This document shows, one piece after another, positions 1 through 64,000 of a stretch of 64,000 nucleotides of DNA (within the stretch, counting starts at the first letter, position 1; each line of letters begins with the position of its first letter). The position numbers were made by a program, and so were the translations under genes. The stretch lies in contig BTQY01000006.1 in assembly GCA_036986115.1 (NCBI GenBank), forward strand, positions 150-64,149, read 5' to 3'. The notes below the pieces were generated by a model that was not told where the DNA came from, did not search any database, and worked only from the letters and a program-made list of their open reading frames with translations. Source of the stretch: Gammaproteobacteria bacterium (lineage in GTDB: Bacteria > Pseudomonadota > Gammaproteobacteria > BTQY01).

Positions 1-81
1 GGAGGGATTCGAACCCTCGTGGGGCGTAAGCCCCCAACGGATTTCGAGTCCGCACCGTTATGGCCACTTCGGTACCTCTCC
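1..81 (-). tRNA. tRNA-Ser (anticodon CGA), 3' acceptor end truncated by the window edge
   Basis: Reverse complement reads GGAGAGGTACCGAAGTGGCC...GGACTCGAAATCC...long variable arm...GAGGGTTCGAATCCCTC. The anticodon loop is CT-CGA-AA and the long extra arm is typical of Ser. Confidence 0.8.
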
Positions 82-199
82 TTATTTGAAATGTGGCGGA
101 ATCAATACAGAATAGACAGGGAATATTGTAAACTCATGCGACTGTAATTTAAGAACATTCTACTGGATCTTATGATCTACAGCTAACATTATTTGAACC

Positions 200-1627
200 A
201 TGTCTGACATAAGATACTTTCTCACAAGCCGTGTCATCCCGCTGGGTATCGTTGGACTCATCCTGATCTCGATTATAATCACCACCAACAGGGACTCAAC
301 TCTTGAACAGATTCTGAAATCCGGACAACTCGTGATGGTAACTCGCAACAGCCCCACTACCTATTATGAGGGCCCATCCGGTCTGCTCGGTCTGGAGTAT
401 GACGTGGCAAAACGGTTTGCCGATCATCTTGGTGTCTCACTTAACATCATCACCACTGAGAACCTGCAGGAGATGCTCGATATGGTGGTCTCCAAGGATG
501 TAGATTTTGCTGCAGCAGGTCTAACGGTCACTGACGAACGAAAAAAACTGGTGCGCTTTAGCGAATCCTACCAGAACGTTACCCAGCAGATCATTTACCG
601 GACAGGCAGTGAGCGCCCACGAAAAATTGAAGATTTATTAGACAAGCAAATTGAAGTCGTCGGCAGCAGCAGTCACGCCGAAAGGCTTGCTGAATTATCC
701 CGGGAATACCCAAAGCTGCAATACACAGAAAACACAGAACTGGGAAGTGATGACCTGATGCGCCTGGTATGGGAACAGGTCATCGATTATACGGTGATGG
801 ACTCTAACGAGTTTCTGATGTCGCGTCGCTTCTATCCTGAACTACGTGTCGCCATGGATATCAGTGAACCCCAGCAACTGGCCTGGGTCTTCCCCTATGA
901 TAAAGATGACAGCTTATACAATGCGTCGATAAATTTTATCCGGCAACTGAAAAAATCCGGTGAGATGCAAAAGCTGCTTAGCAAGTATTATTCTCACGTG
1001 GAGAATTTTGATTATGTTGGCGCGCATACCTTCATGTTTCATATTGCAGAACGCCTCCCCAGGTATATCGAACTGTTTAAGGCTGCTGCCACAGAATATT
1101 CTCTTGACTGGGAATTACTCGCTGCGATTGGATACCAGGAATCGCACTGGAATCCGAAAGCGCGATCACCGACTGGCGTGCGTGGAATTATGATGCTGAC
1201 CATGAATACGGCAAAATATCTGGGCATTAAAAACCGCCTGGATCCAGAACAAAGCATCATGGGTGGTGCAAAATTTATCAACAATCTTAGTCGCCGGATC
1301 CCCGCAGAGGTCAAGGAGCCCGATCGCACCTGGATGACTCTGGCCGCCTACAATATTGGCCGCGGTCACCTTGAAGATGCACGCCTTATTACTGAGACTC
1401 GTGGGGGCGACCCGGACAGGTGGGCGGATGTAAAGGATAATCTGCCATTACTGGCGCGTAAAAAATGGTATAAACGCACCAAACATGGCTATGCCCGTGG
1501 CTGGGAGCCAGTCAGCTACGTGGAGAATATTCGTAGCTACTATGAGATCCTGCGCTGGAATACGCAGAAAGAAACTGATACTGAAGAGCCACCTGCTGCA
1601 CTGAGTATCGATTCCCCGGCGCTTTGA
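200..1627 (+). CDS. mltF: membrane-bound lytic murein transglycosylase F (periplasmic solute-binding-like domain + SLT domain)
   Basis: 475 aa; N-terminal TM/signal; SBP_bac_3-like region; C-terminal SLT motif ESHWNPKARSPTGVRGIMMLT. Confidence 0.85.
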   Translation: MSDIRYFLTSRVIPLGIVGLILISIIITTNRDSTLEQILKSGQLVMVTRNSPTTYYEGPSGLLGLEYDVAKRFADHLGVSLNIITTENLQEMLDMVVSKDVDFAAAGLTVTDERKKLVRFSESYQNVTQQIIYRTGSERPRKIEDLLDKQIEVVGSSSHAERLAELSREYPKLQYTENTELGSDDLMRLVWEQVIDYTVMDSNEFLMSRRFYPELRVAMDISEPQQLAWVFPYDKDDSLYNASINFIRQLKKSGEMQKLLSKYYSHVENFDYVGAHTFMFHIAERLPRYIELFKAAATEYSLDWELLAAIGYQESHWNPKARSPTGVRGIMMLTMNTAKYLGIKNRLDPEQSIMGGAKFINNLSRRIPAEVKEPDRTWMTLAAYNIGRGHLEDARLITETRGGDPDRWADVKDNLPLLARKKWYKRTKHGYARGWEPVSYVENIRSYYEILRWNTQKETDTEEPPAALSIDSPAL

Positions 1628-1699
1628 AATAACATTGGAACTCTGTGTATAACAATTATTGAGAAGAGATCTACCACGGGGTGATTTTTATTACAACTA

Positions 1700-2155
1700 C
1701 TAGCGCCGCTCGCGGAAAAATTCCGTCAGCAACTCACCACACTGCTCGGCCATTACACCGGAGGTCACGTCGAGCTGATGATTCAGCGGGGTATCGTGTG
1801 TCAATTGGTAGACACTGCCAGCGGCGCCGGTGCGGGGATCCATAGCAGCAAACACCAGCCGTTTGACCCTCGCATGAACCATCGCACCAACACACATCAC
1901 GCAAGGCTCCAGCGTTACATATAATGTCGCATCACACAGGCGATAATTGTTTATCTGTTTTCCAGCATTACGCATCGCAATGATTTCGGCATGTGCACTG
2001 GGGTCATGACTACTGATTGGCTGGTTATAGCCCTCACCGATGATTTCGTCATTGCGCACGATCACGCAGCCGACCGGCACCTCGCCGTGTTCAGCGGCCG
2101 TGCTCGCCAGATGCAAGGCATGTTGCATATAGTCGGAATCGGAATTCATTCCCAT
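1700..2155 (-). CDS. tadA: tRNA-specific adenosine deaminase
   Basis: CDA-fold motifs [11 protein letters not shown] and [12 protein letters not shown]. Confidence 0.85.
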
Positions 2156-3720
2156 TCGATGGTGGCTGGGGGTTTACCCGAGATATCATAGGTGACGCGG
2201 GAGATGCCATCGATCTCATTGATGATGCGATTCGACATCGTTTCAAGGACTTCATAAGGCAAGTGTGCCCAGCGGGCAGTCATAAAATCGACGGTCTCTA
2301 CTGCGCGCAGAGCTACCACGTAATCGTACTTACGACTGTCACCCATCACGCCGACCGACTTGACCGGGATAAATACCGTAAAGGCCTGACTGACCTTGTC
2401 GTATAGATTATTTCTGTACAGCTCTTCGATAAAAATGTGATCCGCACGGCGCAACAGATCAGCATATTCCTTTTTGACTTCACCCAGGATACGCACGCCT
2501 AATCCGGGGCCCGGGAATGGATGCCGATACACCATCTCGGAGGGCAAACCTAATTCCGTACCCAGTCTGCGGACCTCATCTTTAAATAACTCGCGCAACG
2601 GTTCGACCAGCTGCAGCTTCATGTCTTCCGGCAGGCCGCCAACGTTATGATGTGACTTGATCACATGCGCCTTGCCACTGGCGGCACCGGCCGATTCGAT
2701 CACATCCGGATAGATCGTGCCCTGCGCCAGCCACCTGGCAGTACCCAACTTGCTGGCCTCTTCTTCAAAGATCTCGATAAACAGGTTACCAATGATCTTG
2801 CGTTTCTTTTCCGGGTCGGTCTCACCCTTGAGTGCCTGCAGAAAGCGCTGCTCGGCGTCCACGCGGATCACGTGTACACCCATATGTTCCGCAAAGGTCG
2901 CCATTACCTGGTCGCCTTCATTCAGCCGCAACAGGCCGTTATCAACAAACACGCAGGTCAGCTTGTCGCCAATCGCCTTGTGCAACAATGCCGCCACCAC
3001 CGACGAATCCACCCCGCCCGACAGGCCCAGCAGTACCTCATCGCCTGCGACTGTCTCACGCACATGCGCGATGCTGTCATTGATGATGTTTCCCGGCGTC
3101 CATAGCGGCTGACAAGCACAGATATCGTTGACGAAACGCTTGATGATGCGTTCCCCCTGACGGGTGTGGGTCACCTCCGGGTGGAACTGCAGGCCATAAT
3201 AATGCCGTGACTCATCGGCCATCCCGGCCAGCGGTGCGCTATCGGTACTGGCAATGACCCTGAAACCATCAGGCAATTCGGTGACCCTGTCACCGTGGCT
3301 CATCCATACATCCAGCATACCGTAGCCTTCGGCGGTCGTGTGGTCTTCAATATCCCTGAGCAATGCAGAATGGCCACGGGCGCGCACCTGCGCATAACCG
3401 AACTCGCGTTTGGCCGAGCTATCCACCGCGCCACCGAGTTGCGCCGCCATGGTCTGCATCCCATAACAAATACCGAGCACCGGCACACCCAGGTCAAATA
3501 CCGCCTGGCTGGCGCGTGGGGTCTGTATTTCGGTGACGGACTCTGGACCGCCGCTGAGGATCACACCGCTCGCCCTGAAATCGCGAATCGCCTGATCATC
3601 GAGATCAAACGGCCACAACTCGCAGTACACCCCCGCCTCACGTACACGCCGTGCAATCAACTGGGTGTATTGAGAGCCGAAATCCAGGATCAGGATCCGG
3701 TGAGAATGAATATCAGTCAT
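2146..3720 (-). CDS. guaA: GMP synthase (glutamine-hydrolysing)
   Basis: [29 protein letters not shown]-terminus, PP-loop SGGVDSSV, C-terminal ATIEWE. Confidence 0.95.
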
Positions 3721-3725
3721 TAGTA

Positions 3726-5231
<1,506 letters not shown>

Positions 5232-5492
5232 TTATTATGGCATACATTTTAACCAGTGATTATAAAGTTTGACGTGGGCCGGGTAAACTGGGTAGCCTTA
5301 GATTCCTGGATATTTGACGGGATATTAGCTCAGACCTGCCCCGCTAGCTCCATCAAATGGGCCCGGCTTCTGAGACAATCGGGTGACTGAAAAGTTGTAA
5401 CGCATCGCCAGACAGGCGTTGTTTCTGGCGTCGTTATTAGTATATTGACCAGCATAATAACCAGATGTAAGTCTCTTGAGGAGGAGAAACAC

Positions 5493-5825
5493 ATGAAGAA
5501 ATTAGCTATCGTGGCTGCTTTAGCCCTCAGTGTGGGTGTCACCAGTGCCGAGGCCGCTGCTACCAGGAAACAAGCCGCAGACGCTATCTTTAGTGCCGTA
5601 AACAAGACACTGGAAGCTGCCAAGGCCGGTGGTGAATGGCGTGATACCTACAAAAAAGTCATCGGTAAGGCCAAGGATGCCTATAAAAAAGGTGAGTATG
5701 ACAGTGCTGTCAAACTTGCCAATAAGGCCGAGCGTCAAAGCATTAATGGCATCAAGCAAGTCAGGGCGGGTGCCAATGCCGGTATTCCAGATTATGTCTA
5801 CAAGGACGCTGGTGTAAAGAAATAA
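5493..5825 (+). CDS. small secreted Lys-rich protein of unknown function
   Basis: GGAGGAG Shine-Dalgarno then ATG at 5493; signal peptide MKKLAIVAALALSVGVTSAEA; followed by an intrinsic terminator. Confidence 0.6.
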   Translation: MKKLAIVAALALSVGVTSAEAAATRKQAADAIFSAVNKTLEAAKAGGEWRDTYKKVIGKAKDAYKKGEYDSAVKLANKAERQSINGIKQVRAGANAGIPDYVYKDAGVKK

Positions 5826-5844
5826 TTATTAACTTTTAAGAATT

Positions 5845-5875
5845 TAAAAAAACCGAACACCTGTTCGGTTTTTTT
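5845..5875 (+). terminator. rho-independent terminator (bidirectional hairpin)
   Basis: AAAAAAACCGAAC-acctg-TTCGGTTTTTTT. Confidence 0.75.
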
Positions 5876-5879
5876 AAAG

Positions 5880-7277
5880 ATGCATAATTGTCCCATGAGT
5901 AGCATGAACAGCATGAGTAACACCAGTAACACAACTCCCGATGGCTTGCGAGACATCTTCAGCATCAGTCGCCTGAACCGCGAAGTCAAACTGTTGCTTG
6001 AAAATGAATTCCCGTTGATCTGGGTCGAAGGCGAACTGTCCAATATCGCCCGCCCCTCTTCCGGCCATTTGTATTTCTCACTCAAGGACAGCAATGCCCA
6101 GGTCAGTTGCGCGATGTTTCGCAACCGTAGCAGGAACCTGGACTTCAAGGCCGAGGACGGCGTCGCGGTACTGGCCCGCGTGCGTGTCAGCCTGTATGAA
6201 CCCCGCGGCAATTACCAGCTGATCGTCGAGCATATGGAAGAAGCCGGTGCCGGCGCCTTGCAACGTGAATTTGAACTGCTCAAACAACGCTTAAACAAGG
6301 AAGGTCTGTTCAACGAAGCCCACAAACAGCCGATCCCGACATTGCCGAAACAGATCGGTGTCATCACCTCCGAAAGTGGTGCAGCAATACGCGATGTCAT
6401 CAGTGTTTTAAGGCGCCGCTTTCCTTCAATACCGGTGATCATTTACCCGGTGCCAGTACAGGGTGACGGCGCAGGCGAAAAGATTGCCGACATGGTAAAA
6501 CTTGCCGACAAACGTGGCGAATGTGATGTGTTGATCGTCACCCGCGGTGGCGGCTCACTGGAAGACCTGTGGGCCTTTAATGAAGAAGTACTGGCAAGGA
6601 CAATCTACCACTGCAACACCCCTGTCGTGTCCGCGATCGGCCATGAGATCGATTTCACGATCAGCGACTTTGTCGCCGACAAACGTGCAGCAACGCCGTC
6701 GGCTGCCGCTGAGATGGTCAGCCCGGACCGCAGTGAATGGCAGCAGGCCCTGCAGGTGCAATACAACCGGCTATGCAATGCCATGCAGTCCATACAGCTC
6801 CGGCGCCAGCAACAGCTCGACTTCCTGGAAAAACGCCTGCAGCACCCGGGCAAGCGACTGGAAATCATCGGCAAACGCGTACAGGACCTGCAAACACGCC
6901 TGAGCAATGCACAGACAGTAAGTCTGAAACAACACCGGGCACACTTAAACGAAGTCACGGCGCAATTACATCAGCATACTCCCATGCACCGACTAAACCG
7001 GTTACAGGCACAATCGGCCAGCCTGGCGTCCCGACTCGGCAGTGCCATCAAAGTGCTGGTCAAAGCCAGGCAACAGCAGTTCCTGAGCATCAGTCACACT
7101 CTTGAGGCCGTCAGCCCACTGGCTACCCTGAATCGTGGCTATGCCATCGTCAGGCACCCCAAAGACAGGCACATCATACGCCGCTGCAGGGATGTCAGCC
7201 GCGGACAACAAATCGAGGCCGCACTAAGTGACGGTGCCCTGCTGTGCCGGGTGGAGCAAATAAGGGAAAATGATTGA
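5880..7277 (+). CDS. xseA: exodeoxyribonuclease VII large subunit (start may be at an internal Met near 5913)
   Basis: OB-fold N-terminus SRLNREVKLLLENEFPLIWVEGELSN; catalytic core; C-terminal coiled-coil. Confidence 0.9.
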   Translation: MHNCPMSSMNSMSNTSNTTPDGLRDIFSISRLNREVKLLLENEFPLIWVEGELSNIARPSSGHLYFSLKDSNAQVSCAMFRNRSRNLDFKAEDGVAVLARVRVSLYEPRGNYQLIVEHMEEAGAGALQREFELLKQRLNKEGLFNEAHKQPIPTLPKQIGVITSESGAAIRDVISVLRRRFPSIPVIIYPVPVQGDGAGEKIADMVKLADKRGECDVLIVTRGGGSLEDLWAFNEEVLARTIYHCNTPVVSAIGHEIDFTISDFVADKRAATPSAAAEMVSPDRSEWQQALQVQYNRLCNAMQSIQLRRQQQLDFLEKRLQHPGKRLEIIGKRVQDLQTRLSNAQTVSLKQHRAHLNEVTAQLHQHTPMHRLNRLQAQSASLASRLGSAIKVLVKARQQQFLSISHTLEAVSPLATLNRGYAIVRHPKDRHIIRRCRDVSRGQQIEAALSDGALLCRVEQIREND

Positions 7278-8199
7278 GGTCGAATGCATGCCCCGGATAA
7301 CCGTCTCCCCGTTAATGATGCGTCGATACCCTTATGCAGGAATGCTACTGCCGGGCCTGCTCCTGTTACTGGTTAGCGGCGCCGCCCGTGCCCTGCCGAC
7401 CCCGGACCCGGTCCCCGGCGGTGTCGCGATAGTACCGGTAGTGCCGGTCAATAGCGGCAATATCACGCCAAAGGCCGCGCATTTTAACAAGCGTCGCGTG
7501 ATGCTGCTTAAAGACAAGGGGACCTGGCTGGCCGTGGTCGGCATTCCGCTTAAGACCCGCCCCGGTCAACAGAGCCTGAAGGTGACCGCCCGCAATGGCA
7601 AACAATGGCCCGTCAGCTTTAGCGTCAAGCCCAAGGAATATGCAACACAGTACCTGACCATCAAGAACAAACGCCAGGTCAACCCGAATAAACAGGACCT
7701 CAAGCGCATCGGCAAGGAGCGCGCCATTATCAACGGCGCATTTAAAGAATGGCTGAGCATTTATCCGGCCACCGATTTCACCTTGCCCGTAGTGGGAAGA
7801 TTCAGCAGCCCGTTTGGCCTGCGGCGTTTCTTTAACAAACAACCACGCAAACCGCATTCAGGGCTGGACATCGCCGCACCGAAAGGCACACCGATCAAGG
7901 CCCCGGCCGATGCACGGGTGGTCGCGACCGGCAATTTTTTCTTCAATGGCAACTCCGTGTTTCTGGATCACGGCCAGGGACTGATCACCATGTATAGCCA
8001 TATGGACAGTATCAGCGTTACAAAAGACCAGCAGATCAAACAAGGTGAACTGATCGGCACCATCGGCATGACCGGTCGGGTGACCGGCCCGCATCTGCAC
8101 TGGACCGTCAGTCTGAATAACACCCGTGTTGATCCGGCATTGTTCATCAGCAGGGAACTACAGGGACAAAGCAGAACGACAGTCCCAAAAAAACCATAG
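7270..8199 (+). CDS. M23 family metallopeptidase (murein endopeptidase-like)
   Basis: Signal peptide; HxxxD and HLHW M23 motifs (HSGLDIAAPKGTPI, GPHLHWTV). Confidence 0.85.
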   Translation: MIEVECMPRITVSPLMMRRYPYAGMLLPGLLLLLVSGAARALPTPDPVPGGVAIVPVVPVNSGNITPKAAHFNKRRVMLLKDKGTWLAVVGIPLKTRPGQQSLKVTARNGKQWPVSFSVKPKEYATQYLTIKNKRQVNPNKQDLKRIGKERAIINGAFKEWLSIYPATDFTLPVVGRFSSPFGLRRFFNKQPRKPHSGLDIAAPKGTPIKAPADARVVATGNFFFNGNSVFLDHGQGLITMYSHMDSISVTKDQQIKQGELIGTIGMTGRVTGPHLHWTVSLNNTRVDPALFISRELQGQSRTTVPKKP

Positions 8200-8278
8200 C
8201 ACGGCCAACTGTTCTCATGTTAATCCCATGCTATTACATCAGTTGTGCAAGACATCAGGCAATAAGTATGAGGGGATC

Positions 8279-8923
8279 ATGACGATCATATCTAAATATT
8301 TCAATGATGCCGCATCATTTGATCGATTCATATACATCATATGCGCAGCCCTTGTACTAACTATATTTATAATTGATCTGCTGCTTCCTCTGGGTGTGGC
8401 GGGAGGTGTCCCATATATCCTGGTTATTTTAGTCGCGCTCTGGATAAAAAACCCGCGTGCTGTCATTATTCTAGCTATTATTTGTTCTCTCCTGACAGTA
8501 CTCGGATTTTATTTGTCGCCCGCTGGTGGTGAATTATGGAAAGTAATGGCCAACAGATCATTGGCAATATTTGCAATCTGGGTAACTGCAATTCTGGCAT
8601 TGAAGTGGAAACTTGACGAAAAAAAGGTATCTTCTCTTGAACATAAGATTGAAGAAGAAAAAGAGAGGATATATCTGGCGACAATTCATGGGGCGCAGCA
8701 TATAACTAACAACCTGCTGAATGAACTCCAGATTGTTAAAACTGAGATCGCTCTCCACCCTGAGTTTAGCAAAGAGATATCATCATTGTTTGGTGACATG
8801 CTGGCCGAGGCAGATACTCTAATGGATGATCTTTCTACTGTCGATCAAATTGATGATGAAGTGATAAGGCAGTCTATATATCCGAAGGAAAAGACCAAAC
8901 GACAAAGTCAGATGGAGACATGA
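8279..8923 (+). CDS. membrane protein: KdpD-like 4-TM sensor domain (DUF4118-like) plus HisKA_2/HWE-like dimerisation-phosphoacceptor helix, no ATPase domain
   Basis: GAGGGG Shine-Dalgarno then ATG at 8279; four hydrophobic helices; ERIYLATIHGAQHITNNLLNELQIV resembles the H-R-V-K-N-N-L-Q box of HisKA_2 kinases; ORF ends about 55 aa later; AT-rich. Confidence 0.5.
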   Translation: MTIISKYFNDAASFDRFIYIICAALVLTIFIIDLLLPLGVAGGVPYILVILVALWIKNPRAVIILAIICSLLTVLGFYLSPAGGELWKVMANRSLAIFAIWVTAILALKWKLDEKKVSSLEHKIEEEKERIYLATIHGAQHITNNLLNELQIVKTEIALHPEFSKEISSLFGDMLAEADTLMDDLSTVDQIDDEVIRQSIYPKEKTKRQSQMET

Positions 8924-9591
8924 AAATCAGAACTCTTGTGTCCTGGAGTAGTGGAAAAGACAGTGCATGGGCACTACATAAGTTACAGCAAAATCCGGGA
9001 ATTGATTTAGTCGGGCTCTTCTGCACGGTCAATAAAGAGTTTGCTCGTGTCGCTATGCATGGCGTAAGAGTTGAACTGTTACACAAGCAGGCAAAAAGTA
9101 TTGGCCTTCCTCTTGAGATAATTGAAATACCCCATCCATGTACCAATGCTGAATATGAGGAAATAATGGGGCGATTCATTGAAAAAGCAAAAAAAGATAA
9201 TATTGAGTATTTTGCATTTGGCGACTTATTCCTTGAAGATGTACGTAATTATAGAGAGGAAAAGCTAAAAGGCTCTGGAATTAAACCTGTTTTCCCCATC
9301 TGGGGCATACCAACGGATGCGCTATTAAGAGAAATGATTAGTGGTGGCCTGAAAATGGTCATTACATGTATCAATCCGAAGCAAGCGCCGAAAGAATTTG
9401 CCGGCAAGGAGTTCGACGAGAGTTTTCTGGATTCAATGCCTTCAAATATAGATCCTTGTGGTGAGAATGGGGAATTCCACAGCTTTGTTTTTGATGGCCC
9501 AATGTTTAAAGAGAAAATTAACATCATTGTAGGCGATATTGTTCATCGTGATAACTTTGTATTTGCTGACATTATAGCGGGAAGCAACTGA
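8920..9591 (+). CDS. PP-loop ATP pyrophosphatase (adenine-nucleotide alpha-hydrolase, Dph6/MJ0570-like ATP-binding domain)
   Basis: N-terminal SWSSGKDS PP-loop; diphthamide-synthase-like fold signatures (EYFAFGD, EFHSFVFDGP); 4-bp ATGA overlap with the upstream gene. Confidence 0.65.
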   Translation: MKIRTLVSWSSGKDSAWALHKLQQNPGIDLVGLFCTVNKEFARVAMHGVRVELLHKQAKSIGLPLEIIEIPHPCTNAEYEEIMGRFIEKAKKDNIEYFAFGDLFLEDVRNYREEKLKGSGIKPVFPIWGIPTDALLREMISGGLKMVITCINPKQAPKEFAGKEFDESFLDSMPSNIDPCGENGEFHSFVFDGPMFKEKINIIVGDIVHRDNFVFADIIAGSN

Positions 9592-9774
9592 TAATTGGCT
9601 CTGAGATATCCCGACTAATTTTCCAGAAATAATACTGCCAATCAAATATATCGTCATACCGGCGAAGTATCTGCGCCGGTATGATGATCCTGGGATGTTA
9701 CTACGACCTCATACTGGCCGGATAATATAATGCCTGATTCCGCATAATTTAATTCTGCAAATAACGACTCAGCC

Positions 9775-11295
9775 CTATGTCACTGTAAACTGCCCCATCA
9801 TGCCGGCGTCTTCATGTTCCAGTATATGGCAGTGGTACATGTAGGGTATTTTGGCATTTTTGTAAGGCCCGGTAGGCACAAGTATTCTTACCATTTCATC
9901 GGCATGGACAGCTACCGTGTCTTTCAGGCCACCTTCCCAACTATAGGGTGGGCGACCATCGCGATCGAGAATCCTGAACTGGGTGTTATGCACATGTATC
10001 GGGTGGTGAGTGATTGACGGGTTGTGTAACTCCCACACCTCAAAGGTATTGGCCTTTGTCACTTCATTGATGACGTGTAAATCATACGCCTTGTTATTGA
10101 TAAAAAACCCACCGGTACCAAACATCATCGCCGGCCCCATCTTCATGTCCAGCTGTAATTTACGGGTTGTGGCGACATTTACATTTGACCAGTCTGGCAA
10201 GCTGACTAGCTGCTTTGTATTAAAGGCGGCGACCTTGCCGGCCTTGCTGGCATCAATATATAACACATCGAAGTTACTATCCAGGCTGTTGGCACCACCC
10301 ATCATACTCATCATGCCAGTACTCAGATTGCCATAACCCTTTTTGTTTCGCAATGATATGGCCTTACCATCAGACACATCAACAATGATCTCGGCACGCT
10401 CGGCTGGTGCAAGATGGATTTTGTCTAATGTTTGTGGCTGCTCCAGCAGGCCACCATCGGTCGCAACGAGTTGAAATGGCCGGTTATCTGAAAAATGTAA
10501 ATGATAAAAACGAGCATTCGACGCGTTATGCAATCTTAAGCGGATCAATGACTTTTTCGGCTTTAACACCGAGTTGGCCACGCCATTCACTAATATGATA
10601 TTTCCGTGCATACCCTGCATTCTTTGCATGCCGGAATTGCTGTAATAAAACGCGCCAGATTCTGCAAAGGCCCGGTCGGTGATAATGACCGGGAAATCAT
10701 CCACGCCATATTGATGCGGTATACCTAACTGTGCATCGCGATCTTCATCGACAATTTGCATTTGCCCACCCAGGCCGCGCCAGACTTGCCCACCAGTATG
10801 GTTATGTGTATGCGAATGATAAAAATAGGTTGCAGGTTCATTGATGATCGACCATTCTGCGACCCAGGTATCACCGGGTTTGATCGCCTGGTGTGGGTTA
10901 CCATCCTGCGTAGCGGGCAGGATCATACCGTGCCAGTGTAGTGCGGCAACCTCATTGAGCTTGTTGGTGACTTCCATTCTTACCGTTTGATTCTTTTTAA
11001 AACGTAATACCGGCGCCAGAAAGTTTTGATTAATACCAATAGTTGGTGTGCTTACTTTTGGCAGGATGCGGCTTTCACCCGATTGCAGTGAAAGCTTAAA
11101 CACCTGTTTACCCTGTATCGTCGAGCCTTCATCAAGTGCGGGCAGAGAAAAATCCTGCAACTTAATAGACGGTCGATAATAACCGCCCTGCCCCATCATC
11201 ATGCTGCCCATGGACCTGGCAAAAGGTACTGAGGTCACTGCCGTAACACCAGCAGCCACACCTAATCCACCTAATAGAAAAGTACGTCGTTTCAT
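9775..11295 (-). CDS. Tat-exported multicopper oxidase (CopA/PcoA-like, Met-rich)
   Basis: Twin-arginine signal MKRRTFLLGGLGVAAG; Cu sites HWHGM, HSHTHNHT, HPIHVH, HCHILEHEDAGMM; Met-rich segments MGSMMMGQGG and GMMSMMGG. Confidence 0.85.
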   Translation of the reverse strand: MKRRTFLLGGLGVAAGVTAVTSVPFARSMGSMMMGQGGYYRPSIKLQDFSLPALDEGSTIQGKQVFKLSLQSGESRILPKVSTPTIGINQNFLAPVLRFKKNQTVRMEVTNKLNEVAALHWHGMILPATQDGNPHQAIKPGDTWVAEWSIINEPATYFYHSHTHNHTGGQVWRGLGGQMQIVDEDRDAQLGIPHQYGVDDFPVIITDRAFAESGAFYYSNSGMQRMQGMHGNIILVNGVANSVLKPKKSLIRLRLHNASNARFYHLHFSDNRPFQLVATDGGLLEQPQTLDKIHLAPAERAEIIVDVSDGKAISLRNKKGYGNLSTGMMSMMGGANSLDSNFDVLYIDASKAGKVAAFNTKQLVSLPDWSNVNVATTRKLQLDMKMGPAMMFGTGGFFINNKAYDLHVINEVTKANTFEVWELHNPSITHHPIHVHNTQFRILDRDGRPPYSWEGGLKDTVAVHADEMVRILVPTGPYKNAKIPYMYHCHILEHEDAGMMGQFTVT

Positions 11296-11355
11296 ATCAA
11301 ATTCCTGTGTTTTGTCAGTTTATTGTATGTCATACACGTTCCATATACGCAAGAT

Positions 11356-11465
11356 CATTTGTGCTGTTTTCCTGAAACATCTCTCAACAAAGATAGCAGC
11401 AACCAGAACAGCAAACCTGTGACCAGAACCAGCACTATCCAGAATAATCCCATTCCAAAGTACAT
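11356..11465 (-). CDS. unannotated 36-aa single-TM peptide (MYFGMGLFWIVLVLVTGLLFWLLLSLLRDVSGKQHK)
   Basis: AGGAG Shine-Dalgarno 7 nt upstream of ATG; fully hydrophobic core; sits between the Met-rich protein gene and the MCO on the same strand; below the ORF-track length cut-off. Confidence 0.45.
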
Positions 11466-11613
11466 CGTATTCTCCTGTATCAATTATTTTTCCACATCGT
11501 AACCCGTATTATGCCGGGTGCCATGTGACAAGTTATAAACCCGGCCTGCTGTATTACAGATGTATTATGCAGACCGGGTCCTGTTCTGGCAGTCCTGTCC
11601 CTTGCTGGCGTTA

Positions 11614-12135
11614 TCAGGACTTCCTGCTTTTGTCGTCAATTACAATGTTGCAGGGTGTATTACTGTTGCGATGGTCAGCACTTGCATTTTGTGTTGTCGT
11701 ACTGCCACGAACACCCTTTTTCACAGTTTGGTCATGCATACCGTTTTGTGTGATCTGTCCATGCATTCCATTCTGTGTGCTTTGCCGGGTGGGTTGTCCC
11801 ATCATGCCGCCCTGCGTGGCCTGTCCGTGCATTCCATTCTGCGTGCTTTGCCGGGTGGTTTGTCCCATCATGCCACCCATCATACCGCCCTGTGCGGGTT
11901 GTCCCATCATGCCGCCCTGCGTGGTTCTCCGGGTGGTTTGTCCCATCATGCCAGCCTGCGTGGCCTGTCCGTGCATTCCATTTTGTGTGGTTTTCTGGGT
12001 TGTTTGTCCCATCGAACCACCACCATGATGGTCGTCACTGTGTCCGGTATTTTCTGCTAAGGCCACTGATCCGACTGCCAGGCCTAAACCGGCAACTGCG
12101 CCGATAAGATATGCAGATAATGTTTTTCTGTTCAT
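11614..12135 (-). CDS. periplasmic methionine-rich tandem-repeat protein (putative Cu(I)-binding, PcoE/CopK-like in composition)
   Basis: Signal peptide MNRKTLSAYLIGAVAGLGLAVGSVALA; His-rich HSDDHHGGG; at least 6 degenerate repeats of MGQ[TP]T[RQ]xxTQNGMHGQATQ[AG]GMMGQ. Confidence 0.7.
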   Translation of the reverse strand: MNRKTLSAYLIGAVAGLGLAVGSVALAENTGHSDDHHGGGSMGQTTQKTTQNGMHGQATQAGMMGQTTRRTTQGGMMGQPAQGGMMGGMMGQTTRQSTQNGMHGQATQGGMMGQPTRQSTQNGMHGQITQNGMHDQTVKKGVRGSTTTQNASADHRNSNTPCNIVIDDKSRKS

Positions 12136-12234
12136 GATATTTCTCCTTTTGTTTAAGATGATTATTCAATAAAATCATTGTTTCTCGGTTATTATTTAAG
12201 CATTCTCTTGTAACTGGCGAGTGTCTGTAACAGA

Positions 12235-12293
12235 GATTTTTGTAACACACTTTATCTGGCCGGGCTCTGTTACAATACGTTACAAGGTTATAC
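12235..12293. promoter_or_regulatory. candidate operator in a divergent promoter: TGTAACA direct repeats plus inverted TGTTACA/GTTACA
   Basis: TGTAACA at 12235 and 12250 (15-bp period); TGTTACA at 12277 and GTTACA at 12288; lies between the Met-rich gene (-) and the response regulator (+). Confidence 0.4.
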
Positions 12294-12327
12294 TGACTTG
12301 CAGGGCGTAAAACGCTAAAAAGAAACT

Positions 12328-13062
12328 ATGGATAACCAGCAACACAAAGACCATATTCTGGTCGTCGATGATGATGCCGAGATTCGCCAGTTATTAAAGG
12401 CCTATCTTGAAAAGCATGGTCTGCGCGCCAGTACTGCAGAAAACGGCACTGCCATGTGGGAGGCACTCAACAAGTCGAGTATTGATTTGATTGTGCTGGA
12501 TCTGATGATGCCTGGCGAAGATGGGCTGGTACTGTGCCGCAAGCTGCGTATCGATTCGCATACGCCTATTATTATGCTCACCGCCCTGGGTGAAGAGACG
12601 GATAGAATTGTCGGTCTGGAAATAGGTGCGGATGACTACCTGACAAAACCCTTTAACCCGCGAGAACTACTGGCACGCATCAACAGTGTATTGCGTCGGG
12701 CGCGCGCATTACCCGATAGCGCTCTGCAATCCGAGCCCGTAGGACAATTACATTTTGCCGGCCTGACGCTCGATACAGTGGCCCGCCACCTGATTTCTGC
12801 CGAGGGCGTAGTTATATCTCTAAGCGGCGGTGAATACCGCCTGTTGCGCGCATTTCTGGATCGTCCAAACCGCGTGATGAGCCGCGACCAGTTGCTGGAG
12901 CTGGTCAGCGGCAAAGAAGCTGTGCCTTTTGACCGCAGCATTGATGTGCAGGTTGGGCGACTGCGCAAGCGTCTTGGCGATGACAGTCGCGAGCCACGAC
13001 TGATTAAAACCGTACGCAGTGCCGGTTATGTCTTTACTGCAAATGTAGAAGAACAAAGCTGA
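12328..13062 (+). CDS. OmpR-family response regulator (receiver + winged helix)
   Basis: VVDDD, LDLMMPGEDG, KPFNPRELLARI and RSAGYVF closely match OmpR/CusR-family regulators. Confidence 0.9.
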   Translation: MDNQQHKDHILVVDDDAEIRQLLKAYLEKHGLRASTAENGTAMWEALNKSSIDLIVLDLMMPGEDGLVLCRKLRIDSHTPIIMLTALGEETDRIVGLEIGADDYLTKPFNPRELLARINSVLRRARALPDSALQSEPVGQLHFAGLTLDTVARHLISAEGVVISLSGGEYRLLRAFLDRPNRVMSRDQLLELVSGKEAVPFDRSIDVQVGRLRKRLGDDSREPRLIKTVRSAGYVFTANVEEQS

Positions 13063-14456
13063 TGCGTTTGTTACCGCAATCATTGTTCGGCCGGCTGGCA
13101 CTTATCTTGTTGTCCGGCTTGTTGCTGGCGCAATTACTAAGTACCCTGTTGCAGTTTCACGATCGTGGTCAACGGCTGTTTCAGGCCAGCGGCATGCAAA
13201 GTGCGGAACGCATCGCCGAGATCGTTCGCCTGCTTGATGAAGAAGACCTTGTAGACAGGCAACGGCTGGTCGCCATACTGAATGTCCCGCCATTAAAAGT
13301 ATCGTTAGCTACACCGGTTTGGCCAGACCAGCAACCCTTCATTGAAGAATCACCCAGCACTGAATTTCGTAATCGTCTGCAAGGCCTGCTGGGCAATCGT
13401 TATCCCATACATGTTGCCGTTAGCGATCAAACCGTGAAGAGTACTCTGAATGAAGACGGCGGCCACATGATGAATATGGAAAACATGGGAATGGGGGTGG
13501 GCATGACCGCGCCAGAGGCGCTGGTATTTCTTGCCCAGGTACAATTAGATGATGGCACCTGGGTGACATTTGAAAACCGGATTGATGATGAGATTTTCGC
13601 AAGCTCAACAGCGCTGTTAATAAATCTGGCAGTATTAATTATTATCGTGCTGTTGGTGTCATTGATTGCCGTGCGTCTGGCAACCCGGCCACTGACGTTG
13701 CTGGCAAAGCAGGCCGATAAGCTCGGCAGCGACATTAACCAGCCGCCCATGGCGGAAACTGGCTCGACTGAAATGCGCCACGCCAGCCATGCCTTCAACA
13801 CGATGCAAAGCCGGCTACAACGCTTTATTGAAGACCGAAGTCTCTTGCTGACTGCTATCTCGCACGATCTAAAAACACCGATCACACGCATGCGCTTGCG
13901 CGCCGAAATGCTTGATGATGCCGAGCAACGCGATAACTTCACTCGTAATCTTGATGAGATGCAGGCCATTGCAAGTGAAACACTGGATTTTTTGCGTGCC
14001 GACGATGCCCGTGAAAACGTACAGGCTGTCGACATCTGTATGCTTTTGGAGACCATAAAAGATGATGCTGCTGAACTTGGTCAAAAAGTTGAGATTGAAC
14101 ATTGCCAGTTAAACCCCTACCCGGCACGACCGCAGGCATTAAAACGTTGTATTGTTAACCTAGTTGAGAATGCCCGCAAATATGCCGGGAATGCTGTTAT
14201 AACTGCCCGTGAAAGTGACACCGCAGTATTGATTAGCATTTGTGATTCCGGGCCGGGTATTCCCGAACAACAGCTCAAGAGTGTCTTTGAGCCGTTCTTT
14301 CGTCTGGAGACATCACGTAGTCGCAAAACCGGTGGCACCGGATTGGGCTTGAGCATTGCACGCAATATTGCGCTGTCACATGGCGGCGATTTACAACTTG
14401 TCAATCGCAAGGAAGGTGGACTCAAGGCCACCCTGACATTACTGCTCCACACATAA
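13062..14456 (+). CDS. EnvZ-family sensor histidine kinase with a Met-rich periplasmic loop
   Basis: 2 TM helices; periplasmic GGHMMNMENMGMGVGM; HAMP; H-box SHDLKTPITRMRL; N/G1/G2 boxes (NLVENARKYAG, DSGPGIP, GGTGLGLSIA); TGATG overlap with the regulator gene. Confidence 0.9.
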   Translation: MRLLPQSLFGRLALILLSGLLLAQLLSTLLQFHDRGQRLFQASGMQSAERIAEIVRLLDEEDLVDRQRLVAILNVPPLKVSLATPVWPDQQPFIEESPSTEFRNRLQGLLGNRYPIHVAVSDQTVKSTLNEDGGHMMNMENMGMGVGMTAPEALVFLAQVQLDDGTWVTFENRIDDEIFASSTALLINLAVLIIIVLLVSLIAVRLATRPLTLLAKQADKLGSDINQPPMAETGSTEMRHASHAFNTMQSRLQRFIEDRSLLLTAISHDLKTPITRMRLRAEMLDDAEQRDNFTRNLDEMQAIASETLDFLRADDARENVQAVDICMLLETIKDDAAELGQKVEIEHCQLNPYPARPQALKRCIVNLVENARKYAGNAVITARESDTAVLISICDSGPGIPEQQLKSVFEPFFRLETSRSRKTGGTGLGLSIARNIALSHGGDLQLVNRKEGGLKATLTLLLHT

Positions 14457-14527
14457 ATCTATGCAGGATATTCTGTACTGGTATACCGGCTGGGGCACCG
14501 CCACTATCCCAGCCTGATCAAGGGGCT

Positions 14528-15466
14528 TCACACTCCGCAATTGCTCGCACCACCAAGCTGCGCACTTGGTAACAGGCCAGCCTGGACCATCGGCTTGTGT
14601 ATATTCTTCTGCCACCCACCGATGGATGATTGTTCTCTGGCCAGGATCGTCTTGGCGGCAATCTCGTTCCAGGATTTATTCTTTAATTTCCGGTAATAAT
14701 AGGCCATCTCGATATATTCACTGGTATACCAGAAGCTGTTGGCGTTCCGGCCAATGTTATAAAGTTCATCGATACTGGCACCCTGAGACGCCGCAAGTTC
14801 ATAGAGTCCGAGCAACGCGGAGCCATGGTTGCAGTCCTGGAAAAAGGTGTCGTTATTGCAACATGGCCGGTAACTGTTTTTCGCTACTTCGAGAACCCTG
14901 GTCTCCTGCTCGCTGGTCAGATCTATGGCAGAGACCTTGTTAAAGTAACCCCCGCCGTTGCGCGCTTTACCCAGGACCCATCCACCCGTGCTCGCAAAGC
15001 GGCCGACCTGTGGGCCATAGAGCTTGCTTTTCTCATTAAACTGGGTCTTTGTGGCCATTCCGAGTGGCCACATGAGATTGAGCATATACGGCGCCGTCTG
15101 AAAACTCATCGTGATTGGTTTGGATGAAGGCTGAGTGAATAATTCCTGGACCCATGTCGGAAGGCCGCCCCGTTTGGCGTACACAAGCCTGAATTTTCGC
15201 GGGGAAATAACACCGGCTTTTACCAGTCGTTGTATGGAATCGCCGAATGATACATCCAGTGTATGCCCTTCCAGTGGCAATACCTCACGGGACATCCTGC
15301 CCAGAGCGGCAGTTTGTTTGCCTTTGACATACATTAAAAATCTTGTGCTGTTACTGGCCCAGAATAACGAGCCTGCAACGCCCCCCAGGACTCCAACACC
15401 GAGCGCGGCTGAGGTAGATATAAGGAAACGCCGTTTAGAGTTAGAGGGTTGTCCGGTATTCTTCAT
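14528..15466 (-). CDS. Tat-signal protein of unknown function (conserved CCNNDTFFQDCNHG motif)
   Basis: KRRFLISTSAALGVGVLGG twin-arginine motif; 312 aa; no family recognised. Confidence 0.5.
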   Translation of the reverse strand: MKNTGQPSNSKRRFLISTSAALGVGVLGGVAGSLFWASNSTRFLMYVKGKQTAALGRMSREVLPLEGHTLDVSFGDSIQRLVKAGVISPRKFRLVYAKRGGLPTWVQELFTQPSSKPITMSFQTAPYMLNLMWPLGMATKTQFNEKSKLYGPQVGRFASTGGWVLGKARNGGGYFNKVSAIDLTSEQETRVLEVAKNSYRPCCNNDTFFQDCNHGSALLGLYELAASQGASIDELYNIGRNANSFWYTSEYIEMAYYYRKLKNKSWNEIAAKTILAREQSSIGGWQKNIHKPMVQAGLLPSAQLGGASNCGV

Positions 15467-15619
15467 GTAATACTCCGCGTATCAGGATAATGAATAACAT
15501 CTGTAAAGTGTAGCTTCTCGATAATGCTTTTCCAGTGATTTAAACAGCGAAAGATCATTCAAATAAGTGGCTTGAGTGAGTCGAAGGTACATCAATGGAG
15601 AGCCGATCTACTACAATAA

Positions 15620-17035
15620 TTACCTGCCCTTTTTCTTCATGCGCTTCATGCTGCGCTTCTTCTTATCGACCTGTCGTTTACTCAAGACATTCTTGCGGTC
15701 CTTGTATGGGTTGTCGCTGGACTTGAATTCAATGCGCACTGGTGTGCCGGACAGTTTCATTGCCTTGCGGTAACAATTCATTAGGTAGCGCTTGTAGGCC
15801 GCCGGAACACTCTTCACCTGATTGCCGTGAATCACAATAATCGGCGGGTTCTGGCCTCCCTGATGGGCATAGCGCAGTTTAATGCGTCTGCCCCTCACCA
15901 GTGGCGGCTGGTGTGCGATCACGGCATCTTCCAGTACGCGAGTCAGCTGTGGCGTTGGCATGCTCCTGATAGCGCTGTGATAGGCATTCAGAACCGAATC
16001 AAACAGGTTACCGACACCGCTGCCGTGCAGCGCCGAGATAAAATGAATATCGGCATAGTCGATGAAGGCCAGTCGTCGATGCAATTCATCTTTGATACGT
16101 TCCTTGTCATGCGTGTCCATGCCATCCCATTTGTTCACGGCAATCACCAACGCACGGCCGGTGTCCATAATGTAACCGAGCAAATGCATGTCATGATCGG
16201 TGATACCGACCCGGGCATCCAGTATCAGGATCGCGACATTGGCGCTATCGATCGCCTGTAATGTCTTTATAATACTGAACTTTTCTATTTTTTCGGTGAC
16301 CCTGGCACGGCGCCTGACGCCAGCAGTGTCGATAATAGTGTATTCCTCGCCATCGCGCACGAATGGGATATATATGCTGTCTCGAGTGGTCCCGGCCTGG
16401 TCGAACACCACTACGCGTTCTTCGCCGAGAATACGATTCACCAGCGTCGACTTACCTGCATTCGGTCGCCCGGCAATCGCAATGCTGATACCTTTAACCA
16501 GAGTCTGGTCAATCTCTTCGCTTGCCAGTTCCGGGACCTGCAACGGGATAACTTCTTCGAAGACATGCTCCAGCAGATCCTTGACCCCGTGACCATGGGC
16601 GGAAGCAATCGCCTGTGGTTGGCCAAGTCCGAGTGCATGAAAGTCTGCGATCGCGAGCTGTTTCTCCAGATGCTCGGTTTTGTTGACGACCAGTACAACA
16701 GGCTTGCCGGTTTGCCGCAGTTGCCGGGCAATCGCTTCATCATCGGCCGAGATACCACTGCGACCATCGACCAGTAACAGACTGACATCGGCTTCCATGA
16801 CCGCCTGCATTGCCTGCCCGGCGATCAGTGAATCGATATCCAGCTTCTCGCCACTGAGTCCGCCGGTATCGATGGCAATAAAGTGGCGATCATGGGCCTT
16901 GCCGGTTCCGTATTGACGATCCCGGGTCAGCCCCGGCTCATCAGCGACCAGAGCCTCGCGACTTGCCGTGAGCTTGTTAAATAACGTCGACTTGCCGACG
17001 TTTGGCCTTCCGACAAGTGCGATGACAGGTAACAT
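15620..17035 (-). CDS. der: ribosome-associated GTPase Der (EngA) with Lys-rich C-terminal tail
   Basis: Two GTPase domains GRPNVGKST and GRPNAGKST; KH-like C-terminus. Confidence 0.95.
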   Translation of the reverse strand: MLPVIALVGRPNVGKSTLFNKLTASREALVADEPGLTRDRQYGTGKAHDRHFIAIDTGGLSGEKLDIDSLIAGQAMQAVMEADVSLLLVDGRSGISADDEAIARQLRQTGKPVVLVVNKTEHLEKQLAIADFHALGLGQPQAIASAHGHGVKDLLEHVFEEVIPLQVPELASEEIDQTLVKGISIAIAGRPNAGKSTLVNRILGEERVVVFDQAGTTRDSIYIPFVRDGEEYTIIDTAGVRRRARVTEKIEKFSIIKTLQAIDSANVAILILDARVGITDHDMHLLGYIMDTGRALVIAVNKWDGMDTHDKERIKDELHRRLAFIDYADIHFISALHGSGVGNLFDSVLNAYHSAIRSMPTPQLTRVLEDAVIAHQPPLVRGRRIKLRYAHQGGQNPPIIVIHGNQVKSVPAAYKRYLMNCYRKAMKLSGTPVRIEFKSSDNPYKDRKNVLSKRQVDKKKRSMKRMKKKGR

Positions 17036-17071
17036 GGCTCAACAAAGGCAGTGAGATTATGGTTGACGCGC

Positions 17072-18253
17072 TTAACGGACCTTGTAGGCCGCCAGGGTCC
17101 CCGCCTCGCTGACAACATACAATATATCGTCCTTGACGATGGGCGGTGCAATAATCGCTGAGTCATCCACCTTGACCCGCGCCACAAAGCGACCGTCTTC
17201 CTTGGACATCCAGTGCAAATAGCCTTCGAGGTCGCCGACAACCACATAAGGACCGAATGAGGCCGGTGCTGTCACTTTACGGGCCTTGAGCCTGGTCTGA
17301 CGCCACAATGATGCACTGGAACGACGATCCAGCGACCAGACATAGCTTTGATCATCACTGACATACAGATATTTATTGTCTTTGCTGATACCGGCATGTG
17401 ATGACATGTCTTTTCGCCAATACACCTGACCAGTGGTCGAGGCGATGGTGGCTATCTTACCCTGAAAAGTCACTGCATGCACAACTTGATCATCGACCAG
17501 TGGGTCAGAATCGATATCCACGATACGCTCCAGTTCGGAACGACCCCTTGGTACGGTCACCCTTGCGGTCCATAACGTCTTGCCAGACTTTATTTCAATG
17601 GCCGAGACCTTGCCATCGGAAAACCCAACAAAGGCGGCACCGCGGTACATCACCGGCGAACTCATGCCTCGCAGTGACAATAACGGCACAAATCGTTGCG
17701 TAATCCAGATCTGTTTGCCAGTATCTGAATCCAGCCCGGTCAGCTTGCCATCGATGGTACGCACGATCACGACACCATCATCTGATCGCGGGCTTGCGAG
17801 TACTTCAGTAGAAACCTTTGATGTCCATAGCACCTTACCGGTATTTTCATCCAGGGCCACCACTTCCGCATTACTGGTACCGACATAAACTTTTCCATCG
17901 CCACTGCCTGGCCCGCCACTGATAGCAAGTTTGCTATCTATATCCCAGATCGTACTGCCGCTGGCAGCATCACGTGCGCTGACACGTCCATCTGCACCGG
18001 CAGTAAATATTTTTCCATAATCGGCCAGTGGTGCCAGCTTCAGGTATTTTTCCTTGGTGCCTGCACCGATATTGGCTGACCAGATACGCTGAACATTGGC
18101 CGTGGTGTTGATGTCCACCAGTGGTGTCGGTGGCTCGGCATTATCCTTACCGGAAAAAAATTCATCCGACATCTCAGAGACCGTCTCACAACCACTGATA
18201 AGTCCGAGCGAAACAATAAAGAGCAATAAGAAGATATTACGCAGGCTTAACAT
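17072..18253 (-). CDS. bamB: outer membrane protein assembly factor BamB (PQQ beta-propeller lipoprotein)
   Basis: Lipobox LISGC; repeated PQQ-like blades. Confidence 0.85.
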   Translation of the reverse strand: MLSLRNIFLLLFIVSLGLISGCETVSEMSDEFFSGKDNAEPPTPLVDINTTANVQRIWSANIGAGTKEKYLKLAPLADYGKIFTAGADGRVSARDAASGSTIWDIDSKLAISGGPGSGDGKVYVGTSNAEVVALDENTGKVLWTSKVSTEVLASPRSDDGVVIVRTIDGKLTGLDSDTGKQIWITQRFVPLLSLRGMSSPVMYRGAAFVGFSDGKVSAIEIKSGKTLWTARVTVPRGRSELERIVDIDSDPLVDDQVVHAVTFQGKIATIASTTGQVYWRKDMSSHAGISKDNKYLYVSDDQSYVWSLDRRSSASLWRQTRLKARKVTAPASFGPYVVVGDLEGYLHWMSKEDGRFVARVKVDDSAIIAPPIVKDDILYVVSEAGTLAAYKVR

Positions 18254-18270
18254 GCTATGTCTCCAGCCTC

Positions 18271-18894
18271 CTACAGGCTATCCAGTTTCATCTGAACCAG
18301 GGCACGGTTGGTGCTATTCAGATCCGGCATGGCCAGCGCCTTTTGATAGGCGTTGCGGGCATTTTCCACATCCTTCATTGCCACATAGATGTCCCCCTCG
18401 AGAGTCGCATACGATGCTTCAAACCCTTGAGATTCAACACCTTTTATCAATTTCATGGCCTCGCTGGCCTGCTCCTGTGCGAGCTTCACCCGCGCCAGAC
18501 GCAACCTGGCCACATTCACCATGGGCACCTGTCCGGCATGCTCCATTGCCCACACCAGATTGCTCTCGGCGCGAGCATAATCTTCTTTATCAACGGCCTG
18601 TCGTGCCAGTGCCATCGCGGCCAGCGCCGCATAAGGGGTCCGCTGAAATTCCTCCTTCAGGCGAATTCCAAATCCCTGGGCTGTGTCTTCCAGACCCTTT
18701 TGAAGGTCGGACAACATCTGGTTAAAAAGTACCGATGCCGTCGCGGCCTGATTATGCTGATAATTTTCATAATAACGCCAGCCTGTCACCAGGGCGGCAC
18801 CGATAACCAGCCCAATCAAAATGGACTTGCTATACTCGGTCCACCACTTCTTGATTGCCTCGACCTGTTCGTCTTCTGTTTCGTAACCTTCCAC
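18271..18894 (-). CDS. yfgM: YfgM-family ancillary SecYEG subunit (TPR-like)
   Basis: Single TM after the KKWWTEYSKS N-terminus, then TPR-like region; position between hisS and bamB. Confidence 0.8.
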   Translation of the reverse strand: MEGYETEDEQVEAIKKWWTEYSKSILIGLVIGAALVTGWRYYENYQHNQAATASVLFNQMLSDLQKGLEDTAQGFGIRLKEEFQRTPYAALAAMALARQAVDKEDYARAESNLVWAMEHAGQVPMVNVARLRLARVKLAQEQASEAMKLIKGVESQGFEASYATLEGDIYVAMKDVENARNAYQKALAMPDLNSTNRALVQMKLDSL

Positions 18895-18918
18895 TACTTA
18901 ATCCTCACTTGTTGCAAC

Positions 18919-20193
18919 TTAATTAAGAATAAATTCCTGCAGATATTTTTCCACGTCGTCATGCGATAACTGTTGCTGGTCATCATCACTGCGCAGTGGC
19001 TTTATTGAAATAACCCCGTTGGCGATCTCATCGTCTCCAATAATCAACGCCAAACTTGCACCACTCTTGTCTGCCTTTTTAAACTGGCTCTTGTAGCTGC
19101 CGCCGCCACAATGCATGACGATCTTTAATCCCGGTACCGAGGTGCGGAGTGAATCCACCAGCTTGAAACCAGCCGACTGCGCCTCGTCACCCACCATCAC
19201 AAGATAGGCATGTGGCGAATTTTTTCCCGGGGCAACCCCTGTTTCCTCGAGCAAGGCCACCATGCGTTCAATACCAATGGCAAAACCCATGGCCGGTGTC
19301 TTTCTGCCACCCAGTTGTTCCACCAGGCCATCAAAGCGCCCGCCGGCGCAAATGGTCCCCTGTGCTCCCAGACTGTCCGTGATCCATTCAAAGACGGTCT
19401 TGCCGTAATAGTCGAGGCCTCTGACAAGTTTTGGGCTAATGTCATACCTGATACCAACATCATCCAGATAGCCCAGTAGTCGTTCAAAGTGCTGCTTCGA
19501 TTCCTCATCAAGGTGATCAATCATCACGGGGGCACTGGCAATGAGCTGCTTCATATCCGGGTTCTTACTGTCGAGGATCCGCATCGGGTTACTCTCAAGT
19601 CGCCTGACACTGTCGTCATCCAGCTCGTTGATATGGGCACGGTAATAATCGACCAGCACATCCTGGTATTCAGCCCGTGATTTACTGCTGCCAAGTGAAT
19701 TAATTTCCAGTCGCACATCCCTGATACCGAGCCTCTCCCATAAGCGTGCCGTCATCACGATATGTTCAGCATCGATGTCTGGCCCTTGCATCCCAAAGCA
19801 CTCCACGCCGGCCTGGTAAAACTGGCGATAGCGGCCTTTCTGCGGCCGTTCGTGCCGGAACATCGGTCCGCTATACCATAACCGGTGCACCTGATTATGC
19901 AGCAAACCATTTTCAATACAGGCACGCACACAACCGGCCGTGCCCTCCGGGCGCAGCGTCAGGCTGTCGCCATTGCGATCTTCAAAGGTATACATCTCCT
20001 TTTCCACGATATCGGTGACCTCACCGATAGAGCGCTTGAAGAGGTCTGTCTTCTCAAGCAGCGGCATCCTGATCTCCTGGTAACCATAGGACCCAAACAG
20101 ATCCTGCATGGTAGACTCCAGGGTCTGCCAGATATGCACCTGTTCTGGCAGGATGTCATGCATACCACGTATTGCCTGTATCTTACCGGCCAA
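18919..20193 (-). CDS. hisS: histidine--tRNA ligase
   Basis: Class II motifs: [21 protein letters not shown]. Confidence 0.95.
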
Positions 20194-20239
20194 TGTTTAA
20201 CTCCATTCTATCTATTATTGGGTGAACCTGTCAGATCAT

Positions 20240-21376
20240 TCAGGCACTGGCCTTTTCGACGACCATATCCTCTTCGGTGCTATTCAGATTCGTGTTTTTA
20301 TTCTTGTTTTCGATAAACTGACGGATGTTCTTTTCCAGCTCATCGAGTATTTCTTCATTGCTCACCTTATGATGCGGTGTACCATTGATATACAACAGGT
20401 TGGGTTGTCCCCCGGTCAGGCCGATATCCACTTCACGGGCCTCACCCGGTCCATTGACCACGCAACCGATCACAGCGACATCGACCGGCTCAAGGATATC
20501 CTCGAGTCGGGCCTCCAGTTCATTTACCATCTTGATGACATTAAAATTCTGTCGGGAACAGGAAGGACAGGCGATCAAATTGAGCCCCTTGCTGCGGATA
20601 TGCAGGCTCTTCAGGATATCAAAACCAACCTTGATCTCCTGCACCGGATCTGCCGCCAGCGACACGCGAATCGTGTCACCGATGCCCTCGGCCAGCAACA
20701 TGCCGAGCCCGATGGCCGACTTGACCGCCCCGGCGCGGGCACCACCAGCCTCAGTGATGCCGAGGTGCAATGGCTGTTCGATCTGTCCGGCCAGCTCACG
20801 GTAGGCCGCCACTGTGGTAAACACATCTGACGATTTCAGACTGATCTTGTATTCATGGAAATCATGCCGATCCAGGATATCCACATGACGTAATGCCGAC
20901 TCCACCAGCGCGCCCGGGGTCGGTTCAGCGTATTTCTTTTGCAGGTCCTTTTCCAGTGAACCGGCATTCACACCGATGCGGATCGGAATATTGTTGTCGC
21001 GCGCGGCACCAATCACTGCATTGACCCGGTCCTCGCGGCCGATATTACCCGGATTGATCCGCAGGCAATCAGCGCCAAGCTCGGCAACGCGCAGGGCGAT
21101 CCTGTAATCAAAATGGATATCAGTGATTAGTGGAATAACAACCCGCTGTTTTATCTTGCCAAAGGCCTCGGCCGCCTCCCGGGTCGGCACCGAGACACGC
21201 ACAATATCTGCGCCCACATCCTGCAATGAGCGGATCTGTGCCACCGTGGCATCGACATCACAGGTATCGGTGTTGGTCATGCTTTGCACCGTAATCGGTG
21301 CATCACCACCAACGGGCACATTACCGACCATGATCTGCCGGCTCTTGCGCCTCGGTATGGTGTGTTTAAAACTCAT
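20240..21376 (-). CDS. ispG: 4-hydroxy-3-methylbut-2-enyl diphosphate synthase
   Basis: GcpE: [14 protein letters not shown] Fe-S cysteines; TIM-barrel N-terminal domain. Confidence 0.95.
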
Positions 21377-21397
21377 CGTGTATCACTCTCAATATTG

Positions 21398-22387
21398 TCA
21401 CTCACCTAGTACAAATCTTGCTGTACCGGAGGATGAGCGGTATTTTTTATGCTCGTACAGACGTCCTTTGTAGTTGATGACTACATTGTCTGAACTACCG
21501 AGTACCACACTGAACGGAGGTATCCCTTGCGCCGTGCGTGTGCGTCCTTTTTTGTATAAATCATACACCAGCCTCTTGCCGGTGCTGTCTGTTACTCCAA
21601 TCCAGCTGTCCTCTTTCAGATACAGCGTGATAGTCGCCTGATCAGTAATGGCATCATCGATATCAGGGGCCACGACTTTTGTTGCTGACTGTACTGACCC
21701 CGGGGTAACTATCTTTGCCGCATCCAGGATCCTGTCCGGAGGCTCCAGACCACCTCTTGCCTGCGAGGCCCCCGCTCTTATCTGCTGCTTTTCAATTTCA
21801 TCCAGTGCAATCACCGAGATCGATTCATTGATCGAGGTCATTGCCTCTGCCTTTTCCAGTTCGTCTACCAGTGCCTGGTCTGTCGTCACCTTTATCGCAG
21901 CCGTACCAGACGTAACGTGGGCTTCTGTCTGCGTTTTATCAAGATTCAGAAACCTGGATACGGCGTTGTCTTCCGGTGCTGTCTGCCACCAGGCAACAAA
22001 CAGCGCAACCAGTACCGCCACGATTGCATAGGTGATCCAGGCAATAGACTTCTTGTCGACCGGTTCCCTGGATCTGACAATGACCTCTGACAGAACTGGT
22101 GGTAACTCTTCGCCCTTCTCTTCAAACTCGGCAATAATCTCGTCTTCTGACAACTTAACAATACGCGCATATTTTCGTAAATAGCCACAGGCATATATGG
22201 GTGGAATACTACTGTAGTCATCTTCCTCTATTGCTACTATCGTGCTGCTACTCAGGTGCAGCTCGGCGGCAATGTCATCTACCTCTAGTCTCAGCGCCTC
22301 TCTGGCAAACCTCAGACGCCAGCCCAGAACCAGCGTCCTGTTCTGCTCAATTTCCTCATCCGGCTGCAGAATGTCTTCTGTCATCAA
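21398..22387 (-). CDS. rodZ: cytoskeleton protein RodZ (HTH_XRE + TM + DUF4115)
   Basis: N-terminal HTH LRFAREALRLEVDDIAAELHLSSSTIVAIEED; TM; C-terminal DUF4115-like. Confidence 0.8.
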   Translation of the reverse strand: MMTEDILQPDEEIEQNRTLVLGWRLRFAREALRLEVDDIAAELHLSSSTIVAIEEDDYSSIPPIYACGYLRKYARIVKLSEDEIIAEFEEKGEELPPVLSEVIVRSREPVDKKSIAWITYAIVAVLVALFVAWWQTAPEDNAVSRFLNLDKTQTEAHVTSGTAAIKVTTDQALVDELEKAEAMTSINESISVIALDEIEKQQIRAGASQARGGLEPPDRILDAAKIVTPGSVQSATKVVAPDIDDAITDQATITLYLKEDSWIGVTDSTGKRLVYDLYKKGRTRTAQGIPPFSVVLGSSDNVVINYKGRLYEHKKYRSSSGTARFVLGE

Positions 22388-22390
22388 CTG

Positions 22391-23182
22391 TTATCTTCGA
22401 ATATAGTGCGCCTCATCTGAATCAGGAAACTGTTTCTCCAGTAACAGACTGTAACTGGACACCGCATCCTGATCGTTCAACTCCTTCTCCAGCTTGATAC
22501 CGAGCAGCAGACTCTGCGGCGTTGGCTTGACGGCATCATGAAATCGTTGCAGGTAGGCCCTGGCCCTCAGGTTTTTCTTCGATTCATAACTCAGGGCTGC
22601 CATGTGATATAACGCCACGGTATTCCTTGGTTGAATCTGCAGGGTCTTTCTCAGGTAGGCCTCGGCGCTCTCATATTGCTTGTTCTGGTAGGCACAAAAA
22701 CCGGCATTGGCATATACCAGGGAAGGTGTCTTGTATAATGGATTTTTCAGGGCCTGGTTAAAGTGCAGATCAGCCTCCGCGTAGCGCTCACGTTTACATA
22801 AATACACGGCATAGGCGTTTTGCGCCTCGGCATACAGAGGATCTATATTGATGGCATCCTTGTAGTGCTTTTCTGCCAGTTGTACCTGATTCAACCTCTC
22901 ATACAACAGGGCAATCGCGTAGTGGGCGCTCGGTAACCGGGGGTCCATCGCCAGAGCACGACGCATCTTTATCAGCGCCAGTTCATTATTGCCCTTTTGC
23001 ATATAGGCAACACCCAGTTTCATGTTCACTTCCGCCGCTGTATCCGGGCCTTCCTTGATACGCAGGCTTTCCGCATTGTCCCCGCCACTGGTGCTGTCAC
23101 TACGGACGCCTGAAGTCGTGCCCTGGCAACCTGTTACCAGTACAGCAACCATGAGCGCGATCAACCACGATACCTGTTTCAC
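22391..23182 (-). CDS. pilW: type IV pilus biogenesis/stability lipoprotein PilW (TPR)
   Basis: Lipobox LVTGC; TPR repeats; position between rodZ and rlmN as in Pseudomonas-type genomes. Confidence 0.75.
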   Translation of the reverse strand: MKQVSWLIALMVAVLVTGCQGTTSGVRSDSTSGGDNAESLRIKEGPDTAAEVNMKLGVAYMQKGNNELALIKMRRALAMDPRLPSAHYAIALLYERLNQVQLAEKHYKDAINIDPLYAEAQNAYAVYLCKRERYAEADLHFNQALKNPLYKTPSLVYANAGFCAYQNKQYESAEAYLRKTLQIQPRNTVALYHMAALSYESKKNLRARAYLQRFHDAVKPTPQSLLLGIKLEKELNDQDAVSSYSLLLEKQFPDSDEAHYIRR

Positions 23183-23186
23183 TATG

Positions 23187-24287
23187 TTAACCTCCTGCCG
23201 CCCTGTTTATACGAATACTGCGTCTTGTTCTGTCATTAACATTGCCGGCCAGCTGCCCACATGCCGCATCAATATCATCACCACGGGTTCGACGTGTAAT
23301 GGTGACCAGCCCCGCCTCCATCAGGATGTCCCGGAACCTGTTGATGCGGTTATTGCTTGAACGTTTATAGCGGGTTCCCTCAAAGGGGTTAAATGGTATC
23401 AGGTTCACCTTGGCTGGCATGCCCTGCAATAACTGCAGCAGTTGCCGGGCATGCAGATCAGAGTCATTAATGCCATCCAGCATCACGTATTCAAAGGTCA
23501 CCATACGCCTTGGTTCATCTGCAACATATTCCCAGCAAGCATCAAGCAGTTCCCTAATCGGATATTTATTATTGATCGGCACCAACTCATTACGCAGTTC
23601 ATCATCAGTCGCGTGCAGTGATACGGCCAGGCTGACATCAGAAAGTTCTTTCAATTGTGTCATCATCGGTACCACACCTGACGTGCTGATGGTGATACGA
23701 CGTTTGGACAAACCATAGGCCATGTCATCTTTCATGATATTGACCGCAGTAATGACATTGTCGAAATTCAGCAATGGTTCGCCCATACCCATGAATACCA
23801 CATTACTGATAATGCGATCATCATTCCTGACCCAGCCAAGCGCCCGGCGTGCCACCCATAACTGGGCAATAATCTCTGCGGCACTCAGGTTGCGGTTAAA
23901 ACCTTGCTGTGCGGTGTGGCAGAACGAGCAATTCAGTGTGCAGCCAACCTGTGATGATATACACAAGGTGCCGCGATCATCTTCCGGGATAAATACGGCC
24001 TCCACACTGTTACCATCATCCAGTTGCATCAGCCACTTGCGAGTACCATCTGTGGATTGTTGGTCGGCAACGATCTTCGGTACTGATACTTCGGCAATTT
24101 CACTGACACGGGCACGCAGGTCCTTGCTCAGGTTTGTCATATTACTGATATCATCAATGCCATGCTGATGAATCCACTGCGTTACCTGGGACGCGCGAAA
24201 GGCCTTCTCTCCGAGGTCGGCAAAGAAATTCTGCATTTTTTTCATGTCGAATTCCAGCAGGTTCAGCTTGTCGTGCGTATCAGTCAT
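23187..24287 (-). CDS. rlmN: 23S rRNA/tRNA m2A methyltransferase RlmN (radical SAM)
   Basis: [19 protein letters not shown] radical-SAM cluster motif; GMGEPLLN; C-terminal [11 protein letters not shown]. Confidence 0.95.
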
Positions 24288-24295
24288 GGCCTTTT

Positions 24296-24727
24296 CTATC
24301 GCGTACGATCACAGACGCCATCGCTGCCAAAATAGAATTCAATTTCCTGTCTGGCAGTATCCGGGGCATCAGAACCGTGAACAGCGTTCTCTGTAATATC
24401 ATTGGCAAAATCCGCACGGATGGTGCCAGCGGCCGCGTCCTTTGGGTCGGTCGCACCCATCACATCACGGTGTACGGCAATCGCATTTTCACCCTCCAGT
24501 ACTGACACCATGATAGGGCCAGAGGTCATGTAGTCCACCAGCTCGGCATAAAAAGGTCTCTCTTTATGTACCTCATAAAACTCACCGGCCATCTCCTTGC
24601 TCAAATGCAGCATCCTGGCGGCGACAATACGCAGCCCGGCCTTTTCAAAACGGTCATAAATCTGTCCGATCACGTTGCTGGCAACGGCATCGGGTTTAAT
24701 CATGGAAAGTGTACGTTCTACAGCCAT
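24296..24727 (-). CDS. ndk: nucleoside diphosphate kinase
   Basis: [15 protein letters not shown]...NAVHGSD active-site His. Confidence 0.95.
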
Positions 24728-24989
24728 AGTTATATTCAAACCTCATCACAAAATAAACTGATAAAAAAACTTTGATTCATCCCTGAAAGGAATCCATCAA
24801 AGCTTCCCTGTTTGATTAATAGTGGTATCAGACCCTGAGCGATGCCGGACACATAAAAATTCCCTTATATTCTAACGTTTTGGCACGATTTGAACAATCA
24901 TTACTGGTATTTCGCGGCCATCACAGCCTGGTGGCGAAATGCTCAAATTGTGGGGTATATAAGGGTTTTTAATTTAAGATATCGGCAAC

Positions 24990-25520
24990 GAAGGCCGGTG
25001 TCAGTACAGCTGGATTCCGGGCCTCCACTCCGTTTCGCCCGGAATGACGGCATTGTGAGCCCGGATCCTCATTATAATCAACACATTGGATGTTATTTGC
25101 TTTTATTTGCGGACTAACATCATTTCTTCGGGATCAGGCAAGATCCTATTGAGCCGACAACAGGTCATTCCGCTCCACTCGTCATTCCGGTGCGCCCGAA
25201 CGAAGTGACAAAGGTCGCTCTCGCGCTGTCGCTACCGGCATCCTGCCTCATGCGACACTAGTACATCCCTGTACGTCGTCCATGCGCTCCGCGACATTCG
25301 TACATCCTGTACATCATGCCCTTGGGGTATGCGAATATCCGTGTCATTCCGGGCGAAGCGTAGCGCAGACCCGGAATCCAGTTTATTAAATCCAATCTAA
25401 TACTGGATTCCGGCCTTCGCCGGAATGACGAATTGATCAGAGATTCCTAAGTCATTCATTTTATTAGATTCTATTTGTGCTTTATTTGCGTTCATTTGCG
25501 GACTAAATAATATAAGCCGT
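24990..25520. repeat. repeat-dense intergenic region: CCGGAATGAC/GTCATTCCGG palindromes, TATTTGCGGACTAA (x2), and GTCGCTACCGGCA + TCCTGCCTCATGCGACACTAGTACATCCCTGTACGTCG module
   Basis: Four copies of the CGGAATGAC core in alternating orientation; the 38-bp module at 25241-25278 recurs at 42873-42910 (2 mismatches). Confidence 0.7.
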
Positions 25521-25526
25521 TGCTCG

Positions 25527-25727
25527 CTAATCCCGCTCATCTATCCAGGCGGCCTGTATGGCCTCAAGGATCTTTTCCCCGCAGTGCTGCGGCTCGTCAT
25601 CAAAATCCGCTAATGCCTGCACCCACTCGCACAAATCCGTGAAACGCACATATTGCGGATCGATTTCAGGGTGCTTTTCATCCAGTTCGATGGCGATGTC
25701 ATGCACGTCTATCCATTTCAAACCCAT
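25527..25727 (-). CDS. iscX: Fe-S cluster assembly protein IscX
   Basis: MGLKWIDVHDIAIELDEKHPEIDPQYVRFTDLCEWV is close to E. coli IscX/YfhJ. Confidence 0.9.
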   Translation of the reverse strand: MGLKWIDVHDIAIELDEKHPEIDPQYVRFTDLCEWVQALADFDDEPQHCGEKILEAIQAAWIDERD

Positions 25728-25753
25728 CTGCTGCTCCTGTCTAGATTGCTGAC

Positions 25754-26092
25754 TCAGTGTTGTTCCGACACCATGTTGATGGTGTATTTGGGTATCTCGA
25801 TGACCAGATCTTCATTACCTACCTGTGCCTGGCAAGTGAGCCGGGATTCCGGTTCCAGTCCCCAGGCCTTGTCCAGCATGTCCTCTTCCTCTTCACTGGC
25901 CTCTTGCAGAGAGTCAAACCCTTCACGGATAACGGCATGGCAGGTTGTACATGCACAGGACTTCTCACAGGCATGCTCCAGATCAATGCCATTCGCCAGT
26001 GCCACCTCAATAATAACGGTGCCAGGCTCTGCATCAATCACCATACCATCGGGACAGAGTTCTTCATGTGGTAGAAATATTATCTGTGGCAT
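25754..26092 (-). CDS. fdx: [2Fe-2S] ferredoxin of the ISC system
   Basis: MPQIIFLPHEELCPDG...CEKSCACTTCH...LTCQ. Confidence 0.9.
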   Translation of the reverse strand: MPQIIFLPHEELCPDGMVIDAEPGTVIIEVALANGIDLEHACEKSCACTTCHAVIREGFDSLQEASEEEEDMLDKAWGLEPESRLTCQAQVGNEDLVIEIPKYTINMVSEQH

Positions 26093-26125
26093 ATCTGTTT
26101 CGCCTTTATTTCCAGCTGCTGTCAA

Positions 26126-28003
26126 TTAATCACTGATCTCATCCAGGGTACGGCCTTTTAGCGCTTTACGAATACTGCTATCCATTCTTCTGGCCGCAAA
26201 ATTAGCGGTCAGTTTATCCAGTCTGGAAATTCCCTGTTTGATGGCGCGATGATCATCTCCATCCCGAAGGCTGCGTAGTTGTGAAATTGCAATATCGATT
26301 TGATCGCGTTCGACTTCATCCAGCAACTGTTTGCCGTCTGCTGCAAGCGCCGAGGTAACCGACTCAATTAATCTGTCTGCATCGACTTGCTGTTCACGCA
26401 GTGATCTTGCGCCGACATCATCTTTGGCATGTTCCATTGAATCTTTCAGCATGTTTTCAATCTCGGAATCACTCAAGCCATACGATGGTTTTACCTGAAC
26501 ATGACTTTCCACTCCGGTGGTTTGTTCTCTCGCAGTTACCTCGAGCAAGCCATCAGCATCCACCTGATAAGTTACCTTAATACGGGCAGCACCTGCCACC
26601 ATCGATGGGATTCCACGAAGCTCAAAGTGTGCCAGAGACCGGTTGTCGCTGACCAGTTCACGTTCACCCTGCACCACATGGACCGACATGGCTGTTTGCC
26701 CATCCTTGTGGGTGGTAAACTCCTGTGCCTTCGCGGCTGGGATGGTGGTATTGCGTGGAATGATCTTTTCTGTCAGCCCCCCCATGGTTTCAATGCCAAG
26801 TGATAGTGGAATCACATCCAGTAACAACATTTCATCATCACTCTTGTTACCGGCCAGAATATTGGCCTGCACCGCGGCACCAATGGCAACCACCTTGTCA
26901 GGATCGATTTCCGTCATTAATTCGTGTTTGAAAAATTCAGAGACAAGTTCTCTTACCCGAAGCACCCGGGTAGAACCCCCGACCATAACGATGTCCTGGA
27001 TCTCATCTGTACTTATGCCGGCATCGCGCAGTGCCCTTCGACACGGTAGCAGGGTCTTTTTAATAATTGGATCGACGATATCATTAAACTGCTCTCGACT
27101 GAATTCTCCTTGCCAGATACCGCCATCATTCATTTCGATATTCAGCATTACTGTTTCTGAATCGGTGAGCACTTCTTTTGCCTTGCGTGCGTCGCGCAGC
27201 AGGCGACGGATCTGTTTATGATCGGCATCATCACTAATGTCGGCCTGTTGCATAATCCAGGTAGCAATGGCCCTGTCCAGATCATCGCCACCCAGGGCCG
27301 AGTCTCCCGCTGTCGACATCACCTCGAACACTCCATGGCTCAGGCGTAGTATGGAGATATCAAAGGTACCGCCGCCAAGATCATACACGACATGAATGCC
27401 TTCATTACCCTGATCCAGACCGTAGGCAATGGCCGCCGCAGTCGGCTCATTCAACAGCCGCAATACTTTCAGGCCCGCCAGGTATGCCGCATCCTTGGTC
27501 GCCTGCCGCTGGGCATCATCAAAATAGGCGGGTACCGTGATCACGACCCCGCTCAGCTCCCCACCGAGGGCCTCTTCAGCCCTGAATTTCAGGGATTTGA
27601 GGATCTCTGCAGAGACCTCCACCGGGCTGACTTCACCATTACAGGTGCAGATCCGCGGCATGCCTGAATCACTGTCAGTAAATTTATAGGGTAGTTGTTT
27701 GGCGGTAGTATTGACGTCCGCCAGGCCACGGCCCATCAGGCGCTTGACCGATGCGATGGTATTCAGTGGATCCTGTGTCGCAATATCAAGTGCCGCCGTA
27801 CCGACTACAGGACGACCATCCGCCGGATAATGGACGATCGATGGCAAAATATGTTGGTCATTGTTATCAGGGAGGGTTTCTGCCAGGCCACTACGCACCG
27901 TAGCGACCAGCGAATTGGTGGTACCGAGATCGATGCCAGCCGCCAGACGATGCCCATGCGATGCCGAGGTTTCACCTGGTTCTGTAATCTGTAACAGTGC
28001 CAT
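26126..28003 (-). CDS. hscA: Fe-S protein assembly chaperone HscA (Hsp70)
   Basis: IDLGTTNS and DLGGGTFD Hsp70 signatures; operon position. Confidence 0.95.
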
Positions 28004-28026
28004 TGCGCGTTTATCCTGCCAGTCGC

Positions 28027-28578
28027 CTAGTCATCGACAGCCATTGCCAGCTCATCTTCGAGATCCTCCGCCTCCCGGCGTAGTTTATCGATGAACTGCA
28101 TCATTCTATACAGGTTTGCTGCTGCCTGTAAGCTGGTTTCATTGATGTCTGCGAACAACGCAGTTAACTTCACGGTCATGTCTCGCAGTCGCGATTCTAC
28201 ATTCTGCATAAGCCCCATAACAGCAGCCTGTGGATCATCACTGTGTCTGGCCTCTTCCAGAGACTCACGCAGTTCCATTTGTTCCATCAGAAACTCAGTA
28301 TCTTTGGTGGTTTCCTGAGTATTGATTTCGACACCATTGAGTTCAAGCAAATAGCGCGTGCGCTTCAATGGATCCAGCAGTGTCTGAAAGGCCTCGTTAA
28401 TATTCGCGGTTAGCTGAACAGATAAACGACGTTCACGTTCAGAGGCGCTGGCAAATTTATCCGGGTGCATGGCACGCTGCAGTTCCCGGTATCGATCCCG
28501 CAAGTCGTCCGCGTTCACCTCGAACCCCACCGGGATCCCGAACAATTCAAAATAATTTTGTGTGGTGTCTGTCTGCAT
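28027..28578 (-). CDS. hscB: co-chaperone HscB (J-domain)
   Basis: J-domain with HPD; operon position. Confidence 0.9.
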
Positions 28579-28647
28579 TATATCAACATCAACGTGCCAT
28601 AGAAGTTGTCTGGATTCTGGCCAGCTATGCCGTATAAAGAGGAAACG

Positions 28648-28971
28648 TTAGACGTTGAAGCTCTCGCCGCAACCACAAGTGTCCTTAACATTTGGATTGC
28701 TGAACTGAAATCCTTCATTCAGGCCTTCTTTTGTGTAATCGACGATAGTGCCATCAAGATAAACCAGGCTCTTTGGATCAATCACCAGCTTGATACCATG
28801 GTCTTCAAAAACCTCATCACCTTTACGTAACTCGTCGACAAATTCGAGAACATAGGCAAGCCCGGAACAACCGGTCGTTTTAACACCCAGGCGCATACCA
28901 ATACCCTTTCCCCTATTGCTGAGAAAGGCCTTAACGCGCTCAGCCGCCGCCTCTGTGAGTGTTATGGACAT
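28648..28971 (-). CDS. iscA: Fe-S cluster assembly protein IscA
   Basis: [11 protein letters not shown]...C-terminal CGCGESF. Confidence 0.9.
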
Positions 28972-29040
28972 ATCATATCGTTTCCTGGACCACTTGACCC
29001 TGCCTCAGGGTGCTACATCAGGCACTCCTGGCGGCTGTGT

Positions 29041-29418
29041 TTATTTTTTTCCCTGAAAATTCTCGATGGCGGCCTTGATGGCATCTTCGGCCAGTACTGA
29101 ACAGTGGATCTTTACCGGCGGCAAGGCCAGTTCTTCTGCAATATCGGTGTTCTTGATGGCGCCCGCCTCATCCAGGGTCTTGCCCTTGACCCACTCCGTC
29201 AACAGCGAACTTGAGGCTATCGCGGAGCCGCAACCGTAGGTCTTGAACTTGGCATCTTCGATGATGCCGTCGTCATTCACCTTGATCTGCAGCTTCATCA
29301 CGTCACCACAGGCCGGTGCCCCGACCATGCCGGTACCGACACGGGGATCGTCCTTGTCCATGGCACCGACATTGCGCGGATTATCATAATGATCCAGGAC
29401 TTTTTCACTGTATGCCAT
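29041..29418 (-). CDS. iscU: Fe-S cluster scaffold IscU
   Basis: MAYSEKVLDHYDNPRNVG...GAPACGDVMKL...LPPVKIHCS. Confidence 0.95.
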   Translation of the reverse strand: MAYSEKVLDHYDNPRNVGAMDKDDPRVGTGMVGAPACGDVMKLQIKVNDDGIIEDAKFKTYGCGSAIASSSLLTEWVKGKTLDEAGAIKNTDIAEELALPPVKIHCSVLAEDAIKAAIENFQGKK

Positions 29419-29469
29419 TTCTTTGTACCTCTATATCATTCGTATGTGGTTACGGCGTCTACCCGAGGG

Positions 29470-30684
29470 CTAGTGGCTGGCCCACTTCACTTTCGAAAGG
29501 TCGACACCATCCTTGAACATGTCCCATAGCGGTGACAGTTCGCGTAGTTTACCTATGCTGTCTTTAATCTGTTCAACGGCGTAATCGATTTCCTCTTCAG
29601 TGGTAAACCGGCCAATAGTAAAGCGAATCGAGCTGTGTGCCAGTTCATCATCGCGACCCAGGGCACGTAATACATATGAAGGCTCAAGACTTGCCGAAGT
29701 ACAGGCAGAACCAGACGAGACCGCCAGATCTTTCAGCGCCATGATCAGCGATTCACCTTCGACGTAATTAAAACTGATATTTAAATTACCTGGTATACGT
29801 TGTTCCATATCACCATTGATATAGACTTCCTCGATGTCCTTGATGCCATCCAGCAAGCGATCGCGTAGCTTGCGCAGGCGTTCATTCTCCGCGGTCATTT
29901 CTTCCCGGGCAAGATGGAATGCCTCGCCCATACCCACAATCTGGTGGGTCGGCAATGTGCCGGAACGCAGGCCTCGCTCATGGCCACCACCATGCATCTG
30001 GGACTCAAGGCGAACACGTGGTTTACGGCGAACATACAGTGCACCCATGCCCTTGGGGCCATATATTTTGTGGGCAGAGAATGACATCAGGTCCACTTTC
30101 ATGTCTTCCATGTCGATAGCCACCTTGCCAGCGCTTTGTGCGGCATCCACGTGGAAGAGGATCTTGCGCTCACGGGTCAATTCACCGATGGCCTTGATGT
30201 CCTGGATCACTCCGATTTCATTATTCACGTGCATGATAGTGACCAGAATGGTGTCATCACGCATTGCAGCTTCCAGTTTACCGAGATCGATCAGGCCACT
30301 GTCCTCCGGATCGAGATAGGTGACTTCAAAACCTTCACGCTCCAGTTGCCGACAGGTATCCAGCACAGCCTTGTGTTCGGTCTTGCAGGTAATAATATGC
30401 CTGCCTTTCTTCCTGTAGAAATGTGCGACACCCTTGATGGCCAGATTATCTGACTCGGTGGCGCCCGATGTCCAGACGATCTCTTTTGGGTTGGCATTGA
30501 TCAGGCTGGCCACCTGCTTGCGTGCCACATCTATCGCTGCCTCGGCTTGCCAGCCAAAGACATGGGAACGTGATGCAGGATTACCAAAATCACCGTCTAC
30601 CGACATGTAGGCAACCATTTTTTCCAATACCCTGGGGTCAACCGGTGTTGTAGCCGAGTAATCCAGGTAAATTGGTAATTTCAT
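29470..30684 (-). CDS. iscS: cysteine desulfurase IscS
   Basis: [19 protein letters not shown]; PLP-Lys [12 protein letters not shown]; active-site loop [21 protein letters not shown]. Confidence 0.95.
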
Positions 30685-30750
30685 TTATTTCTCCAGCGTT
30701 CAATTCTGCTATTCAATATTAAACTGGCCAACGTTAAGCAACGTCATGTC

Positions 30751-31902
30751 TCAGTTTGCCACCACGGTCGCCATCCTTTTGAGGATGTCCACCTGCCCCT
30801 GTAATTCATCCACAAAGGCATCGATATGTTCCCTGGTTGTTTCCTTGCCAATACTGATGCGTATGGATCCCTTTGCCACACCTTTATCAATACCCATCGC
30901 CAGCAATACGTGGCTGGCGCCGGACTCTGCTGAAGAACAAGCCGAACCACTGGCTATTGCAAAACCCCTTTGATCCAGGCTCAGCAACAGGGTCTCTCCG
31001 TCGATACTCGCCACCGCCGCAAATACTGTATTGGGTATTCGGGGCGCATCATCGCTAAAAATAACGATACCTTTAATACTGTCCTTTAAATGGCTTTCCA
31101 GCCTGTGCTGCAACTCACTCATGTGTTTGCAACGCGAGTCCAGTTCTTCAACAGCCAGTTGTGCGGCCATACCAAAACCGACAATGCCTGCGATATTCTC
31201 TGTACCGGAACGTCGACCTTTTTCATGCCCGCCGCCAAACAACAATGGTTGCATATCTACTGACTTGTCGATGACCAGGGCACCCACACCCTTTGGCCCG
31301 TATATCTTGTGTGCCGACAGTGACATCAACTGCACACCACTATCTGCAAAATCTATCGGCTGTTTCCCTGCTGCCTGCACTGCATCAGTGTGCATTATCG
31401 CGCCTCGCGCGCGTACCTGTTCACTGATCGTACCAATGTCCTGCAACACACCTGTTTCATTATTGGCCATCATCACTGAGACCAGCCTGGTGTCTTCGCC
31501 AATACAGCCGTTCAGTCCATCCCTGGTGACGCGTCCCTGTGAGTCGACCGGGATTATCTCTAGATCCCAGTCTTCCCGGGCCAACTGCCGGGCCGTCTGC
31601 ATGACCGAGGAATGTTCAATACTACTGACAGCAAACGATCCTGTTTTCTGTTGTGCCAGTACCCCCCGAAGCGCCATGTTATTCGCTTCTGTGCCACCAC
31701 TGGTGAAGATCACCTGACTCGGATGGGCATTGACCAGTAAGGCCAGTTGTTCTCTGGCCCGATCCAGACCTGCTCGTGCCAGTTTACCAATACTGTGCAC
31801 ACTGGACGGGTTGCCATAGTTGTCCTTTAAATAAGGCAACATGGCGGCCAGTACTCTTTCATCCACCGGGCAGGTGGCATTGTAATCAAGGTAAGTTGTC
31901 AT
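30751..31902 (-). CDS. second, NifS-like class I cysteine desulfurase inserted between iscR and iscS
   Basis: MTTYLDYNATCPVDERVLAAM; PLP-Lys [12 protein letters not shown]; active-site ASGSACSSAESGASHVL; about 35-40% identity to adjacent IscS by eye. Confidence 0.85.
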   Translation of the reverse strand: MTTYLDYNATCPVDERVLAAMLPYLKDNYGNPSSVHSIGKLARAGLDRAREQLALLVNAHPSQVIFTSGGTEANNMALRGVLAQQKTGSFAVSSIEHSSVMQTARQLAREDWDLEIIPVDSQGRVTRDGLNGCIGEDTRLVSVMMANNETGVLQDIGTISEQVRARGAIMHTDAVQAAGKQPIDFADSGVQLMSLSAHKIYGPKGVGALVIDKSVDMQPLLFGGGHEKGRRSGTENIAGIVGFGMAAQLAVEELDSRCKHMSELQHRLESHLKDSIKGIVIFSDDAPRIPNTVFAAVASIDGETLLLSLDQRGFAIASGSACSSAESGASHVLLAMGIDKGVAKGSIRISIGKETTREHIDAFVDELQGQVDILKRMATVVAN

Positions 31903-31967
31903 GGCTCCCAATCTGGACGACTACTACTTTACCTTACCCGGACGTCAAAACCAGACCGGGCAACCAC

Positions 31968-32450
31968 TTAGGAAACTGCAAGCACACTCTTTTCTTCTGC
32001 ATCCAGGCCTTGTTTCAGGGAATCCTGACGCTGGGCAACTTCCTGAACTTCGTGTCTGTCCACCAATGACTGCAGATTGATGCTATTCAAAAAGCCATGG
32101 ATCTGGGCACTCAGATCCATCCACAACTCATGGGTCAAGCACCGATCATCATCCTGGCAATTTCCATTACCGCCACAACGGGTCACGCTTACCTTCTCAT
32201 CAATGGCCGTAATGATCTCGGCGATAGTAATTGCGTTTGCGTCGCGACTTAATCGATAACCGCCACCGGGCCCACGGGTACTATCCACCAAACTATTTTT
32301 ACGTAACTTGGAAAATAACTGTTCCAGGTAGGACAATGAAATGCCCTGCCGCTGTGAGATATCCGCCAGCGTAATCGGCCCTTCGGTATAATGGATAGCC
32401 AGATCCAGCATGGCCGTCACGGCATAGCGTCCTTTTGTTGTCAGTCTCAT
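31968..32450 (-). CDS. iscR: Fe-S cluster regulator IscR (Rrf2 family)
   Basis: [18 protein letters not shown]...; cluster-ligand cysteines C92/C98/C104 equivalent ([13 protein letters not shown]). Confidence 0.95.
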
Positions 32451-32510
32451 TGCGTTTCTCTTCCTATTAACGTATATTTCGCATCGTCACATTAGCTACG
32501 GCTAATTCTA

Positions 32511-32535
32511 CATTCCTGACTAAAATAGTCAAGTA
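32511..32535 (-). promoter_or_regulatory. IscR type-1 binding site upstream of iscR
   Basis: ATTCCTGACTAAAATAGTCAAGTAT matches consensus ATASYYGACTRWWWYAGTCRRSTAT at 24 of 25 positions. Confidence 0.7.
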
Positions 32536-32628
32536 TATTTTTCCAGCACAAACCAACGCCGCATATGCCCCCTCTGTGATTGGGTAGCATATTCTATCTT
32601 ATTGTTTTTATTTATATTTCTGGTTCTT

Positions 32629-33444
32629 CTAGACAGAGCTGATCTCTTCGGCGTCCTCGTCGAGGTCAGCTTGCGGAGGGTCATCGAGCTTGCATGATTC
32701 GTCCAGCTGGGGCATCGAAATATCACTAAATTCTACGTCTATGCTCTTGATTGCCTTACACATTTTTTCCATACGATCGTCCATGATCTGGATATGATCG
32801 AGCATGGCATTAATCGCATGGGCCACCGGGTCAGGCATATCGCGACTGGTTCCATAGGCATCAAAGCCGATACGTTTGGCAAACGCCTGGCGGCGCTGGC
32901 CTTCCTCGGTTTGTTCATCTGTTGCCCTTACGTTGCCATGCACCAGCCGTCCCGGTACCCCGACCACCGTCGAACCAGCCGGAACCGACTTGACCACCAC
33001 CGCATTAGAACCGATGCGCACCCCTTCTCCCAGGGTTATCGGGCCCAGCACCTTGGCACCGGCACCGACCACCACATCGTTTTCAAGGGTCGGGTGACGC
33101 TTGCCCTTCTGCCAGCTGGTGCCGCCGAGGGTAACGCCATGATATAGCGTACAGTCGTCACCGATCTCGGAGGTCTCGCCAATCACGACACCCATACCAT
33201 GATCGATAAAGAAACGCCGCCCGATAATGACGCCGGGGTGAATTTCAATACCGGTGAACCAGCGTGACGCTGTGGCCAGCATCTTGGCAATCCATTTGAG
33301 CTTGCGACACCAGAGCCAGTGCGCCAGCCGATGCCACAACACAGCGTGAAAGCCCGGATAGGTGGTAAACACCTCAAAGGCATTTCGCGCCGCCGGGTCG
33401 CGATCGAAAACACAATTGATATCTTCTTTAATCCTGTCAAACAT
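32629..33444 (-). CDS. cysE: serine O-acetyltransferase
   Basis: [21 protein letters not shown]...; hexapeptide repeats [11 protein letters not shown]. Confidence 0.9.
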
Positions 33445-33510
33445 GGTTATTCTATGGGTCCAGTACTAGTGGTGGATACCCGAATACTATAAAGGATAGT
33501 AATCAAGCGT

Positions 33511-33660
33511 ACCACGGGGAACACCGGGAAGACACGGGGAAAGAAATTTAAAATATAGCTGTTTATTCAAAATTCTTCTACCTTTTTTCAAAAGGAATAA
33601 TACTCAATCATTCACATTGTCAACCCTGTGCTCCCCGTGTCTTCCCGGTGTTCCCCGTGG
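33511..33660. repeat. MITE-like element: 30-bp terminal inverted repeats (CCACGGGGAACACCGGGAAGACACGGGGA) flanking an AT-rich core
   Basis: Left arm 33511-33540; right arm 33632-33660 in opposite orientation; same motif recurs at 61184-61396 and partially at about 1668-1685. Confidence 0.75.
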
Positions 33661-33705
33661 TTAAATCTTTTTTGTAATATCATCTGACTTCGTCATTTAC
33701 GAATT

Positions 33706-34437
33706 TTATGGTTTACGGGCCTTCTGCGCGCTGGTCAGGATGCCACGCAGAATATTGACTTCCATTTTATCCAGATGGGTGCGATTGAATAATCGTTTCA
33801 ACCGCCGCATTAATTGCTTTGGATTATCCGGATCCAGAAATTCTATATCAATAAGTGCTTCACGGAAATGTTTATACATTCGCTCCAGTTCATCGGCCGT
33901 CGCCGGTTCATCATCATTATTACCCTGGACGATGGCCATTGAATCATTTTCCTGCACCATCAGCATGCGGATCTCATACACCAGGATCTGTACCGCAGTG
34001 ACAATATTCAACGCCGGAAAATCTGCTACGCTCGGGATGTTGACCAGGTAGTTGCAACGCTCCAGTTCATCATTTGTCAGGCCGGTTCGTTCACGACCGA
34101 ATACCAGTGCCACTGGCGCTTTATCCGATGCTTCAAGTGCGATGCGTGCACATTCGCGCGGCATAACCTGAGGCCAGCTGACCCTGCGCAGTCTGGCGCT
34201 GGCGCCAAAAACATAACTACACCCTTTGAGCGCAAGATCCAGATCATCACAGACCACGGCTTTTGCCAGGACCCCGGATGCACCGGAGGCACGTGCCGTT
34301 GCATCGGCGGCAGGAAATTTCTTCGGCTCGACAAGATACAGGGTTTCGAGCCCCATGTTCATCATGGCCCTGGCAGTACCGCCAATGTTTCCCGGGTGTG
34401 AGGTATTCACCAGAACAATGCGTATATTCGATAACAT
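33706..34437 (-). CDS. trmJ: tRNA (cytidine/uridine-2'-O)-methyltransferase TrmJ (SpoU family)
   Basis: MLSNIRIVLVNTSHPGNIGGTARAM... aligns to E. coli TrmJ. Confidence 0.9.
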   Translation of the reverse strand: MLSNIRIVLVNTSHPGNIGGTARAMMNMGLETLYLVEPKKFPAADATARASGASGVLAKAVVCDDLDLALKGCSYVFGASARLRRVSWPQVMPRECARIALEASDKAPVALVFGRERTGLTNDELERCNYLVNIPSVADFPALNIVTAVQILVYEIRMLMVQENDSMAIVQGNNDDEPATADELERMYKHFREALIDIEFLDPDNPKQLMRRLKRLFNRTHLDKMEVNILRGILTSAQKARKP

Positions 34438-34590
34438 AATGCCAAGCATACTGGATGTACGCAGTGATGTGAAAAGATGGCTGAAATGGCAGTGATACTT
34501 GTTTTCTCGGGACTGGCTCTATACACTTGCGCCGCAATACCGCTCTTTAAAACCTGCTAACCATTTATACCGCTGAGGATTCAAATCGTC

Positions 34591-35421
34591 ATGGCCAGTC
34601 AACCTATGCTGAATATCGCCATTAATGCCGCCGTTAACGCCGGTAAGGTCATTGTCCGTTATGTGGGACGCATCGATGAACTCAATATCACCACCAAGCA
34701 GTGCAATGATTTCGTCAGCGAAGTGGATCAACAGGCAGAGCAGGAAATCATCGGCACCATTCGCGATGCCTACCCGAATCATGCCATTCTCGCTGAGGAA
34801 AGTGGCCATACCGAAGGCAGGCAAACCGGTACCAGCCAGAATAGTGCCGGTGAATACCAGTGGGTCATTGATCCGCTGGATGGTACCACCAACTTTTTGC
34901 ATGGATTTCCACAATTCGCTGTTTCCATTGCCCTTAAATACAAGGGCCGCCTGCAGCACGGTGTCATCTACGACCCGATGTCGCAGGAGATGTTTACCGC
35001 CAGCCGTGGTGAAGGCGCGCAATTAAACAACCGTCGTATTCGGGTGTCCTCGACCAAAAGCCTGGAAAACAGCCTGCTGGGCACCGGTTTTCCATTTCGT
35101 GATTACAGCAATCTGGATACCTATCTGGCCATGTTCAGAGATCTCATCACCTCTACCCATGGCATCCGTCGCCCGGGTTCTGCGGCACTGGATCTGGCCT
35201 GGCTTGCCGCTGGCAGGCTGGATGGATTCTGGGAACTGGGCCTGAATGAATGGGATCTGGCGGCCGGGGCATTAATCATTCAGGAGGCCGGTGGCCTGGT
35301 GGGTGATTTTGACGGTGGCGATGGCTACCTGCAGTCGGGCAATATCGTTGCCGGTAACCCCAAAATTTTCAAGGCACTCCTGCAGACCCTGGCACCCTAC
35401 CGAAAGGACATCAGGAATTAG
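34591..35421 (+). CDS. suhB: inositol-1-monophosphatase SuhB
   Basis: IMPase motifs DPLDGTTNF and WDLAAG. Confidence 0.9.
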   Translation: MASQPMLNIAINAAVNAGKVIVRYVGRIDELNITTKQCNDFVSEVDQQAEQEIIGTIRDAYPNHAILAEESGHTEGRQTGTSQNSAGEYQWVIDPLDGTTNFLHGFPQFAVSIALKYKGRLQHGVIYDPMSQEMFTASRGEGAQLNNRRIRVSSTKSLENSLLGTGFPFRDYSNLDTYLAMFRDLITSTHGIRRPGSAALDLAWLAAGRLDGFWELGLNEWDLAAGALIIQEAGGLVGDFDGGDGYLQSGNIVAGNPKIFKALLQTLAPYRKDIRN

Positions 35422-35619
35422 CTTGTCTTTTAGGTACCTGGCTAACAAAGCTTGTATTTACCTGAATAATACTCTGTAAGCGAATCAAGGGCTTCCGCCT
35501 AAACCCCTGCGGAACGTACCGATATTTACTGTCAAGTCTGAATGCAACGGGCCGTTACATAAACCAGGCGGCGGTGTATCAATTCACCCGCTAGATCCCT
35601 GGGGCAAGTTTAGGTAAGC

Positions 35620-35877
35620 ATGATGAAACAGAATAAAAGCAAAATGGGAAACAAGGCATTAGAAATGGTTATGCGTGATGTCCTGGATGGCTTGACAGAC
35701 TTTGCAATGGAGGCGAATTACTCACCACAAAATGGTCATTTCAGCATCCTCTCCATCGAATCACCCGATGAGGCTGCCCAGGAGCCGACCGTGAAACCGG
35801 CCCGGCAATGCCGCCAGCATAAGCGTAAGGCTGACGTTATATCTTTCATCGTGGAACGGGAACGACTGGCCTCGTGA
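35620..35877 (+). CDS. hypothetical 85-aa protein (possibly a small-RNA locus instead)
   Basis: ORF with weak Shine-Dalgarno; a clean intrinsic terminator follows at 35954-35980. Confidence 0.3.
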   Translation: MMKQNKSKMGNKALEMVMRDVLDGLTDFAMEANYSPQNGHFSILSIESPDEAAQEPTVKPARQCRQHKRKADVISFIVERERLAS

Positions 35878-35953
35878 TTTGTTCTGCCAGGACGGCTACA
35901 GCAGATTAGTACCAGGGCACATTTCGATGTTCTCCTCTCGATCTATCCATTAC

Positions 35954-35980
35954 CGGCGTTGCTGACGCCGGTCTTTTTTT
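35954..35980 (+). terminator. rho-independent terminator
   Basis: CCGGCGT-tgctg-ACGCCGG followed by TCTTTTTTT. Confidence 0.75.
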
Positions 35981-36139
35981 GTAATAATGCCGCAGTTACG
36001 ACTGGACAAATTTGTTGAACGTTCATAATCCATAACGTTTATTAACAATAAACGTCCTGTATTTCCCAGTGTGTCAATTAATTGCGGTCGTGACCCAGAT
36101 GTTCTAGATTTATGCTTAGTTAACCGGGAGAACAAGATC

Positions 36140-36475
36140 ATGAAACTGGCAATCATCATCTACTCTAATGATGCCGAGACGATATGGAACGCGTTTCGGT
36201 TGGCGAATACAGCATATGCCTTTGATGACGAATCCACCGTCTTCCTGCTGGGTAAAGGTGTCGAGAGCGCATCGGTAGACTCGATTAAATTCGATGTCAG
36301 GGAACAAATGGACATGTTCAGGAAAGCAGGTGGCAGGATGATAGGTTGTGGTGTCTGCTGCGATACCAGGGAGAAGGAAATGCCATTTATCAAAGATGAC
36401 CTTGACTGTGAAACTGGTAGCATGCGGACCCTTCTTACACTAATAAAGGAAAACGACAAGATTCTGACCTTCTAG
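36140..36475 (+). CDS. DsrE/DsrF/TusD-like sulfur-relay family protein
   Basis: GGGAG Shine-Dalgarno; MKLAIIIYSNDAETIWNAFRLANTAYAFDD...GCGVCCDTRE resembles the TusD/DsrE fold with conserved Cys. Confidence 0.5.
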   Translation: MKLAIIIYSNDAETIWNAFRLANTAYAFDDESTVFLLGKGVESASVDSIKFDVREQMDMFRKAGGRMIGCGVCCDTREKEMPFIKDDLDCETGSMRTLLTLIKENDKILTF

Positions 36476-36500
36476 GGGTAGCAGCCTGTTGCAGTGATAA

Positions 36501-37700
36501 TTACATTGGCCGGGAAGGTATCCAGACATTGAAAACAGTCCCCTGATTTTCTTCGCTCAGGACTTCAATATTGCCGCCCAACAGCTGTACCAGCCGCCTG
36601 GCTATAGTCAGGCCAATACCGGCTCCCCCATACTGGCGTGTATAGATATCTTCCCCCTGGGAGAAATCATCGAAAATCCCTTCCAGGTAGTCTTGCGGAA
36701 TTCCGATACCGGTATCAATAACACTGAATATCACACCCTTTACTTTACCGCTGTCTTTTGTCTCGATCTTTAATGTTATTTGACCATTTTTGGTGAATTT
36801 GCAGGCATTATTCAACAGATTGTACAGGATCTGGCTCAACCTCTTTGGATCGGTATTTAACATTCCGATACCGTCAGGACATTCGACAACCAGTGTATTG
36901 TGTCTGTATTGTGCAAGAGACCTGGCCTCAGCCATCAGACTATTAATCAATAATAAAATGTCACATTCCTGAATGGTGATTTGAATATCTTCTCTGTCAA
37001 TCTCGGAGAAATCCAGTATATGTTCAACCAGATGTATCAAATCATTGCAAGATGTCTCGATGGCATCGATTCCTGTATTGAGCAGCTCTGAGTCGCTTTC
37101 CCTAATATCGGTTTTTATCAGTTGTGAATAGCCCTGGATTATATTCAAAGGCGTACGTAGCTCATGGTTAATCTTTGCAAGAAACTCCATCTTCGTGCGT
37201 ATCGCATTCTGATGTGATGTTTCAGCTTGCTTGATCTCGGAAATATCGATGAAGGCCTCAAGGATCAGAATATCATGATCCATCTCGGTTCTGACCGCAT
37301 TCCTGAGCAACAACTTGCCTTCACATTCTTCTGTAACACACCGGGTTTCAACACGATCAACAGGTTCTTCGCCAGCCATTACAACGCAGCACTGTCTGTC
37401 CTGATAACAATGCAGGAATTCTGAACAATGATGTCCAATGGCAAGATTCATTGGCACACCAAATATTTCCTCCGCGGCCTTGTTCATACGTAGCAGCACG
37501 CCACTGGAGTCAAAGATACACATACCAAAGGGCGTGCTATGCAGCATCAGGTGAATTAATTGTGCTTTCGTGCGACTTTCAATCGATAGTGATTTTATCC
37601 GCTGTACCAGGCTGGCATTCTCATCTTCCAGACGAGCGATTTTGTCAAGCAAGGACTGCTCATGGTTAGTATCATCCTTAGGTACTGTAGTATCTGACAT
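36501..37700 (-). CDS. cytoplasmic PAS-domain sensor histidine kinase
   Basis: N-terminal coiled-coil; PAS; H-box HELRTPLNII; HATPase G-boxes DTGIGIP and GGAGIGLTIA; no TM or receiver domain. Confidence 0.85.
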   Translation of the reverse strand: MSDTTVPKDDTNHEQSLLDKIARLEDENASLVQRIKSLSIESRTKAQLIHLMLHSTPFGMCIFDSSGVLLRMNKAAEEIFGVPMNLAIGHHCSEFLHCYQDRQCCVVMAGEEPVDRVETRCVTEECEGKLLLRNAVRTEMDHDILILEAFIDISEIKQAETSHQNAIRTKMEFLAKINHELRTPLNIIQGYSQLIKTDIRESDSELLNTGIDAIETSCNDLIHLVEHILDFSEIDREDIQITIQECDILLLINSLMAEARSLAQYRHNTLVVECPDGIGMLNTDPKRLSQILYNLLNNACKFTKNGQITLKIETKDSGKVKGVIFSVIDTGIGIPQDYLEGIFDDFSQGEDIYTRQYGGAGIGLTIARRLVQLLGGNIEVLSEENQGTVFNVWIPSRPM

Positions 37701-38035
37701 GGAAAACCCATACTTCCGGTCCGGGAACCCTTAACTATTACAAGTATTATGTCGGCAACAAAAGCCAATTCAACGAATATAGACTAAAAATCCACAGGTT
37801 GTTTTATAGCGATTAATAACTGTTTCAATACAAAGCATACCAGGACAAAAATATTTGTCCGTAGAGGGCGCAAAGGTTTTATTGAACACTGCGCCTTCGG
37901 CACAGTCATCGATAACATGCCTTTCTCTGTGCACCTCTGCGGTTAAAGACCTGAGCCAATAAAACATTAATACTAAAGTCTTGCACTTAAAGTGCATGGT
38001 TTTAAATTAGTGGCCTAACAAGTCTGGAGTGCGAT

Positions 38036-38974
38036 TCAGGGGCCTTCATGTATATCAGCACCTTCTTTCTTGACCGGCATCAGGTCAGTCTTGCTGACAT
38101 TAAAGACCACCAGTACATTGGAAGCCACATAGATCGAGGAATAGGTGCCAATAACCACACCGATAATCAGTGCACTGGCAAAACCGTTAATCAGCTTGCC
38201 ACCCCAGACAAACAGGGAGATCAACACCAGTAACGTCGTCATGGAGGTCATCATGGTCCGGGACAGGGTCTGGTTCAGGGAGGTATTGATCACCTCGGCA
38301 GGATTGCCGGTGCGCATCTTGCGGAAGTTTTCACGGATACGATCAAAGACCACGATAGTATCATTCAGCGAATAACCAATCACCGCCAGGATGGCCGCCA
38401 GGATGGTCAGGTCAAAATCCAGTTGAAGTATGGAGAAAACACCCAGTGTAATAATAACATCATGCAACAGGGCAATGACCGAGCCTAGCGCAAACTGCCA
38501 GCCAATGAATCGCAACCACACATAGACAAGAATACCACCAAGGGCATATACCAGTGCCAGGGTACCCTGTATGGCCAGCTCTTCACCAACTTGCGGACCG
38601 ACGTACTCTACCCGGCGTATGTCGACCCTGGCATCGGCCTGGGCCTGTAATTTCTCCAGCACCCTAACACTGACCTCGGCACTGCTTGTTCCCTCACGCG
38701 GCGCAATACGTATCAATACATCGCGAGTAGTACCAAAGTTCTGCACCACCGCATCATCAAATTCACCGGCCAACGCCTGGCGTATATCAGCGAGCACGAT
38801 GGAGTTTTCATAACCCACCTCAATCACAGTACCACCAGTAAAATCGATGCCAAAGCTCAACTGTTGCTGTATCAATGAGCCTATCGAAATAAGGACCAGT
38901 GTCGCCGAGAAGATCATGGCCAGCTTGCGCTTGCCCATAAAATCAAAAGTTGGTTGTTTCTTGAAAAATTGCAT
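38036..38974 (-). CDS. secF: protein translocase subunit SecF
   Basis: MQFFKKQPTFDFMGKRKLA...; 6 TM; operon with secD. Confidence 0.95.
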   Translation of the reverse strand: MQFFKKQPTFDFMGKRKLAMIFSATLVLISIGSLIQQQLSFGIDFTGGTVIEVGYENSIVLADIRQALAGEFDDAVVQNFGTTRDVLIRIAPREGTSSAEVSVRVLEKLQAQADARVDIRRVEYVGPQVGEELAIQGTLALVYALGGILVYVWLRFIGWQFALGSVIALLHDVIITLGVFSILQLDFDLTILAAILAVIGYSLNDTIVVFDRIRENFRKMRTGNPAEVINTSLNQTLSRTMMTSMTTLLVLISLFVWGGKLINGFASALIIGVVIGTYSSIYVASNVLVVFNVSKTDLMPVKKEGADIHEGP

Positions 38975-38983
38975 GTTGTGTTC

Positions 38984-40861
38984 CTAAATTGACAATTTCT
39001 TCAATCGCTTACGCCCACCATAAACCAGATTTACCACTGCCCGTGTCCCCATAATCGCAGTAAACATCGATGTCACGATGCCAAGCGACAAGGTCACGGC
39101 GAAGCCCTTGACCGGACCGGTACCAAAGGTGAACAGGACAATCGCCGCCAGCAAGGTGGTAATATTCGCATCCGCAATCGTGGATAGCGCCTTTTCATAA
39201 CCGGCGGCAATACTTGCCTGAGGCGAATTACCTAATCGCAATTCTTCACGAATACGTTCAAAGATGAGTACGTTGGCATCTACCGCCATACCCACGGTCA
39301 GTACGATACCGGCAATGCCTGGCAAGGTCAGGGTCGCCTGCAACATAGATAACAAAGCGACAATGAGTACCAGATTTACCAGTAATGCCAGGTTGGCCAC
39401 TATGCCAAAGCCGCGGTACCAGATCGCCATGAAGGCCAGTACCAGGATAAAGCCCAGTATCACAGAGCGAAAACCCTGTTCAATACTGTCCTTACCAAGG
39501 CTTGGGCCTATGGTACGCTCTTCAACGATCTCAATCGGTGCCGCCAGTGCACCGGCGCGGAGTAATAATGCCAGCTCAGCGGATTCTTCGGTGCTATCCA
39601 GCCCGGTGGTCTGGAAGCGACTGCTAAACGTGCCCTGAATGGTGGCAACACTGATGACTTTTTCATCCTTGATGGTGCGCTTCTTCGGCTTGCCATCAAC
39701 AATAGTGGTCCTGGTCTTGGTTTCAATAAATACTACGGCCATCGGCTTTTGCAAATTTTCGCGAGTGAAGTTTCCCATACGACGGGCACCTTTGCTGTCA
39801 AGGGAAACATATACCGCCGGACTGCCAGTCTGGTTATCAAAACCGGACGAGGCATCAACAACGTTATCACCAGTCACGATCAGGCGTTTTTTCAGCAGTA
39901 CCGGGTTACCGTTGCGTTCGTAATAAATCCTGGAACCGGCCGGTACCCGACCCTGCAGGGCCTCCTGTACGCTGTTTTTTGTATCTACCGCTCGATATTC
40001 CAGCGTTGCTGCCTTACCAAGAATTTTCCTGGCCTTGTTGGGATCCTGAATGCCCGGCAGTTGCACCACGATTCGGTTGACACCTTGCTGCTGAACAATG
40101 GGTTCTGCCACCCCCAGCTGATTCACCCGGTTACGCAAGGTGGTAATATTTTGTTGCACGGCAAATTTCTGGATGTCCGCAATGTCACTTGCCTTGATAC
40201 TCGCAACGATAAAGAATTCTTTTCCCCGCTTTTCCTCGACAAGCTTTAAACCCGGGTACTCACGGGCGATGGTTGCAAGACCTTTCCCCTGTTCCTCACT
40301 ATTCTTGAACTTGATATCAATCGTGGCCCTGCCATCACCTTTCGCTGGTTTGCGGAGAATAGTGCGATACCTGACCTTGTCCTTGCGCAGGATTCCACGC
40401 AAGTCCCCGACATAACGCTGTTCGGCCTTGACAATAGCCTCATCAGTATCCACTTCGATAAGGAAGTGCACCCCGCCCTGCAGGTCCAGGCCAAGATACA
40501 TCGGGGCCGCATTCAGGCTGACAAAAAAGGCAGGCGTGTTGGCGACCAGGTTTAACGCCACATTATACTTCTCACCCAGGGATTGACTGATGGCATCCCT
40601 GGCGTTGAGCTGGGTCTCGTTATCATCAAAACGCAGCAATATCTTTGAATCCCGTAATACCGCGCTCTTGTAGTTCAGTGATTTTTTCTTTAGCAGTGCT
40701 TCCACCTTCTCAAGTATGGCGATATCCACCGTGACCTTGTAATAGGAAGGCGATATCTGTACTGATGGATCCTTGCTGTAGAGATTCGGTATCGCATACA
40801 GCGTACCAAGCACCAGCAAGGTGATGATCATCAAATACTTCCAGAGGGGATAAACGTTCAT
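38984..40861 (-). CDS. secD: protein translocase subunit SecD
   Basis: 625 aa; large periplasmic domain then 6-TM SecD core. Confidence 0.95.
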   Translation of the reverse strand: MNVYPLWKYLMIITLLVLGTLYAIPNLYSKDPSVQISPSYYKVTVDIAILEKVEALLKKKSLNYKSAVLRDSKILLRFDDNETQLNARDAISQSLGEKYNVALNLVANTPAFFVSLNAAPMYLGLDLQGGVHFLIEVDTDEAIVKAEQRYVGDLRGILRKDKVRYRTILRKPAKGDGRATIDIKFKNSEEQGKGLATIAREYPGLKLVEEKRGKEFFIVASIKASDIADIQKFAVQQNITTLRNRVNQLGVAEPIVQQQGVNRIVVQLPGIQDPNKARKILGKAATLEYRAVDTKNSVQEALQGRVPAGSRIYYERNGNPVLLKKRLIVTGDNVVDASSGFDNQTGSPAVYVSLDSKGARRMGNFTRENLQKPMAVVFIETKTRTTIVDGKPKKRTIKDEKVISVATIQGTFSSRFQTTGLDSTEESAELALLLRAGALAAPIEIVEERTIGPSLGKDSIEQGFRSVILGFILVLAFMAIWYRGFGIVANLALLVNLVLIVALLSMLQATLTLPGIAGIVLTVGMAVDANVLIFERIREELRLGNSPQASIAAGYEKALSTIADANITTLLAAIVLFTFGTGPVKGFAVTLSLGIVTSMFTAIMGTRAVVNLVYGGRKRLKKLSI

Positions 40862-40906
40862 TTCAACTGGCCTGTTGCTGTAATTTCATTCTTGTCATGT
40901 GGCAAA

Positions 40907-41236
40907 TCAGGATGATTTAAGGGTGCCCTTCGGCATCAGCTGCGAAATCATGTGCCGTTGTACCTTGATGGTGACACCCTCGGCGATTTCAAGATCCATG
41001 AAGGTCTCACCGATTTTGACGATCTTGCCCAACACCCCGCCATTGGTGATCACTTCATCGCCCCTGGCCAGCGCGGTGACCATTTTATTGTGTTCCTTGG
41101 CCTTTTTCTGCTGCGGACGGATCAACAAAAAATAGAAAACGGCGAATAATCCGATCAATAAAAAGATCTGTCCGAAACCACCCTGCGAGGCCGCCTGGGC
41201 ACCTTCCGCCCACGCGCTGGAGATTAAAAAGTCCAT
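40907..41236 (-). CDS. yajC: preprotein translocase subunit YajC
   Basis: 109 aa; single TM; LLIRPQQKK; upstream of secD. Confidence 0.9.
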   Translation of the reverse strand: MDFLISSAWAEGAQAASQGGFGQIFLLIGLFAVFYFLLIRPQQKKAKEHNKMVTALARGDEVITNGGVLGKIVKIGETFMDLEIAEGVTIKVQRHMISQLMPKGTLKSS

Positions 41237-41312
41237 AGCAAACCTTCCTGTATAATTAATATTATCTTGATAATCAAGAAGTTATGAATTTATCGTTAAA
41301 ATGCGTGGCCTA

Positions 41313-42425
<1,113 letters not shown>

Positions 42426-42531
42426 TCATTCCTGATAGCGCCAGATTCTGTTAGGTTTCGATGCGCTCTGCCTATCAACCTACGTTAAGGCACTATGCAC
42501 CTGAAGTGCAAGACTTTAGTATCAATGTTTT

Positions 42532-42760
42532 ATTAGCTCAAATCTTTAACCGCAGAGGTCGCAGAGCTACACAGAGAAAAACATGTTATTGATTACCGTG
42601 CCAAAGTCGCAGTAATCAATAAAACCTTTGCGTACCTCTGCGCCCTCTGCGACCTCTGCGGTAAAATGTTTTTGTCTCAGCGTACTTCGTTGGGCTTCGC
42701 GTTGCTCTGCGCCAACCTACGTTGAGATTATTATTTGCGTTGTCGCTACCGGCAATCGCT
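42532..42760. repeat. intergenic repeat element of the CCTCTGCGGTTAAA / TTAGCTCAAATCTTTAACCGCAGAGGTCGC family, with flanking CAACCTACGTTRAG direct repeats
   Basis: Inverted ACCGCAGAGG...CCTCTGCGGT arms; related copies at 50510-50632, 44331-44384 and 37926-37958; CAACCTACGTT at about 42474 and 42712. Confidence 0.65.
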
Positions 42761-42879
42761 CCACCTTAGAACCGCCTTCGGCGTTTCATCAGGTACTTCC
42801 TGATCTCGCTTAGGCTCGTTCTGGTCGCGCACATCCCTGTGCTCCCGCGATACTAATACTTCCTGTATGTCGTCCTGCC

Positions 42880-43956
42880 TCACGCGACACTAGTACGTCC
42901 CTGTACGTCGCATTTGCGGACTTGTTTTTCTATCTGTCGCGTAATCAACATTGCATCGCCATAACTGAAGAAACGGTAGTCGTTATCTACCGCATGAGTA
43001 TATGCGTTCATTATATGATCATGGCCAGCAAATGCACTGACCAGCATTAGCAGGGTAGATTCCGGTAAATGGAAATTGGTCAGCATTGCATCAACCACCT
43101 GGAATTCAAAACCGGGGTAAATAAATATATCGGTCTCGCCTGCAAACGGAGCTAGTCCTGTGTCGGTGACCGAAGACTCCAGTGCACGCGTCACTGTGGT
43201 CCCCACCGCAATCACCCTGCCGCCCTGCTGCCTGGTGCGGGCAATATCATCACATACTGTTTGTGACACAGTGATTCGTTCACTGTGCATCCTGTGGCTA
43301 TTAATATCATCCACCCTGACCGGCTGAAACGTTCCCGCACCAACATGGAGTGTAATCATTGCAGTATTTATTCCCGACTCTTTCAGGCGTTGCAGCATTT
43401 GTTCATCAAAATGCAGGCCGGCGGTAGGTGCGGCGACAGCACCATCATGTCTGGCATAGACCGTCTGGTAACGATCACGATCATCGGCATTGTCCTGTCG
43501 GGCAATATAGGGTGGTAATGGGACATGCCCTGCCTCATTCAGAATACTGAGGACGTCACGTGGATCATTAAACTGAAGCTCAAACAGGTCTGCTTCACGG
43601 CCCAGCACCTCCACCCTGATACTATTCTCGAGCAACATACGGCGTCCTGTCCGTGGTGATTTACTTGCCCTGATATGTGCCAGCACCCGCTTGTTGTCGA
43701 GGACCCTTTCCACCAGTACCTCGACCTTGCCGCCGCTGTCCTTTTCTCCCAGTAATCGCGCCGGAATCACCCGGGTGTCATTAAATACCAGCAGGTCACC
43801 ACGGCATAACAAGCCAGGCAACTCACCGAATATCCTGTCCTCAACCATGCCACTGTTTCCATCCAGCATCAGCAGGCGGCTGGCGCCACGTTGTTCCAGT
43901 GGATACTGGGCAATGCAGCCCTCCGGTAAATGATAGTGAAAATCGCTTAACTTCAT
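42880..43956 (-). CDS. queA: S-adenosylmethionine:tRNA ribosyltransferase-isomerase (start at [13 protein letters not shown]; the longer ORF 5' extension is probably untranslated)
   Basis: [19 protein letters not shown] aligns with the E. coli QueA N-terminus; the last ~30 bp of the ORF lie inside a dispersed repeat module. Confidence 0.9.
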
Positions 43957-44129
43957 GGTTGCGGATATTAACCCAGATATTATCCCAATAGGACCCAATT
44001 TACGGACTGATTCGCAAAGGCAACCAGGTAAAACAGCAAGATACTGTCTTTGCATGGCGACGCAGTCCTTGTGAAGCTGCAAAATTCCGATACACTATGC
44101 GGGCTTTTATAGCAATGACACCTCACACG

Positions 44130-44216
44130 GCCGGGGTGGCGGAACTGGTAGACGCGCCGGATTCAAAATCCGGTTCTGGCAACAGAGTGCGAGTTCGATT
44201 CTCGCTCCCGGCACCA
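44130..44216 (+). tRNA. tRNA-Leu (anticodon CAA), CCA encoded
   Basis: GCCGGGGTGGCGGAACTGGTAGACGCGCCGGATTCAAAATCCGG...long variable arm...GAGTTCGATTCTCGCTCCCGGCACCA. Confidence 0.9.
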
Positions 44217-44383
44217 TCTTATACTGTGAAGCGATTGACAAATGCCAGCCCGCAAATGAACGCCGATCTACACAGGTTTGTCATAAAACGCAAAGGGAAA
44301 ACATATATTGTACAGAGGACACAGAGTTAATAATTCAATGTTCTTTTTCTCTGTGACCTCCGTGTCCTCTGTGGTGAATAATC

Positions 44384-44743
44384 TTAGATGGTGTAGTAAA
44401 TATACATCGGTGCAATAATATTAAGCGGGCCCAGAACAGGCACCGGGTCCAGCAGTGCCCTGAGATTCATGCGATCATCGTTCAACTGCAGCAATGTCCA
44501 GACGATAAGAATAATCACTGATGCCAGCGCGGCAGGCATTCCAAATTCGAATAATGCGGTAAATACCACGTATTCGGCCTGTGCTGCAGGAACAATCCCT
44601 GGATAATAGAAATGGAAGTACAGGGAAATCACCCACAGGTTCATCAGTGTCGGTATTAATGCAAACACCCACTTGATGACTATCGCATATCCATTACGGA
44701 CATCGCGATCATAAAAATATTCATCCTGATGATCGTCAGTCAC
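44384..44743 (-). CDS. hypothetical small membrane protein (3 TM)
   Basis: 119 aa, hydrophobic helices; no family recognised. Confidence 0.4.
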   Translation of the reverse strand: MTDDHQDEYFYDRDVRNGYAIVIKWVFALIPTLMNLWVISLYFHFYYPGIVPAAQAEYVVFTALFEFGMPAALASVIILIVWTLLQLNDDRMNLRALLDPVPVLGPLNIIAPMYIYYTI

Positions 44744-44759
44744 ATTGAGTGTACTACTT

Positions 44760-46400
44760 CTAAAAGTATTGTTTAAAGTAATTGATCAGGCCATTGGTCG
44801 AACTATCATGACTAGTTACCTTATCGTCACTATCCAGTGAATCCTGAATCGTGTTCGCCAGGCTCTTGCCCAGTTCCACGCCCCACTGGTCAAATGAATT
44901 TATATTCCAGACTATTCCCTGGGTAAATATCTTGTGCTCATATAAAGCAATCAGGGAGCCCAGTGTCGCTGGTGTGACCCTCGGCATTACAATAGAATTC
45001 GTCGGTTTGTTGCCTTCAAATACCTTGTGTTGCAGCAGAGCATCAATCTGGGCGGCCGATTTTCCCTCCGCCTCCAGCTCTGTGCGCACCTCCTGTGGCG
45101 TCTTGCCCTTCATCAGTGCCTTTGTCTGTGCGAGGTAATTTGCAAGTAACATCTTATGATGATTCGGTAAATCTACCTGACTTTCCACCGGAACGATGAA
45201 ATCACAGGGGATCAGGTGCGTGCCCTGCTGTATTAACTGGTAAAATGAATGCTGGCCATCGGTGCCTGCCTCACCCCATACGATCGGACCAGTCCGGTAA
45301 TCGACAATATCCCCATCCCTGGTGGAGCACTTGCCATTACTTTCCATGTCCGCCTGCCGCAGGTACACAGGTAATAATTTCAGGCGTTGATCATATGGCA
45401 TGACACCAAGACTGGTGGCGCCAAAGAAATTGATGTACCAGATGCCCAGCATAGCCATGATGACAGGCATGTTGGATTCCAGCGGGGCCTCGAGAAAATG
45501 CCTGTCCATTTGATGGGCACCCTTGAGTAATGCCTCAAAATTGTCCATGCCGATATAGATAGCGATAGAAAGGCCAACAGCAGACCATAGTGAGTAACGC
45601 CCGCCAACCCAGTCCCAGAACTCGAACATGTTGTCCTTGTCGATACCAAAAGCCTGTACAGCTTCGCTGTTCGTTGATAACGCCACAAAATGCCGGGCTA
45701 TCGCACTATTGTCCTTGCAGGCATCCAGTAGCCATTGCCGGGCAGTGGTGGCATTGGTCAGCGTTTCTTTGGTGGTAAACGTCTTGGAGGCAACAATAAA
45801 CAGCGTTGTCTCAGGGTCCAGCCCCTCTACAGTATCAGTGAAGTGTGCACCATCGATATTAGAAATAAAATGCACCCTGATACCAGGCTTGCTATACGCC
45901 TTTAGCGCTGAAGTCACCATCAATGGCCCCAGGTCGGAACCACCGATACCGATATTGACAACGTCTGTCACAGGCTTGTCTGTGTAACCTCGCCACTGCC
46001 CATTACGGACTGCATCGGAAAAGTCACGCATTTTATCCAGTACTCGATTGACTTCCGGCATAACATCATTGCCGTCGACATAGACAGGCTCATTGGAACG
46101 GTTCCGTAATGCCACGTGAAGAACTGCCCGATCCTCAGTCACGTTAATCCTGTCACCATTAAACATGCGGGCTTTTTGTTCGTCAATCCCGGCCTCTCTC
46201 GCCAGAGAAAACAGCAATGACATGGTTTCAGAGGTGATCCGGTTCTTCGAGTAATCCAGTAACAAATCACTGGCGAGCAGTGAAAATGATTCAAATCGTC
46301 CGGGATCCTGAGCAAACAGATCCCGCATGTGATGTTTTTCCATCACACGACAGTGCTCCTGGAGGGCCTGCCAAGTTCTAGATTCAGTTAGTGATGACAT
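44760..46400 (-). CDS. pgi: glucose-6-phosphate isomerase
   Basis: 546 aa; PGI signatures [16 protein letters not shown] and catalytic core. Confidence 0.95.
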
Positions 46401-46463
46401 GTATATGATTAATCAGTATTCGAGTTTGTTTTAATCTGTTTGAATAATAGTCGTATCGCGAGG

Positions 46464-47372
46464 CTATTCACCATTCAGGATGTCATTAATAGACTGTAAT
46501 ACCTTATCGATGGCCTCGGCCGTTTCCGGCATATAGCGTGCCGCCTCACTTTTCTCGGTCCGTTCCCTGGCCACACTGTCTATGCGTTCACGCACACTAT
46601 CGTTGTCCTGAATAAACTTCAAAAACTCGGCACGGCCGATTCTCACTGCCTCCACGTGTTCCAGTGCCGCCACCGAGGCTGTTCTTGGTGCGCCGGTCAA
46701 CATGGCCTGCTCACCGAAATAATCTCCGCTATACAGCAGCGCCAGATTCAGTTCACGACCACCCATGGTACTGATATACACCCTGACCTGGCCGCTGCGA
46801 ATGATATACATGGCATCACCCTGCTCACCTTCCTTCAGTATCACCTCACCTTTTCTTGCGGTAAGCAGACTGGCCTCATCACTGAGTGAATTAATGGCAT
46901 CATCATTGAGGTGAGAGAAAATCACTACCGAGCGTAATGCTGTCCTCAGGGTGCGTTCACGATAGCGTTTATACACTGCATCCCGTATTGAATCAGAACT
47001 ATTTATCAGTTCTTCCAGGATCCCCCCGGGGATCTCCAGCAGCACCGAGTCCTTCGTGGTGGTCACGGTAGCGATCCTTGGTGTCATAAACAGTGCGCCG
47101 ATCTCGCCGAAGATCTCACCTGTACCAAGTTGCCCGAGGATGATCTTCTTGCCATTCAGGGTTTCCGTCACATCGACACTGCCGGTAATAATGATAAATA
47201 CGCGTTGATCTCGCTGTGCCTGTTTACACAGGACTGTGCCCTTCGGCGCGGTACGCACCAGGCCATTTTTCATCAGGAATTCGCGATCCTCTGATGTCAG
47301 CAGATCACCAAACAAGGCGTTTTCCTGGACCGCCTTGCGTACTGAATCCAGTATTGCGTTGATATCGACCAT
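46464..47372 (-). CDS. tandem cyclic-nucleotide-binding (CAP_ED) domain protein without a recognisable output domain
   Basis: Two cNMP-binding domains (GEIFGEIGAL, GDYFGEQAML phosphate-binding cassettes); no HTH. Confidence 0.7.
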   Translation of the reverse strand: MVDINAILDSVRKAVQENALFGDLLTSEDREFLMKNGLVRTAPKGTVLCKQAQRDQRVFIIITGSVDVTETLNGKKIILGQLGTGEIFGEIGALFMTPRIATVTTTKDSVLLEIPGGILEELINSSDSIRDAVYKRYRERTLRTALRSVVIFSHLNDDAINSLSDEASLLTARKGEVILKEGEQGDAMYIIRSGQVRVYISTMGGRELNLALLYSGDYFGEQAMLTGAPRTASVAALEHVEAVRIGRAEFLKFIQDNDSVRERIDSVARERTEKSEAARYMPETAEAIDKVLQSINDILNGE

Positions 47373-47403
47373 ATATCTCTCCAGTAAATGTCTTCCCTGG
47401 GCC

Positions 47404-47436
47404 AGTGGTCTAACAAACTTATATTGTTAGACCACT
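47404..47436. promoter_or_regulatory. perfect 13-bp inverted repeat (AGTGGTCTAACAA-N7-TTGTTAGACCACT) in the divergent promoter region
   Basis: Exact palindrome 32-64 bp upstream of the cNMP-binding gene start, in the 258-bp gap before ppc. Confidence 0.45.
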
Positions 47437-47630
47437 ATTCCTAAAGAAAGGATAGCATGGCTCTCAGAGACCTCTGTGAAATACATCAAACCTTGCAATG
47501 TCCGCCCTGAATGTCAGCCATGTTAGCGACGAAACACCGCCACAACGCCCGGTAACAGTCCGATTAAATTGTAATTCCCATTAAATATCAATGATATACC
47601 TGGCTATCGGCGCTGGACCGAGGTTCTGCT

Positions 47631-50507
47631 ATGATGTGCGCCCGCAAAACGGGTTTTAGCCCTGGAAATTATAGGAAATTAGCATGCTGTATGAACAGGT
47701 TGCCCCCTGATGTCATGACAAACGACAAGGATCTACGCTCCCGCGTCCGTCTGTTCAGTACCTTGCTGGGCCATGTGCTCAAATCGCAGGCAGGCAGCCA
47801 CGTGTTCGATGCCGTTGAGACCCTGCGCAAAGGCTATATCAGTCTGCGAAAGGAAGATAATCCGCGCAAACGCAAACGCCTGATGAAGCTCATTGCCGGC
47901 CTTGACCCGGACACCACAACTCATGTGGTTCGGGCCTTCAGTACCTATTTCAGCCTGGTCAATATTGCTGAAGAGGCATTCATGCACCGGCAACGCCGCC
48001 GTCAGGTACGCTTTGGTGGCCCGTTATGGAAGGGATCCTTTCATGAAACTCTCAGGGAATTTCGCCAGCAGGGGATCACGCTGCAGCAGCTGTTGTCCCA
48101 GCTGGAACAAATCATGTATATCCCGGTATTCACTGCTCACCCGACCGAGGCAAAGCGCCGCACCATCATGGAGGCCCTGAGACGAATTTTCCTGCTGGGG
48201 GAAAAACTCAATGATCCGCGTCTGGGCAAAGCAGAACGTAATGAAGTTACCAGAGAACTCGAAACTCATATTCAAATACTCTGGAAGACGGATGAAGTCC
48301 GTGTGCATCGCCCCAAAGTTAAAGATGAAATTCGTAATGGCATGTTCTATTTCCGTGAATCACTTTATGATGCCGTGCCAACCGTGTATCGGCACCTGGA
48401 AACGGCAATCCGCAGCGTCTATGTCGATGAACTCGAACCTGAGCAGTGGCTGGACCTGCCGGGGCTGGTACGGTTCGGATCCTGGATTGGCGGTGATCGT
48501 GACGGCAATCCCAATGTAAAGCCGGAAACCACCATACTGGCATTGCGAATGCATATGCGAGAAGTCCTTGTTTCCTATCTGACGCGTATTAACCGCCTGG
48601 GACATGTCCTGACCCACTCAGACAAGATCTGTCTGCCTTCGGCTGCTTTCCTTGATAACCTGCAGGGCGATGACGAACTTTGTTCACAGATATTTACCGA
48701 AAACCCGGATCGCTATATCCATGAACCTTACCGACGCAAGTTATTCATCATGGGCTTTCGCCTGGAACAAAACCTGCGTACGGTCAAAGGCCATCTGGAA
48801 GAACTCACCGGTGAAACACTGGATGGGGCATATACGTCTGAACAACAACTCCTCGATGATCTCTATGCCATCCGTGACTCATTGATGAGTCATGATGATA
48901 CCAGGGTTGCAGAGGGTGAACTGAAAGATTTGATCCGACTGGTCGAGACCTTTGGTTTCTTTCTGTCTCAACTGGACATCCGCCAGGAATCCTCTCGCCA
49001 TACGGAAGCAGTTGCCGAGATCCTGAAAAAAACCGGCAACACTGATTACATGTCACTCTCTGAAGAAGACCGCATGTTGGCACTGGCAGCACAGATTGTT
49101 AACACGAAGACGGTCACCGACACATCAGGCTATTCTGATGAGACCAGTGAAACTGTCGAAGTGTTCCAGGTCATGGCCAAGATGCAGAATGAAGTCAGTG
49201 CCAATGCCTTTGGCAATTATGTTATATCGATGACACATTCTGCCAGTCACATCCTGGAAGTAATGTATCTTGCCAGCCTGGCGGGCCTGGCCGGCAAGCG
49301 TAATGACCACTGGTTCTGTCATATCAGGATATCTCCGCTTTTTGAGACTATTGATGACCTGACCCACATCGAGCCGATAATGACTGCACTGTTGAATAAT
49401 CCAGTTTACTCGGCGTTGCTCAACACCTCGGGTAATTTGCAGGAAGTCATGCTTGGCTACTCCGACTCATGCAAGGATGGTGGCATCCTGGCCTCGGTGT
49501 GGAACCTGTATCAGGCACAGGAGAATCTCAGCAGGATCGGCGAACAGCACAACGTAAAGATAAGAATGTTTCATGGCCGTGGCGGCACTATTGGGCGTGG
49601 CGGTGGACCTACCCATGAATCAATACTCTCCCAGCCACAGGAGACCGTACATGGACAAATCAAGTTCACCGAACAGGGTGAAGTACTATCGTACAAATAC
49701 AGCAATACCGAAACAGCGATTTACGAACTGGCTATGGGTATCACCGGTCTGATGAAGGCCAGTCTGCATCTGATCAACACCGGACTGACCGCCAAACCAC
49801 AATACCTGGACATCATGCGCGGGCTTGCCGAGGCTGGTGAGGCCAAGTACCGTGAAATGATCCAGCATACCGATGGCTTCATGGATTACTTTTATGATGC
49901 CACACCAGTGGTGGAGATCGGTTTATTGAATATTGGTTCACGTCCTTCACATCGCAATAAAGCCGACCGCTCCATGGGTTCCATTCGTGCCATCCCATGG
50001 GTGTTTGGCTGGGCGCAGTCCCGCCATACGTTACCGGCCTGGTACGGCATCGGTACGGCTATTGAACAATGGCGGGGTGATGACCACACTCGTGCCCGGC
50101 AATTACGCGCCATGTACCAGGAATGGCCTTTCTTCCGCGCGCTGTTAAGTAATTGCCAAATGGCATTGTTCAAGGGTGATATGCCGCTGGCAAGAGAGTA
50201 TGCCTGGTTGTGCGATGACCCGGAAGTGGCCGACCGCCTCTATAACAAAATCAACCGGGAATATGAAAGAACCGTTGCCTCGGTCCTTGATGTAACCAGC
50301 AGCAGCAGCCTGATGGAAGAGAACCCCACCCTGGCACTGTCGCTGACACGCCGTGATCCCTATCTTGATCCACTCAATAATATTCAAATCACACTTTTGA
50401 AGCGTACCCGTGATGAGCAGCTCGACGAAAGCGAACGCGAGCAATGGCTGAATCCGTTACTGCGCACCATAAATGCCATTGCGGCCGGCATGCGGAATAC
50501 GGGATAA
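47631..50507 (+). CDS. ppc: phosphoenolpyruvate carboxylase (true start probably an internal Met about 20 codons in)
   Basis: VFTAHPTE active site; GYSDSCKDGG; FHGRGGTIGRGGGP; C-terminal NTG. Confidence 0.95.
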   Translation: MMCARKTGFSPGNYRKLACCMNRLPPDVMTNDKDLRSRVRLFSTLLGHVLKSQAGSHVFDAVETLRKGYISLRKEDNPRKRKRLMKLIAGLDPDTTTHVVRAFSTYFSLVNIAEEAFMHRQRRRQVRFGGPLWKGSFHETLREFRQQGITLQQLLSQLEQIMYIPVFTAHPTEAKRRTIMEALRRIFLLGEKLNDPRLGKAERNEVTRELETHIQILWKTDEVRVHRPKVKDEIRNGMFYFRESLYDAVPTVYRHLETAIRSVYVDELEPEQWLDLPGLVRFGSWIGGDRDGNPNVKPETTILALRMHMREVLVSYLTRINRLGHVLTHSDKICLPSAAFLDNLQGDDELCSQIFTENPDRYIHEPYRRKLFIMGFRLEQNLRTVKGHLEELTGETLDGAYTSEQQLLDDLYAIRDSLMSHDDTRVAEGELKDLIRLVETFGFFLSQLDIRQESSRHTEAVAEILKKTGNTDYMSLSEEDRMLALAAQIVNTKTVTDTSGYSDETSETVEVFQVMAKMQNEVSANAFGNYVISMTHSASHILEVMYLASLAGLAGKRNDHWFCHIRISPLFETIDDLTHIEPIMTALLNNPVYSALLNTSGNLQEVMLGYSDSCKDGGILASVWNLYQAQENLSRIGEQHNVKIRMFHGRGGTIGRGGGPTHESILSQPQETVHGQIKFTEQGEVLSYKYSNTETAIYELAMGITGLMKASLHLINTGLTAKPQYLDIMRGLAEAGEAKYREMIQHTDGFMDYFYDATPVVEIGLLNIGSRPSHRNKADRSMGSIRAIPWVFGWAQSRHTLPAWYGIGTAIEQWRGDDHTRARQLRAMYQEWPFFRALLSNCQMALFKGDMPLAREYAWLCDDPEVADRLYNKINREYERTVASVLDVTSSSSLMEENPTLALSLTRRDPYLDPLNNIQITLLKRTRDEQLDESEREQWLNPLLRTINAIAAGMRNTG

Positions 50508-50509
50508 AA

Positions 50510-50632
50510 TTAGCTCTTTCGAAATCTTTTCTACCGCAGAGGTCGCTGAGGTACGCAGGGCTGTGCGGGGTAGTATGGCCCACTTTCCTTCCTCTGTGTC
50601 CCCTGCGTTCTCTGCGGTTAAATATTTTTTTC
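50510..50632. repeat. REP/MITE-like element of the CCTCTGCGGTTAAA family between convergent ppc and panD (probable bidirectional terminator)
   Basis: TTAGCTC...ACCGCAGAGGTCGC...TCTCTGCGGTTAAATATTTTTTTC; homologous to 42532-42680. Confidence 0.65.
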
Positions 50633-51011
50633 AGGCGACCTGAACAGGAATGGTATTACGGGTGTGGGTAATGGCGTTGTTTTCATCCAGATAAACCAGG
50701 GTTGGCTTGAAGTTGCTGAGTTCGTGCTGGTTCAGCACCACGTAGCTGCAGATGATAATACGGTCACCTGGATTTACCTTGTGGGCGGCCGCACCGTTCA
50801 CTGAAATTATGCCGGAACCATCCTCGGCACGAATCGCATACGTCGTGAAACGTTCACCATTGTTAATATTGTAGATCTGGATCTGCTCATACTCATGAAT
50901 TCCGGCCGCCTTTAGCAGCTGTCCGTCAATCGCACAGGAACCTTCATATTCCAGCTCGGCATGGGTCACGCAGGCCCGATGAAGCTTGGATTTGAGCATG
51001 GTATGTTGCAT
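50631..51011 (-). CDS. panD: aspartate 1-decarboxylase
   Basis: [30 protein letters not shown]. Confidence 0.95.
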
Positions 51012-51097
51012 AGCGACTTGCTTCCTTTACTGCCCGGGTGTTTTCAAGAGCCCGTATTATGAGGCCTCGGGGCTCGGGCATCAAATCAGTGTATGAA

Positions 51098-51964
51098 TTA
51101 CCTGTCCAGGAATGCCAGATCTACGTGTAAGTTATCGATTAATCGAGCTTTTCCCAGGCTGGCAGCGGCCAGTAACTGCAGCGATTGATGATCACGGGAT
51201 GGTGCCTGCAGATCCTCGGCGCGGCGAATACTGACATAATCCGGCTCAAGGCCGGCCTCTATCAACTGCTGCCGGGCCTGCTGTTCAAGCACCGGAAAAT
51301 CATTGTCGCCAGCCTGCAGGGCGTCCCGCATCTGACACAATACCCGGTATATCGCCCCGGCACGGGCGCGCTGCCCTGCATCCAGGTAACCATTGCGGGA
51401 ACTCATGGCCAGTCCATCAGTTTCACGAATAACAGGCGCACCTACGATCTCTATCGGCAGGTCCAGGCTTTTTGTGAGGTAGCGGATGAGCAGTAATTGC
51501 TGGTAATCCTTTTCACCAAATATGGCCACGTCCGGCTTCACCATCGAAAACAGTCTTGCCACCACCCTGGCAACGCCGGCAAAATGCCCCGGGCGGTCAT
51601 GTCCACAAAGAATATTTTCCAGTTCATCCGGCAATGTCAGCCGTACTCCGGCAGAATGGCCCTGTGGATAGACCTCCACTTCATCCGGCATAAACACCAG
51701 GTCAGTACTCAATTTATCCAGCAGCTCGCAGTCTGCTTCAATAGTGCGTGGGTAACCCTGATAATCCTCCGCCTCGCCGAACTGGGTTGGGTTCACGAAG
51801 ATACTGACCACCACCTTGTCGCACAACAATTGTGCCCGGGTCACCAAAGAAGCATGACCCTCATGCAGGTTGCCCATAGTCGCGACAAGTCCAACGCTGA
51901 GCCCCTGTTGCTTCCACTGGCTAACGGTTTTCTGTAGCGCTGATAATGAGGTTACGGATTGCAT
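51098..51964 (-). CDS. panC: pantoate--beta-alanine ligase
   Basis: MGNLHEGHASLV HIGH-like motif; 288 aa. Confidence 0.95.
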   Translation of the reverse strand: MQSVTSLSALQKTVSQWKQQGLSVGLVATMGNLHEGHASLVTRAQLLCDKVVVSIFVNPTQFGEAEDYQGYPRTIEADCELLDKLSTDLVFMPDEVEVYPQGHSAGVRLTLPDELENILCGHDRPGHFAGVARVVARLFSMVKPDVAIFGEKDYQQLLLIRYLTKSLDLPIEIVGAPVIRETDGLAMSSRNGYLDAGQRARAGAIYRVLCQMRDALQAGDNDFPVLEQQARQQLIEAGLEPDYVSIRRAEDLQAPSRDHQSLQLLAAASLGKARLIDNLHVDLAFLDR

Positions 51965-52001
51965 TCGTTAATAATGTATTTCCCGGGCGGGATGAAAGGT
52001 A

Positions 52002-52808
52002 TCAATAACTATATTCAGTTGACGGGTAACTGCCGGACTTTACCTGTTCAACAAAACCTGCGATCGCATCACGAATACTATCGCTGTCTTTCAGGAAATC
52101 CTTCACGAACTTTGGCCTGGATCCACTGGTGATGCCCAACATATCGTAAATCACCAGGACCTGTCCATCACAATCACAGCCGGCACCAATGCCTATGGTT
52201 GGAATTTCGATGGCACTGGTTATCTGTTTACCAAGTGAGCTGGGAATACATTCCAGCACCAGCATGCCGGCGCCTGCCTGCTGAACCAGTAACGCATCTT
52301 CCAGGATCCGGCCGGCAGAGTCCGCATCCCGCCCCTGCACCCTGTAGCCATCCGGTGTCTCCACTGATTGCGGTAATAAACCAAGATGCGCACATACCCC
52401 GATTCCCGAATCAGTAATCGCCTTAATGACATCAGTGACTTCCCTGCCACCTTCCAGCTTGACCACATCGGCGCCACCGGACTCTACCAGCCGTTTTGCA
52501 TTGCTAACCGCATCAGCTGCGGTGCGATAACTTTGATATGGCATGTCGGTCACGATCATGGCCCGCTGTCTGACACGTGATACGCAATCACTGTGGTACA
52601 CCATGTCATCGACTGACACAGGCCGCGTGGATTCATGTCCCTGCAACACCATGCCAAGAGAATCCCCTACCATAATGATCTCGACACCGGCCTGATCGAC
52701 AAGGCGTGCAAAGCTGGCATCGTAACTGGTCAGGCAGGTTATTTTCTCGCCCTTGCCTTTCAGTCCCTGTAAATGCTGCAATGTCACAATGTCTGATGCG
52801 TTATTCAT
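52002..52808 (-). CDS. panB: 3-methyl-2-oxobutanoate hydroxymethyltransferase
   Basis: 268 aa; KpHMT fold motifs LTSYDASFA and VKLEGG. Confidence 0.95.
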   Translation of the reverse strand: MNNASDIVTLQHLQGLKGKGEKITCLTSYDASFARLVDQAGVEIIMVGDSLGMVLQGHESTRPVSVDDMVYHSDCVSRVRQRAMIVTDMPYQSYRTAADAVSNAKRLVESGGADVVKLEGGREVTDVIKAITDSGIGVCAHLGLLPQSVETPDGYRVQGRDADSAGRILEDALLVQQAGAGMLVLECIPSSLGKQITSAIEIPTIGIGAGCDCDGQVLVIYDMLGITSGSRPKFVKDFLKDSDSIRDAIAGFVEQVKSGSYPSTEYSY

Positions 52809-52814
52809 CGCTGG

Positions 52815-53486
52815 TTACTTTTTCCTGAGTTCGAATGGCAACGGATTAAAATAATGTCTGCCGCTACTGGTGTCTCGTACCTGTTTGAGCATCAATTCAT
52901 AATCCTGATCGTTGTTTACAGGATCAATCTCGGCAGCATTAACAATTAACAGTGGCGACGCCGTATAGTTGATAAAGAAACGTGCATAGGAATCAACCAG
53001 CCGTTCCAGATACTCGGTAGCAATGCCTGTTTCCATTTCGTTGCCCCGTTTAAGTATTCGTTCCATCAGCACATCAGCCGGGGCCTGAAGATATATCACC
53101 AGATCCGGTCTCGGCGCATCCAGCGTCAGACTGGCATAGACCTGATCGTATAACCTGAGTTCATCATCATCCAGAGTCAGTTCGGCAAATATGCGGTCCT
53201 TTTCCATCAAAAAATCGGCCACCCTGACGGGGCTGAACATATCGGCCTGTCTCAGTTCCTGCATCTGCCTGGCACGCTGAAACAGGAAAAACAACTGTGT
53301 TGGCAGGGCACCCGCACGAGGATCCTGGTAAAACCGCTCCAGAAAAGGGTTTTCGGCCGCTCCCTCGAGTAACAAATCACTGCCAAAGGACTCCGATAAT
53401 CGGCGTGACAGGCTGGTCTTGCCTACCCCGATCGGCCCTTCCACCACGACAAACCCGGGTGTTGTGCCACTTCCTGGTCCCTTCAT
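52815..53486 (-). CDS. deoxynucleoside kinase (dGK/dAK/dCK family)
   Basis: P-loop VVVEGPIGVGKTS; ERF..ENPFLERFY motif; DRY-like RIxKRGR region; 223 aa. Confidence 0.75.
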   Translation of the reverse strand: MKGPGSGTTPGFVVVEGPIGVGKTSLSRRLSESFGSDLLLEGAAENPFLERFYQDPRAGALPTQLFFLFQRARQMQELRQADMFSPVRVADFLMEKDRIFAELTLDDDELRLYDQVYASLTLDAPRPDLVIYLQAPADVLMERILKRGNEMETGIATEYLERLVDSYARFFINYTASPLLIVNAAEIDPVNNDQDYELMLKQVRDTSSGRHYFNPLPFELRKK

Positions 53487-53511
53487 GATGCCGACCTGAT
53501 CAACAGCTTAT

Positions 53512-54033
53512 TCATGCTGATAACTCACTGAGTAATTCAAGACCATCATCATCACAGATTTTTACTATGTCCTGTAGTCTATGAGTGCCTTTAGCCGTGC
53601 CGGGAATATGCAAATGTGGTGCTATCTCAAACAAAGGATACAGGACGAAGTTCCTCTCCAGCAGCCCCGGATGAGGCAAGCATAATTCATTTGTATGCAT
53701 AAGCAATTCATCGTATAGCAGTATATCGAGATCCATGCTCCGGGGGCCCCATCGAACCGCATCCCTTGCCCTTCCATGTTGATCTTCAATGCCTTGCAGT
53801 GCGTGCAACAACGGCACCGGGTCAAGTGAGGATTCCACGCAGACAACCGCATTGATGTAATCCAACTGTTCGATCCCTTCTCCGGTCAACTGCAATGGCC
53901 TACTGCGATACAGGCCCGAATGTTTAACACACCGGCAACCGGGCATGTCATCCAGATCGGCAAAGGCTCTTTGCACACGCTGGACCGGTCCATCCAGATT
54001 GCTGCCTATACCGATGTAAGCCAGATGCGTCAT
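53512..54033 (-). CDS. folK: 2-amino-4-hydroxy-6-hydroxymethyldihydropteridine pyrophosphokinase
   Basis: MTHLAYIGIGSNL...GPRSMDLDILLYD. Confidence 0.9.
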   Translation of the reverse strand: MTHLAYIGIGSNLDGPVQRVQRAFADLDDMPGCRCVKHSGLYRSRPLQLTGEGIEQLDYINAVVCVESSLDPVPLLHALQGIEDQHGRARDAVRWGPRSMDLDILLYDELLMHTNELCLPHPGLLERNFVLYPLFEIAPHLHIPGTAKGTHRLQDIVKICDDDGLELLSELSA

Positions 54034-54035
54034 TA

Positions 54036-55394
54036 TTAATTCTCGCTGGATTCATGTCCGGATTCATGTCCGGATTTACTCCCTGATTTATTCCGGGATT
54101 TACCGCCGGATTTATCGCCGGATTTATCATGGCCCCGTTGCCGGGTCCTGACCATGGCGTTGCGTTCTGCGTCACTCACCTCCTGAAAGGTGGTCCACCA
54201 TGCTGCCAGTTCAGCCACGTCCTCGCCTGATTTCTCACGTAACAACAAGAAATCATAGGCAGCCCGGAAACGCTGATGTTGCAGCAAACGCAGTGGTCTT
54301 TTTCCCCATGTGCGAGTTAGTCGTTCCTGCATGCTCCATATTTCCCGCATCGGGATGCTGAAACGCTTGGGTATTGAAATTTGTTGTACTTGTTGTGAAG
54401 TGATCTCGCTGCCAGTGACCAGATATGCCTGCAACTGCGTCATGTCTTCCTGTTGAAGCAGTTGCTGCCTGGCTTCAGACACAGCGGGCCACAACAACAC
54501 GGCAAACAGAAAAGCCGGAGTAATGGGTTTGCCTTCTTCGACACGTTTATCAGTATTCCTGAGGCCATGCGTTATTAATTCAGCAGCCATCTCAAAGTCG
54601 TCATGGTCCAGGATATTATCTGTTGCTGGAAACAGGTACCTGAACAGGCCATAGTGCCGCAACATTTCAAATGTCTGTAACGCCAGCCCGCTCTGAAATA
54701 ATTTTAAAACTTCTTCATACAGTCGCGCCGGGGGTATGCCTGCCAGCAGGTGGGCCAGTTCAAAGACAGGTTTCTCGGAATCTTCATGTATGCGGAACCC
54801 CAGTTTAACCGCGAAACGCACTGCTCGTAACATGCGCACCGGGTCTTCATGATATCGGGTCATCGGGTCACCGATTAAACGCAGCAGACCGGCCTGAATA
54901 TCAACCATGCCATTGACATGGTCCACCACTGAAAAGTTCTTGATATCATAGTACAGTGCGTTGACAGTAAAATCACGCCGCCAGGCATCTTCATCGAGTG
55001 AACCGAAGACGTTGTCACGTAATATCCGGCCTTCCTCGATATGATGTTGATCGTCATCTTCTCCGTCGGTGCTGCCACGAAACGTCGCCACCTCGATAAT
55101 CTCACCACGAAAATGCACATGGGCAAGACGGAAGCGTCGCCCGATCAGGCGGCAATTTCTGAATAATTGATGGATTTCCTCGGGAGTGGCATTGGTAGCA
55201 ATGTCGAAATCCTTGGGCAGACGCCCCAACAGCAGATCTCTGACAGCACCACCGACAAGGTAACTCTCGTAACCGGCTTTTTTCAGGCGATATAACACCT
55301 TGAGCGCATTCTCACTGATATGATCCCGTGAAATAGAGTGCTCAGAACGGGGGATGATCCGTACGCCATGACTGGAGGGGCTTGCTTCCTTCAA
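54036..55394 (-). CDS. pcnB: poly(A) polymerase I with a low-complexity (KSGx)n C-terminal tail
   Basis: Nucleotidyltransferase GGAVRDLLLGRLPKDFDIAT; C-terminal tail encoded by about 7 tandem 12-nt TCCGGATTTATC-like repeats at 54040-54135. Confidence 0.9.
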   Translation of the reverse strand: MKEASPSSHGVRIIPRSEHSISRDHISENALKVLYRLKKAGYESYLVGGAVRDLLLGRLPKDFDIATNATPEEIHQLFRNCRLIGRRFRLAHVHFRGEIIEVATFRGSTDGEDDDQHHIEEGRILRDNVFGSLDEDAWRRDFTVNALYYDIKNFSVVDHVNGMVDIQAGLLRLIGDPMTRYHEDPVRMLRAVRFAVKLGFRIHEDSEKPVFELAHLLAGIPPARLYEEVLKLFQSGLALQTFEMLRHYGLFRYLFPATDNILDHDDFEMAAELITHGLRNTDKRVEEGKPITPAFLFAVLLWPAVSEARQQLLQQEDMTQLQAYLVTGSEITSQQVQQISIPKRFSIPMREIWSMQERLTRTWGKRPLRLLQHQRFRAAYDFLLLREKSGEDVAELAAWWTTFQEVSDAERNAMVRTRQRGHDKSGDKSGGKSRNKSGSKSGHESGHESSEN

Positions 55395-55481
55395 TGCTGC
55401 TGTCCAATTGTATTTGCGAGAATGTAACGTCGGCGTATAATAGCACCGTGTTGGTGTTTAGCTAAACCCCGCCATTCCCAT

Positions 55482-55557
55482 GCTCCCTTCGTCTAGTGGT
55501 CCAGGACGCTGGCCTCTCACGCCGGTAACAGGGGTTCGACCCCCCTAGGGAGCGCCA
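55482..55557 (+). tRNA. tRNA-Glu (anticodon CUC), CCA encoded
   Basis: GCTCCCTTCGTCTAGTGGTCCAGGACGCTGGCCTCTCACGCCGGTAACAGGGGTTCGACCCCCCTAGGGAGCGCCA closely follows the E. coli tRNA-Glu architecture with CTC in the anticodon loop. Confidence 0.85.
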
Positions 55558-55734
55558 ATTCCCCTTTCAACCTTCCCGTCTAATATTGGCAATGACGCAT
55601 TCGACACATACGGGATTGCCCTAATTGTGATATGCCGCGCAAAAACTTACCATTATTCTTGCCTGCATGCAGCAGCAAACAGGGGTATATCCCTGTTTGC
55701 CTGGAAAATCTGTCATCAGGTAACGATCAAGACT

Positions 55735-56163
55735 ATGGATACCTCCACTATTGAGCCGTTAATCCTGGTCGCCATTAATGTTACAGGAAAGTGCATGGAA
55801 CACAGACTGAGCTTTGCCGATGCCATCATTCATTCTGATGGGATACTGGAGATCATTACAGATGCCGATATGGAGCTTTCAGAGACTGACGTCAAGGAGA
55901 TCCAGTCGATGGTGCATGATCAAACGGAGGCAAGTTGCGGCATCCTGCTAAATAACAAAAACAGCTTTTCCCTGGCATTCGAGGCGATACAGGCGCTGCG
56001 TAAGATGCAAAATACTTATGCCATTGCCACACTGGACAGGTCTGATATTGGCTGTAAAATGTGGAAACTCATCGTACCAAAAGATAGTCGTTATCTGGTA
56101 AACACATTTGCCGACCGCGACAAGGCACTTGACTGGTTACGCAGTCAATCAGACGCCAGCTGA
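55735..56163 (+). CDS. hypothetical 142-aa protein next to tRNA-Glu (no family recognised)
   Basis: ORF begins MDTSTIEPLILVAINV...; lower GC than neighbours. Confidence 0.4.
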   Translation: MDTSTIEPLILVAINVTGKCMEHRLSFADAIIHSDGILEIITDADMELSETDVKEIQSMVHDQTEASCGILLNNKNSFSLAFEAIQALRKMQNTYAIATLDRSDIGCKMWKLIVPKDSRYLVNTFADRDKALDWLRSQSDAS

Positions 56164-56168
56164 CAGAC

Positions 56169-59100
56169 TCAGGCCGTAGTAACCACCACGGGTTTCTTTC
56201 CCAGGCGCAGCAAGCTGGGTAATAGTATCAGTGTGAACACCGTACTGACCGACATGCCGCCGACGATCACGGCGGCCAGTCCCCGGTAAAGTTCCGTCCC
56301 GGTCCCCGGTATCAACAATAATGGCAACATACCAAATATACTGGTCAATGTACTCATCAATATTGGACGAAGCCGGACGCGCACCGCCAGTTCCACCGCA
56401 TCACGGCGGGACAGCCCCCGTCTTTCACTGGCCCGAGTCTGGTACACCAGCAGGATGGCATTATTCACCACCAGGCCGAGCAGGATAATAAAGCCGATCA
56501 TTGTCAGCAGGTCCATCGGCTGGAATGATGCCGGTAGTCCCGCCAGTGGTGCGATGCTCCGCAGAAAAAAATCGGTTATCAACAATGCGATGACCCCACC
56601 CACCGTGGCCAATGGCAAGGCCAGTATCACCAGGACACTATCGAGAAAGGATCGAAACAGTGCGCTCATCAACAGATATAATATGATCACCGCCAGAATA
56701 AAACTTTCACTCATGCTGCTCAGGGCCATCTCCAATTTATCCGCGGTACCGCTATAACGGATTTCACCATCGGCTGATAACATATTGCTTACCGTGGGTT
56801 CGACTTTTGTCTTCAGGATCTCCAGCCCTTCTTCCAGCGACATCCCCTCGGGCAGTTTCACCTGCAAGGTAACGGTACGGCGTCGATCCAGTCGGCGCAC
56901 CTCGTTGGGTCCGGCCGTACGTACCACATCGACCAGCTCACTGAGCGGCAATATGCCACTGGGAGTGGCCAGCGGAATTGCGGCCAGCTCTTCCGGCGTC
57001 TGCCAGGGTTCGGTCCGCACAATAATGTCCAGACGTTGTTCGCCATCAAAGTAGTCCCCGATATACAGGCCCTGCCCCAACGCCCGGATGACCTGGGCCA
57101 TGGTCTTGCGGTCCCAACCCGCCTCGGCAATGCGTCGTTCATTTGGCACCAGTCGCAGCTCAGGGGCCGCCAACTGCAGGCCCGGAAAGGGCCGTACGCG
57201 CGCACCGGGTATTGCCTGCTGCAAACGAACAAAGGCTACCTGCGCCGCCTTCAACAAGGTCTCCAGATTGCGCCCCTGGATATTCATATCGATACTGCGA
57301 CCGCCGCCAAAGCCACCGAACAGTGACGCCTTGAAGGCAAATGCAATGGTGTCAGGAAATCCACCCACGGTGTTATTGATGATGGGGACCAACTCGCCAA
57401 CACGATTCGGATCCCTGGTGACTGCCCCCATAAACACGCCTTGTGGAAAGGCAACAAAGAAATAATGTTCCACCTCAGGTTCTTTCTCGCCAGCCAGATA
57501 GGGCGCCATGTCATCCACAATCACCTGACCCATTTCCCGCTCTATGGCATTGATGCTCATCCCCGGCGGCGGATTAATAAAGGTAAATACCAGGTTACGG
57601 TTACCTTCCGGCAGGTAATCTGCATTGGGCCGCAGCAACAGTGTTAATGTCAGTGATATGAATACCAGTCCGACAATCCAGGCATAACGCCGCGCGGGGG
57701 TATCGGTCAGCAGCATAATCTTGCCGGTAATGCTGTCCCACCATTTTTCATGCGGGTCATGCAGATCCAGTTTTGCCAGCCACTGGCTGGCGGCCGTGGG
57801 TACTATGGTCAATGCCACCACCAGCGAGGCCGCTACGGCCACGGCGATGGTCAGTGCCAGATCGGCAAACAACTGGCCTGCCTCATCCTTCAGAAAGACC
57901 ACCGGTAAAAAGATCGCCACGGTGGTCGCTGTTGACGCGAGCAAAGCGCCCCATACCTGTGATGTCCCCGTCAGGGCCGCCTGCTCAGCCTGCTCGCCAG
58001 ACTCACGCAGACGTACAATATTTTCCAGTACCACAATCGCGGCATCCAGCACCATACCAACGGCAAAGGCAAGCCCGGCCAACGAGATCACATTCAGGGT
58101 GGCACCGCTTGACTTCATCACAATAAACGCCGTCAGTAACGATAGCGGAATCGCCAGCGCGACAATCAGGGTGGCCCGCAGACGCCGCATAAACCACCAC
58201 AACACCCCTACCGCCAGTAAAATACCGAGCAACAGATTGTTACGCAACAATTCTATCGCGCTATAGATGTAAATAGTCTCATCGTAGACCTGATTGATTG
58301 TCAGGTTTGCCCTTTTAAGGGGACCTTCCCTGAGTTCTGTGACCGCCTGCTGCAGACCTTCCATCACCTCCAGCACATTCACTCCGCTCTCGCGGTGTGC
58401 ATTGACCGCGATCGCCAGCCGTCCCTTTGTCAACACGAAATTGGTCCGGTCGACCATACGGCGCTCAACCACGGCAACATCACGCAACAACACCGGACGA
58501 TTGTCTCGCCAGTCGAGGATCAGGTCCCCCAGTTCCCTGGCCGCAAATTTTCCGGCAAAGCGAATCGAGTAACGTCGCTTGCCAACATCCGCCGTACCGG
58601 CAGATACATCTTCATTACCGGCAGCACGTCTGGCCGCCACTGGCAGTTCAATTCCGAGGCTCGCCATCTTGTAGGGATCGAAGCTAATGCGGATCTCCCG
58701 TTCACGTCCGCCAAATACCTCTGATAACGCCACCCCGGGAACCCGCTCAAAACGGGTCTGCACAATTTCCTCGACATAGTCCTTGTAGGTTGCTATGTCC
58801 CTGTCGTTCCCTGCTGCGTTACTGATAATAAACCAGGCTATCGCCCGACTATCCCCACCGACATTACTCAATACCGGTTCCTCAGCATCCTTCGGATACT
58901 GGGGTACACGATTCAGGCGGTTCAGGACTTCCAGCAAGGCCCGCTGGATATCAAAACCCACGACAAACTTGACCGTAATGACACCTCGACCACGTTGCGC
59001 CCTGGAGACAAGCTCCGTCATCCCGGGTAAGCCGCGCAACACCTTTTCCTGCGGCTCAATGATCTCTGCCTCGACTTCTTCCGGGGCAGCAGCACGCCAG

Positions 59101-59249
59101 TTGGTGTTAATGGTGATCTCCGGGACTTCGACTTCGGGAGTCAACTGGACCGGCAGGCGTTGCTGGCTCAGGATACCAAACAACACGACAAGCAAAACGG
59201 CCACTATGGCCGCCACAGGATTGCTGAGTGACAGTCTGGTCAGATTCAC
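56169..59249 (-). CDS. RND-family efflux transporter permease (AcrB/CzcA superfamily)
   Basis: 1026 aa; 12 TM with two large periplasmic loops; operon with the periplasmic adaptor. Confidence 0.9.
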   Translation of the reverse strand: MNLTRLSLSNPVAAIVAVLLVVLFGILSQQRLPVQLTPEVEVPEITINTNWRAAAPEEVEAEIIEPQEKVLRGLPGMTELVSRAQRGRGVITVKFVVGFDIQRALLEVLNRLNRVPQYPKDAEEPVLSNVGGDSRAIAWFIISNAAGNDRDIATYKDYVEEIVQTRFERVPGVALSEVFGGREREIRISFDPYKMASLGIELPVAARRAAGNEDVSAGTADVGKRRYSIRFAGKFAARELGDLILDWRDNRPVLLRDVAVVERRMVDRTNFVLTKGRLAIAVNAHRESGVNVLEVMEGLQQAVTELREGPLKRANLTINQVYDETIYIYSAIELLRNNLLLGILLAVGVLWWFMRRLRATLIVALAIPLSLLTAFIVMKSSGATLNVISLAGLAFAVGMVLDAAIVVLENIVRLRESGEQAEQAALTGTSQVWGALLASTATTVAIFLPVVFLKDEAGQLFADLALTIAVAVAASLVVALTIVPTAASQWLAKLDLHDPHEKWWDSITGKIMLLTDTPARRYAWIVGLVFISLTLTLLLRPNADYLPEGNRNLVFTFINPPPGMSINAIEREMGQVIVDDMAPYLAGEKEPEVEHYFFVAFPQGVFMGAVTRDPNRVGELVPIINNTVGGFPDTIAFAFKASLFGGFGGGRSIDMNIQGRNLETLLKAAQVAFVRLQQAIPGARVRPFPGLQLAAPELRLVPNERRIAEAGWDRKTMAQVIRALGQGLYIGDYFDGEQRLDIIVRTEPWQTPEELAAIPLATPSGILPLSELVDVVRTAGPNEVRRLDRRRTVTLQVKLPEGMSLEEGLEILKTKVEPTVSNMLSADGEIRYSGTADKLEMALSSMSESFILAVIILYLLMSALFRSFLDSVLVILALPLATVGGVIALLITDFFLRSIAPLAGLPASFQPMDLLTMIGFIILLGLVVNNAILLVYQTRASERRGLSRRDAVELAVRVRLRPILMSTLTSIFGMLPLLLIPGTGTELYRGLAAVIVGGMSVSTVFTLILLPSLLRLGKKPVVVTTA

Positions 59250-59411
59250 CTAGGGAACCTCTGATTTATTCTGGACGAAGCAGATTGCATCTAAAATGTT
59301 CAGATTCAAGGCGCGAATCGCACGTAATAGCTGGCTATTGCGAAGGTTCGCAACGCAGAAGCTGGATATTCTAGAGGTGAGATGCAAGTTCATGAATAGA
59401 TCAGAGGTTCC

Positions 59412-60592
59412 CTAATGCTTACCTGCATTTATCCCGGGAAGGATCACCACTGTCTGACCCGCGCGAAGCCGCTCACCACCACGGGTAACCACCCGGTCAC
59501 CGGCCCTGATATCACCGACCACTTCGATATAGATACCTGAGGCAATCCCTGTCCTGACGCCAACCATTTCAGCCTTGTTGTTACTATTGATACGAAACAC
59601 GCGAGTACCTTCCCGCCGCAGCACCAGCGCGTCACGTGGCACTGCAATCACCTTTCGCGACAGCGCTGAGGGTATCGCAACACGCAGAGTCTGACCAGCC
59701 GGCCAGACGGCCCCCTTCAGCAGCAGCCTCAACTCATACAGACGGGAGCGATCGTCACCTACCGGCACTATCGTACGTACTGTCGCTGTGCCCTTCTGTT
59801 CGCCTGACTTCAATAGCAGTTCCATTCCAGGACGGATAAAGCCAAGAGAACTGGCCGGTACCCAGGACTGTACCTCCAGCGTGCTGGTATCCACCAGGCG
59901 CACGACCGATTTACCGCTTTTCGCCCATTCACCGACCTGCATCAAACGTTCAGTAATAACGCCATCAAAAGGTGCCACCAGGCTGGTCCTGGACAGACGT
60001 TCTTTATTAACATTGACCCTTGCCATCGCAGCGCGTCGCTCACTCCGGGCAACAGAGCGATTGGATATCGATTGATCCAGTCTGTTTCTGGCCGCATTGT
60101 TTTTTCTGGCCAGACGACGCAGGCGTTTTACCTCGGCGGTAAAGAAAGTAACCCTGGCCTGTTCCCGTTCCACATCTGCCAGGCTTTCTGCCAGCTCTTC
60201 CTTGATAAGGGTGTCATCAAGTCGGGCCACCACATCCCCCTTCTTCACTACCGTGCCGACCCCGACAACCCTGACTAGCCTGGCTTCCACTTCTGCCGCC
60301 AGACGGGCATCTTCAACGCTGATGACCGTGCCGGAAAACCATGCAACAGGAGCGAGTTCCTTTTCCTGCGCATCGGCAACCACCACCTTGGCCGCAGGGG
60401 GCCCCTTGGGGACGGCAGCAGGCACCTGGCCCACAAGCACCACCGGCAGAAGTAATGCAGCGCATAGTTTGAACAGATTTCTCGGTAACACAGGTCGTCC
60501 TTTATTATTTAGAATATTGCGGTTTAATGATAATAACAGCACAGGCAGGTAAACTAGCGGGAAATCAGCCTGTGAGCAAGCCATGATCATGT
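59412..60592 (-). CDS. RND efflux periplasmic adaptor (membrane fusion protein); start codon uncertain
   Basis: HlyD-like lipoyl/beta-barrel regions (GTVISVEDARLAAEVEARL...); signal-like LLLPVVLVGQVPAA. Confidence 0.8.
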
Positions 60593-60650
60593 AAACTCGG
60601 CTTTTGCCAATAATGCGACACAACATAATCAGCCGACAGGTATACAGAGC

Positions 60651-61139
60651 GTGAATAAAAACCACAGTTCAGGGCCCGAAGATACCCTGAATAAAAAAGG
60701 GCTTAGCGAAGCGGCAACTGAAACAAATGTCACCCATTGCAGCCTGTGGCGTCGACTGGCCGCGATAGCCTATGACTTGTTGTTACTCATCGCTATCTTA
60801 TTCGTTGCCACGATTCCATTGGTGGCCATCAACCGCGGACACAGTATTGTCGAGGGCGATCCGCTATTCACCCTCTACCTGACTGTTGTAATATTTCTAT
60901 TCTATGGCTGGTTCTGGACACACGGTGGACAGACCCTGGGAATGCGTACCTGGCGAGTAAAGGTCCAGACCCGTGATGGCAAGACGCTTACATGGGGCCA
61001 GGCCTTTGTCAGGTTCATTGCTGCCGCAGTCTCCTGGCTGGTCTTTGGCCTGGGTTTTGTCTGGTCTTTATTTGATAAAGACAAACTGACCTGGCACGAC
61101 CGCTTCTCGGAGACCGAGCTTATAGTCTTGCCAAAATAA
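60651..61139 (+). CDS. RDD-family membrane protein
   Basis: RRLAAIAYDLLLLIAILFVATIPL...; 3 TM; small size. Confidence 0.6.
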   Translation: MNKNHSSGPEDTLNKKGLSEAATETNVTHCSLWRRLAAIAYDLLLLIAILFVATIPLVAINRGHSIVEGDPLFTLYLTVVIFLFYGWFWTHGGQTLGMRTWRVKVQTRDGKTLTWGQAFVRFIAAAVSWLVFGLGFVWSLFDKDKLTWHDRFSETELIVLPK

Positions 61140-61183
61140 AAGAAATAGACAGTCGCCTCTGACGTCTTGTAAAGCAAAAACAC

Positions 61184-61396
61184 TACCACGGGGGACACGG
61201 GGTAAGATTATATTCATTGCGGGACAGGGTTGTTAACCATAGAATTCCCCGTGTCTTCCTGGTGTTCCCCGTGGTTTGGTTGGTTATTTGGGGTCAGGGT
61301 TATTTGGGGACACTGGGTAAGATTATATTCACTGCGGGACAGGGTTGTTAGCCATAGAATTCCCCGTGTCTTCCCGGTGTTCCCCGTGGTTTGGGT
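61184..61396. repeat. tandem duplication (two copies of about 115 bp) of GGTAAGATTATATTCAYTGCGGGACAGGGTTGTTARCCATAGAATTCCCCGTGTCTTCCYGGTGTTCCCCGTGGTTTGG
   Basis: Copy 1 at 61201-61278 and copy 2 at 61316-61394 differ at 3 positions; shares the CCCCGTGTCTTCCCGGTGTTCCCCGTGG arm with the 33511-33660 element. Confidence 0.8.
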
Positions 61397-61408
61397 TGAT
61401 AAGCAGGG

Positions 61409-62476
61409 TCAGTAAACCCGCCGCATCATTATCACGGCAATAACGAGGAATACCAGTGATGGTGCCAGTGCGCTCATGACTGGATTGAGATCGTAGACCA
61501 CCCCAAGATTACTGAAACCCTTGTTAATGATATTAAAGCCAATACCAAATAACGTGCCCACCAGGATCCTTGCACCAATACCCACTGAGCGTAGCGGTCC
61601 GAATACAAACGGTGCTGCCAGAAATATCATCACCGCCATTGAGATAGGTGCAAAAATTTTAGTCCAGTAGGCCAGTTGGAACTTCTCAGCTGTTTGTCCG
61701 TTACTTTTCAGGTAATTGATGTATTGATACAAGTTCCATATCGACATATGTTCAGGTCGAACGATGACCGCATCCAGTAACCCGGGATCAAGTAACGTGT
61801 CTTCCAGTACCGCCCTTGCTACCCGTTGGCTCTTCACTCCCTGTGAAGTAATGCGACTCTGAACGATATCCTGCAGTATCCATTTGTCATCCTCATAGCT
61901 GGCACGTTTGGCATAGGTCGAAATCCGTAACCGATGCTGGTCATCAAATTCATAGATATAGATATCAGCGATATCACCACCATACTTGATGTCCCTGATA
62001 TTGATATAACTGATTCCGTCTCGTGCCCAGAAACCGTATTTGGTTTGCAGGGTGATTTGATCCGATATCTTTACCGAGCGCCGGTTCTCTGCTGCCTTTT
62101 CTGTAAAGGGTGCAATTATTTCTCCTATCAAGACCACCACCACAAGCATCAGGACGCCAACCTTCATCAGGGAACCGACAATGCGCATCAGTGATACACC
62201 CGATGCACGCATGACGGTCAGTTCACTGTTACTCGCCATTAATCCGAGTCCAACGATTGAACCAAGCAAGGCCGCCATCGGGAAAAAGGTATATATACGT
62301 TTTGGCAAGCTCAGGAAAAGGTATATAAACACCTCGGTCATGTTGTACTGTCCCTGACCGACTTCATCCAGTTCCCTGAGTAATGCCAGAAACAAGTCAA
62401 AGGCCAGCAATATACTGATGGCCGCCAGGATACTGATAGCAACCACCTTGCCAATATAGCGATCAAGAATCTTCAC
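61409..62476 (-). CDS. lptG: LPS export ABC transporter permease LptG
   Basis: MKILDRYIGKVV N-terminus; 6 TM with periplasmic beta-jellyroll; downstream of lptF with 4-bp overlap. Confidence 0.9.
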   Translation of the reverse strand: MKILDRYIGKVVAISILAAISILLAFDLFLALLRELDEVGQGQYNMTEVFIYLFLSLPKRIYTFFPMAALLGSIVGLGLMASNSELTVMRASGVSLMRIVGSLMKVGVLMLVVVVLIGEIIAPFTEKAAENRRSVKISDQITLQTKYGFWARDGISYINIRDIKYGGDIADIYIYEFDDQHRLRISTYAKRASYEDDKWILQDIVQSRITSQGVKSQRVARAVLEDTLLDPGLLDAVIVRPEHMSIWNLYQYINYLKSNGQTAEKFQLAYWTKIFAPISMAVMIFLAAPFVFGPLRSVGIGARILVGTLFGIGFNIINKGFSNLGVVYDLNPVMSALAPSLVFLVIAVIMMRRVY

Positions 62477-63660
62477 CGGCCTGTCGCCTTTTTTCCGGGT
62501 AGTCTGGCCATAACACGTTCATGAACCCAGCGAGGCCCCAGCTGAATCACCAATACGGTAATTGCGACAATGAACAACAACAGGTGGACCCACCAGATGC
62601 CAATAAATTCGGGCACTGCCGAGGTCTTTACCATATCCCTGGCCACCAGCATCAGATTGTTGTACACAATATAAATAAGAATGGCGACAAACAATCTCGC
62701 ATATCGCCCTTCCCGCGGAGACAGTCGGCTAATCGGTAACGCCATCAGTGCAAGTAGCAAGACCGACAATGGCATGGAAATTCGCCACTGTAGCTCTGCT
62801 ACCTCGCGTTTATTTGTGGAAGCCCAGAGATCTGCCGTCGACATCGACTCAATATCCTGTATACCTTGTACCAGTTTCTTTTTCTTGATGATGACCACGT
62901 GCTTTGCGAATTTTATGATCTTGAAGTCGGGTTTGCCCGCCATACCTTCATAACGATAACCATTCTCCATTACCATATACTGGTTACCGCTTTCCGGGTC
63001 GGTATATCGGTTCGCCGTATCAGAAGACAGAACGGTGGGTACGTCACCACTGCGTGACTGCACAAATACATTCTCCATGCGTTTTTGATCACTGGAAAGA
63101 TCTTCCATGTAGATGATCATCCTGCCGTTATTAAATTCCGTAAACTGACCGGCCGCCAGCGAACTGAATTCGGAGGTTTGTTCTGCCTTGTTGCGTATTT
63201 GTTCGTTCATATCCTGTGCCCATGGCCCGGCATACAACGAAATGAACCCCACCAGTATTGCAACCAGGGGAGCAATGATAAATATCCCTTTTAATATTCT
63301 GGTTGGACCAATGCCACATGATGCCAGGGCCACCATTTCACTATCCTTGTACAAGCGTCCCATGCACAACAGTACGGCAAGATAAAAAGAAATTGGTAAT
63401 ACCACCATGGCCTGACTGATTACCTTTAAACCAATCAGAGTAAAAATAATATCGCCCGGAAGTAAACCTGTGGCCACGTCTGCCAGGTAGCGGACAAATC
63501 GATGGCTGGAGAATATCAGTACCATGACGGCGGTCACCCCGAGCAGGGTCAGGAAGGTTTCCTTGAATATGTATCTATAAACGATCAAATTCTTTCCACT
63601 GGTAATAACCGGATAATTTCCGTGCCCATGACATAATCGGTTAACATCGTCGGCTGACAT
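62473..63660 (-). CDS. lptF: LPS export ABC transporter permease LptF (start uncertain)
   Basis: IVYRYIFKETFLTLLGVTAVMVLIF...; divergent from pepA as in E. coli. Confidence 0.85.
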   Translation of the reverse strand: MSADDVNRLCHGHGNYPVITSGKNLIVYRYIFKETFLTLLGVTAVMVLIFSSHRFVRYLADVATGLLPGDIIFTLIGLKVISQAMVVLPISFYLAVLLCMGRLYKDSEMVALASCGIGPTRILKGIFIIAPLVAILVGFISLYAGPWAQDMNEQIRNKAEQTSEFSSLAAGQFTEFNNGRMIIYMEDLSSDQKRMENVFVQSRSGDVPTVLSSDTANRYTDPESGNQYMVMENGYRYEGMAGKPDFKIIKFAKHVVIIKKKKLVQGIQDIESMSTADLWASTNKREVAELQWRISMPLSVLLLALMALPISRLSPREGRYARLFVAILIYIVYNNLMLVARDMVKTSAVPEFIGIWWVHLLLFIVAITVLVIQLGPRWVHERVMARLPGKKATGR

Positions 63661-63815
63661 ATCCAGCCACAAAGGTGTAGACTAGCCATATTCATCCGGT
63701 CGGTATTTGGTATTTTTCTCTATGATATCTCATATGTTAACCCATATGCTAACAATGGAAATAAACCGAAATGACTGCCAGGCATATTCGCATTAGCACA
63801 CATCAGGAGCCACCA

Positions 63816-64000
63816 TGGATTTTCGCATTAAAGCCACCACCACTGTCACCCAGAAATCCGGATGTCTTATTATCGCAGGTTTTGACAATAAAAAACTTTC
63901 CGCAACTGCCGGCAAACTGCCCAGGTCACTGCAGGCCAGCCTGAAGAATGCCTGTCAACAGGGTGATTTCGGTGGAAAACCGGGGGACACCCTGATGATC
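63816..64000 (+). CDS. pepA: leucyl aminopeptidase (N-terminal fragment, continues past the window)
   Basis: MDFRIKATTTVTQKSGCLIIAGF...; position divergent from lptFG. Confidence 0.8.

Follow-up and report, generated by a model that had tools for sequence, protein, structure and literature searches.

The repetitive minus-strand DNA at positions 11614..12135 of the window (the whole 64-kb stretch that was analysed) raises two questions: whether the open reading frame (ORF) that it holds is a real gene, and whether the encoded protein could buffer Cu(I) or Ag(I) in the periplasm. The coordinates and strand in the original prediction are exact, the frame starting with ATG and encoding 173 residues according to the ORF list and homologue alignments. 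The source MAG is BMS9Abin26, from a massive sulfide deposit, and its deposited annotation omits this gene; in the deposited MAG record the gene has neither accession nor locus tag, and the accessions and tags of the flanking genes run consecutively across the gap. The omission would be accounted for if the ORF were a chance product of repetitive DNA, and both strands of the repeat do carry long open frames. Against this, the frame, the signal peptide, the Shine-Dalgarno site and the promoter are all kept in about 30 homologues. The Shine-Dalgarno sequence AAGGAG (12143..12148, minus strand) lies 7 nt before the ATG and is invariant in five loci. Differences between homologues at codon positions 1, 2 and 3 of the minus-strand frame number 100, 24 and 174, a clear excess at the third position, and the indels in the alignments preserve the reading frame. 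A chance origin has a negligible probability and is, from these sequence comparisons, effectively refuted already; the ORF is a real gene.

Three plus-strand ORFs (11525-12028, 11560-12060 and 11775-12107) overlap the gene. They had been described as antisense artefacts of the repeat, and this description holds: nucleotides 109-382 of the sense strand are devoid of TTA, CTA and TCA, and therefore no antisense frame can stop there. The three ORFs are non-coding by-products of the codon composition of the repeat. Of the overlapping ORFs, the minus-strand frame alone is preceded by a Shine-Dalgarno site and a conserved promoter and begins with a signal peptide, and none of the three plus-strand ORFs, as listed, was found in the protein collection. 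Collapse of the array during assembly, raised earlier as a risk, is unlikely for the copy in the window, in which exact internal repeats reach 29 nt at most. The Logan assembly of run DRR500112 agrees, with 100% identity along a 1,452-nt stretch that covers the array, although only the assembly is independent of the MAG, the reads being very likely the same.

The protein begins with a Sec signal peptide (residues 1–27; 12055..12135, minus strand) that consists of an MNRK n-region, a hydrophobic core and an ALA|E cleavage site, giving MNRKTLSAYLIGAVAGLGLAVGSVALA|E, with the cleavage position assigned by eye using the cleavage-site rule. This is the best-conserved part of the family, as measured by conserved alignment columns, and the sole helix in the AF2 model. 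The segment HSDDHHGGG, expected after the signal peptide, is present from residue 32, within the His-rich stretch GHSDDHHGGG (12016..12045, minus strand) whose equivalents in the family read GHMG or xHHxGG; the string MGQTTRQSTQNGMHGQATQGGMMGQ, quoted earlier, starts at residue 90. The repeat array (residues 41–141; 11713..12015, minus strand) contains four 22-residue units (residues 41–62, 63–84, 89–110 and 111–132), an MMGG spacer (residues 85–88) and a partial unit. The C-terminal tail (11614..11712, minus strand) carries a single cysteine, C162, as part of the family motif PC[H/N], and ends in a Lys/Arg-rich segment. C162 is invariant in a 4-sequence alignment and found in most of 20 sequences.

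Tandem Repeats Finder (TRF) reported the array with a period of 66, 3.7 copies and a score of 256. Autocorrelation of the DNA, compared with codon shuffles, gave z = 9.4 at 66 nt and z = 10.2 at 144 nt, the latter reflecting a higher-order 144-nt duplication (97 nt at 86.6% identity). The repeat unit is thus not of ~60 bp, as had been proposed, but of 66 nt (22 residues), with four full copies and a partial one in addition to the 144-nt duplication. These patterns suggest that the array arose by duplication of the 66-nt unit and then of the 144-nt block, with more dyads as the result. Nine GM[M/H][G/D] motifs are found in the array, whereas 0.09 would be expected, and nine were reached in none of 20,000 composition shuffles. 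Two details of the original prediction do not survive inspection of the residues. Methionine does not occur every 3-5 residues; instead, Met-Met or Met-His dyads are placed 8-12 residues apart, with 9-13-residue spacers rich in Gln and Thr. Nor is the composition of the M-x-x-M type: there is one MxxM and no MxM, against five MM and four MH, and the dyads are flanked by Gly. The characterised Cu(I) motifs are MxxM, MxM and HxxM; dyads at this spacing are not among them, which speaks against a buffer. The central claim stands, in that the signal peptide, the TRF result and the shuffle tests identify the product of this repetitive DNA as a genuine secreted, Met-rich tandem-repeat protein.

The mature protein has 146 residues, including 15 Met and 8 His, with 15% Met in the repeat core, 18% Gly overall, a mean hydropathy of -1.21 and only 6/146 residues (4%) that are Phe, Trp, Tyr, Leu, Ile or Val. 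The AF2 model shows no secondary structure after the signal peptide, and its mean pLDDT of 38 may be due in part to the shallow alignment of only 4 sequences. The protein is predicted from this model, with which its composition is in line, to be intrinsically disordered.

A homologue search of 1.84 billion proteins retrieved 21 family representatives at E≤1e-3, and a search of 5.8 billion clusters retrieved 29; no functional name or Pfam domain is attached to any of these 21 and 29, the source names being 'hypothetical', 'uncharacterized' and, in one case, the JGI label 'uncharacterized protein YcfJ'. The family comprises about 30 proteins of 80-173 residues, of which the window copy is the longest known. 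Its alignment with 19 members runs from end to end of the protein, through the signal peptide, HH segment, dyads, Cys162 and basic tail. The family signature consists of a signal peptide of the form MNxKT...AGLGLAxG..AFA, an N-terminal GHMG or HH, GMMGQTTQ, n copies of (G/S/T)MHG, HHA, PC[H/N] and a Lys-rich end. In a 20-sequence alignment, the last dyad has an invariant Met and a nearly invariant His. Variability of the array, anticipated from the DNA repeats, is borne out by the homologue alignments, in which repeat number varies among relatives through independent expansions. The sum of Met and His remains at 14-21% of the mature part in 14/14 members despite the spread in length; the ratio of the two is variable, and in several members His is the more frequent. 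Scans of the repeat protein and of the 36-residue peptide encoded next to it gave no matches in Pfam (E≤0.1) or NCBIfam, and the family profile gave none at E≤1 against all PDB sequences; the repeat protein has no Pfam, NCBIfam or PDB match to the known periplasmic copper chaperone folds (CusF, CopC/PcoC, CopK, CopM, CopI/cupredoxin). A literature search for motif strings such as GMHGQ and GMMGQ returned irrelevant matches only. On the basis of these alignments, we propose the GM[M/H]G-dyad secreted proteins as a new family, unnamed so far. The original prediction had missed this conserved family, the absence of the gene from the deposited annotation and the two-component regulatory module around the gene.

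The promoter region is conserved to an unusual degree. The pattern TGTAAC-N4-TGTAAC-N23-GTTACA-N26-GTTACA is common to 14 loci with identical spacing, even where the family proteins are only 34-47% identical, and is present in the window (12209-12284) and in 13/13 other loci with enough upstream sequence. Its direct repeat TGTAAC-N4-TGTAAC (12269..12284, minus strand) is made of OmpR-type TGTWACAW boxes that start at -149 and -139 from the ATG. The exact direct repeat occurs once in the 64-kb window and once each in 20/21 loci, always upstream of the family gene; a search of the 64-kb window for further sites found chance-level near-matches only, for example at 22440 with one mismatch. The two GTTACA boxes in inverted orientation (12241-12246 and 12209-12214, within 12209..12246, minus strand) are 32 nt apart in 14/14 loci, and a third copy at 12226-12231 is specific to the window. 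A candidate -10 element, AATAAT (12191..12196, minus strand), was located by promoter scan inside the conserved TGCTTAAATAAT block, 12 nt downstream of the last GTTACA box. The boxes match TGTWACAW, the OmpR motif from ChIP and EMSA (PMC3586657).

Divergent from the gene, the plus strand encodes an OmpR-family response regulator (12328..13062, 244 residues) and an EnvZ-like sensor histidine kinase (13062..14456, 464 residues), both recognised by Pfam and NCBIfam. The regulator scores 255 bits against the NCBIfam OmpR model (equivalog cutoff 331) and 148 bits against the heavy-metal model TIGR01387 (cutoff 279), and the kinase scores 220 bits against EnvZ (equivalog cutoff 415) and 114 bits against the heavy-metal model TIGR01386 (cutoff 293). 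By these sequence scores, the system is OmpR/EnvZ-like, at a level below the equivalog cutoffs, and does not belong to the heavy-metal subfamily of the CusRS, CopRS, SilRS and PcoRS type, which is a point against the buffer reading. The periplasmic part of the kinase has a Met/His loop, HMMNMENMGMGVGM (13464-13505, plus strand), which is conserved in homologous kinases with the pattern MHExGxHxMxHMxxMGM and is predicted to be disordered (AF2 pLDDT <50 for residues 126-152). A Foldseek search with the AF2 model of the sensor domain, run to see whether it resembles CusS, had no match at E≤0.001, the top match being the RisS periplasmic domain at a non-significant E of 0.13, and a homologue search with the same domain gave 9 matches, none with an informative name. 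Most family loci have a divergent OmpR/EnvZ-type two-component system, which is syntenic in L002, L004, L005, L008, L010, L011, L015, L016 and L018. An obligatory linkage of the family gene to such a system was rejected, as L020 and L021 keep the gene and the boxes with no adjacent system.

The class of the two-component system and the weak RisS match imply that the signal could be osmolarity, pH or envelope stress. The repeat protein could be a hydrophilin of the periplasm, Gly-rich, highly hydrophilic and disordered, which a true OmpR/EnvZ (RisAS-like) system would induce under osmotic or acid stress to protect the envelope, with Met and His incidental. OmpR and EnvZ are the best-scoring models for the two proteins of the system, the boxes are those of the OmpR motif, the best, albeit weak, fold match of the sensor is RisS, and we take the Gly content and hydropathy of the mature protein to be those of a hydrophilin. 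An invariant Met-His dyad, a constant Met plus His fraction and a conserved Cys-His motif are, however, not needed by a hydrophilin, and enrichment in Met runs counter to simple hydrophilicity because Met is hydrophobic. To our knowledge, E. coli EnvZ has no counterpart of the conserved sensor Met/His loop. We consider a hydrophilin role quite improbable.

The gene arrangement also resembles cpxP/cpxRA and zraP/zraSR, where a small secreted protein is encoded divergently from its own two-component system; common to all are the shared divergent control region, here highly conserved, and a secreted product that is the main conserved target of the system. By analogy, the repeat protein might be a CpxP/ZraP-like accessory regulator that binds the kinase sensor domain or titrates its ligand and so exerts negative feedback, with buffering secondary. 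MgrB acts on PhoQ and MzrA on EnvZ, and the 36-residue membrane peptide could act similarly. The secreted protein and the kinase loop have similar Met/His motifs, and in the window both are shifted from His towards Met. CpxP and ZraP, however, are folded helical LTXXQ proteins, whereas the repeat protein is predicted to be disordered: it has no AF2 helices beyond the signal peptide, no Pfam match at E≤0.1 to an LTXXQ domain (PF07813/PF13801) and no sequence relation to the CpxP/Spy/ZraP family. The family member (L020/L021) that retains the boxes with no two-component system adjacent also counts against a regulator of this kind. Finally, repeat number varies two-fold, and with such freedom a capacity function fits better than a specific protein-protein interface. 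An accessory regulator is unlikely as the primary role; it is compatible with the sponge model, and the SilE paper suggests signalling to SilS (PMC5008109).

Downstream of the repeat-protein gene, the same strand encodes a 36-residue single-pass membrane peptide (MYFGMGLFW...GKQHK, GMR07482.1; 11355..11465, minus strand) and, 59 nt beyond it and two genes downstream of the repeat-protein gene, a Tat-exported CueO-type multicopper oxidase (9775..11295, minus strand) identified by Pfam, NCBIfam and PDB CueO matches. The peptide is present, in synteny, only in the six closest loci and was rejected as a universal partner. Between the repeat-protein and peptide genes lies a conserved hairpin (11537..11581, minus strand) with an MFE z-score of -3.8 and twelve consensus pairs, four of them with compensatory changes, across six loci; it lacks a strong U-tract, and no terminator-like site was found between the repeat-protein, peptide and oxidase genes. 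An Rfam scan of the window returned tRNAs only and nothing at the repeat-protein locus. Aligned to E. coli CueO, the oxidase keeps the T1, T2 and T3 copper ligands but lacks ~39 residues of the Met-rich insert and 3/4 Cu5 ligands, and because of the missing Cu5 ligands it may not be a cuprous oxidase.

Among about 9 informative genomic contexts across the family, just 2 have a multicopper oxidase nearby. In L016 and L017, two Cu-oxidase genes are located 1.1 kb downstream of the family gene, and the L016 context includes an RND pump of unassigned specificity. Neither a CopA-type ATPase nor CusCBA was seen beside the module in the contexts examined. The scarcity of contexts with an oxidase and the incomplete Cu5 site in the window oxidase weigh against the buffer reading. 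Pointing towards copper are the CueO-type oxidase downstream, the Met/His loop of the partner kinase and the metal-sulfide habitat; the setting of the source deposit includes chalcopyrite and sphalerite (PMC11427306).

The same habitat, as an oxidising sulfide deposit, suggests another role for the methionines. The repeat protein could be a sacrificial Met-rich sink for oxidants such as H2O2 or hydroxyl radical from oxidising sulfide minerals, repaired by a periplasmic methionine sulfoxide reductase, with the kinase loop sensing its own Met oxidation. HprSR/MsrPQ is a precedent for a system of this type. The high Met content of the repeat core, fully solvent-exposed by prediction, and the Met-rich kinase loop would suit such a sink, and periplasmic MetO repair systems exist (PMC7402097). 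In contrast, His is conserved together with Met, their sum being held constant while the ratio shifts, to the extent that His outnumbers Met in several members, and conservation of the HH and PCH motifs suggests a role in metal ligation. Moreover, msrP and msrQ were seen in none of the contexts listed, and the linked enzyme is a multicopper oxidase rather than a reductase. An oxidant sink is improbable.

The explanation that we favour, with a probability of about 0.5, is that the repeat protein is disordered, produced under regulation and buffers Cu(I)/Ag(I) in the periplasm in the way that SilE and PcoE do, by analogy and not by homology. SilE and PcoE act in the periplasm as disordered His/Met sponges, and PcoE is induced via CusRS (PMC5008109, PMC7558416). 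The repeat protein resembles them in being a small Sec-exported periplasmic protein of similar size, rich in Met and His (10 of each in SilE; PMC5008109, PMC7558416), and in having internal repeats, metal-free disorder (in its case predicted only), its own promoter and a two-component system encoded nearby. A comparison of the 20-sequence family profile with SilE gave an hhalign probability of 0.7%, with only the signal peptides aligned, and BLASTP gave E = 8. The window protein also has no match to NF047789 (AgBindSilE); a SilE sequence scored 288.8 bits on NF047789, and the model is therefore present in the searched library. The ligand pattern differs as well. The SilE motifs MxxHxxxxxHxxM and HxxMxxxHxxM have a spacing that forms helices on binding (PMC5008109), whereas the repeat protein has adjacent, Gly-flanked MM/MH dyads, Gln/Thr spacers and no predicted helix. 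Further differences are the neighbouring regulator, OmpR/EnvZ-type rather than CusRS/SilRS-type, and the host, a marine sulfur-oxidising gammaproteobacterium rather than an enterobacterial plasmid.

With the Met-rich insert of CueO (E. coli; Hafnia alvei), the repeat protein shares local motifs and MMG/MGH ligand chemistry. The E. coli insert (residues 355-400) has 14 Met and 5 His and contains ...SQMMGHMGHGNMNHMNHGG... Both are flexible or disordered segments (by prediction in the repeat protein) with a length that varies between species, and in the window the repeat-protein gene has the same transcriptional direction as the CueO-type oxidase. Met-rich domains of CueO are proposed to recruit chelated Cu(I), longer ones doing so better (PMC12041951). 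Unlike the insert, the repeat protein is a free-standing 173-residue ORF with its own signal peptide and no oxidase domain, and most family genes are not adjacent to an oxidase. There is also a likeness between its Q-G-G-M-H-G-Q and D-H-S-x-M-x-G-M, the octapeptide repeat of Pseudomonas CopA/CopB. The repeat array has in common with the N-terminal domain of PcoB/CopB a poorly conserved, periplasm-facing, His/Met-rich sequence and disorder (predicted in the array); the PcoB/CopB domain is needed for copper handling (PMC12509749). These segments of PcoB/CopB and CopA are domains of larger folded proteins, to which no Pfam or NCBIfam relation was detected.

In the proposed buffer mechanism, the functional units would be the Gly-flanked Met-Met and Met-His dyads, together with the N-terminal His cluster and the C-terminal Cys-His/Asn motif. 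The Met/His loop of the kinase would respond to a soft metal (Cu(I) or Ag(I)) or to the accompanying stress, and the phosphorylated regulator would bind the four TGTWAC boxes and switch the operon on. The secreted protein would then serve as a high-capacity, low-specificity thioether/imidazole buffer, in which each Cu(I) or Ag(I) ion may be enclosed by two or three dyads of different repeats and so be kept away from periplasmic targets. That the protein binds metal, and which metal it binds, we infer from this combination of features. It may also pass ions to the co-transcribed CueO-type oxidase, which itself lacks the Met-rich Cu(I)-recruiting insert.

A bolder extension, which we put forward as speculative and rather unlikely, is a 'split CueO' within a new metal-sensing module, where a separate, expandable, disordered Met-rich protein would serve the co-transcribed insert-less oxidase in trans. 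The family would then represent an unrecognised soft-metal regulon of sulfide-mineral gammaproteobacteria, with Cu(I)/Ag(I) sensed by the disordered Met/His loop of an EnvZ-like kinase and the 36-residue peptide as an anchor or kinase modulator.

The locus reveals a conserved repeat-protein family that annotation pipelines have missed or left unnamed because the repeats open long ORFs on both strands. If the assignment as a metal buffer holds, this would be a second, independently evolved case of a disordered Met/His protein that buffers Cu(I)/Ag(I) in the periplasm. It would use a different ligand grammar, with adjacent Gly-flanked dyads in place of helix-spaced HxxM motifs, a buffering capacity tunable by repeat expansion, and a regulator of the OmpR/EnvZ rather than the CusRS class. 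The locus would then also allow a natural test of whether a Met-rich domain of CueO is able to work in trans. The extremely conserved four-box promoter provides a handle with which to find the rest of the regulon in metal-sulfide-weathering organisms.

The repeat-protein gene lies at 11614..12135 on the minus strand and, as called from its open reading frame, encodes 173 aa. A Sec signal peptide of typical form (MNRKTLSAYLIGAVAGLGLAVGSVALA/E) opens the protein, its mature N-terminus carries a GHSDDHHGGG segment, and a Shine-Dalgarno sequence (AAGGAG) is found 7 nt upstream of the ATG. The ORF, strand, signal peptide and HSDDHHGGG segment are exactly as in the original prediction, whose quoted string starts at residue 90. 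Differences at codon positions 1/2/3 number 100/24/174 over the first 30 codons of six close homologous loci and 841/466/1411 across all 14 loci. The reading frame is kept across indels among the homologues, and the start codon and Shine-Dalgarno sequence are invariant in an alignment of the five closest loci. Judged from this conservation, the minus-strand ORF is a gene. The three overlapping plus-strand ORFs, previously regarded as artefacts, are explained by the composition of the gene: TTA, CTA and TCA are absent from sense nt 109–382, and therefore no antisense stop is possible there in any frame. The deposited MAG annotation gives the 173-aa protein neither an accession nor a locus tag. 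Its accessions run unbroken from the oxidase (GMR07481) through a 36-aa peptide (GMR07482, _0485), the response regulator (GMR07483) and the kinase (GMR07484) to GMR07485 (_0488), and therefore leave no entry for it. We infer that competing ORFs on both strands caused the omission.

Tandem Repeats Finder reports an array with a period of 66 nt (3.7 copies, 74% matches, score 256), which can be segmented into four 22-aa units (aa 41–62, 63–84, 89–110 and 111–132), an MMGG spacer of four residues and an incomplete fifth unit. Self-similarity of the gene peaks at an offset of 144 nt, with 72% identity overall and 86.6% in a 97-nt block; a unit was likely duplicated first, followed by duplication of a two-unit block. 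Composition predicts 0.09 occurrences of the motif GM[M/H][G/D]; the observed number is nine, a count reached by 0 of 20,000 shuffles, and DNA autocorrelation exceeds that of codon shuffles at both 66 nt (z = 9.4) and 144 nt (z = 10.2). The repeats are well beyond chance, in agreement with the predicted tandem-repeat nature of the protein. The predicted DNA repeats of about 60 bp are real, with the period corrected to 66 nt and a higher-order offset of 144 nt. The methionines do not recur every 3–5 residues as proposed; they form MM or MH dyads spaced by 8–12 residues, with one MxxM in all. Bulky hydrophobic and aromatic residues account for only 6 of 146 positions in the mature part, which has a mean hydropathy of −1.21, and an AlphaFold2 model from a shallow alignment (pLDDT 38) contains no secondary structure past the signal peptide. 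The protein is thus very probably intrinsically disordered, as far as the model indicates.

In a Logan assembly of run DRR500112, one 1,452-nt contig matches positions 10957–12408 of the window at 100% identity and spans the whole array; the reads are very likely those behind the MAG, making this an independent assembly rather than independent data. The longest exact repeat within the gene is 29 nt, too short to mislead normal short-read assembly. Collapse or expansion by the assembler, as raised in the original prediction, is unlikely. The proposed instability of the repeats does hold at the level of the family, which ranges from 80 to 173 aa, the window copy being the longest. In one member (P0011), GAGMMGQ is present in three and RGTMHGQTARQDT in four copies, and in another (P0022) a unit of roughly 35 aa is present twice; since different members expanded different units independently, the gaining and losing of repeats characterises the family as a whole.

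Three relatives turned up when the single sequence was searched against 5.8 billion protein clusters, and a profile search of 1.84 billion representatives gave 21 matches at E<=1e-3, about 17 of them short secreted proteins. A 20-sequence profile retrieved 29 proteins from the 5.8-billion collection, none of which has a functional name or Pfam domain; the names that a few carry in their source read 'hypothetical', 'uncharacterized' or, as one JGI label, 'uncharacterized protein YcfJ'. Common to the members are the signal peptide, which is well conserved, GHMG or HH near the N-terminus, GMMGQTTQ, (G/S/T)MHG dyads in varying number, HHA, a lone cysteine in PC[H/N] and a Lys-rich end. Met and His together make up 14–21% of the mature part in all 14 members examined, with a Met:His ratio of 15:8 in the window protein compared to 4:9 in its closest relative.

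The regulatory context is the most striking result of the analysis. A promoter common to 14 loci consists of TGTAAC-N4-TGTAAC, 23 nt, GTTACA, 26 nt and GTTACA, followed after about 12 nt by a conserved TGCTTTAATAAT (−10) block. This four-box architecture is kept even where protein identity to the window protein is 34–47%, and mean column identity is 83% for the intergenic region (five closest loci) versus 57% for the proteins (four closest). The 64-kb window holds one exact copy of the direct repeat, at the repeat-protein promoter, and 20 of 21 loci likewise have a single copy, always at the family-gene promoter. With their flanks, the boxes read TGTTACAA and match TGTWACAW, the motif that ChIP-seq and EMSA gave for OmpR in Salmonella (PMC3586657).

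In most loci, a 244-aa OmpR-family response regulator (12328..13062, plus strand, in the window) and a kinase of about 460 aa (13062–14456, plus strand) diverge from the promoter region; one lineage (L020/L021) has the family gene and boxes without an adjacent two-component system. Both proteins score best on the NCBIfam OmpR and EnvZ models, yet fall under both equivalog cutoffs, and their scores for the heavy-metal (CusRS/CopRS) subfamily are well under its cutoffs. The kinase, about 80% identical among five close loci, has a conserved Met/His cluster in its periplasmic domain, MHExGxHxMxHMxxMGM (13464–13505, plus strand), which extends to distant loci. AlphaFold2 places this cluster in a disordered loop (residues 126–152) on an alpha/beta scaffold with moderate confidence (pLDDT 68.5). 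More distant kinases with the same sensor scaffold (e.g. Burkholderiales) carry variable M/H/P/G-rich loops at that position. A Foldseek search of the sensor model against the PDB gave no significant match and CusS was not among the matches; the top match was the periplasmic domain of RisS, an EnvZ-like sensor (E = 0.13, not significant). Relative to its relatives, the window loop (HMMNMENMGMGVGM) has two His replaced by Asn and has gained four residues (GMGV), and the secreted protein has MMG in place of MHG; the two share a His-to-Met drift. Of the targets of this OmpR/EnvZ-type system with its Met/His-loop sensor, the family gene is the most conserved.

Downstream of the repeat-protein gene, a conserved intercistronic hairpin (11537–11581, minus strand; folding z-score −3.8) has 12 consensus pairs, four with compensatory changes in six loci, and lacks a strong U-tract. 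Either partial termination or mRNA stabilisation may be its role, which would fix how much repeat protein is made relative to the downstream products. The next gene (11355–11465, minus strand; GMR07482.1, annotated hypothetical) encodes a 36-aa peptide with a single membrane span (MYFGMGLFW...GKQHK); GMG(F/L)FW is conserved at its N-terminus, and its C-terminus is basic. The six closest loci have the peptide gene at this same place, and more distant loci lack it; the peptide could serve as an anchor or as a small modulator of the kinase.

A Tat-exported, CueO-type multicopper oxidase follows 59 nt past the peptide gene (9775–11295, minus strand). Its best matches are CueO (PDB 6evg, 2.4e-78; 359 bits on the NCBIfam CueO model, under the cutoff of 525). 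Aligned with E. coli CueO, it retains every T1/T2/T3 copper ligand. Of the Met-rich insert (E. coli residues 355–400: 14 Met and 5 His, including ...SQMMGHMGHGNMNHMNHGG...), about 39 residues are missing, and so are three of the four Cu5 ligands at the substrate site (D360 deleted, D439 to S427, M441 to T429). After the Tat signal, its mature N-terminus has gained MGSMMMGQGGYY, resembling the repeat motif of its neighbor. From its sequence, the enzyme may be either not a classical cuprous oxidase or dependent on a partner. GC content is 41–49% across 8.0–12.5 kb, which covers a Diphthami_syn_2-domain gene (8920–9591) and the oxidase, peptide and repeat genes, versus 52–58% in flanking housekeeping genes. 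This contrast points to a later arrival of at least the oxidase region. The module is embedded among guaBA, xseA, der, bamB, hisS and ispG. A second lineage (L016/L017) has two two-domain Cu-oxidase genes 1.1 kb downstream and an RND pump pair beside the kinase; neighbors elsewhere are unrelated, including NnrS, DUF1499 and LemA/M48. A DUF1499 gene adjoins the module in two distant loci (L016, 10407–13450; L018, 6748–7479). Convergent with the kinase gene is a 312-aa hypothetical protein (GMR07485.1, 14528–15466, minus strand) that carries a Tat-like signal (KRRFLISTSAALGVG) and a CCNNDTFFQDCNHG motif, with ...NCGV at its C-terminus. It matches nothing in Pfam, NCBIfam or PDB sequences and may also act on metals or in redox reactions in the periplasm. 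Rfam matches in the window are three tRNA genes only, at 1–81 (minus strand, truncated by the window edge), 44130–44213 and 55482–55554 (both plus strand).

Thioether and imidazole ligation is the established means of handling Cu(I)/Ag(I) in the oxidising periplasm, used by CusF, CopC, the CueO insert and SilE/PcoE. The conserved elements of the window protein are Met/His dyads, a His cluster and a Cys-His/Asn motif. Because of these elements, the Met/His-loop sensor, the ligation principle and the analogy to SilE and PcoE, we infer that its likeliest function would be a regulated periplasmic Cu(I)/Ag(I) buffer, with a probability of roughly one half. The nearest functional parallels are SilE and PcoE, which act as disordered His/Met sponges in the periplasm; CusRS mediates the induction of PcoE. 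Membership in their family is ruled out: the protein has no NCBIfam match, including to the SilE model, on which SilE itself scores 288.8 bits; profile and pairwise comparisons with SilE are negative; and its motif grammar differs. It is plausibly a non-homologous analogue. In this genome, one possibility is that it would supply in trans the Cu(I)-recruiting function missing from the neighboring insert-less oxidase. Confidence in the buffer is limited mainly by the OmpR/EnvZ-like regulator and kinase, and secondly by the absence of classical copper genes from most contexts examined. The protein may also exert CpxP/ZraP-like feedback on the kinase, which is compatible with buffering, or its methionines may serve as an oxidant sink; alternatively, it may be an osmotic or acid-stress hydrophilin controlled by a true OmpR/EnvZ-like system.

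The source MAG, BMS9Abin26 (gammaproteobacterial, GTDB order o__AKS1), of which a 64,890-nt contig holds the window, derives from core material drilled in a deep-sea massive sulfide deposit; deposits of this kind are described as holding pyrite, sphalerite and chalcopyrite alongside other metal sulfides (PMC11427306). Relatives occur in MAGs labeled Chromatiales, Thioalkalispiraceae, Acidiferrobacterales and 'Gammaproteobacteria SZUA-24', and further ones in hydrothermal-vent and marine-sediment metagenomes. Overall, the observation behind the original prediction stands with two details corrected, and its interpretation is supported in part. The finding exceeds a curiosity of repetitive DNA: the gene encodes an unannotated member of a small, unnamed and habitat-restricted family, whose promoter and regulatory architecture are unusually conserved.

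Follow-up and report, generated by a model that had tools for sequence, protein, structure and literature searches.

A short palindromic repeat, probably of the MITE/REPIN kind, between trmJ and cysE of an uncultured deep-sea gammaproteobacterium

In the metagenome-assembled genome BMS9Abin26, an uncultured gammaproteobacterium (GTDB order AKS1) recovered from a massive sulfide deposit in the deep sea (PMC11427306), a perfectly inverted pair of GC-rich arms lies between trmJ and cysE. Is this structure a copy of a mobile repeat, a functional signal of the transcript in which it lies, or something else? We traced it through the 64-kb stretch of DNA that was analysed (64,000 nt, the window), through contigs of related organisms and through public sequence collections. 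A preliminary description of the window had called the element MITE-like, perhaps mobile or REP-like, and had proposed that it may act as a terminator or mRNA stabilizer.

The arm, ACCACGGGGAACACCGGGAAGACACGGGGA, was located at 33511-33540 on the plus strand by a pattern search allowing up to three mismatches, with its exact reverse complement at 33632-33661. The 30-bp perfect terminal inverted repeats and the ~90-bp AT-rich core originally described are real, but the element measures 151 bp (33511-33661), one base more than the 150 bp first given. Read on the minus strand, which codes for trmJ and cysE, it runs 5'-(TTTA)ACCACGGGG...CCCCGTGGT(ACG)-3'. We refer to this copy as A1 and to its kind as A-type. 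The gene names assigned earlier also hold, for CysE and TrmJ here and, at a second locus discussed below, for RDD (60651-61139, plus strand) and LptG (61409-62476, minus strand). The features of the trmJ-cysE locus are:

33511-33661, minus strand: A1, complete A-type palindromic element of 151 bp (pattern search, inverted-repeat search, RNA folding)
33511-33540, plus strand: left arm of A1, G/A-rich on this strand, not self-complementary
33541-33631, no strand assigned: core of A1, 91 nt, 27% GC, unrelated to the core of the 61.2-kb copy
33632-33661, plus strand: right arm of A1, exact reverse complement of the left arm (pattern search)
33706-34449, minus strand: trmJ, with its stop 44 nt upstream of A1 along transcription
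32629-33444, minus strand: cysE, with its start 66 nt downstream of A1 along transcription

The arm is 67% GC, and 22 of its 30 positions are purines. After ACC it consists of three direct, purine-rich subunits of ~10 nt, CACGGGGAA / CACCGGGAAGA / CACGGGGA, spaced 9-11 nt apart. No ORF of at least 40 aa is present in the core, nor is any promoter-like or terminator-like site.

The arm is not confined to this locus. It recurs between the convergent RDD and lptG genes, at 61246-61275 with one mismatch (CCTGG for CCGGG) and at 61361-61390 with none, so that four arms within one mismatch are found at two loci 27.7 kb apart. None was found in 100 dinucleotide-preserving shuffles, in which nothing matched the arm within three mismatches. 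The multi-locus repeat family postulated earlier is real, with arms at two loci and a fragment at a third position:

61185-61275, minus strand: A2a, second A-type element, 91 bp
61191-61412, no strand assigned: tandem duplication, 115-nt unit, 1.9 copies, 89% matches (Tandem Repeats Finder)
61361-61390, plus strand: A2b, complete C-arm in the duplicated unit, with the same sequence as the A1 arm
1671-1681, plus strand: solo end fragment CTACCACGGGG, identical to 61183-61193
200-1627, plus strand: mltF-like gene

In A2a an 18-nt G-arm (61185-61202, ACCACGGGGGACACGGGG), from which the middle subunit is missing, is followed by a 43-nt core (61203-61245) and a full C-arm (61246-61275). The tandem duplication carrying the arm twice, previously placed at 61201-61394, spans 61191-61412 in our analysis and copies most of A2a together with the lptG-proximal flank. 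Its units are 95.5% identical over the central 89 nt and differ at several positions; in the second unit the partner G-arm of A2b has shrunk to GGGGACACTGGG (61306-61317). By blastn-short, the copies at 33.5 kb and 61.2 kb have only the 31-nt arm in common; their cores are unrelated. A 9-mer present in both cores (ACAGGGTTG) was considered as a sign of kinship and dropped as not significant. The 61.2-kb core also holds a strong promoter-like site on the minus strand (TTAACA-18-TATAAT, 11/12 matches, 61207-61236), and the second unit another (CTAACA, 10/12, 61322-61351, minus strand); both point to the 3' end of the RDD gene, that is, antisense.

The fragment after mltF, noted in the preliminary description at about 1668-1680, is present as 11 nt at 1671-1681. 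It lies 43 nt past the mltF stop, counted to CTACC at 1671 (44 nt when counted to TACC at 1672), and 18 nt ahead of the stop of a convergent deaminase gene. Simple arithmetic predicts ~0.03 occurrences of any one 11-mer in 128 kb (both strands). The fragment is probably what remains of an A-type end.

Hairpins with related ends but different arms occur elsewhere in the window. The motif [AT]ACC[AG]C[AG]G[AG]G is found 11 times, each time at an end of an intergenic hairpin repeat, whereas shuffles lead one to expect 1.9 ± 1.3. The sister types are:

42549-42663, plus strand: C1, C-type sister hairpin, arms ACCGCAGAGGTCGCAGAG..., (T/A)ACC ends
50533-50618, plus strand: C2, C-type sister hairpin between ppc and panD
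37869-37945: partial C-type copy
44310-44375, plus strand: F-type sister hairpin (ACAGAGGACACAGAG ... CTCTGTGACCTCCGTGTCCTCTGTGGT)

One end of these elements reads (T)TAACC or AACC and the other TACC, and the right flank of C2 (GGTTAAATATTTTTTT) resembles the A1 flank GGTTAAATCTTTTTT. F-type arms (ACCACAGAGGACACAGAG) are found both in the window (44310-44375), where a leader motif, GCCCGCAAATGAACGC, precedes the hairpin at 44248, and on contig L008 of a relative (13963-14028). Across the seven elements of the A, C and F types, 5/12 outermost stem pairs have changed on both sides and 95% of cells are paired. Compensated differences of this sort are produced by inverted-repeat elements; they show that the hairpin or inverted-repeat layout is what is conserved, and are no proof of selection on RNA structure.

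The surrounding DNA is rich in other repeats. A leader motif, GTCCGCAAAT(G/A)AACGCAAA..., occurs in the window at 25114, 25503 and 42921 (all minus strand) and at 44248 (plus strand), as well as at L008 13852, L009 1952, L010 1145 and L005 1376. It directly follows genes (queA, a tRNA, and, in a second relative, trmJ and lptG) and is itself followed by differing modules of B-, D- or F-type, forming a mosaic repeat system like that of BIMEs and NIMEs. The last ~20 codons of the queA ORF enter such a leader/D-type repeat (42880-42940), and the annotated queA C-terminus is probably repeat-derived read-through. A gene-free stretch of 913 nt (24740-25652) consists almost wholly of repeats: three hairpins of the form CTGGATTCCGG...CCGGAATGAC (25010-25048, 25343-25381 and 25404-25430), which we take to resemble Neisseria dRS3, a D-type unit (25241-25278) and two leader motifs. 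An inverted repeat of ~140 nt (37869-38000 and 42492-42632, 85-90% complementary, 4.5 kb apart) flanks secF-secD-yajC-tgt, with a C-type arm in each copy, and could promote inversion of the intervening genes. At 11737-12021, 66-nt (x3.7) and 39-nt tandem repeats lie in a 173-aa ORF (11614-12135, minus strand) with no Pfam match, which may encode a repetitive protein or be a non-coding array.

Is the A-type element an old, fixed part of these intergenic regions? The preliminary description had proposed a comparison with orthologous regions of relatives, and this shows that both occupancy and internal structure vary among close relatives, which argues against an ancient fixed structure. Relative 1 (JGI 3300003885, contig L008; LptG 95% and RDD 87% identical), which comes from a different metagenome, has alignable flanks at the RDD-lptG site and carries in the same place a full 30-nt G-arm identical to the window arm (L008 5245-5274). 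Its core is different and holds a solo, nested F-type arm, its C-arm is truncated (CCCGTGTTCCCCATGG), and the tandem duplication is absent. Since position and arm are the same, the element was in place here before the window organism and relative 1 diverged. A different arm segment has been lost since then in each of the two lineages; slippage from one ~10-nt subunit to another, along with nested insertion and duplication, is consistent with these losses. On the pairwise alignment the arm is identical at 30/30 positions between the species versus ~81% in the adjacent non-repeat spacer, which points to a conserved master sequence, recent copying or homogenization. Relative 1 thus adds one A-type locus in 15 kb to the two loci and one fragment of the 64-kb window. 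The lptG call of relative 1 (L008 5404-6423, 339 aa) diverges from the window protein after residue 307 while the DNA of its 3' end aligns well, probably owing to a frameshift or an assembly error in the contig. Four copies of a ~45-nt unit (aggcatatctcaatgtaggttggcgcagagcaacgcgaagcccaac) also stand in tandem between valS and the leader/F-type module of relative 1 (L008 13650-13830).

In relative 2 (ERR10503190/ERR10503256; LptG 92% identical), no A-arm is present within 204-215 nt of the lptG stop, and a different repeat, beginning GTCCGCAAAT, lies there instead. At trmJ-cysE, the window spacer is 261 nt long; subtracting the element leaves 261 - 151 = 110 nt. Three distant relatives (CysE 70-76% identical), in which the trmJ-cysE-iscR-iscS order is the same, have spacers of 95, 78 and 97 nt. 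In relative 2 (TrmJ 88% identical) the 34 nt readable after trmJ do not match the window and are part of a different repeat, GTCCGCAAATGCGACGTACAGGG. The leader motif is present in relative 2 at both sites that hold A-type elements in the window. No clean empty A1 site was recovered, the contig of the only close relative ending 34 nt past the trmJ stop; a further sequence consulted (P0245) breaks off 20 nt past the RDD stop. Sampling of the lineage is thin, with the nearest TrmJ 88% and the next 65% identical, and identical IscR, TrmJ and CysE proteins come from the same sample only.

A gain of a different element can be read elsewhere in the window. An imperfect palindrome with 57-nt arms, of which the outer 15 nt are perfect (TAGGGAACCTCTGAT...ATCAGAGGTTCCCTA), lies at 59251-59414 between an RND pump gene (56169-59249, minus strand) and a membrane-fusion gene, and its end supplies the stop codon of the upstream gene. 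In relative 1 (L008 3480-3500) these two genes abut or overlap, and ~175 nt including the palindrome are absent. The palindrome is another MITE-like element and clearly polymorphic for insertion; compared with relative 1 it has been inserted here, so the lineage does gain such elements.

What would A1 do in RNA? On the minus strand it folds to -81.2 kcal/mol (z = -9.9) with a perfect 30-bp stem, and on the plus strand to -75.5 kcal/mol (z = -8.8), a very stable structure in line with the long hairpins anticipated from the GC-rich arms. The isolated arm folds no better than shuffles (z -1.4 and -0.5) and is not a palindrome. By eye, the arm and the next 12 nt on the minus strand (33620-33661), the mRNA-sense strand, contain four G-tracts, GGGG-6-GGG-7-GGGG-6-GGG, which fit the canonical G-quadruplex motif and would compete with the hairpin.

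The suggested terminator role has to be answered separately for the two loci. At A1 the minus-strand stem is followed by ACGCUUGAUUAC, not by a U-tract, and the loop is 91 nt long; the short loop and sense-side U-tract of an intrinsic (Rho-independent) terminator are both missing. A scan of 33300-33800 returned no terminator-like and no promoter-like site, and no cysE promoter was found inside A1 at 9/12 or more matches. The U-rich flank GGTTAAATCTTTTTT lies on the antisense side of both neighbouring genes. Termination toward trmJ/cysE is therefore unlikely, given the lack of a U-tract in the sense orientation. At 61.2 kb, the hairpin is followed in the RDD direction, and only in that direction, by the partial U-rich tail UUUGGUUGGUUAUUU. 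This hairpin with its UUUGGUUGG tail could help to end the RDD transcript, and a terminator or 3'-end role is plausible there. REPs stabilize upstream mRNA, and by analogy an mRNA-stabilizer or processing role of the A-type hairpin is plausible. RNase III acts on the stems of Correia RNA by cutting or binding them (PMC10969869, PMC2649163), and ERIC copies alter transcript levels (PMC10969869). Judged by these precedents, a trmJ-cysE read-through RNA with its 30-bp duplex would likely be an RNase III substrate or a barrier to 3'-exonucleases. A riboswitch or leader for cysE was discarded, as the same arm adjoins unrelated genes and relatives are without the element.

Public data place the family within a single lineage. 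The exact arm 20-mer CGGGGAACACCNGGAAGACAC was used as query against genome, metagenome and viral contigs. Among 185,579 species-representative genomes it has two exact matches (Streptomyces and Planctomycetota), neither with a partner arm, where ~1 is expected; among metagenome contigs it has one, inside a type I-E CRISPR array on a human-gut contig; and among viral contigs none. These three matches are due to chance. The metagenome scan missed the arm-bearing JGI contig L008, and the collection is thus incomplete for this purpose. A blastn search of the element (distant mode) against plasmids and phages had no hits other than short, AT-rich ones due to chance, and no papers containing the arm strings were found in the literature. 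With Rfam 15 only tRNAs pass the threshold in the window, with nothing at the 61.2-kb locus and, at A1, only sub-threshold plant microRNA hairpin models (20-35 bits vs 55-211 required), matches of a generic long-hairpin nature. A CRISPR remnant, considered for the likeness of GTGTTCCCCG to type I-E repeats, was dropped as coincidence. An integron attC site was excluded too: GTTAAAT fits GTTRRRY at one end, but the inverse core is missing from the other end, and neither a cassette array nor an integrase is present. The A-type family is restricted to one uncultured deep-sea gammaproteobacterial lineage.

We consider it reasonably probable that A1 is a copy of a non-autonomous selfish repeat of the MITE/REPIN kind, which would form a 30-bp RNA stem in the trmJ-cysE transcript. 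The A-type family would belong to a wider set of hairpins in this genome, each starting with (T/A)ACC followed by two or three ~10-nt purine-rich subunits. A conserved 'master' arm would be placed in intergenic DNA near the 3' ends of genes by a copying enzyme, presumably encoded elsewhere, that recognizes the arm or the folded hairpin. After that, copies would be eroded by slippage between subunits, by deletion, by sister repeats inserting into them and by tandem duplication. RNA polymerase reading through from trmJ would produce a transcript that folds as a perfect 30-bp duplex, and by analogy with Correia, ERIC and REP elements this likely RNase III substrate or exonuclease barrier would uncouple the trmJ and cysE mRNA levels and not terminate transcription; there is precedent for RNA effects of such repeats (PMC10969869, PMC2649163).

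Several other explanations have to be weighed against this reading. Assembly errors, whether chimeric joins or palindromic mis-assembly in the MAG, can yield perfect inverted repeats and tandem duplications, and the orientation of a 91-nt core between perfect 30-nt arms is ambiguous for k-mers of up to 31. Yet an independent Logan assembly of DRR500112 repeats both flank/arm junctions of A1 (L001, L002) and the entire 61.2-kb locus including its tandem duplication (L012), whose units show differences at several positions that a collapsed or expanded artefact would not have; and the identical arm stands at the orthologous site in an unrelated JGI metagenome. With junctions and duplicated locus reproduced independently, an artefact is very unlikely. 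A more serious competitor, although we regard it as unlikely, is a host-functional RNA 3'-end element, that is, terminators or stabilizers selected near gene ends and spread by duplication or recombination instead of transposition. All copies do lie close to stops (44 nt after trmJ, 44-45 after RDD, 18 after lptG and 44 after mltF), the flank of the AACC end is U-rich on the plus strand (GGTTAAATCTTTTTT at A1, GGTTAAATATTTTTTT at C2, GGTTTGGTTGGTTATTT at A2), which at A2 is the direction downstream of the RDD gene, and the arm is conserved at 30/30 positions between species. The same flank of A1, however, is antisense to both neighbours, the terminator scan of 33300-33800 was empty, and a 30-bp stem with a 91-nt loop is not the geometry of an intrinsic terminator. 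Relatives manage with spacers of 78-97 nt without the element, the lptG site of relative 2 is occupied by another repeat, and the loss of different arms in two lineages at a shared site suggests decay over selection for the stem.

The subunits themselves invite another explanation, in which the ~10-nt, helical-phase CACGGGGAA-like units are iterated sites for a protein and the hairpin is incidental. E. coli BIMEs are reported to bind gyrase, and gyrase, a nucleoid-associated protein or a regulator would be the candidate binders. Three direct subunits per arm at a spacing of 9-11 nt, a subunit number that varies between copies (2 vs 3) and sister families that keep the periodic layout with different bases are all consistent with such a platform, but we think it improbable. 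The arms are almost always inverted pairs with compensated differences, as expected of hairpin or terminal-inverted-repeat elements and not of simple operator arrays; the flanking genes do not share a function, and no candidate binding protein was identified. A further, combined proposal we hold to be doubtful. It would make the A, C and F hairpins an undescribed REPIN-like mobile class, with arms of ACC and two or three helical-phase subunits serving as multi-site platforms for a lineage-specific mobilizing enzyme, one enzyme paralogue per arm variant, and with co-option by the host as RNA processing or 3'-end signals. Were a mobilizer to be found that is distinct from RAYTs and known insertion-sequence transposases, subunit-built arms would be a new way of recognizing non-autonomous elements.

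Under the favoured reading one more family is unsurprising, since many bacteria have small palindromic repeats; its value is practical and local. Logan contigs terminate exactly at the perfect arms, and the repeats explain breaks in short-read assemblies of this uncultured sulfur oxidizer of the order AKS1. A-type repeats mark fast-changing intergenic sites and could serve in strain typing. The predicted perfect 30-bp RNA duplex that A1 puts between trmJ and cysE-iscR-iscS may alter the expression of cysteine and Fe-S cluster supply.

How does the family compare with known systems? The MITE label of the preliminary description stands as far as layout is concerned: A1 is small (151 bp, under ~500 bp), is non-coding (no ORF of at least 40 aa) and has terminal inverted repeats complementary at 30/30 positions. 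Beyond this it is a putative member of the class. The similarity between the loci does not span the whole element, only the 31-nt arm being common to both and the core of relative 1 being different again, and such differing cores are evidence against classical whole-element transposition. A target-site duplication cannot be demonstrated, as TA flanks A1, C1 and C2 at either end only after a shift of 1 nt and is absent at A2 and the F-type copies. Pfam identified no transposase or RAYT among 20 ORFs of the window. Spacer lengths and the occupancy of the lptG site by A-arms vary between relatives, and no precisely alignable empty site was found.

REPs carry a GT[AG]G head 5' of the palindrome. 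The A-type arms start with (T/A)ACCAC instead, and GTAG is found only outside the 3' end of some copies (A2, the 1671 fragment and C2). The arm alone is not the imperfect palindrome that a REP unit is (z -1.4 and -0.5), so that REP-like does not apply in the strict sense, but two conserved arms around a variable spacer are REPIN-like. In REPINs of Pseudomonas fluorescens SBW25, conserved inverted arms with a less conserved spacer form the replicative unit (PMC3116915), and by this definition A-type elements agree in having two highly conserved inverted units, a less conserved spacer (~70-110 nt in REPINs) and a long hairpin, predicted for ssDNA or mRNA. They agree further in being extragenic, in the presence of several sequence classes per genome, in decay to singlets and in tandem or clustered arrangements. 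Besides the non-palindromic unit and the missing 5' head, they differ in that REPIN spacers also pair whereas the A-type core is mostly unpaired and unrelated between copies, and in that no RAYT is present among the 20 ORFs of the 64-kb window. REPINs number tens to hundreds of copies per genome, and their cognate RAYT gene usually stands between such repeats; the window shows two A-type loci and one fragment. Given the non-palindromic unit and the lack of a 5' GT[AG]G head, we do not file the family as REPIN.

Correia elements (CREE) of Neisseria (PMC2649163, PMC10969869) are similar in being ~100-155 bp long, non-coding and intergenic, with terminal inverted repeats of ~26-30 nt, in being co-transcribed with their neighbours and possibly in TA at both ends. 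They are, however, conserved over their full length, with an IHF site and promoter-forming ends, whereas A-type elements are conserved in the arms only, occur in another host lineage and have a putative TA duplication. The A-type sequence is not known to resemble that of Correia. ERIC/IRU elements, known from Enterobacteriaceae and Yersinia, are likewise imperfect palindromes of ~70-150 nt in transcribed intergenic regions near the 3' ends of genes, and affect mRNA levels in an orientation-dependent manner (PMC10969869). ERIC is conserved in full length across many genera, whereas the A-type arm has chance-level 20-mer matches in 185,579 genomes.

E. coli BIMEs and Neisseria NIME/dRS3 are mosaic intergenic repeat systems. 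The modules of the present system are unrelated in sequence to BIME, NIME/dRS3 and BOX/RUP/SPRITE, and arms built of subunits are not described there. With these systems and with pneumococcal BOX/RUP/SPRITE (PMC10969869) it shares its modular nature, seen in hairpin modules A, B, C, D and F that combine with a shared leader, GTCCGCAAAT..., at the 3' ends of genes, and in nesting, with an F-type arm inside the A-type element of relative 1. The A-type family is a new example of a familiar kind of bacterial repeat, that of MITEs and REPINs, and not a new kind of system.
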